The notes under the pieces were generated by a model. That model was not told the DNA's origin. It was given only the letters and a program-made list of their open reading frames with translations, and did not search any database. From a virus (lineage: Duplodnaviria; Heunggongvirae; Uroviricota; Caudoviricetes), in the IMG/VR virus record IMGVR_UViG_2541047909_000004, positions 1 to 34,066 of that record: DNA of 34,066 nt, one strand, 5' to 3'. The first letter of the stretch is position 1. Each line of letters starts with the position of its first letter. Both the position numbers and the translations under genes were made by a program. This document shows positions 1-34,066 of the stretch, piece by piece.

Positions 1-193
1 CATCCAACCGCAGCACGTTCTTGCTTAAGACGTGCTGCGGCATAATCCCAATGATTACTCCCTGACAGGGTTCGTAGGCCACTCAATATCAGGTGCAGTT
101 GATGTATCAACACGGTTCAGCAACACCCGATACTTTTTCCAGGCTTCCAGCAACGGGGTTTCTTCCTCCGTTGCATATACAGCTCACCTTTTT

Positions 194-487
194 TCACCCA
201 CGATTAACCAACAGCCAGACCAGCAGACACGCCACCACCGGCACAGCAAAATCTATCAGGCTTGCCACATCCCAAACACGCGGATCAAAACCGCCCCACC
301 ACGGCATGTTAATCCGCTTGCCATGCCCGAACATTTCAATCCAGCGATATTCTGCCTGGGTGTGTTCACGCGCAATGAAGAACGTACAACCGGCTATCGC
401 CCCGTAAACCCAGTTTCCGGCAAAAAGACCAATCATTACCTGCGCAGCCACAGCACAAAGCGCATGAAGAAAAGGTGTTATATCCAT
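194..487 (-). CDS. Small hydrophobic protein (97 aa), predicted membrane protein, function unknown
   Basis: ORF with strong SD (AAGGAGGA) upstream of the ATG at 487; two hydrophobic segments; immediately downstream of the tail-fibre genes. Confidence 0.6.
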   Translation of the reverse strand: MDITPFLHALCAVAAQVMIGLFAGNWVYGAIAGCTFFIAREHTQAEYRWIEMFGHGKRINMPWWGGFDPRVWDVASLIDFAVPVVACLLVWLLVNRG

Positions 488-497
488 TACTCCTCCT

Positions 498-1202
498 TTA
501 TCCGATATCGCTTTGGGAAGTTGATAACAACTTCAATTCTGACTCAAGTTCATCAACTCTTTCAGTCAGTTTCTGGATATGGTGAATCAGTGGAACAACC
601 AGACGTTCGTACATTACACCTTCGGCAACAAGGCCATTGCTGGAAATGGTTTCCGGTGCATCATCTTCGTTGGCTGGTCGCCAGTGAACAAACTGAGGGG
701 CAATTTCTCCTACTTCCTCGGCAATCAATCCATAGAATCCCCAGTCACGCCTGTCATTTTCGCATTGCGACCTGTACCACACAGGGCGCATCCTGAAAAT
801 GAGATCGGCGTGCTCTGAATCTATCGTCTCTACTGAATGTTTATAGCGGATAGACGATGTTGACCGCAGCACAGACGAAATTGCAGGGTCAGGATTAAGA
901 TAAAGATTTGCCGCCGCTGTAGTTGTGCCCAATCCCCATAAATAAAACGCTTCACGGCCAGTCAGCGGGTAAAAATCTCCGCCATAACGACCACTTTCCA
1001 GATCGTTCACTTCCACTTTGTTTTTCAGCTTATTATCCACTTCTGTTTTTGTGTATCTGGTACTGATATCCTGCTTTGCACTGTCCATATCAGTCTGAAG
1101 CGTTGATACTTTTACGTTAATTGAGGAAATATCTTCCTTTGCCTTACTGACATCTCCCTTTAGCGTTTTGATGTCATCAGGAATTACTGTCGATGTAGCC
1201 AT
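498..1202 (-). CDS. Tail fibre C-terminal protein with intramolecular chaperone (peptidase S74-like) domain
   Basis: 234 aa; C-terminal region (DWGFYGLIAEEV...LVVPLIHHIQKLTERVDELESEL) resembles the auto-cleaving chaperone domain of phage tail fibres and endosialidases; SD GAGGAAG before the ATG. Confidence 0.65.
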   Translation of the reverse strand: MATSTVIPDDIKTLKGDVSKAKEDISSINVKVSTLQTDMDSAKQDISTRYTKTEVDNKLKNKVEVNDLESGRYGGDFYPLTGREAFYLWGLGTTTAAANLYLNPDPAISSVLRSTSSIRYKHSVETIDSEHADLIFRMRPVWYRSQCENDRRDWGFYGLIAEEVGEIAPQFVHWRPANEDDAPETISSNGLVAEGVMYERLVVPLIHHIQKLTERVDELESELKLLSTSQSDIG

Positions 1203-1211
1203 TTTTCTTCC

Positions 1212-1493
1212 TCACATCCAGCTACGGAGTTGATGCTCAACAGCAACCGCGTGTTCATCGAATAATGACGATATTTGCGAATCATTAATGATGCGCACAT
1301 TTACAAAATATCCGTCCTCCTTAACACATACCGGCTCGCCATCTTCAGTAAGTTCTCCGGTTTCTTTGTACACATTACCTATCACGTCAATAAGAATATC
1401 ATCCTGCATCGACTCGTCATCATAATAGCCAATGCTCTCCATAAAGGCCGAAAAGTCGGCCCTGTCTGCAAATTTGAGTGTTAAATCTTTCAT
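1212..1493 (-). CDS. Small acidic protein downstream of stf (93 aa), possible tail-fibre accessory protein
   Basis: ORF whose start overlaps the stf stop (ATGA); no recognisable motif; function is inferred from position only. Confidence 0.5.
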   Translation of the reverse strand: MKDLTLKFADRADFSAFMESIGYYDDESMQDDILIDVIGNVYKETGELTEDGEPVCVKEDGYFVNVRIINDSQISSLFDEHAVAVEHQLRSWM

Positions 1494-3844
1494 TTAATAC
1501 TCTCCCCCATTTGCGCATCAGTTAATTCTTTATGCCAGAGACGAAGATTTCTCAAATGGCCGAATAGATGACGAGTTCCCGATGTGGCTTGACCTCCAAT
1601 TCGAATAAAGGTCCGTGTTTTTACGCCCGTCCACTCCGTTTTCATAGTTTTAGTAGCCTCACCGTTAGAAACTACTCGTTTAGTACCATCAGAATAAATA
1701 TTAAAACCACCAATGAATTTTCGAACATCAGTTCGACCAGCAAACACACTAGAAACGTAAGTACTTGTCGACGCTTTATAAGTTTGCATATAAAGCTGAC
1801 CGTAATATTTCTCAGTTGTGTTAAAAGCGTATGTAATTGACTCAATAGGTGGCACACCAGAAAAATCAAAAATACGCGGTGCTACATTAGGAGGAATATC
1901 GCCCCAATTTCTATTAACCTCGACAAGACACGTAAGCGGTCTATTATAGATATTATTTTCAGTTGGGATCGTCACCATATCACTGGAGCGGGTTGCGGGT
2001 GCAGTTGTCGTAATAACAAAAGATGAAGCACATCCGCCGTTTTCAAATTGTGGTGTTGCAAGGTAAATATAATCTCCCGCTTCAGTTATACCACCTTTTT
2101 TCGGCGCATACTGAATCATTGCGCCAATTAAGGTTTCACCTTCAACAGCTTCTATAGTTGCCTCATAGAAAATCCACCCTGTAACCGGATCTTTAGTTGC
2201 AGTAGCTGCTATTCTATTGGCTGCCCCGCCAGTTTTTTCTATTATCAGAGTTCCGAAAGTTAAATAAGCATCTCCTAAAAATGTATAAACCGACCCATCG
2301 TATTTTTCAAAACGCAAACGACAACGAAGACCATCAGGAGCTTTAACCCTGCATGAAACAGTGCAATACTTATTATCGCCACTAACATCAATCCCCCGGG
2401 ATGCACTGCATGTATGCAGACTAAGTGCAGATGATTGTCCTGTCATATTATCTTTTGTTCGCATTTTGGCATATGAAAAACCAAATTCATCAACACCATT
2501 ATTAGTTTTATCGATATTGCTGGTACTCGTCCATTCAGCGGGAGTATTGGATTTAACAAAATAGTTAGTGCGCTGTCCTTCAATCAATAAACCTTCTTTT
2601 TCAAATCGTGGCTCATCAATTTTAGCAACACTAAATACGCCTGATTTATTGATATATGTGGCAGTTGATGCGCGTTTAAACTTAACAACCTTGTCGCCAG
2701 GCATCGTTATTTCATCATCACCAATAACAATTTTTTTATATGACGGCGAAAAGCCCGTAATCATATCCAGTGAATCGTTAAACGGTATCCACACATCAGG
2801 CAGTGGCTGTAAGACATATTTATACGGCTCTGCTGCCTGACTTGCATACTCTCTGGCTGCGTCTTCACTTGCTTTAGCTGCTGTCTGGCTTGCTGCCGAT
2901 GCTTTCGCCGAGTTCGCCGCTGCAGTCTCGCTTGTCTTTGCATTGGTTTCACTGGTTTTTGCTGCTTTTTGACTGTTGGCTGATGCAGTGGCAGAAGCAG
3001 CCGCCGCGCTTGCAGAACCAGCTGCAGCACTCTCGCTTTGGGCTGCTGCATCCTGACTGTTTTTCGCCGCAGTTTCGCTGGCTTTGGCATTCGTTTCGCT
3101 GGTCTTCGCTGCCGTCTGGCTGTTAGCCGCAGCAGTTGCTGATCCAGCTGCTGAAGTCGCAGAACCGGCTGCCGCGCTCTCGCTTTGGGCTGCTGCAACC
3201 TGGCTGTTTTTTGCCGCAGTTTCACTGGCTTTGGCGTTCGTTTCGCTGGTTTTCGCTGCCGTCTGGCTGGACTTTGCGTTGGTTTCGCTCGTCTTTGCGG
3301 CTGTCTCGCTATTTTTCGCGTTGGTTTCTGATTTTTTGGCTGCTGTCGCGGAGTTTGCCGATGCAGTCTTTGAGGTCGCTGCCGCCTGTGCACTATTAGC
3401 TGCATTCGTTTCTGAGGTTTTCGCCGCGTTCTTCGATGATGCCGCTGCAGTTTCGGATTTCTTTGCCGCCGCTGCGCTCTGAGAGGCGGCTTCAGCGTTG
3501 CGTGCCGCTTCTTCCACCATTTCCTCAAAACGACGCAATGCCTCCGGCATGACATCATCTTCCGTCATGGCACCGAGAAAATCATTCAGCGTCCCCGGCT
3601 TAGAATCTTCATACACGGTGATGGTCCCGGCATGTGAAGGCGGAAAACCTTCAACCAGCAGGATAACGCTGTACTGGCCATACTCAACATCCATACTGTA
3701 ACGCCCGGCTTCATCCGGATTTTCTGAGGCCACCGTGTTTACCACAACCGTGGTGCTGTTACGTTTTGCTTTCAGCTGGATTGAGCAGTTCTGTACCGGT
3801 TTTCCTGTGCCGTCTTTCAGTACACCTGAAATCTTTACTGCCAT
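1490..3844 (-). CDS. stf: Side tail fibre protein (lambda Stf-like) with long Ala/Ser/Thr-rich repeat region
   Basis: 784 aa; N-terminus MAVKISGVLKDGTGKPVQNC... matches the lambda-type Stf N-terminal domain; central K-x-S-E-T-x-A heptad-like repeats. Confidence 0.85.
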   Translation of the reverse strand: MAVKISGVLKDGTGKPVQNCSIQLKAKRNSTTVVVNTVASENPDEAGRYSMDVEYGQYSVILLVEGFPPSHAGTITVYEDSKPGTLNDFLGAMTEDDVMPEALRRFEEMVEEAARNAEAASQSAAAAKKSETAAASSKNAAKTSETNAANSAQAAATSKTASANSATAAKKSETNAKNSETAAKTSETNAKSSQTAAKTSETNAKASETAAKNSQVAAAQSESAAAGSATSAAGSATAAANSQTAAKTSETNAKASETAAKNSQDAAAQSESAAAGSASAAAASATASANSQKAAKTSETNAKTSETAAANSAKASAASQTAAKASEDAAREYASQAAEPYKYVLQPLPDVWIPFNDSLDMITGFSPSYKKIVIGDDEITMPGDKVVKFKRASTATYINKSGVFSVAKIDEPRFEKEGLLIEGQRTNYFVKSNTPAEWTSTSNIDKTNNGVDEFGFSYAKMRTKDNMTGQSSALSLHTCSASRGIDVSGDNKYCTVSCRVKAPDGLRCRLRFEKYDGSVYTFLGDAYLTFGTLIIEKTGGAANRIAATATKDPVTGWIFYEATIEAVEGETLIGAMIQYAPKKGGITEAGDYIYLATPQFENGGCASSFVITTTAPATRSSDMVTIPTENNIYNRPLTCLVEVNRNWGDIPPNVAPRIFDFSGVPPIESITYAFNTTEKYYGQLYMQTYKASTSTYVSSVFAGRTDVRKFIGGFNIYSDGTKRVVSNGEATKTMKTEWTGVKTRTFIRIGGQATSGTRHLFGHLRNLRLWHKELTDAQMGESIK
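2880..3480. repeat. Tandem repeats inside stf: ~21-bp periodic units plus a ~150-bp near-perfect duplication
   Basis: DNA block around 3025-3120 is repeated at about 3175-3270; produces spurious ORFs in several frames on both strands. Confidence 0.8.
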
Positions 3845-3854
3845 ATTCCCCCCA

Positions 3855-3882
3855 CAAAAAAGCCCACCTGAACCGGCGGGCT
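3855..3882 (-). terminator. Hairpin followed by T-run between lom and stf (minus strand)
   Basis: Minus-strand AGCCCGCCGG..GGTGGGCT stem followed by TTTTTTG. Confidence 0.5.
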
Positions 3883-3908
3883 GTCATAACACTGTGTTAC
3901 CTGGCTAA

Positions 3909-4508
3909 TCAGAATTTATAACCGACACCCACGATGAAACCGTCAGTGCGCCAGTCACCACTGCCGGAGCCTTCATAAGCAATATCAATGGCCACGGATT
4001 CGGTCGGGTTAAACTGCACGCCAGCCCCCCACGCCAGAGACGTGTTGCTGTGGCGACCGTCATCACTTCCGGTCAGCACATCGTGCGTTTTCCCCTTGTT
4101 GTCAGTTACGCGAAGGTAATCCCCGGAAAAAGTCGAAACACGGCTGTAAGCCATACCCGCCATCGCATACGCGCTGAACCATTCATTCACGCGCACAGAC
4201 GGCCCCGCCATCACGCTGAACCAGCGGTTACGCACGGAATCTTCATGCCAGCGGGTATCGCTGTAACGGGTCAGCTGGCGATTCTTGTCTCCTGCATAGC
4301 TGAATGACGTCACCAGCCCCAGCGTATCCGTAAACTCATAACGGTATTTCACGTTAATCCCGTTCAGATCATCACTGCCGGGAACGTTGGTCCGGGCATG
4401 AAGATACCCCGCGCTCAGCGTGAACTGATGTTCAGATGCCCATGCAGGCGCACCGGATACGGCCAGACAAATGGCTGCGGACAAAATGGCGGCATAAAGT
4501 TTACGCAT
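3909..4508 (-). CDS. lom: Outer membrane protein Lom (Ail/Lom family)
   Basis: 199 aa; near-identical to lambda Lom from recall (MRKLYAAILSAAICLAVSGAPAWA signal peptide, C-terminal ...FIVGVGYKF); SD GAGAGG. Confidence 0.9.
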   Translation of the reverse strand: MRKLYAAILSAAICLAVSGAPAWASEHQFTLSAGYLHARTNVPGSDDLNGINVKYRYEFTDTLGLVTSFSYAGDKNRQLTRYSDTRWHEDSVRNRWFSVMAGPSVRVNEWFSAYAMAGMAYSRVSTFSGDYLRVTDNKGKTHDVLTGSDDGRHSNTSLAWGAGVQFNPTESVAIDIAYEGSGSGDWRTDGFIVGVGYKF

Positions 4509-4530
4509 AATTACCTCTCGCTTTTCTGCA

Positions 4531-4559
4531 ATAAAAAAGGCACCATTTCTGGTGCCCTT
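4531..4559 (-). terminator. Rho-independent terminator downstream of J
   Basis: Minus-strand GGCACC/GGTGCC stem followed by TTTTTTAT. Confidence 0.6.
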
Positions 4560-4577
4560 ATATGGGTTATAACAATT

Positions 4578-7500
4578 TCAACGAATACTGATGCCGGAAG
4601 CGGCTTTTTTGGTCACAATCACCGTACAGTCGGTGATATTACCTGCCCACTGATTGCCTTTATGGAAAACCTTAAACTCCAGAGTGACGCTTCCCCTGCC
4701 ACTCGGCATATCAATAACCGCACTGTAGCTACCGGGAATGGCCCCTTTAGTTTCTCTGGATGCGATTAATACACCGTTTTTGCGAACTTCAAAACCATAA
4801 CCCGTGTATCTTGTACCTCCCGGGTTATTACCACTTCCCGGATCGCTATACGCTATTCCGTTAAAGATAATGGGCGGAATAATGATTTGACGGTCAAAGT
4901 TATGATCATCGCTGATGGTGACTGTAACCGTCCCGTTTGGTGTTTCCGTGTTACCCCACGTACCAGCCTGTTTCGGGAATGATTTGGATACAGCTTTAAC
5001 GAAGTCACCTCTGACCTGAGTCGCCTCCAGCATGCCCTTAATCGTACAGTTTTCATTTACCGTGACATTGTTGAGCGTCCCGGCGTTCGCATTCACTCTG
5101 CCACTGATATCCGCATTTTTAGCGGTCAGCTTTCCGTCTGATGTCAGGGAAAATGCCGGTGGATTTCCACCACTGGTAATGGTCGGGGCCGTCAGGCGCT
5201 TCAGGAACACGTCGTTCATAAATATCTGATTGCCCTGCGCCACAAACATCGGCGTTTCATTCCCGTTTGCCGGGTCAATAAACGCGATACGGTTAGCGGC
5301 AACCAGAAACTGGCTCAGCTTGCCTTCTTCCGTGTCCTCCATGCTGAGGCCAATACCCGCGACATAATGTTTGCCGTCTTTGGTCTGCTCAATTTTGACG
5401 CCCCACATGGCATTCCATTTATCGTTGGCGTCCTTCCACTCTTTCGAAAACTCCTCCAGTTTGCTGGCGTTATCCTCCGTCAGCTCGACTTTTTCCAGCA
5501 GCTCCTTGCCGAGATGGGATTCAGTTATCTGGCCTTTGAAAAAATCCAGGTAACCTTCCGCATCATCGCTCGCCCGACCGACAGCCTCCACGAATATCGA
5601 TTTGCCGACGGTGTTCACACTGCGAACGTAAAAATAATAATCATGGCCCGGTTTGATATTGATACTGGCGGCTATCCAGTACAGCGCCGTGCCAAGATAG
5701 CGGGCTGTGGTTTCAACCTGCCTGATATCCGCAATCCGCTTTTCCGAGAACCAGAACTCAAACTGTACAGTCGGATCATAAACCGCAAGATGCGGCGTGG
5801 CGGTTATCTGAAAATAGCCCGGCGTCAGCTCAATCCTCGACGGTGCTGCCGGTGCGGCAATCCGGAACGATACCGACGCCGGATCGCCCTGCTGCCCCCA
5901 CGCATTTACCGCCCGGACTGTCAGTCTGTAGTTCCCCAGCGCCAGTTGCGTGAAGCGGTATGTGGTTTCCGTCGTCCGGGCCGTGCTGACCAGCCGCTCA
6001 CTGCCGTCATCCGCTGTTACGGTCAGACGGAGCAGGAAGCTCACGCCCTTCACCACCTTCGGCGTGTCCCAGCGCGCCAGCACCTGATATTCCCCGCTGT
6101 CTGCGGTGACTTCGGCGGTCAGGTGCTGCACCGCTGGCGGCGTGACACCATTCACCGTGCCGCTCTGGTCGCCGTCAAAGTGCGCCCCGTTATCCACGAT
6201 GGCTTCTTTTTCCGGTACATGCTGCACGGCAGTGATGGCATACGTGCCGTCATCGTTCTCACGGATACTCACACAGCGGAACAGGCGCTGACGCAACGTC
6301 GGCAGCTTCAGCCCCCACACACTGTATTCTGCAACGCCGTCAGGAACCCGGTTCACTTTCACCTTAAGTCCGTCGGTGACGGACTGAACCTCCACGCTGA
6401 CCGGATTACCACTTCCGTCAACCAGGCTTATCAGCGTGGTACCGGAGGATGGCAGCGTGATTTCACGGTCGAGCGTCAGCGTCCGGGTCTGGCTGTTCAC
6501 CGCCAGCACGCGACCACCGGTGCTGATACCGGCATAGTCATCATCGCAGATTTCAATGACATCGCCCGGTACATGGCGAAGCCCTTCAGCACCCACGCTG
6601 AAATCCACGGTCTGCGTCTCCAGCAGTTCAGTTTTAATCAGCCACAGCCCGGCGCGGTGTGCCTGCCCCCGGCTGGTACAGCCAAAAGCATCCATCTTCG
6701 TGACGCTACGACCGTAACGGGCAATGGCCTGCGTGTCCTCCACAAGCTCTGTCGCCGTCTCCCAGCCGTTATTCGGGTCAATCCAGTTCACCTCAACGGC
6801 ATTATGGCGGTCCTTCAGGGCGCTGAAGCTGTAGCGGAACGGCGCACCATCATCCGGCATCACCACATTACTGCGGTTATAGGTCCACACCTTATCCGAC
6901 GGTCGGTCCTGCACGAACGTCAGCGTCTGCCCGTTCCATACCGGCATACAGCGCATCGCCGAGCAGAAATCACTGAGCACATCCCACGCCTTGCGCTGTG
7001 TGGTCAGGTACGCATTACAGGTGATGCGCGGCTCCGTGCCGCCAAAACCGTCCGGCACCGACTGGTCGCAGTAGTGGCCGATGACATACAGCGCCCATTT
7101 GTCCACATCCGCCGCACCAAGACGTTTCCCCATGCCGTAGCGCGGATGGGTCAGCATATCCCACAGACACCAGGCCATGTTGTTGCTGTATGCTGGCTTA
7201 AACGTTCCGTCCCAGATACCGCTGTATTGCCGCGTCTGCGGGTTATAGTTCGACGGCACCTGCAGAATACGCCCGCGCAGATGATAATTACGGCTCACCT
7301 GCTGGCTGCCGAACTGCTCCGAGTCCACCTGCACGCCGACCAGTGCCGTGTTCGGGTAGCACTGTTTCACATCGATGATTTCGGTGTATGACGACCAGAG
7401 CGTTTTGTTCTGCAGCTGGTCTGTGGTGCTGTCCGGCGTCATCCTGCGCATCCGTATATTGAACGGGCGCGGCGGCAGGTTACCCACCACCACCGAGGCC

Positions 7501-8183
7501 AGATACTGCGAGGTGGTTTTGCCCTTAATGGTGATGTCTTTTTCCGTCACCCAGCCACCATTACGCTGTATCTGAACCAGCAGGCGGACTTCCGACGGAT
7601 TCCTGTCCCCCTTTGAGGTGGTTTCCACCAGTGCCTGCACGCCGAAGGTAAAACGCAGTCGGTCAATGTTTGCCGACGTGATGGTCCGGGTGATCGGCGT
7701 GTCGTATTTCACTTCCGTACCCAGCACCGTCTCGGAGCCGGAGGATTCAAATCCCTCCGGCGGTGTCTGCTCCTGCTCACCGGCCCGGAACACCACCGTG
7801 ACGCCGGAGATGTTGGTATTCCCCTCTTCGTCACGCATGTTCTGCATGATGATGCGACGGCGGCGGTAAGCCGGGTCCGCCAGATTCTGCGGATCTTCAT
7901 CCGGCAGGCGACGCAGGGTCATCTGCGGATTCACCTCATGCTTGGGTTTGACATATCCCGGCGTAAATTCAGAGGTGGAGCCGCCACGGGAGCGGATAAC
8001 CTCACCGGAAACAATCGGCGAAACGTACAGCGCCATGTTTACCAGTCCCGGAATTTGTGAGAGATAGACTTTCTCCGTGGTGAAGGGATAGCTCTCACGG
8101 AAAAAGAGACGCAGAAACAGCGGATCAAACTTAAATTTCTGCTCATTTGCCGCCAGCAGCTGGGCGGTTGTGTACATCGACAT
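4578..8183 (-). CDS. In-frame fusion of major capsid protein E N-terminus (aa 1-120) to tail tip/host specificity protein J (lacking ~45 N-terminal aa)
   Basis: Translation starts [30 protein letters not shown]... (lambda E N-terminus) and switches at ...[10 protein letters not shown]|[19 protein letters not shown]... to lambda J sequence; junction near 7823; the displayed ORF start at 8210 is a non-ATG artefact. Confidence 0.8.
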
Positions 8184-8238
8184 AAAAAAATCCCGTAAAA
8201 AAAGCCGCACAGGCGGCCTTTAGTGATGAAGGGTAAAG

Positions 8239-8571
8239 TTAAACGATGCTGATTGCCGTTCCGGCAAACGCGGTCCGTTTTTTCGTCTCGTCGCTGGCAG
8301 CCTCCGGCCAGAGCACATCCTCATAACGGAACGTGCCGGACTTGTAGAACGTCAGCGTGGTGCTGGTCTGGTCAGCTGCAACAGCCAGAATGCCAACGGC
8401 AGCACCGTCGGTGGTGCCATCCCACGCAACCAGCTTACGGGTGGCGGTGTCAAGCATCAGCGGAGTCATTGCAGGCGCTTTCGCACTCAATCCGCCGGGC
8501 GCGGTTGCGGTATGAGCCGGGTCACTGTTGCCCAGCGGCTGGTAATGGGTAAAGGTTTCTTTGCTCGTCAT
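8239..8571 (-). CDS. D: Head decoration protein D
   Basis: 110 aa from the second ATG ([12 protein letters not shown]...AISIV); SD AAGGG; matches lambda gpD by recall. Confidence 0.9.
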
Positions 8572-8580
8572 AAACATCCC

Positions 8581-8976
8581 TTACACTGGTGTGTTCAGCA
8601 AATCGTTAACGGCATCAGATGCCGGGTTACCTGCAGCCAGTGGTGCCGGTGCACCCTGCATCAGACGATCCAGCGCAGTGTCACTGCGCGCCTGTGCACT
8701 CTGTGGTGCTGCGGCCAGAATGCGGCGGGCCGTTTCCACGGTCATTCCGGGGGTTTCTGCCAGCACGCGCGCCTGTTCTTCGCGTCCGTGAGCCTCCTCA
8801 CAGTTGAGGATCCCCATAATGCGGCTGTTTTCTGCCGCAACCGCTGCGGTGATCTGCGCGTTCACGTCCGGCTGCGCCGCGCTGGCGTTTTCGCCCTCCG
8901 TCGCTGGCACCACGTCAGTAACGTCAGCCTGCGAAGCAGTGGCTGAAACAGTTGTTGATTGAGTCTCTTTGGTCAT
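8581..8976 (-). CDS. Nu3: Scaffolding protein Nu3 (in-frame internal start within C)
   Basis: ATG at 8976 with SD CAGGAGG; MTKETQSTTVSATASQ... 131 aa, same frame and stop as C. Confidence 0.75.
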   Translation of the reverse strand: MTKETQSTTVSATASQADVTDVVPATEGENASAAQPDVNAQITAAVAAENSRIMGILNCEEAHGREEQARVLAETPGMTVETARRILAAAPQSAQARSDTALDRLMQGAPAPLAAGNPASDAVNDLLNTPV

Positions 8977-9900
8977 TCGCCCTCCTGAGAGACGGGATTT
9001 ACGTGCATCCAGTGCATCACGCATGACGGTGATCGCATCGGTGCTGTTAACAAGTTCATCAGCCAGTCCGGCATCAATGGCCTCCTGACCGCTGTACACT
9101 GCAGCCTCGGTATCCAGCACAGCCTGCACGGACAGGCCGGTATATGCCGACACCTTCTGCGCAAACATCTGGCGGGTTGCATCCATCCGGGACTGCAGTG
9201 TCTCCCGGACGTCATCCGGAAGATGGCTGTAGGGGTTGCCATCCACCTTATGGCTGCCGCTGTAAATCAGCGTGATTTCCACGCCCTGTTTCTCCAGCGC
9301 AGCACCGTAATTACTGTGAGCCATCATGACGCCGATGGAGCCTGTCCGGGCGGTCTGCGTGACCAGACGCCGGGAGGCGGCGCTGGCAAGCAGCTGACCT
9401 GCACTGCAGTTCATGTCGTTGGCCAGCGCCCATACCGGTTTTATGTCACGCACACGGGCGATGATGTCAGCGCAGTCAAATGTCCCTGCCACCATTCCGC
9501 CGGGCGTGTCCATATCGAGCAGAATGCCGTCCACCATCGGGTCACTGGCAGCCTGTTGCAGACGGGCGATAATGCCGTTGTAACCGGTCATCCCCGAATA
9601 AGGCTGCAGCGCCCGCGTCCGGCTGACCAGCGTACCGGACACCGGCAGCACGGCGATGCCGTTCATGACCTGATAACTGCGGGCCTGTCGTGGTCCGTCA
9701 CCATCACCGACTAACGCCAGCGTCGCGGGTGCCTCTCCGGCAGTCAGGCTGTCGCCGGACACCGCATCCGTCAGGCGGCTGATCCCAAGCTGGCCTGCAA
9801 GCGCACAAAAGAAAACCCGCGCATAAGCGGGTTCAAGCATCAGCGGCTCATTAAAGGCCATGCTGGCAATATGCGGGAGATTACGCAGCTCTGCTGTCAC
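8581..9900 (-). CDS. C: Head protease / minor capsid protein C (S49 peptidase family), GTG start
   Basis: VTAELRNLPHIASMAFNEPLMLEPAYARVFF... matches lambda gpC; GTG at 9900 preceded by AGGAGGAGA. Confidence 0.85.
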   Translation of the reverse strand: MTAELRNLPHIASMAFNEPLMLEPAYARVFFCALAGQLGISRLTDAVSGDSLTAGEAPATLALVGDGDGPRQARSYQVMNGIAVLPVSGTLVSRTRALQPYSGMTGYNGIIARLQQAASDPMVDGILLDMDTPGGMVAGTFDCADIIARVRDIKPVWALANDMNCSAGQLLASAASRRLVTQTARTGSIGVMMAHSNYGAALEKQGVEITLIYSGSHKVDGNPYSHLPDDVRETLQSRMDATRQMFAQKVSAYTGLSVQAVLDTEAAVYSGQEAIDAGLADELVNSTDAITVMRDALDARKSRLSGGRMTKETQSTTVSATASQADVTDVVPATEGENASAAQPDVNAQITAAVAAENSRIMGILNCEEAHGREEQARVLAETPGMTVETARRILAAAPQSAQARSDTALDRLMQGAPAPLAAGNPASDAVNDLLNTPV

Positions 9901-10663
9901 TCTTCTCCTCCTCTGTTGATTGTCGCAGCCCGGATTCAAATGCCGCAGCCGCCCAGGCGGGCGGTTTAAGACCAGCCGCACGGCGCTCCATCGTTTCACG
10001 GACCTGCTGGGCAAAAATTTCCTGATAGTCGTCACCGCGTTTCGCGCACTCTTTCTCGTAGGTGCTCAGTCCGGCTTCTATCAGCATCACCGCTTCCTGA
10101 ACTTCTTTCAGACCATCGATGGCCATACGACCGGAGCCTATCCAGTCGCAGTTCCCCCAGGCACTGCGGGCTTCCTGAAAGCTGAAGCGCGCTTTTGAAG
10201 GTAACGTCACCACGCGGCGAACGATGGCCTCTTCCAGCCAGCACAGAAACATCTGGCTCGCCTGACGGGATGCGACGAATTTTCGCCGTCCCATAAAGTG
10301 CGCCCACGACTCGTTCGCGCTGGCCCGTGCCGTGGAGTAGCTCATCTGGGCGTAATTCCGGGAAAGCTGCTCATACGAGACACCCAGCCCGGCAGCGATA
10401 TACCGCAGCAGTGACTGCTCAAACACGGAGTAGCCGTTATCCGTGTCCTGAGCCGTCTGCAGGTTCAGTGAGTCACCCGGCATCAGGTGCGGCACTTTTG
10501 CGCCTCCCAGCCGGACCGGTGCGGCGGAGTAATACGCGGCAATTTCACCAATCCAGCCGGTCAGCCTTTCCCGCTGCTCCTGACTGTTCGCGCCCAGAAT
10601 AAAATCCATCGCTGACTGCGTATCCAGCTCACTTTCAATGGTGGCGGCATACATCGCCTTTAT
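9881..10663 (-). pseudogene. B: Portal protein B, C-terminal fragment (about residues 273-533)
   Basis: ...KAMYAATIESELDTQSAMDFILGANSQEQRERLTGW...EEEKSDSRAA matches the lambda portal C-terminus; homology stops at about 10663 where unrelated AT-rich DNA begins. Confidence 0.85.
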
Positions 10664-11098
10664 GAAAAGACAGGAAAAAATAAAATTTAAAAACAGTACA
10701 TTACGAATGCTCAGACCTATCGTTTAAAGGAGTCGCAATACACACTGCAATACACGATTATTTATAAGATGAGCGGCATCCGTCATAAAGCTGGTGGATG
10801 CTTTTTCTATGCATATATGCACAGTTTTAGTGGGCGTTAATGTCGATATAGGGATCCCCATATCGAGATTGGATACCTGGCTTTTTTCCGGTTAACCTTT
10901 AATCAGGCTGGTGGGCTTTACCTGTTTTGTATGAGTGGTCATCATGACCATGTCATAACAAAAACCCCATATTCGTGGTTTTTCTGTGTCGGGCTATTCT
11001 GTCGTTGCTGTGCTGATTTGACTGGTGGGCTGAATCATCATTACGGCGATGCAGCTATGTAGACGTTCCGGCCTCCTCAAATTGAGGATTGTGGAAGA

Positions 11099-11225
11099 AT
11101 CAATGGGTTAGTCTTACTTTCCCGACATCCCCCAATGGGGGTTTTCGAAACAATCAATAGCTTAGGCTTACTTCCCCGATTTCCTGCATTGCAGGTTTTC
11201 GAAATAATCAATGGGTTAGGCCATC
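11099..11225. repeat. Two and a third tandem 54-bp units, each containing a 5-bp-stem hairpin followed by GTTTTCGAAA
   Basis: Unit 1 (11099-11152) and unit 2 (11153-11206) align over their length, with stems CCCCCAATGGGGG versus CCTGCATTGCAGG; partial third unit at 11207. Confidence 0.7.
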
Positions 11226-11469
11226 GTGCAATTTTGCACTTTGCCAGCCAGCGCAATGTCGCGTTATCAGTCCTCAGATGTGAGGGATGTAGCCAGCTTT
11301 TCCCCCAGTGGGGGATATCCAGCACCGACGGCTTAACTGTGCGTGCCAGCACAAGGTAGCCTTGAACTACTTACTGCATCCCATCTTACAGGCCGTGCCT
11401 TCCTGCTTAACTTTTTGCAATGCAACAAGTCAGCCAGCGCAATTTTGCGTTATCGGGAATATCAGCAAG

Positions 11470-11751
11470 TTACCGCCGCAATCGTTCCGGCTTCTTCCAC
11501 TGGTAAGTATTTTTCGCGCTCTCCCTCCGTTGTTGAGAACGGCGACGATATGCCAGCAACTCAAGGACTCTTGTTCGTATGTTGCGCATATCCACGCCGT
11601 TAAGCTCAATACCGTCACGGCGCATCACCTCAGCCACTACACGCACATAATTATCTGCGGTCACGCTGTCCGGCTGCGTGGCCTGTTCGTCATGCTGCTT
11701 GCTGATTCCACAAGCACGGCGGATTAATCGCAGTATTTCGGATTCAGTCAT
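11470..11751 (-). CDS. Small basic protein (93 aa) downstream of terS-like gene, function unknown
   Basis: ORF starting 11 nt after the terS-like stop; no clear SD; Arg-rich C-terminus. Confidence 0.45.
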   Translation of the reverse strand: MTESEILRLIRRACGISKQHDEQATQPDSVTADNYVRVVAEVMRRDGIELNGVDMRNIRTRVLELLAYRRRSQQRRESAKNTYQWKKPERLRR

Positions 11752-11762
11752 AGCGTACTACG

Positions 11763-12305
11763 TTACTTATCTTTATTCGGCTGCAACTTATCCGGTACGT
11801 TTCCGGCAGTTTCCATCAGATAATCGGACAGCATCAGCGGTATGTTTTCGTCAAGTTTTGCGCATGCGTTACAGGCTCTGATAACTTCTTTTTTCAGTCC
11901 ATCCAGCATAGACGGCTTCATGTCGGGAAACTTCCTTGTCATGGCAAGCGGCAGGCTGTCCATGATTGAAGAAATCTGACTCGCCAATTTTGAAAGCACG
12001 TATATACAAAACGCTGTATCAATAACGTCGCCGCGTTCGCGCTCGTTTTTAAGCTCCTGCGCCTCTGCCTGTGCTGTCAGCAATCTGATCCTGACTCGTA
12101 GGAGTTCATCATCATCAATCTCGCCTTTGTCGTCTGTAATCTGGTTAATTGCATTGCTAACCCGATTGTCTATTACGCTGGCAACATCATAAAACGCCTC
12201 GCGGCCTTTACGTTCAACGGGAGTCACTCCCCACTTGTCGAACGCTGTCGCACTTACACGGCAGCTTTGCGCCATGTTTTTTTTGTTCATCAGGTGCGAT
12301 TTCAT
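11763..12305 (-). CDS. Terminase small subunit homologue (Nu1-like), second copy in the window
   Basis: ...LLTAQAEAQELKNERERGDVIDTAFCIYVLSKLASQISSIMDSLPLAMTRKFPDM... parallels Nu1 ...LTRAQADAQELKNARDSAEVVETAFCTFVLSRIAGEIASILDGIPLSVQRRFPEL...; start uncertain (ATG at 12305, 12290 or 12275). Confidence 0.75.
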   Translation of the reverse strand: MKSHLMNKKNMAQSCRVSATAFDKWGVTPVERKGREAFYDVASVIDNRVSNAINQITDDKGEIDDDELLRVRIRLLTAQAEAQELKNERERGDVIDTAFCIYVLSKLASQISSIMDSLPLAMTRKFPDMKPSMLDGLKKEVIRACNACAKLDENIPLMLSDYLMETAGNVPDKLQPNKDK

Positions 12306-12438
12306 CAATATCCCCACTTAAGTAATGTTTCAGGTTGGTGTATTGGCTTTATCTTTTCCTTTTTATTCATAGAGATAGAGCGAGCAACAAAACCACCACC
12401 AGCACCCGAAAAAGGCTCATAAATAGCGAAAACCCGCG

Positions 12439-12450
12439 AGGTCGCCGCCC
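12439..12450. other. Second cosN-like site (AGGTCGCCGCCC) within a ~65-bp block near-identical to the prophage cos
   Basis: 12418-12482 matches 18063-18127 except GTAGCCTACCGG versus GTAACCTGTCGG; sequence between cosN and the adjacent terS gene is unrelated between the two copies. Confidence 0.8.
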
Positions 12451-12506
12451 CGTAGCCTACCGGATCGCCGGAAAGGACCCGCCAGCCAGAACGGGCCCTA
12501 ATTTCA

Positions 12507-12890
12507 TCAACCAATCAACTTATAGCGACCATCCCGTGCATTGCGACGTACACGCTCAATCTTGAGGCATAGCGCCGCATCTGGCTTTTTTGGGACAGGT
12601 ACGCGGCAATATTCAGAAGATCGAGGAATATTGTTTATCCAGTCGATCACTTCACTTAAATACCAGGCCTTACGCCCTTCCGTAACCTGTACGCGTTCGG
12701 GGAACTCTCCGCGAGCCTCAAGGTTTAGCAATGTGCGACGGCTAAGGGTAGTAAGTTCCATCACCTGATTCATATCAACAAGGCGTTCACTTAAACGCAT
12801 TTTGTCAGCAATAGCCTTTAATTCCTCTACTGCTGGATCCGGATACATCATTTCGGCAATTGGCTTAAGGTCATTGTAATGATTCTGCAT
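12507..12890 (-). CDS. AlpA-like helix-turn-helix regulator (127 aa)
   Basis: Central motif ...LTTLSRRTLLNLEARGEFPERVQVTEGRKAWYLSEVIDWI... resembles the AlpA/excisionase-type HTH; SD AAGGGGGAT before the ATG at 12890. Confidence 0.6.
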   Translation of the reverse strand: MQNHYNDLKPIAEMMYPDPAVEELKAIADKMRLSERLVDMNQVMELTTLSRRTLLNLEARGEFPERVQVTEGRKAWYLSEVIDWINNIPRSSEYCRVPVPKKPDAALCLKIERVRRNARDGRYKLIG

Positions 12891-12901
12891 TGTATCCCCC
12901 T

Positions 12902-13243
12902 TTACACACGAGCCAGCGGCTGAACAGAAATACCTGAGCCAACAAACGCGGCAACCTTTGCCGACAGTTCTTTTACAGACTCAGGCCAGTTCAGAGCATC
13001 AACATTTAAAACACCTGTCTTATAAACCTGTGCCTGTGTTTTTTTCGCTGTGTCGATTTGTACAGCGGAAACATAAACCGCTTTACCTACGCTCGAACCA
13101 TCCCATACCACCAGTGCACCTGTTGCATCTTCCTGCATCAGTGGCGTAAATGCAGGAATTACCCCTTTATTAGCTGAAAATATCCCCAGCGTAGTCACCA
13201 GTGCTTCAGTGCCAGCCATGAGTTCAGTGTAATGAGTAGCCAT
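12902..13243 (-). CDS. Head decoration protein homologue (gpD-like, diverged)
   Basis: ...ALVVWDGSSVGKAVYVSAVQIDTAKKTQAQVYKTGVLNVDALNWPESV... parallels lambda D ...[47 protein letters not shown]...; SD AAGGGGGAG. Confidence 0.7.
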   Translation of the reverse strand: MATHYTELMAGTEALVTTLGIFSANKGVIPAFTPLMQEDATGALVVWDGSSVGKAVYVSAVQIDTAKKTQAQVYKTGVLNVDALNWPESVKELSAKVAAFVGSGISVQPLARV

Positions 13244-13252
13244 TGCTCCCCC

Positions 13253-14299
13253 TTAGCCAATGCGAACGGTAACAAAACGATTGATGCGGGCCGGTATTGG
13301 CTGTGGTGCTGAATGTGTCTGCACATATTCAATAGCCGGATCACCAGGCACAATATAGTTTTTCGGTGCAAGTTCGGCTTTAGTCAGCCCCATTCGGATT
13401 AGCTCCGGATCCTGAATACCGCCATAGGCGACAATCCCCTGAAGAGCCGTATTGCCAAGCACCATCAAATCAGGATCAAGGAAATGTTTTTCTGTTCCGT
13501 CCTCGTCGGTATAACGCCCGCTGTAAACAACAATCGCAACATCGCCCATATACCCTTTAAAACTCACCGAATCACCAAGGTCTTTAAGGGCCGTTTCCAG
13601 TTCGGAATTAGAACCACGACGGGTATCCAAAGCCTCTTTTATCGCTCTGAATGAACGGTATTTCTTCCATACATTACCACCCATAATGATGATATTAGTG
13701 ACGCCCTCACTAAATTCTGCGTAGCTCTCAATATCATCATTTGGATCAAAAGTTTCTTTATCCTTACCTGACCACTCAGTACCGCCAGACTGAGTGATGA
13801 TATTTTGTGGTTTTATATTCCAGTCCAGCTCATAACGTTCAATACCATCGCCCTCAATGATATTTTTCCCCGTTGTGATTGCCTGAACAGCAAGCCATTC
13901 AATACGTGCACGAATAGCTTTAGCCTGATTTACAATCGCCTGTTTAACTTTAATATTACGCGCCCCAAAAGCATTGTATTGCTCAGGTGACACACCAGCA
14001 GGGCGCACAGCTAACTTATTTGGATCAATGCTGCTTTTCGGCTTCATATAACCTGGACGAATTGTTTTTGATTCGTATCCCTCATCTCGTGAAACTTTAC
14101 TGCCCACCATAGGAGAGCAAAACGCCGCGATCGGGATATTTGGATCGTCGATCGTATCAAGAATAATGTCTCTCGATTCAAACATTACCGAGCGAGTGAA
14201 AAACAAACTGGTAAACAACGCATTTAATTTTTTTTGCACATCTTCAGCATTAGCCACCTGCACAAGCTGTGTAGGCGAATATAAATCAACCATACTCAT
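13253..14299 (-). CDS. Major capsid protein homologue (gpE-like, diverged)
   Basis: MSMVDLYSPTQL... start aligns with lambda [11 protein letters not shown]; shared motifs NIITQSGGTEWS, LDTRRGSNSELETA, GDVAIVVYSG; the upstream extension of the ORF to 14380 is probably not translated. Confidence 0.75.
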   Translation of the reverse strand: MSMVDLYSPTQLVQVANAEDVQKKLNALFTSLFFTRSVMFESRDIILDTIDDPNIPIAAFCSPMVGSKVSRDEGYESKTIRPGYMKPKSSIDPNKLAVRPAGVSPEQYNAFGARNIKVKQAIVNQAKAIRARIEWLAVQAITTGKNIIEGDGIERYELDWNIKPQNIITQSGGTEWSGKDKETFDPNDDIESYAEFSEGVTNIIIMGGNVWKKYRSFRAIKEALDTRRGSNSELETALKDLGDSVSFKGYMGDVAIVVYSGRYTDEDGTEKHFLDPDLMVLGNTALQGIVAYGGIQDPELIRMGLTKAELAPKNYIVPGDPAIEYVQTHSAPQPIPARINRFVTVRIG

Positions 14300-14510
14300 C
14301 CTCTTTACATTCATTACAAATAATTGTGAATATATTCTATTACCGATGTCTGCTATGCGAATACATGCAATCAAGTGCAATGTTGTATAAAATATGCCGT
14401 AACAACTTCAGTGCTGATAATTCGTGTTAATGTATTTACTTCCTTTGGTCGGGATTTATGTAGCATGCCGGAAAATCTATTTTTTTCCGGCATCTTTTTG
14501 TTTGCAGAAT

Positions 14511-14787
14511 TTAAAACGGTATATTATCGCCGTACGGATCATCATTCCCCGACTGTTGTTTTGCCCTGTTCAGTGCGTCAGTGGCCTGCCCCTGCTGGCC
14601 TTTTTTGCCGCCCGGTCGCGCCGTTCGCGCACTGATTACGCTGTCTGCGATAACCTGCCAGCCCCGCCGCGTTTCGCCGTTCTGGCCTGTCCACTGGCTT
14701 ACCTGCATGTTACCCGCCACGCTCACCAGTTCGCCTTTGTGGTGTTTTGCCAGTGCGTCGGCCTGTCTGCCAAACGCCAGGACGGAT
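14511..14787 (-). pseudogene. ssb: Single-stranded DNA-binding protein (SSB) C-terminal fragment
   Basis: ...GELVSVAGNMQVSQWTGQNGETRRGWQVIADSV...DDPYGDNIPF with the SSB-type acidic tail; N-terminal OB-fold half missing, cut at the junction with B. Confidence 0.65.
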
Positions 14788-17360
<2,573 letters not shown>

Positions 17361-17386
<26 letters not shown>

Positions 17387-17906
17387 TCAGCAACCCCGGT
17401 ATCAGTTCATCCAGCGCGGCTGCTTTGTTCATGGCTTTGATGATATCCCGTTTCAGGAAATCAACATGTCGGTTTTCCAGTTCCGGAAAACGCCGCTGCA
17501 CCGACAGGGGGATCCCGTCGAGAATACTGGCAATTTCACCTGCGATCCGCGACAGCACGAAAGTACAGAATGCGGTTTCCACCACTTCAGCGGAGTCTCT
17601 GGCATTCTTCAGTTCCTGTGCGTCGGCCTGCGCACGCGTAAGTCGATGGCGTTCGTACTCAATAGTTCCTGGCTGGAGATCTGCCTCGCTGGCCTGCCGC
17701 AGTTCTTCAACCTCCCGGCGCAGCTTTTCGTTCTCAATTTCAGCATCCCTTTCGGCATACCATTTTATGACGGCGGCAGAGTCATAAAGCACCTCATTAC
17801 CCTTGCCACCGCCTCGCAGAACGGGCATTCCCTGTTCCTGCCAGTTCTGAATGGTACGGATACTCGCACCGAAAATGTCAGCCAGCTGCTTTTTGTTGAC
17901 TTCCAT
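17361..17906 (-). CDS. Nu1: Terminase small subunit Nu1
   Basis: 181 aa, MEVNKKQLADIFGASIRTIQNWQEQGMPVLRGGGKGNEVLYD... as in lambda. Confidence 0.9.
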
Positions 17907-18083
17907 TGTTCATTCCACGGACAAAAACAGAGAAAGGAAACGACAGAGGCCAAAAAGCTCGCTTTCAGCACCTGTCGTTTCCTTTCTTTTCAGAGGGTAT
18001 TTTAAATAAAAACATTAAGTTATGACGAAGAAGAACGGATACGCCTTAAACCGGAAATTTTTCATAAATAGCGAAAACCCGCG

Positions 18084-18095
18084 AGGTCGCCGCCC
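18084..18095. other. cosN cohesive-end site of the prophage (within lambda-like cos)
   Basis: AGGTCGCCGCCC (reverse complement of GGGCGGCGACCT) flanked by lambda left-end and right-end sequence, about 180 bp upstream of Nu1. Confidence 0.85.
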
Positions 18096-18294
18096 CGTAA
18101 CCTGTCGGATCGCCGGAAAGGACCCGCAAAATGATAATAATTATCATCTACATGTCACAACGTGCATCTACGCCATCAAACCACGTCAAATAATCAATTA
18201 TGACGCAGGTATCGTATTAATTGATCTGCATCAACTTAACGTAAAAACAACTTCAGACAATACAAATCAGCGACACTGAATACGGGGCAACCTC

Positions 18295-18489
18295 ATGTCA
18301 ACGAAGAACAGAACCCGCAGAACAACAACCCGCAACATCCGCTTTCCTAACCAAATGATTGAACAAATTAACATCGCTCTTGAGCAAAAAGGGTCTGGGA
18401 ATTTCTCAGCCTGGGTCATTGAAGCCTGCCGTCGGAGACTAACGTCAGAAAAGAGAGCATATACATCAATCCAAAGTGATGATGGATGA
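18295..18489 (+). CDS. Small phage protein (64 aa), YlcI/DUF3950-like
   Basis: ORF between cos and bor; family assignment by recall only. Confidence 0.5.
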   Translation: MSTKNRTRRTTTRNIRFPNQMIEQINIALEQKGSGNFSAWVIEACRRRLTSEKRAYTSIQSDDG

Positions 18490-18850
18490 ACATCCCGGTT
18501 TCTTCCACCATCGCACCGGAAAAGCGACTATGAGGGTAACCCTGCGTCTGTCAGCACAGTAAAACCCGGTGTGCATCGTTTTTGATTATTCCCGCACACT
18601 CACGCAGAAGGAATTCCCCGTCGGGCTACGGTCATGGTTAATGCGGGAATACGGCGACGATACAGCGCAGCTAAAAGGGTAATGGACAGATAGAGCGGTT
18701 TATTTCATTCCACAGGATTCTGAGTGCCCCCCCCTCCTCCAATAGGCTGAGCATCCACCTATATAGTTTTAATTTTCATCAATCCATTTAACTATCGTTT
18801 AATTGTTGTCACATAGGATTCTGCCGTTTTTAACAATGCAGGATAATAAG

Positions 18851-19144
18851 ATGAAAAAAATGTTGTTTTCTGCCGCTCTGGCAATGCTTATTACAGGATG
18901 TGCTCAACAGACGTTTACTGTTGGAAACAAACCGACAGCAGTAACACCAAAGGAAACCATCACCCATCATTTCTTCGTTTCGGGAATTGGACAGGAGAAA
19001 ACTGTTGATGCAGCCAAAATTTGTGGCGGCGCAGAAAATGTTGTTAAAACAGAAACCCAGCAAACATTCGTAAATGGATTTCTCGGTTTTATTACTTTAG
19101 GCATTTATACTCCGCTGGAAGCGCGTGTGTATTGCTCACAATAA
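18851..19144 (+). CDS. bor: Bor lipoprotein (serum resistance)
   Basis: MKKMLFSAALAMLITGCAQQ... lipobox LITGC; 97 aa; opposite strand to late genes as in lambda. Confidence 0.9.
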   Translation: MKKMLFSAALAMLITGCAQQTFTVGNKPTAVTPKETITHHFFVSGIGQEKTVDAAKICGGAENVVKTETQQTFVNGFLGFITLGIYTPLEARVYCSQ

Positions 19145-19175
19145 TTGCATGAGTTGCCCATCGATATGGGCAGCT

Positions 19176-19637
19176 CTATCTGCACTGCTCATTAATATAC
19201 TTCTGGGTTCCTTCCAGTTGTTTTTGCATAGTGATCAGCCTCTCTCTGAGGGTGAAATAATCCCGTTCAGCGGTGTCTGCCAGTCGGGGGGAGGCTGCAT
19301 TATCCACGCCGGAGGCGGTGGTGGCTTCACGCACTGACTGACAGACTGCTTTGATGTGCAACCGACGACGACCAGCGGCAACATCATCACGCAGAGCATC
19401 ATTTTCAGCTTTCGCATCAGCTAACTCCTTCGTGTATTTTGCATCGAGCGCAGCAACATCACGCTGACGCATCTGCATGTCAGTAATTGCCGCGTTCGCC
19501 AGCTTCAGTTCTCTGGCATTTTTGTCGCGCTGGGCTTTGTAGGTAATGGCGTTATCACGGTAATGATTAACAGCCCATGACAGGCAGACGATGATGCAGA
19601 TAACCAGAGCGGAGATAATCGCGGTTACTCTGTTCAT
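19176..19637 (-). CDS. Rz: Spanin inner-membrane subunit Rz
   Basis: [44 protein letters not shown]... 153 aa; ATG overlaps the R stop. Confidence 0.9.
19235..19417 (-). CDS. Rz1: Spanin outer-membrane lipoprotein Rz1 (embedded in Rz, +1 frame)
   Basis: 60 aa, ...[19 protein letters not shown]...[29 protein letters not shown]. Confidence 0.85.
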
Positions 19638-20131
19638 TGCTGACCCCACAAACAGATTTCACGCTCAATCTCACGACGAGTCATGAGACCTTTCCATTGC
19701 TTACCGCCAGCATATGTCCAGCGACGTAGCTGATCACATGCGCCTTTGATATCGCCCTGGTTTATTTTGCGAAGAAGCGTCGATGTTCTGAAATTGCCAG
19801 CACCCACGTTGTAAACGAATGAGTAAAGAGCGCCGCGCATTGTTTCCGGTATATCGACTTTGATGTACGGGTTAATTTGTCTGGCGACCGTGGCAAGGTC
19901 TTTATTCAGGAGGGCTTTGCATTCTGCTTTGGTATACGTTTTACCGAGCATGATGTCTTTTCCTGTATGCCCGTGACATACAGTCCATACACCAACAATA
20001 TCTTTGTATGGTATGTAGCTGACACCTTCCAGACCATCGTTACCACTTGGGCCAGTGATTAACACTGATGCTATAGCAATTGCTCCGCCACCAATAGCAG
20101 CAGCAACGGCTTTTCGTAATGATGGAGGCAT
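19634..20131 (-). CDS. R: SAR endolysin (phage-21-type lysozyme)
   Basis: 165 aa, [44 protein letters not shown]... N-terminal signal-anchor-release domain. Confidence 0.85.
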
Positions 20132-20346
20132 TATTCACCTCTCGCAGCCTTGCGCTTATCTTCTTTAATCTTGAAATAAAGGTTTGTCAGGTACGTCAGC
20201 AGGCCAAATACCAGGCTACCCAGCACACCTATTGCTGCCCACTGTGAGGGCGTGACTTTATCGAGCAGCTGTAAAAACCAGTAACCGGCACTACCTGCTG
20301 AGGTGCCATAGGCGACACCCGTTGTTAACTTATCCATGGATTTCAT
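20131..20346 (-). CDS. S: Pinholin (S21-type), dual-start motif MKSMDK
   Basis: 71 aa with two transmembrane segments; directly upstream of the SAR endolysin. Confidence 0.85.
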
Positions 20347-20471
20347 AACCCCACCTCGCAGACAAAGCGGGTGTAAATTAAGGGGATATTACGTATCGCA
20401 ATAAAGGCAGAAACGTAACAGATTCGGAGTCAGTGAATAACTCAGGTATTGGGTTATCAGCTAATATCGAG

Positions 20472-20508
20472 ACTCAAAAAATGGAAAAACCCGCTCGACG
20501 GCGGGTTT
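20472..20508 (-). terminator. Rho-independent terminator upstream of S (candidate late tR')
   Basis: Minus-strand AAACCCGC/GCGGGTTT stem followed by TTTTCCATTTTTTGAG, about 140 bp upstream of the S start. Confidence 0.6.
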
Positions 20509-20934
20509 AAGCTGTGTGACGAAGTAACCACTCTTAACAGCATAACCAATTTTTTACGTACGTAAACTACTAAATGATATTTGTGAGAATGCCACCGAGT
20601 GTTCAAAACACCACCACAAATACATAAGAAAACTTCAACAAATAATCAGTTAATAATTTCCGATGTTATTTTTAGTTTGTTTAAATTAAGCTAAAGAATT
20701 ATAGAGCACTTATAAATAAGTGCCATTAATATAAATTAGCTAATAGATTTATTTTTGTTCAGACAAGAGCCATGAATAGGATTAGATAGAAAAGGTTCAG
20801 ATAAAAATAGAGATCTACTTCACAAATTAAATGAGAAACTAAAACTTACATCTTGAAATAATCACATTGATTAGATGAATATTTATCGCGCAGTGACATC
20901 ATTTTTTAATAATAGTTCAAAAAAAGGGCGTACA

Positions 20935-22017
20935 ATGAAAAAATTAACAGTGGCAATTTCTGCTGTAGCTGCATCAGTACTGATGGCGATGTCTGCTCAG
21001 GCAGCTGAAATTTATAATAAAGACAGTAACAAGCTGGATCTATACGGGAAAGTTAATGCCAAGCACTACTTCTCCTCTAATGATGCAGATGATGGTGATA
21101 CTACTTATGCCCGTCTTGGCTTCAAAGGTGAAACCCAAATCAACGATCAACTGACTGGTTTCGGTCAGTGGGAATATGAATTCAAAGGCAACCGTGCTGA
21201 ATCTCAAGGTTCTTCCAAAGACAAAACCCGTCTTGCATTTGCAGGCCTGAAATTTGGTGATTACGGCTCCATCGATTACGGCCGTAACTACGGTGTAGCA
21301 TACGACATCGGTGCGTGGACTGACGTTCTGCCAGAATTCGGTGGTGATACCTGGACCCAAACAGATGTGTTCATGACTGGTCGCACTACTGGTGTTGCAA
21401 CTTATCGTAACAACGACTTCTTTGGTCTGGTCGATGGCCTGAACTTTGCTGCTCAGTATCAGGGTAAAAATGACCGCACTGACGTAACTGAAGCCAATGG
21501 TGATGGTTTCGGTTTCTCCACTACTTATGAGTATGAAGGATTCGGCGTGGGTGCAACCTATGCTAAATCAGATCGCACTGACGGTCAGGTCGCCTATGGT
21601 AAGAGCAAATTCAATGCCTCCGGCAAAAATGCGGAAGTATGGGCTGCAGGCCTGAAATATGATGCGAACAATATCTATCTGGCTACCACATATTCTGAAA
21701 CTCAGAATATGACCGTTTTTGGTAATAACCATATTGCAAACAAAGCACAAAACTTTGAAGCAGTAGCACAATATCAGTTTGACTTCGGTCTGCGCCCATC
21801 TGTTGCTTACCTTCAGTCAAAAGGTAAAGACCTTGGTGTTCATGGTGACCGAGACTTAGTCAAGTATGTCGATGTCGGTGCTACTTACTACTTTAATAAA
21901 AACATGTCTACTTTTGTTGATTACAAAATCAACTTAATTGACGATAGTAAGTTTACCAAAACAGCTGGTATTGATACCGACGACATCGTCGCTGTAGGTC
22001 TGGTTTATCAGTTCTAA
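20935..22017 (+). CDS. nmpC: Outer membrane porin (OmpC/OmpF family; NmpC/Lc-like phage porin)
   Basis: 360 aa with signal peptide [38 protein letters not shown] start of mature porin and C-terminal ...VGLVYQF. Confidence 0.85.
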
Positions 22018-22027
22018 TCTGACTTAC

Positions 22028-22068
22028 GAAAAAGATATGTTGCGGGAGGCTTTGCCTCCGCAACATAT
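22028..22068 (-). terminator. Hairpin with T-run on the minus strand (terminator after Q operon)
   Basis: ATATGTTGCGGGAGGC/CCTCCGCAACATAT stem; A-run on plus equals U-run for the minus-strand transcript. Confidence 0.5.
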
Positions 22069-22154
22069 AAGTGGAGCCCTCAAGCCACTTCCTTTAGAAG
22101 CACTACCTTGCTTCTTACTATATAAACCTTCTGTTATATATTACCCTTTATTTT

Positions 22155-22180
22155 GGGGGCGTTTCCACGCCCCATTTTTA
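22155..22180 (+). terminator. Rho-independent terminator downstream of porin gene
   Basis: GGGGCGT-TTCC-ACGCCCC followed by ATTTTTA. Confidence 0.6.
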
Positions 22181-22205
22181 ATAACTTTTAGTAAACAATT
22201 GCATA

Positions 22206-22589
22206 TCAATTAGAATTATTAGCAACGATATCCATATCTAACCGGATATCTAATGCCATTAACATCCCTTCAATTATGCCCTCAGCCTTCTGTAACCTTT
22301 TCCCGATATAACCATCCGAGCAGCAATGCTTACTTGCCAGTGACATGAATGTCATACCACATACATAATAATCTACTAATAAATCGTGTAAATCGCTGTT
22401 GTTCTTTTTCAGACGGGCCATGCACCCGCAAATGATCATCGCGTCATCGTCACAACAATGCGGGCGAGATTTTACTTTTGAAGGAATTAATCCCTTAAAA
22501 CCGGCGGCAATGGACGACCAGGCCACATCTTCATGATTATTAGCCGCCCACGCTCCCCAACGTTCAAGAACCATCTGAATATCACGCAT
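22206..22589 (-). CDS. Q: Late-gene antiterminator Q (phage 82/QuuD type)
   Basis: [22 protein letters not shown]...[16 protein letters not shown]... Cys-rich Q82-like; position upstream of the lysis genes. Confidence 0.8.
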
Positions 22590-22606
22590 TAACTTTCTCC
22601 ACAAAA

Positions 22607-23602
22607 TCAGGCCAGCACACCAATCGCCAGTGCGCGATCGATAAAACGAAATATCAGCTCCAGCTGGGAGCCATACTTCTCTTCAAATGCCACGGTATCC
22701 GCATGCAGTTCGTCGTGGTGTTTTCTGCACAAAGGCAGCACAAAAAGGTCATGCGCTTTTGTACCCATTCCACCCTGACCATGGCCTATCAGATGATGCG
22801 GATCATCAGCTGGCTTTCCACAACATGCACACGGCTGCGTCTTAACCCAGCGCGTGTACTGTTCATTAACCCAGCGACGACGTTTGGGGCGTAACATAAA
22901 AGACTCCGGCGACTCCGGATCCACTTTCAGCGCCAGCACCTTTTTCGCTTTATCCTGGATAATGCTGGTGGCAGGAACCGAAGGCACAAGGTCACTTTCC
23001 CGGGTGACAGACGGCAAAACAGACTTCGGTAATCTCAGTGCCTTACGGGCTGCGCTTTCCGGTAAGGCATCCGCCAGGTCATTACGAACCAGCCACCAGC
23101 ACAGTTCCGGCATTGTCACGGCATGGTTATCATTAAAATCGAGATCCCGACGGACTACAGACAACACCCAACGGGCACAGTTATCCGTTGCCATTGATTC
23201 CAGCCGCTCCGTGAACTGATCACGTAACTGATTATCGCAGTGCCAGCACAGACGGATTGCGCCCGGCGCGTGTCGCATTGTGGTCATGTTCTCGCTGTGC
23301 CAGTCGGAATGAGGCCACTGGCAGCCTTTTTCACGAAGTAACCAGCTTTCAAGACATTCCACCCCACCAGCACGACGAATCACTGCCTCATTACGGAACA
23401 CGGCCCGAACGGCAGGATCATCCGCCAGCGGTTGTGATGCCGCGGGAACGGCACCACTGGCGAAAGATGAATAATGCTCCGGCTCAGGCTCCAGCAGTAC
23501 ACGCCCCTGCATAAACAGGGGCATCAGCTCTGAACCGGGCCTGAACAATACGATCCCCATACGCGGGGCAATTTCAGGGGTCAATAGTGCTCTCACGGTC
23601 AC
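22607..23602 (-). CDS. DUF968-like protein with Cys/His-rich C-terminal motif (putative HNH-like nuclease)
   Basis: ...[43 protein letters not shown]...; start uncertain (GTG at 23602 or ATG at 23560). Confidence 0.6.
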
Positions 23603-23603
23603 C

Positions 23604-24401
23604 TCAATGAACGGTATCGAGCAGCTTTAACAGCTCAGGGAATCGGGATTCGAAGAAATGCGGCTGCGTCTCGCGCGGATTTGCGGGACTGGTGATGTTC
23701 TTGCCGAACATGCAGCCTTTCGCTGTCAGCGACCAGAATTTTTTGATGTTGTTAATCGCGGTACGGCTGTATCGTTCGCGCTGCTCGACGATCCCCAGCT
23801 TCACCATCTGGTGATATGCCTGATTAGCTGTCAGGCGGATACCATACTGCTTCAGCAGTGCACTCAGTGACAGCGTGGGACGGCTTGAGCCATCAGGCGC
23901 GTCAGCAGGAGCATCAATGGCATAGCGCGGTGCCAGATTCGGTAAGCCAACAGCCTCCTGGAGTTTCTGACAGGCACCAAGCACTGAAGAGTTAGACAGG
24001 TTTAACTCCCGGCGCATAAAGTCCAGCAGAATCACGCCAGCCTGCATCTTGTCAGCAGCCTGCCCGGATAATTTTTCCGATGCGCTGGTTACCATATCGA
24101 AAGTACGGATCACCTTCAGATGGAATGACGGGCTGATCCACATTGCATAGGCATACACCAGTTCTTTGCAGACATACGTCCCCTGGTTATTTCCGCCACG
24201 AATAACGTTAACTGGCTCTATATTGACCGAGTTGCAAATCTGCAACTCGCTTATTAAACGTTCAGTTTGCTCATTGCGGAGCCAGAATGCAGGCTTATGC
24301 TTATCCAGAGAACCGGCAGCCCTGTGCAGATCGTTCAGGCTGTAACGCCCATAAGCATCACGACGAACTTCAATACCATCAATGACCATCAGATTATTCA
24401 T
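23604..24401 (-). CDS. KilA-N domain protein
   Basis: N-terminal VIDGIEVRRDAYGRYSLNDLHRAAG...KPAFWLRNEQTERLISEL typical of KilA-N; ATG at 24401 with SD GAGGAG. Confidence 0.7.
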   Translation of the reverse strand: MNNLMVIDGIEVRRDAYGRYSLNDLHRAAGSLDKHKPAFWLRNEQTERLISELQICNSVNIEPVNVIRGGNNQGTYVCKELVYAYAMWISPSFHLKVIRTFDMVTSASEKLSGQAADKMQAGVILLDFMRRELNLSNSSVLGACQKLQEAVGLPNLAPRYAIDAPADAPDGSSRPTLSLSALLKQYGIRLTANQAYHQMVKLGIVEQRERYSRTAINNIKKFWSLTAKGCMFGKNITSPANPRETQPHFFESRFPELLKLLDTVH

Positions 24402-24420
24402 ACTTCGTTTCTCCTCTTGA

Positions 24421-24810
24421 TCAGGCGGCTGCACCCGCCGTTTTCTCGTACTTACTGATAGTGATCTCGACCTTCCCTTCCGGGATAACCGGTCCCCACT
24501 CCACCAGCATTCTTTTCACCTGGCTGTCGTCTTCCCACACACCCGCGTGGGTCAGGGCGTCAAACAGCGCCTTGTTATAGTTGTCCAGATCGCGGATCCG
24601 GTTATCCGGAGGAAACAACACGATCTCCACTGAAGCAGGTGCCGACGTTGGTTTCGGCAGACGACGTAACTGCTCAACTATTGCTGTGCACGCCGCACTC
24701 TGGAATTTTCGCCCCGCCGCGCTTATCAGGCTCTTACCAGCAAATGCCACTTTGTTGGGGTGTCGCCAGTAGGTGTTCACGCTGGGTGGAAAAGGCAGAA
24801 TCAGCTTCAT
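24421..24810 (-). CDS. rusA: Holliday junction resolvase RusA
   Basis: MKLILPFPPSVNTYWRH...NRIRDLDNYNKALFDALTHAGVWEDDSQV... RusA family motifs. Confidence 0.85.
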   Translation of the reverse strand: MKLILPFPPSVNTYWRHPNKVAFAGKSLISAAGRKFQSAACTAIVEQLRRLPKPTSAPASVEIVLFPPDNRIRDLDNYNKALFDALTHAGVWEDDSQVKRMLVEWGPVIPEGKVEITISKYEKTAGAAA

Positions 24811-25133
24811 ACTTTCAGCCCCCTCTCATGTAACCAGTGGGCTGCACGCAGCCTGGCGTTTTCCTCACCAGCAAGCAGTGCGCGGATAATCCCGGCCACC
24901 TCGCTGTCGTCGTCCTTCACCGCGGTATGAAGCGTGATGCCCCGGGCCACGCCACGCTTTATCGTGATGACGCCTTTTTTCTCCAGTGCGCGAAGATGCT
25001 CCACCGCTGCATTCACTGAACGGTATCCCAGCATGGTAGCCACCTCCTGATTGGTTGGCGGGAAGCCACGTTCTTTCTGGTAAGAAATCAGCATATCCAG
25101 CACCTGCTGCTGGCATTGAGTTAACGTCGTCAT
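24807..25133 (-). CDS. LexA-N-terminal-like winged-helix DNA-binding protein
   Basis: LTQCQQQVLDMLISYQKERGFPPTNQEVATMLGYRSVNAAVEHLRALEKKGVI parallels the LexA DNA-binding domain; ATG overlaps upstream stop (TAATG). Confidence 0.65.
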   Translation of the reverse strand: MTTLTQCQQQVLDMLISYQKERGFPPTNQEVATMLGYRSVNAAVEHLRALEKKGVITIKRGVARGITLHTAVKDDDSEVAGIIRALLAGEENARLRAAHWLHERGLKV

Positions 25134-25627
25134 TAAGCCCCCACGTAATTCCCTGACAGATACCACTCTTCACCCGATACAGCGCGCTTGCTGCTTTTCC
25201 GTAAACACCGCTCACGACGCGCAAGAAAATTGTTTCGCTCTTGCTGGGAGTGGCTTTCACGGAATGCCGCCATCCACACCGTTGCAGCACGACGGTATAA
25301 GCCCCTGGACTCCAGTTCTTCCGCCTGGCGGGTCAGGCACAAAATCACCCGGGGATCGTTAGTGCCGACATAGAAATTGCGCACAGGTCTGGATTCACGA
25401 ACTGGTTGCGGTTCCGGCTCCTGCGGTATCTCAGTCAGCCGCGGGAAATGTCTGCGTGTATCCCCTTCACAACGGTGAGCCACACGCCCACTCTGACGTA
25501 ACTTGCTTGCTGACTGCAGAACGCGCTGTCGTGAGTAACCTGCAAAAGCATCCGCAATGTCTCCGGAAGTACACCCCGGATGGGCTTCAATGAATTTCTG
25601 AACGTCATTCAAAAGACTCATGATCAC
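25133..25627 (-). CDS. PerC-like regulator (164 aa; CPS-53 YfdN-like)
   Basis: C-terminal ...LESRGLYRRAATVWMAAF... PerC-type motif; assignment by recall. Confidence 0.55.
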   Translation of the reverse strand: MIMSLLNDVQKFIEAHPGCTSGDIADAFAGYSRQRVLQSASKLRQSGRVAHRCEGDTRRHFPRLTEIPQEPEPQPVRESRPVRNFYVGTNDPRVILCLTRQAEELESRGLYRRAATVWMAAFRESHSQQERNNFLARRERCLRKSSKRAVSGEEWYLSGNYVGA

Positions 25628-25992
25628 CCCCTGAATCCTGCCGGGATCTGGCTGTAGTCCACGTTGTCGTAACTGGCTTTGAAGTACGGGTCTTCGCGTT
25701 TTTCGGTGTACGTGCTGACGGACGGCGATAAGCGCAGGGAAAGCTCATCCCATTTTTCCCGCAGCTTCGACGGGCTGAGCACGTTACGGCACCAGAACGG
25801 ATCGCGACTGACGCGGCTGTACATCTCGCAGATTTGTTTATGAGTACGACCATCCTGCACACACATCAGGCGAATTTCGTTTGCCCAGGCTATCCAGTTC
25901 GGTTCTTTGGGACGAACCACCTCGCCGTCACATTCGGCGGCATGCTCGTACAGGGCGATGATTTTTTTCCAGAGCCACTGTGCGCAGGTCAA
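25624..25992 (-). CDS. Probable replication-initiator (O-like) C-terminal remnant (122 aa; CPS-53 YfdO-like)
   Basis: Lies just downstream of an iteron-like array; non-ATG (TTG) start; identification by recall and context. Confidence 0.45.
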   Translation of the reverse strand: MTCAQWLWKKIIALYEHAAECDGEVVRPKEPNWIAWANEIRLMCVQDGRTHKQICEMYSRVSRDPFWCRNVLSPSKLREKWDELSLRLSPSVSTYTEKREDPYFKASYDNVDYSQIPAGFRG

Positions 25993-26109
25993 ATCATCCT
26001 GCGTCCCCCACTGGCGCTTTTTAGGGCTGAATACAACCGCATCAGGATGGCGAGTTAAAAAATCCTGTTCAGCCGTCTGCGTGTCCGGTTGCGAAGCGTC
26101 CGGACGAGA

Positions 26110-26275
26110 AGTTTTTTTATCTGACGGATCATGTTTTGATTTTACTGACGGATCCCCACCAGATTCTGACGGGTGAAAACCCGCTTTTTTGCCAGATTTC
26201 GACGCATCAAATTTTGACGGGTCAGATTTTGATGCGTCAGATTTTGACGGGTCAGAATCTGACAGTTGAGAAAAT
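26110..26275. repeat. Iteron-like array: several direct repeats of TGACGGGTCAGA / TGATGCGTCAGATTT-type units next to an AT-rich stretch (candidate replication origin)
   Basis: About 18-bp periodic units CAGATTTTGACGGGT / CAGATTTTGATGCG between 26200 and 26265 plus CTGACGGATC repeated at 26121 and 26145. Confidence 0.6.
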
Positions 26276-26555
26276 GCCGCTGCCTGAAGCTTCGCAACGT
26301 TAAGCTGATAAACATTCGACGCATTGCGGTTAATCCATCATTTGGATTGGGGTAAATATCAGGACGCAGTTCATGAGGGGTCACGGACCAGTTTCCCAAC
26401 TCACAAAGTTGTAAAACCCGTTCTGACGGGACTTGATTGTTAATTACCCAATTAGCGACGGATTGAGTGGACTTAAAACCAAAGTGACGGGCTACTTCAG
26501 ATAAAGATTTTCCCGCAGCTTTTACTGCTTTCTCTGTGTAGTTTTGAGATGACAT
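26142..26555 (-). CDS. Cro/YdaS-like HTH protein whose ORF extends through the iteron array
   Basis: N-terminal ...LSEVARHFGFKSTQSVANWVINNQVPSERVLQLCELGNWSVTPHELRPDIYP... Cro/YdaS-type HTH; C-terminal tail (LTRQNLTHQNLTRQNL) is encoded by the repeats; SD GAGGAGAAAGG. Confidence 0.65.
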   Translation of the reverse strand: MSSQNYTEKAVKAAGKSLSEVARHFGFKSTQSVANWVINNQVPSERVLQLCELGNWSVTPHELRPDIYPNPNDGLTAMRRMFISLTLRSFRQRHFLNCQILTRQNLTHQNLTRQNLMRRNLAKKRVFTRQNLVGIRQ

Positions 26556-26640
26556 ACCTTTCTCCTCTGAAATTCAGAGGGATGATGCTACTTAAAATAG
26601 CAGAATGCAACTACTTAAAATAGAAATGACTAGCGTATGT
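26556..26640. promoter_or_regulatory. Immunity-region operator/promoter segment between divergent cro-like and cI-like genes
   Basis: Perfect-arm palindrome CCTCTGAA-A-TTCAGAGG at 26564-26580 and two direct copies of CTACTTAAAATAG at 26588-26600 and 26611-26623. Confidence 0.5.
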
Positions 26641-27366
26641 GATGCGAGTAACCTTCTACCTATGGTAGAAGAACAGAAGTATCCAGATTTCGCCAAGAGA
26701 CTAAACGAGCTAATGACAAACAAGGGAATTTCTGTCACCCAACTCAAAAGTCTTGTGGGCGTTACATATGAAATGGCGCGGCGATACACAATCGGCGCTG
26801 CGAAGCCTCGTGCCTCTGTCATGAATAAACTTGCATTGGCTCTGGGGGTATCAGCTTCATATTTAGAATATGGTGTTGGCGAGAGAGAAGGATGTAAGGA
26901 AATGGCAAGCATCCCCAATCCAACAAAACCCGATGTATACAGGATAGAAGTTTTGGATCTTAGCGTTAGCGCAGGACCTGGAACCTATATGCTTTCAGAC
27001 TATGTTGATGTGCTCTACGCCATTGAGTTCACAACAGAGCATGCCCGTTCTCTTTTCGGTAATCGTTCTCAAGATGATATTAAAGTTATGACTGTAAATG
27101 GCGACAGCATGTCCCCTACTCTAGTTTCCGGAGATCGACTGTTTGTCGACATTTCTGTTCGCAACTTCCAAACTGATGGTGTTTACTCTTTCGTTTATGG
27201 TAAGACGTTCCACGTTAAACGTCTACAAATGCAAGGCAACAAACTCGCCGTTCTTTCGGATAATCCAGCCTATGAGAAATGGTACATTGATGAGAAGTCC
27301 CAAGATCAACTTTATGTTATGGGCAAAGCATTGATACACGAATCAATTAAATACAACCGGCTTTAG
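26605..27366 (+). CDS. cI: CI-like prophage repressor (HTH plus S24 LexA-like peptidase domain)
   Basis: C-terminal ...VNGDSMSPTLVSGDRLFVD...FHVKRLQ... Ser/Lys autocleavage module; N-terminal HTH; start uncertain (26605, 26629 or 26662), possibly leaderless. Confidence 0.8.
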   Translation: MQLLKIEMTSVCDASNLLPMVEEQKYPDFAKRLNELMTNKGISVTQLKSLVGVTYEMARRYTIGAAKPRASVMNKLALALGVSASYLEYGVGEREGCKEMASIPNPTKPDVYRIEVLDLSVSAGPGTYMLSDYVDVLYAIEFTTEHARSLFGNRSQDDIKVMTVNGDSMSPTLVSGDRLFVDISVRNFQTDGVYSFVYGKTFHVKRLQMQGNKLAVLSDNPAYEKWYIDEKSQDQLYVMGKALIHESIKYNRL

Positions 27367-27536
27367 TTCTTCGTTTAGACTATAGAACTAAAGGTGAAAA
27401 AATAATATTTATCAAGCAAGTGCTATTACTAATAGTTGTTTTACTCTCTTATTTTTATTAAACATTATCATTAACAATATAAAATAATCACCCAGCGTAA
27501 ATTACAATATGCTGGGGGTCGAAAGGATAGAGAAAT

Positions 27537-28613
27537 ATGACAAAATCAATTTGTTTTTTTAATCATAAAGGTGGGGTAAGTAAAACCACAACAACCTTCA
27601 ATCTTGGATGGGCACTTGCGGATGAAGGCAAGAAAGTATTGATGGTTGACCTTGATTCGCAATGTAATCTAACAGGAATGGTTCTTGGCTATGAAAAGAT
27701 TGATGAGGGTTTAGATTCTTTTTATTCTAGCAGAGATAACTTAACTCTTGGACCTATTGTAGAATATTTGATTAATGGCGGACAACCTGAAGCATACCTT
27801 GAAAAAGAAACGGGAAAATTACACCCTACACTGCATGAAAACCTTCTGCTTCTTCCCGGACATTTAGATGTTTCGGACTTAGATTCACAGATAAGTGTTT
27901 CTCTAAAAATTGCTGCTGGTATTCCTGCTACAAGAAATATACCAGGGAACCTGCCAAAAATATTACAGCTAATCGCCATGAAGAATAATATTGATTACAT
28001 TCTTTATGATCTCAGCCCTAATGTTGGAGGTTTAAATGAAGTAGTTCTCATGTCAAGTGACTATTTTATCGTACCTGTAGCTCCAGACTTTTTTTGCTGG
28101 CAAGCAATTCGCTCTCTCTCAAAAAATATACCTCGCTGGCACAAAGAATTAGCATTATTTAAAGAAAATAATGATGGTAACTCTTCACAATCAATTAAAA
28201 ATGCACCGCAGTTTCTAGGTATGATTCAGCAGAGATACAGGCCGCGTAAAGGAGCACCTGTAAAATCTTTCGAAAAATGGATGGCAGCTATCCGTGATGC
28301 TGTTGATTCGATCTTAGTGCCAAATCTAGAAAAAATTACCTGCATAATTCCACGAGATAAAGTGCAACATGCAATTAACAAAACAACAGTCAGTGGAGAT
28401 TTATCAGCCTATGATCTTGCGCATATTTCCGATTTCAACTCATTAATCGCAATAAGCCAACAACTAGCGACACCTGTTTTCTCCATCAGTGATCAGCAAA
28501 TTCGCGATTCAGGGCAATTTGGGCATGCCTTAAATACAATGAAATCAAGCAGAGACGCCTTTAACGAACAATTTAAAGGGCTGGCTCAACGAGTTCTAGA
28601 ACTTACAAAGTAA
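27537..28613 (+). CDS. ParA/MinD-family ATPase (358 aa, deviant Walker A), low-GC moron in the rexAB-equivalent position
   Basis: FFNHKGGVSKTTTTFNLGWALADEGKKVLMVDLDSQCNLT Walker A; SD AAGGATAG; AT-rich gene and flanks; immediately downstream of cI on the same strand. Confidence 0.8.
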   Translation: MTKSICFFNHKGGVSKTTTTFNLGWALADEGKKVLMVDLDSQCNLTGMVLGYEKIDEGLDSFYSSRDNLTLGPIVEYLINGGQPEAYLEKETGKLHPTLHENLLLLPGHLDVSDLDSQISVSLKIAAGIPATRNIPGNLPKILQLIAMKNNIDYILYDLSPNVGGLNEVVLMSSDYFIVPVAPDFFCWQAIRSLSKNIPRWHKELALFKENNDGNSSQSIKNAPQFLGMIQQRYRPRKGAPVKSFEKWMAAIRDAVDSILVPNLEKITCIIPRDKVQHAINKTTVSGDLSAYDLAHISDFNSLIAISQQLATPVFSISDQQIRDSGQFGHALNTMKSSRDAFNEQFKGLAQRVLELTK

Positions 28614-28620
28614 TGCATGT

Positions 28621-28648
28621 GCCCGGCCGCATAACCGGGCTTTACTCT
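28621..28648 (+). terminator. Rho-independent terminator after ParA-like gene
   Basis: GCCCGG-CCGCATAA-CCGGGC followed by TTTACTCTTCTTTC. Confidence 0.6.
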
Positions 28649-28800
28649 TCTTTCTCCCTGATTAATCTCATAAAAAACTCCCTCCTCATAATTCACTATG
28701 CTCAATACCTACTCCAACTTCGTGCGATATTTTCAGTTTACAGCATAGTAAATCAGCAAAAACATTTAACTTTCAATTAATTATAGAAAAATCATAGACA

Positions 28801-28848
28801 ACAACAAATATCTACTTTTTGTTGTTGATTTTTGCTACTTTAAGTAGC
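28801..28848. promoter_or_regulatory. Candidate left operator/promoter region (inverted repeats sharing the CTACTT half-site)
   Basis: ACAACAAA...TTTGTTGT inverted repeat at 28801-28825 and GCTACTT-TA-AGTAGC at 28834-28848, followed by CATAAT. Confidence 0.4.
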
Positions 28849-29003
28849 AACATAATGTAAGCTATCACGGACAGGCAGGACGCCCACGAAGTAGCCGCCG
28901 GTGGCGTATGAATGACCGGATGATTCGTTAGCAACAAAAAAGCGCCCTACAGGACGCTTAGCTCTTTAACAATCTTAGTATCCCCGTAACAAAAGAGGGT
29001 TCT

Positions 29004-29297
29004 ATGGTCATATTCTGTGCTTACGTTCATCCTAATGGATTTTTTATCAGCACCAACCAACAAGACGAATTCTGGATTCTACTTAGTAAGCAGGTCGGAT
29101 GGGGACGATTCTGTCTAATCCGACCAGAATCAGAATTTACAGAGAATGGAGGGCTTTTTGAATTACGTGAAATACGTCCGGCAGATGGTCAAGCCCCTGA
29201 CCAAGTAATCGAATCGTCAGCTGTTTTATGGCGTCGGCAGGAAGCGTTCGAAGCTGAGAGAGTAATTTCTTCTTATCTTCAGTCGTGGCAGAAGTAG
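29004..29297 (+). CDS. Hypothetical protein (97 aa), first ORF downstream of candidate pL
   Basis: ATG preceded by AAGAGGG; overlaps the convergent 167-aa ORF by 161 bp, so only one may be fully real. Confidence 0.4.
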   Translation: MVIFCAYVHPNGFFISTNQQDEFWILLSKQVGWGRFCLIRPESEFTENGGLFELREIRPADGQAPDQVIESSAVLWRRQEAFEAERVISSYLQSWQK

Positions 29298-29640
29298 AAC
29301 TATTGATGATACGTTCAAGTTCACAGAGAGTCTCATCATGCAATCTTATTGTCATAATCCCAAGAATAGCTTTAAGACCTCCATCATCACGAATGAAATC
29401 AATTCCATCTTTAGTAATTCTTAATTCAGGAATATTTATATTTATGCCATCCAAGTAATAATCAAGAGCATTCTTAATCAAGCCATGTTCTTCGAGATAA
29501 ATTAAGTTCGAAATTAGGACATTATCATCTCCAAATGCGTCACGAACAGACTGCAACGCATCATCAGAAATTTCATAAGGATGAGCATCATACAGTATTT
29601 GTAACAACTGCCTTTGTGCACTTCTATCAAATTTGTCCAT
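29137..29640 (-). CDS. Hypothetical protein (167 aa), AT-rich, opposite strand to the early operon
   Basis: Long ORF with protein-like composition (MDKFDRSAQRQLLQILYDAHPYEISDD...); weak SD; no recognisable motif. Confidence 0.5.
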   Translation of the reverse strand: MDKFDRSAQRQLLQILYDAHPYEISDDALQSVRDAFGDDNVLISNLIYLEEHGLIKNALDYYLDGININIPELRITKDGIDFIRDDGGLKAILGIMTIRLHDETLCELERIINSSTSATTEDKKKLLSQLRTLPADAIKQLTIRLLGQGLDHLPDVFHVIQKALHSL

Positions 29641-29699
29641 CTTAAATAATCACCATGTTATTGGGGGTATCAAGATTAACCGAATCCTTGTTGTTGGGG

Positions 29700-30070
29700 A
29701 ATAACCAGGTCCACCTCGCCTGATGTGGCTAAAAGCAGGCACATAACAGCTAAGTATTTTCAACCAGAGAGAATCCTTAGCGTTGTGGTGAATGCGGCTC
29801 AGCGCACGCGGGTTAAGGTTGAGGCTGACAGTCGACCTTCTGTGGATACCCACCCGCCTGGTGTGCAACCTTCGCCAGGCACCGGGAGGCACCCGGCACC
29901 ACAACAGCCACTGCTTTGGCGGTACCAGTTTGTACACTTGCTTCCGGCTGGCACCGCTCTTTTTACAAAACAGAGAAGAGCATCACCGGACGACGGGCTC
30001 ATAACCCAATCCATCCGGGCGGCTGCCACCGCAGGTGTTCTTCTCTGTTTTGTGGAGAAACCAACCGACC
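29700..30070. other. GC-rich, ORF-poor island with extensive dyad symmetry (candidate structured ncRNA or cis element)
   Basis: 15-bp perfect long-range inverted repeat ACAAAACAGAGAAGA (29965-29979) / TCTTCTCTGTTTTGT (30039-30053); several local GC hairpins; short ORFs in all six frames. Confidence 0.4.
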
Positions 30071-30101
30071 TTGCAGGGTCGATATGATGAGGAGCAGCAA
30101 A

Positions 30102-30464
30102 ATGGCTAGCGAACGCAGTACTGATGTGCAGGCATTTATCGGGGAGCTGGACGGCGGCGTATTTGAAACCAAAATCGGCGCAGTTCTCAGTGAGGTCGCT
30201 TCCGGTGTGATGAACACGAAAACCAAAGGGAAGGTCTCACTCAATCTGGAAATCGAACCGTTTGATGAGAACCGTGTGAAAATCAAACACAAACTCTCAT
30301 ATGTTCGCCCAACTAACCGCGGGAAAATTTCCGAAGAAGACACCACCGAAACGCCGATGTATGTCAATCGCGGTGGTCGCCTGACTATTCTGCAGGAAGA
30401 CCAGGGACAATTACTGACTCTTGCCGGTGAACCTGACGGAAAACTCCGCGCAGCAGGTCGTTAA
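30102..30464 (+). CDS. Hypothetical early protein (120 aa; CPS-53 YfdP-like)
   Basis: ATG at 30102 with SD GAGGAG; MASERSTDVQAFIGELDGGVFETKIG... Confidence 0.6.
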   Translation: MASERSTDVQAFIGELDGGVFETKIGAVLSEVASGVMNTKTKGKVSLNLEIEPFDENRVKIKHKLSYVRPTNRGKISEEDTTETPMYVNRGGRLTILQEDQGQLLTLAGEPDGKLRAAGR

Positions 30465-30529
30465 TATCGTTCGTAATAAACTGATTATTTATCTCATCAC
30501 TGAATATCTTTATATAGTGAGGACTTATT

Positions 30530-31354
30530 ATGTCTCAGAACTTAGACGCAACCGCAATTAATCAAATCCATGCCCTTATTTCTGCTCAGGGTGTTAATGA
30601 AATTATCAGTAAGATTGGTGCCGATGCTGTGGCATTGCCTGAGAATTTCCGCATTCATGATCTGGAAAAATTTAATTTAAATCGCTTCCGTTTCCGTGGT
30701 GCACTTTCCACTGCCAGCATCGATGATTTTACCCGTTATTCTAAAGATCTTGCAGATGAAGGCACCCGCTGCTTTATCGATGCCGATAATATGCGTGCCG
30801 TCAGTGTGCTTAACCTGGGTACTATTGATGAGCCAGGTCACGCAGATAACACTGCCACTCTCAAACTGAAAAAGACAGCACCGTTCTCTGCTCTGTTGTC
30901 TGTTAACGGCGAGCGTAACTCCCAGAGGTCACTGGCAGAATGGATCGAAGACTGGGCCGACTACCTTGTGGGCTTTGATGCTAATGGTGACGCCATTCAA
31001 GCAACAAAAGCGGCTGCGGCAGTCCGTAAAATCACGATTGAAGCAAACCAGACCGCTGATTTTGAAGATAATGACTTCAGCGGCAAACGCTCCCTGATGG
31101 AGTCTGTCGAAGCGAAGACCAAAGACATTATGCCAGTGGCATTTGAATTTAAATGCGTTCCGTTTGAAGGTCTGAAAGAACGTCCGTTTAAATTACGCCT
31201 CAGCATTATCACTGGCGATCGTCCTGTACTGGTTCTGCGCATTATTCAGCTGGAAGCGGTGCAGGAAGAAATGGCTAACGAATTTCGTGATCTGCTTGTT
31301 GAGAAATTCAAAGACAGCAAAGTAGAAACCTTTATTGGTACTTTCACCGCCTGA
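30530..31354 (+). CDS. Hypothetical early protein (274 aa; CPS-53 YfdQ-like)
   Basis: ATG with SD GAGGA; length and sequence recall YfdQ. Confidence 0.65.
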
Positions 31355-31366
31355 TTTCATTACTGC

Positions 31367-31390
31367 AAATGCCCCTGCGGGGGCATTTAT
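31367..31390 (+). terminator. Hairpin downstream of the 274-aa gene (terminator-like)
   Basis: AAATGCCCC-TGCG-GGGGCATTT perfect dyad. Confidence 0.4.
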
Positions 31391-31481
31391 GGAAACGTAA
31401 TTAACTCAATAATCACCGGATGGTGAGGGCTTCCTTTTACCAGAATTCAGCGCGGTGCAGTGCATATACGTGGAGAACAAA

Positions 31482-32018
31482 ATGTCATTTATTAAAACTT
31501 TTTCCGGGAAGCATTTTTATTATGACAAGATAAATAAAGACGACATCGATATTAACGATATCGCGGTTTCCCTTTCAAATATCTGTCGCTTTGCCGGTCA
31601 TCTTTCGCACTTCTACAGCGTCGCCCAACATGCGGTTCTTTGCAGCCAGCTGGTGCCGCAGGAATTTGCTTTTGAAGCGTTAATGCATGATGCAACAGAA
31701 GCGTATTGCCAGGACATTCCCGCACCACTGAAACGCCTTCTTCCTGACTATAAACGGATGGAAGAAAAAATAGACGCCGTAATCCGTGAGGAATACGGGT
31801 TACCCCCAGTTATGAGTACACCCGTGAAATATGCCGATCTCATCATGCTGGCAACCGAACGCCGCGATCTCGGGCTTGATGATGGCTCTTTCTGGCCTGT
31901 ACTGGAAGGCATCCCGGCAACAGAGATGTTCAACGTGATTCCACTGGCACCGGGTCATGCCTACGGGATGTTTATGGAACGTTTTAACGATTTATCGGAG
32001 TTACGCAAATGCGCATGA
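31482..32018 (+). CDS. yfdR: HD-domain protein (5'-deoxynucleotidase-like; YfdR-like)
   Basis: MSFIKTFSGKHFYYDKINKDDIDINDIAVSLSNICRFAGH...ALMHDATEAY H..HD motif; SD TGGAGA. Confidence 0.75.
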   Translation: MSFIKTFSGKHFYYDKINKDDIDINDIAVSLSNICRFAGHLSHFYSVAQHAVLCSQLVPQEFAFEALMHDATEAYCQDIPAPLKRLLPDYKRMEEKIDAVIREEYGLPPVMSTPVKYADLIMLATERRDLGLDDGSFWPVLEGIPATEMFNVIPLAPGHAYGMFMERFNDLSELRKCA

Positions 32019-32371
32019 ATGTTTTCGAAATGGAAGGGTTTCTTCGCGGGAAATGTGTACCGCGAGATCTGAAAGTGAATGAAACAAATGCTGAGTACCT
32101 GTTACGTAAATTCGACGCGCTTGAAGCTAAATGTGCGGCACTGGAAAACAAAATAATACCAGTGTCAGCTGAACTGCCACCAGCAAATGAAAGTGTTCTG
32201 TTATTTGATGCTAATGGAGAAGGCTGGCTGATTGGCTGGCGTTCTCTCTGGTACACCTGGGGACAAAAAGAAACCGGAGAATGGCAGTGGACATTTCAGG
32301 TCGGGGACCTTGAAAACGTCAATATCACTCACTGGGCAGTAATGCCAAAAGCACCGGAGGCTGGAGCATAA
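32009..32371 (+). CDS. Hypothetical early protein (120 aa; YfdS-like)
   Basis: ORF overlapping the upstream stop; SD GGAG. Confidence 0.6.
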   Translation: MRMNVFEMEGFLRGKCVPRDLKVNETNAEYLLRKFDALEAKCAALENKIIPVSAELPPANESVLLFDANGEGWLIGWRSLWYTWGQKETGEWQWTFQVGDLENVNITHWAVMPKAPEAGA

Positions 32372-32676
32372 TGACCACATTTACCAATAAAGAACTGATT
32401 AAAGAAATCAAAGAACGAATCAGCAGCCTAGAGGTTCGAGACGATATTGAGCGCCGTGCTTATGAAATCGCACTCGTATCTCTGGAAGTAGAGCCAGATG
32501 AACGCGAAGCCTATGAATTATTCATGGAAAAGCGTTTCGGTGACTTAGTAGATCGTCGGAGAGTAAAAAACGGCGATAACGAATACATGGCATGGGATAT
32601 GACTCTCGGTTGGATCGTCTGGCAGCAACGAGCTGGTATCCATTTTTCAACAATGACACAGCAAGAGGTGAAATAA
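32371..32676 (+). CDS. Hypothetical early protein (101 aa; YfdT-like)
   Basis: ATG overlaps upstream stop (TAATG); acidic protein. Confidence 0.6.
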   Translation: MTTFTNKELIKEIKERISSLEVRDDIERRAYEIALVSLEVEPDEREAYELFMEKRFGDLVDRRRVKNGDNEYMAWDMTLGWIVWQQRAGIHFSTMTQQEVK

Positions 32677-33047
32677 TGGAGCCATACAGCCTCACACTCG
32701 ATGAGGCCTGTCAGTTTCTTAAGATATCCAGACCAACCGCCACCAACTGGATACGAACAGGCCGCCTACAGGCAACACGTAAAGATCCAACCAAGCCAAA
32801 ATCTCCTTACCTCACAACACGGCAAGCTTGCATTGCGGCGCTTCAGTCTCCGCTGCATACTGTCCAAGTGAGCGCGGGTGATGGCATAACAGAGGAAAGA
32901 AAATGTCACTCTTCCGCAGAAATGAAATATGGTATGCCTCGTATTCGCTCCCGGGCGGGAAACGAATTAAGGAATCTCTTGGCACAAAGGACAAGCGGCA
33001 AGCTCAGGAGTTGCACGACAAGCGAAAAGCAGAACTCTGGCGAGTAG
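32676..33047 (+). CDS. xis: Excisionase-like HTH protein (Xis)
   Basis: [35 protein letters not shown]... excisionase-type HTH; ATG overlaps upstream stop; 3' end overlaps int start, so the true stop is uncertain. Confidence 0.6.
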
Positions 33048-34066
33048 AAAAGCTAGGGGATTTACCTGATGTCACTTTTGAAGAGGCCTGCCTAAGATGG
33101 CTTGAGGAAAAAGCTGATAAAAAATCTCTCGATTCAGATAAAAGCCGGATTGAGTTCTGGCTTGAACATTTTGAGGGTATAAGGCTTAAAGATATCTCGG
33201 AGGCAAAGATTTACTCTGCTGTAAGCAGAATGCATAACAGAAAGACGAAAGAAATATGGAAACAGAAAGTTCAGGCCGCCATCAGGAAAGGTAAAGAACC
33301 GCCTGTTTATGAACCAAAGCCAGTATCAACTCAGACAAAGGCAAAGCATCTTGCCATGATAAAGGCCATTCTCCGTGCTGCAGAACGCGACTGGAAGTGG
33401 CTGGAAAAAGCGCCTGTCATCAAGATACCAGCGGTCAGAAACAAGCGAGTCAGATGGCTGGAAAAGGAGGAAGCAAAACGCCTTATTGATGAGTGCCCCG
33501 AACCACTGAAATCTGTCGTCAAGTTTGCGCTGGCAACTGGTCTGAGAAAGTCGAACATCATAAATCTGGAATGGCAACAAATCGACATGCAGCGACGAGT
33601 TGCCTGGGTGAATCCAGAAGAGAGCAAATCAAACCGCGCCATTGGTGTGGCGCTGAACGATACCGCCTGTAAAGTGTTGCGTGATCAAATAGGCAAGCAT
33701 CACAAATGGGTGTTTGTACATACCAAGGCGGCTAAGCGAGCAGATGGAACATCAACGCCTGCGGTCAGGAAGATGCGCATCGACAGCAAGACATCATGGC
33801 TATCAGCTTGTCGTCGTGCAGGAATTGAAGATTTCCGTTTCCATGACCTCAGACACACCTGGGCAAGCTGGCTGATCCAGTCAGGCGTCCCATTATCTGT
33901 GCTTCAGGAAATGGGCGGATGGGAGTCCATAGAAATGGTTCGTAGGTATGCTCACCTTGCGCCTAATCATTTGACAGAGCATGCAAGGAAAATAGACGAC
34001 ATTTTTGGTGATAATGTCCCAAATATGTCCCACTGTGGAATTATGGAGGATATAAAGAAGGCGTAA
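32903..34066 (+). CDS. int: Tyrosine recombinase, phage integrase
   Basis: 387 aa; C-terminal catalytic region ...[42 protein letters not shown]... with R/H-x-x-R/Y residues; SD AGGAAAG; stop codon is the last triplet of the window. Confidence 0.9.

Follow-up and report, generated by a model that had tools for sequence, protein, structure and literature searches.

The leaders of the metY-nusA-infB and lambda N operons combine a tRNA or another structured RNA with terminators that act partially and with a long hairpin for RNase III, placed before the first ORF, and both operons need read-through. StxS and the lambda 6S-type RNAs represent a related arrangement, in which the transcript of a phage operon ends early and so gives an sRNA, with read-through taking place when the phage develops. 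The STnc100/PasD RNAs are expressed, Hfq-associated prophage sRNAs, of which EDL933 has 11 expressed copies, one of them confirmed by Northern blot (PMC5331693; bioRxiv 10.64898/2026.05.13.724894).

The locus compared here with these systems lies in a stretch of phage DNA of 34,066 nucleotides (IMG/VR record IMGVR_UViG_2541047909_000004, positions 1 to 34,066), the whole of which is referred to as the window. An earlier note, made from the letters alone, had drawn attention to a GC-rich island at 29700–30070 and had located it where lambda has N and nutL. The synteny of the region agrees with this placement, the order being a cI-like repressor, morons, the operator/PL region, the leader and then yfdP-yfdQ-yfdR-...-xis-int. 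The 511 bases around the island recur with 100% identity in several E. coli chromosomes. In the RefSeq annotation of such an identical copy, a cro-like regulator (− strand), an XRE/cI-like repressor (+), a ParA-family protein (+) and a hypothetical gene (−) are followed by an unannotated gap and then by yfdP, yfdQ, yfdR, a phage protein, yfdT, an integrase and tRNA-Arg. When the 511-nt segment was used as a query, it was matched in 2781 of 5426 complete E. coli genomes, that is, sequence matching the leader is present in about half of them, and at least 80% of the query was covered in 1058. The matches occupied a median of one place per genome (maximum five) and their context was always a prophage. 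The whole region or part of it is also common to SfV, SfII, SfIV, ST64B, mEp460, cdtI and several Stx phages. In the simple relatives ST64B, LLS and phiNP, 630–990 bp between the repressor gene and yfdP are free of genes, so that the island belongs to the leader of the early-left operon and takes the place of lambda PL-nutL-N, with yfdP as the first ORF downstream. The host element is an SfV/ST64B-like E. coli prophage. The literature searched for yfdP, ST64B sRNAs and tRNA-like lambdoid elements contained nothing on the present leader.

We propose that this locus is an early-left leader that carries an STnc100-type module followed by a three-way-junction RNA, D3, as excised RNA cargo, and we would give this account as a whole an even chance of being correct. 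The features to which it refers are the following.

28810–28860, + strand: OL/PL-type control region (operator-like sequence), lying outside the island as its context
28860–28934, + strand: PL-proximal RNA element of 75 nt with two stems (model R2, 91 bits)
29137–29640, − strand: gene between PL and the island
29710–29742, + strand: conserved 33-nt motif UCCACCUCGCCUGAUGUGGCUAAAAGCAGGCAC, found in many related leaders
29749–29781, + strand: H0, 5′ hairpin abutting D1 (MFE fold)
29782–29905, + strand: D1, multi-helix cloverleaf-like domain (sub-threshold match to Rfam STnc100, conservation of the core fold)
29918–29958 (hairpin) and 29960–29964 (U-run), + strand: D2, predicted intrinsic terminator (GC hairpin and U5)
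29960–30058, + strand: D3, three-way-junction RNA (model R1, covariation)
29965–29989 / 30029–30053, + strand: P1, base helix of D3, formed by the inverted repeat and extendable to U29960–A30058
29986–30018, + strand: P2, helix of D3 (core model)
29995–30007, + strand: apical hairpin of D3, GGGCUCAUAACCC, identical to the anticodon stem-loop of a tRNA-Met gene
30019–30032, + strand: P3, helix of D3 (core model)
30052–30061, + strand: conserved GUGGAG(A/U)AAC motif after D3 (GUGGAGAAAC), present in nearly all related leaders, among them leaders without D3 (L011 and L023) and those of Providencia
30066–30081, + strand: D4, small hairpin between D3 and the ribosome-binding site of yfdP (MFE fold)
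30089–30094, + strand: Shine–Dalgarno sequence GAGGAG ahead of the yfdP ATG
30102 (ATG) to 30464 (stop), feature 30089–30464, + strand: yfdP, the first gene of the operon (translation; RefSeq 'protein YfdP'; PHROG phrog_204)

The GC content of 29700–30070 is 0.558. The contrast with AT-rich flanks that had been described for the island was found on its upstream side (0.38 at 29137–29699) and not on its downstream side, where yfdP has 0.507. As the mean of the whole window is 0.491 (sd 0.073) and 21% of windows of the same size are equally GC-rich, the composition of the island is unusual only relative to its upstream neighbor. The presence of ORFs in all six frames was borne out, since each of them contains an ORF of 30 aa or more.

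29725–30087, 29792–30004 and 29916–30464, + strand: ORFs of at least 30 aa in the three frames
29650–29937, 29799–30029 and 29813–29911, − strand: ORFs of at least 30 aa in the three frames

A degraded coding gene had been named as the reading that would speak against a structured RNA; the homologues give no such picture. Phage records do annotate 'hypothetical proteins' across the island, on either strand, and the ORFs have PHROG matches, phrog_33599 on the + strand and phrog_3651 on the − strand, which could be taken as signs of a degraded or mis-called gene. However, these matches are short (37–41 aa), come from both strands of the same DNA and coincide with D3, while the homologues differ by P3 insertions of 1, 2, 4, 25... 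nt, the substitutions in the helices are compensatory, and RefSeq calls no gene over the island in the identical E. coli genome. The core of D3 likewise varies in length between 55 and 86 nt, with differences that are not divisible by three. The indel lengths, the PHROG matches on two strands and the covariation led us to reject the coding reading, which we consider scarcely credible, and the two PHROG families were flagged as probably built on non-coding DNA.

The predicted folding of the island depends on the strand. The + strand RNA of 29700–30105 has a predicted energy of −166 kcal/mol (z = −5.4), a stability reached by none of 100 shuffled sequences, and the fold of the − strand is weaker (z = −3.9). 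Together with the covariation of its helices, this fold upheld the suggestion that the island is a non-coding structured RNA. The perfect 15-bp inverted repeat at 29965–29979 / 30039–30053, described in the earlier note, is present and extends to 25 nt with 84% complementarity. It ranks second by length among the perfect hairpin-type repeats of the window, and its length was reached in none of 2000 shuffles of the island, where the longest value was 13. The repeat had been thought to enclose a single loop of about 59 nt. Instead, it forms the base of a three-way junction, whose two internal helices both covary.

The first alignment of D3 comprised 18 leaders from ten genera, and 14 of its 24 predicted pairs had double changes; U.G pairs were numerous. 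The core model, R1, was built exclusively from the 18 leader copies and the remaining sequences were aligned to it afterwards, because a joint MAFFT alignment including the late-operon copies misaligned P3 and P1. The core consists of the inner 6 bp of P1, of P2, in which an internal loop separates 7 bp from the 3-bp apical stem, and of P3 with 4 bp, and R1 scores 90.1 bits at 29979–30039 of the window. Within the 18 leader copies 92% of the cells pair and 10 pairs are double-changed, compared with 3.3 in shuffles. Late-operon copies, none of which had been used in building the model, were recovered by R1 over their full length with 33–53 bits. Across 50 distinct D3 sequences the cells pair in 94.2% (32–46% when the partners are slid) and 142 cells are changed on both sides, against 33.9 in shuffles; double changes affect 14 of the 20 pairs, with four to six covarying pairs in each of P1, P2 and P3. 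The apical GGG/CCC stem is without covariation support because it never varies.

The outer part of the base helix was evaluated separately in 27 distinct leader copies. Its 20 positions are 85–95% paired across these sequences and yielded 399 Watson–Crick, 81 G.U and 8 A.C combinations. Since G.U is tolerated and A.C is not, the helix is that of an RNA read from the + strand and not a DNA palindrome, and the same count speaks against the recombination site that had been considered for the island. The length and near perfection of the repeat and its position in a regulatory region beside the immunity genes would suit an element acting as DNA, such as an operator or another palindrome recognized by a protein, a site of recombination, a cruciform or a dispersed palindromic repeat of the ERIC/MITE kind. 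Apart from the excess of G.U over A.C (81 to 8), such an element is contradicted by the covariation of the internal helices P2 and P3 and by the free variation of the repeat sequence across phages, in which the pairing is kept. The copy number follows the prophages in a fixed context, which is not the behavior of a dispersed repeat, and the operators of this phage differ in sequence from the repeat. We therefore regard a DNA-level element as very improbable. Retron-like msr/msd or another reverse-transcriptase template RNA was also considered, as the arrangement of inverted repeats around a structured core is reminiscent of retron a1/a2 repeats. The earlier note had itself pointed out both this likeness and the absence of a reverse transcriptase nearby; none is annotated in the 12.5-kb neighborhood in the identical E. 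coli genome, no Rfam family was found at threshold in the window, and the same core occurs in late-operon tRNA arrays. The retron reading can practically be set aside.

The covariation check thus revealed a conserved structure, and D3, the largest element of the leader, is a well-supported and widespread RNA structure family for which Rfam has no entry. Seed alignments are supplied for two new covariance models.

The elements of the leader are distributed in a modular manner. The mEp460, cdtI and Stx2c phages have only D2 and D3 in common with the window, and one Buttiauxella leader contains D1 and lacks D2 and D3, from which we concluded that the modules are exchangeable. Neither D3 nor D1 is essential for the operon, because some related leaders (L011 and L008 among them) are without one or the other. 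The Providencia leaders have at the same place a hairpin of about 20 bp that is unrelated in sequence and lacks the junction. This retention of a long hairpin alone suggests that the long base helix of D3 probably has a role of its own. With 25 nt at 84% complementarity it also has the length looked for in an RNase III substrate, namely about two turns, or at least 20 bp, of near-perfect double-stranded RNA. These distributions suggest that such early-operon leaders carry RNA cargo which is enclosed by conserved stems and can be exchanged.

D1 and D2 were compared with the STnc100 sRNAs. At the gathering thresholds of Rfam, no match was found in the whole window, so the Rfam check proposed for the island was negative in this form, and it was a permissive search that detected, as its one credible hit, a sub-threshold match of STnc100 (RF02076) at 29784–29903 on the + strand (35.6 bits, E = 8e-6; gathering score 47 bits). 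The match spans positions 31–147 of the 206 positions of the model and leaves the flanks 1–30 and 148–206 unaligned. Homologues of D1 in ST64B, phage P1 and the Buttiauxella prophage leader L011 align to the same part of the model with 33.4–36.9 bits, which brings the independent matches to the family core to four. Nine D1-type sequences, including the STnc100 of phage Min27, were folded individually and gave one shared topology. Its 5′ half consists of a closing stem of 8–9 bp, a first hairpin after 'AAU' and a central helix of variable content; the 3′ half consists of a fourth helix and a 5-bp hairpin with the loop AGGCA, which directly adjoins the closing stem on its 3′ strand. The window has the closing stem, the GGUGAAU junction and the terminal hairpin (CCGGG-AGGCA-CCCGG) that make up the STnc100 core fold. 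Both the closing stem and the last hairpin show compensatory changes in phage P1, Min27, L025 and L018: the former pairs as GUUGUGGUG/CACCACAAC in the window, GUUGCGGUG/CACCGCAAC in phage P1 and GCAUGGUG/CACCAUGC in the Stx2 phage Min27, and the latter occurs as CCGGG/CCCGG, GGUGG/CCACC or GCCGG/CCGGC.

D2 has the geometry of an intrinsic terminator, and the same geometry, a GC-rich hairpin followed after 0–2 nt by 5–7 U, was present in all 17 related leaders examined, although their D2 stem sequences differ. In these leaders the stretch that folds upstream of the U-run and ends in this hairpin had a predicted energy of −19 to −35 kcal/mol in total. D2 had been missed by a simple terminator scanner because its loop is longer than 8 nt. 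In the genuine STnc100 of Min27 (L240, 3440–3672) the core follows a 5′ hairpin and is joined by a spacer to a terminator ending CCUUUUUAC, and the segment 29749–29964 of the window follows the same order and ends CUCUUUUUAC, so that the layout of the sRNA gene is retained up to the common terminator ending UUUUUAC. The differences concern the inner hairpins of D1, the sub-threshold score and the location, since STnc100 lies downstream of Q/stx in the late operon and D1 in the early-left leader. We read H0-D1-D2 as a putative sRNA module of the STnc100 type that has its place in the early-left leader, and we see in D1/D2, on this structural comparison, a novel form of a prophage sRNA type that is already known. 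It was not filed as a member of STnc100 because it falls short of the curated threshold.

The leader is most likely driven by the OL/PL-type repressor-controlled region about 1.2 kb upstream. There, CTACTTTAAGTAG (28835–28847) differs by one mismatch from both operators of the cI-cro intergenic region (26588 and 26611), and at the same position more than 50 related phages have promoters with differing operators before the next element. A scan for sigma-70-like promoters found none closer on the + strand or just upstream of D1. As the − strand gene at 29137–29640 intervenes, unbroken transcription from PL to the island is an assumption. The next element is the PL-proximal one, of which 53 distinct versions were found behind diverse PL promoters and whose stem II covaries; Rfam has no family for it. 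Like putL of phage HK022, it is a conserved two-stem RNA that comes immediately after PL and before intrinsic terminators (PMC9378689), and by its position it is a candidate antiterminator. It differs from the put elements in having no detectable homology to putL or putR: model R2, run with filters off against HK022, detected neither of them, BLAST-short gave only chance words, and the proposed homology was rejected.

The 33-nt motif at 29710–29742, for which there is no Rfam family either, is situated in phage LLS about 12 nt past the −10 box of PL. Its variants are conserved in sequence with almost no compensatory change, and a pseudoknot considered for it was dropped for this reason. The position of H0 is held in the Stx2 phage Min27 by the hairpin before STnc100 and in phage P1 by a D3-like three-way junction.

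The apical hairpin of D3 is identical to the anticodon arm of a tRNA-Met gene over 13 nt, or 14 nt with the preceding C. The gene used for this comparison, which we take to be the initiator tRNA gene, had a 100% match in 5425 of 5426 E. coli genomes. The surrounding sequence, ACGG(G)CUCAUAA(C/U)CCAAUC, is nearly invariant in the 50 sequences. A link to tRNAs is also seen in the context of the relatives. A second class of D3 copies, in which P1 is only 6 bp long, is associated with phage tRNA arrays. In 10 of 17 loci this short-stem element is the last unit of a tRNA array, separated from the preceding tRNA by 6 nt in nine loci and by 8 nt in one, which is close to the 5–6 nt between the tRNAs themselves. 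R-CCA follows 11 of 15 short-stem variants, whereas the copy in the window has no CCA and lies outside a tRNA array. Where neighbors were detectable, the short-stem loci had Q upstream and holin/lysozyme genes downstream, as annotated in Klebsiella phage GZ7. In the ban operon of phage P1, which also has three tRNAs, a D1-like domain is immediately preceded on its 5′ side by a D3-like junction (34.7 bits). In two Phytobacter prophages the slot of D1 is occupied by a true tRNA (Rfam, 52.8 bits), the acceptor stem of which is the closing-stem sequence of D1.

D3 and its short-stem relatives were nevertheless rejected as tRNAs. ARAGORN detected no tRNA in the window and none in D3 or the relatives in bacterial and mitochondrial modes with a relaxed score, and the Rfam tRNA model gave no match even at E ≤ 10. 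Two limbs of about 12 bp each, as in a tRNA, could be built, one from P1 with P3 and the other from P2; however, D3 has neither a D-arm nor a T-loop consensus, its P2 comprises 7 + 3 bp with an internal loop, the copy in the window has a base helix of 25 bp, and some variants read CUCAUUC, against the purine-37 rule. The term 'tRNA-like' is therefore used for D3 with respect to its shape, its context and one arm and not as a classification. The initiator-tRNA-like arm of this RNA was unexpected, and D3, with its tRNA-array pedigree, connects three subjects that are mostly considered separately: the phage tRNA arrays, the STnc100/PasD-type prophage sRNAs and the long untranslated early-operon leaders of N-less lambdoid phages.

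According to the proposed account, the island would be the untranslated, folded leader of yfdP-yfdQ-yfdR-...-xis-int, transcribed on the + strand by polymerases entering from the repressor-controlled region near 28.85 kb. Transcripts stopping at the U-run of D2 (about 29964) would yield an sRNA of about 200 nt with a terminator hairpin and a U-tail, and read-through past D2 would produce a transcript containing D3. The duplex of about 25 bp at the base of D3 is, by its length, a plausible substrate of RNase III, and cutting there would excise the junction core and trim the 5′ end of the yfdP mRNA. D3 may itself be an RNA cargo related to the member of the tRNA arrays, and in the late operons its short-stem form would be released by tRNA-processing enzymes, with RNase P as the candidate. 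The 'sRNA' and 'processing element' listed among the possibilities in the earlier note are the best current readings for parts of the leader. The sequence of RNA cargo, terminator, long hairpin and first ORF resembles that of the metY-nusA-infB and lambda N leaders, to which the present leader has no sequence relationship. Among the components identified in it there is none of the N/nut or NusA type. The predicted formation of an sRNA by early termination, with later read-through, resembles StxS and lambda 6S; these belong to PR′/tR′ under the control of Q, whereas the candidate described here is in a PL leader.

The leader could instead be purely cis-regulatory, D2 being an attenuator and D3 and D4 controlling the translation of yfdP or the stability of its mRNA, for example by occlusion of the GGAG motif or of the 5′ end, with no functional RNA product. 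D3 is located directly between the terminator and the first ribosome-binding site, and the GUGGAG(A/U)AAC motif, as read from the sequence, can pair with the U-run of the terminator through its GGAGA, thereby extending P1. In Providencia the long hairpin is the only part retained, and in two leaders of this genus the same GGA-containing motif stands in front of a csrA gene. All this would be in keeping with regulation in cis. In contrast, copies of the D3 core with a short stem and a terminal CCA are found within tRNA arrays that are remote from any yfdP, and in phage P1 the core stands 5′ of the D1-like domain. These copies indicate that the core is not tied to the ribosome-binding site of yfdP, and the apical sequence, being nearly invariant, suggests that a trans-acting factor recognizes it. 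Hence a leader acting solely in cis appears possible and on the whole unlikely.

A more specific proposal is that the core of D3, once excised, acts as a functional mimic of initiator tRNA, which temperate phages would produce when lytic growth begins, from the early-left as well as the late operons. VapC-type nucleases of enteric toxin–antitoxin systems cut initiator tRNA in its anticodon loop, and the mimic could be a decoy for such factors recognizing the anticodon arm of tRNA(fMet). Alternatively, it could bind as a ligand to the 30S P-site, to IF3 or to MetRS and so shift initiation toward phage messages. We put this proposal forward as a speculation with a small probability; if the initiator-tRNA-like arm is indeed recognized in trans, it would represent a new class of phage tRNA mimic.

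Several further interactions of D3 were considered and rejected. Pairing of its loop with the Shine–Dalgarno sequence or the start region of yfdP was dismissed since the complementary stretch is not conserved in homologues. An upstream GCUGUGUGUAG motif that might pair with the 5′ arm of D3 is absent from the window and shows no covariation, and a kissing interaction between UGCA loops of P3 and D4 is impossible with the window's own loops. Hairpins equivalent to D4 are present in homologues, where their stems differ.

Two conserved elements were found in the untranslated leader that runs on the + strand from the PL/OL region to yfdP, the first gene of the early-left operon, and two genes lie in or beside its 5′ part:

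27537–28613, + strand: ParA-family gene between the repressor gene and PL
28860–28934, + strand: 75-nt element immediately 3′ of PL, present in more than 50 phages with differing operators
29137–29640, − strand: phrog_3983 gene, antisense inside the PL leader, with its own terminator at 28940–28959
29710–29742, + strand: 33-nt motif UCCACCUCGCCUGAUGUGGCUAAAAGCAGGCAC, kept in sequence in many leaders with slight covariation

Across the more than 50 phages, the 5′ half of the PL-proximal element is almost unchanging (CGAACAGGCAGGACGCCCACGAAGUAGCCGCC) and its stem II covaries. No Rfam family corresponds to this element, and a search for it as the HK022 put antiterminator RNA gave no detection. 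In phage LLS, the equivalent of the 33-nt motif stands directly 3′ of PL. The ParA-family and phrog_3983 genes look like moron insertions.

The D1 slot, occupied in the window by an STnc100-like multi-helix domain, holds a tRNA in Phytobacter, and counterparts of D1 and of D3, the three-way-junction RNA, occur together in phage P1:

L021 2722–2800 and L026 1186–1264 (Phytobacter sequences): leader with a tRNA at the position of D1, Rfam 52.8 bits for the tRNA
L003 2442–2625 (phage P1, AF234172 about 70018–70201): D3-like junction and D1-like domain in tandem, unannotated

ARAGORN called the Phytobacter tRNA as Ile with the anticodon AAU. The acceptor stem of this tRNA is longer than usual and is the same as the closing stem of D1 (GUUGUGGCG/CGCCGCAAC). 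The P1 tandem is flanked by upl and tciA within the ban operon, which also includes three tRNAs and a dicF-like region.

D3 itself is overlain by ORFs on opposite strands (29725–30087, +; 29799–30029, −) that match phrog_33599 and phrog_3651; these families probably consist of mis-called ORFs above a conserved RNA.

The intrinsic terminator D2 exists in longer versions in the related sequences L009 (2800–2860), L033, L028 and L029, where the 3′ half of the stem contains a Shine–Dalgarno sequence and a mini-ORF, for example AGGAGGAUGAAGAUAGUGUUCUGA (MKIVF-stop), both of which are absent from D2 of the window. Attenuation coupled to translation is possible at the longer terminators. The longest hairpin-type repeat of the window is a perfect 16-bp inverted repeat elsewhere (17931–17946/17972–17987, spacer 25 nt).

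In the Providencia prophages L031 (about 2600–2790) and L033, a csrA homologue lies inside the yfdP leader and is preceded by the GUGGAGUAAU motif, which is also found 3′ of D3. This arrangement hints at two possible targets of CsrA, the GGA-containing motif and the ribosome-binding site.

Phage ST64B (L119 21–97, − strand) has a match to the isrK sRNA in its immunity region, on the side of cro, which exceeds the Rfam threshold with 64.3 bits.
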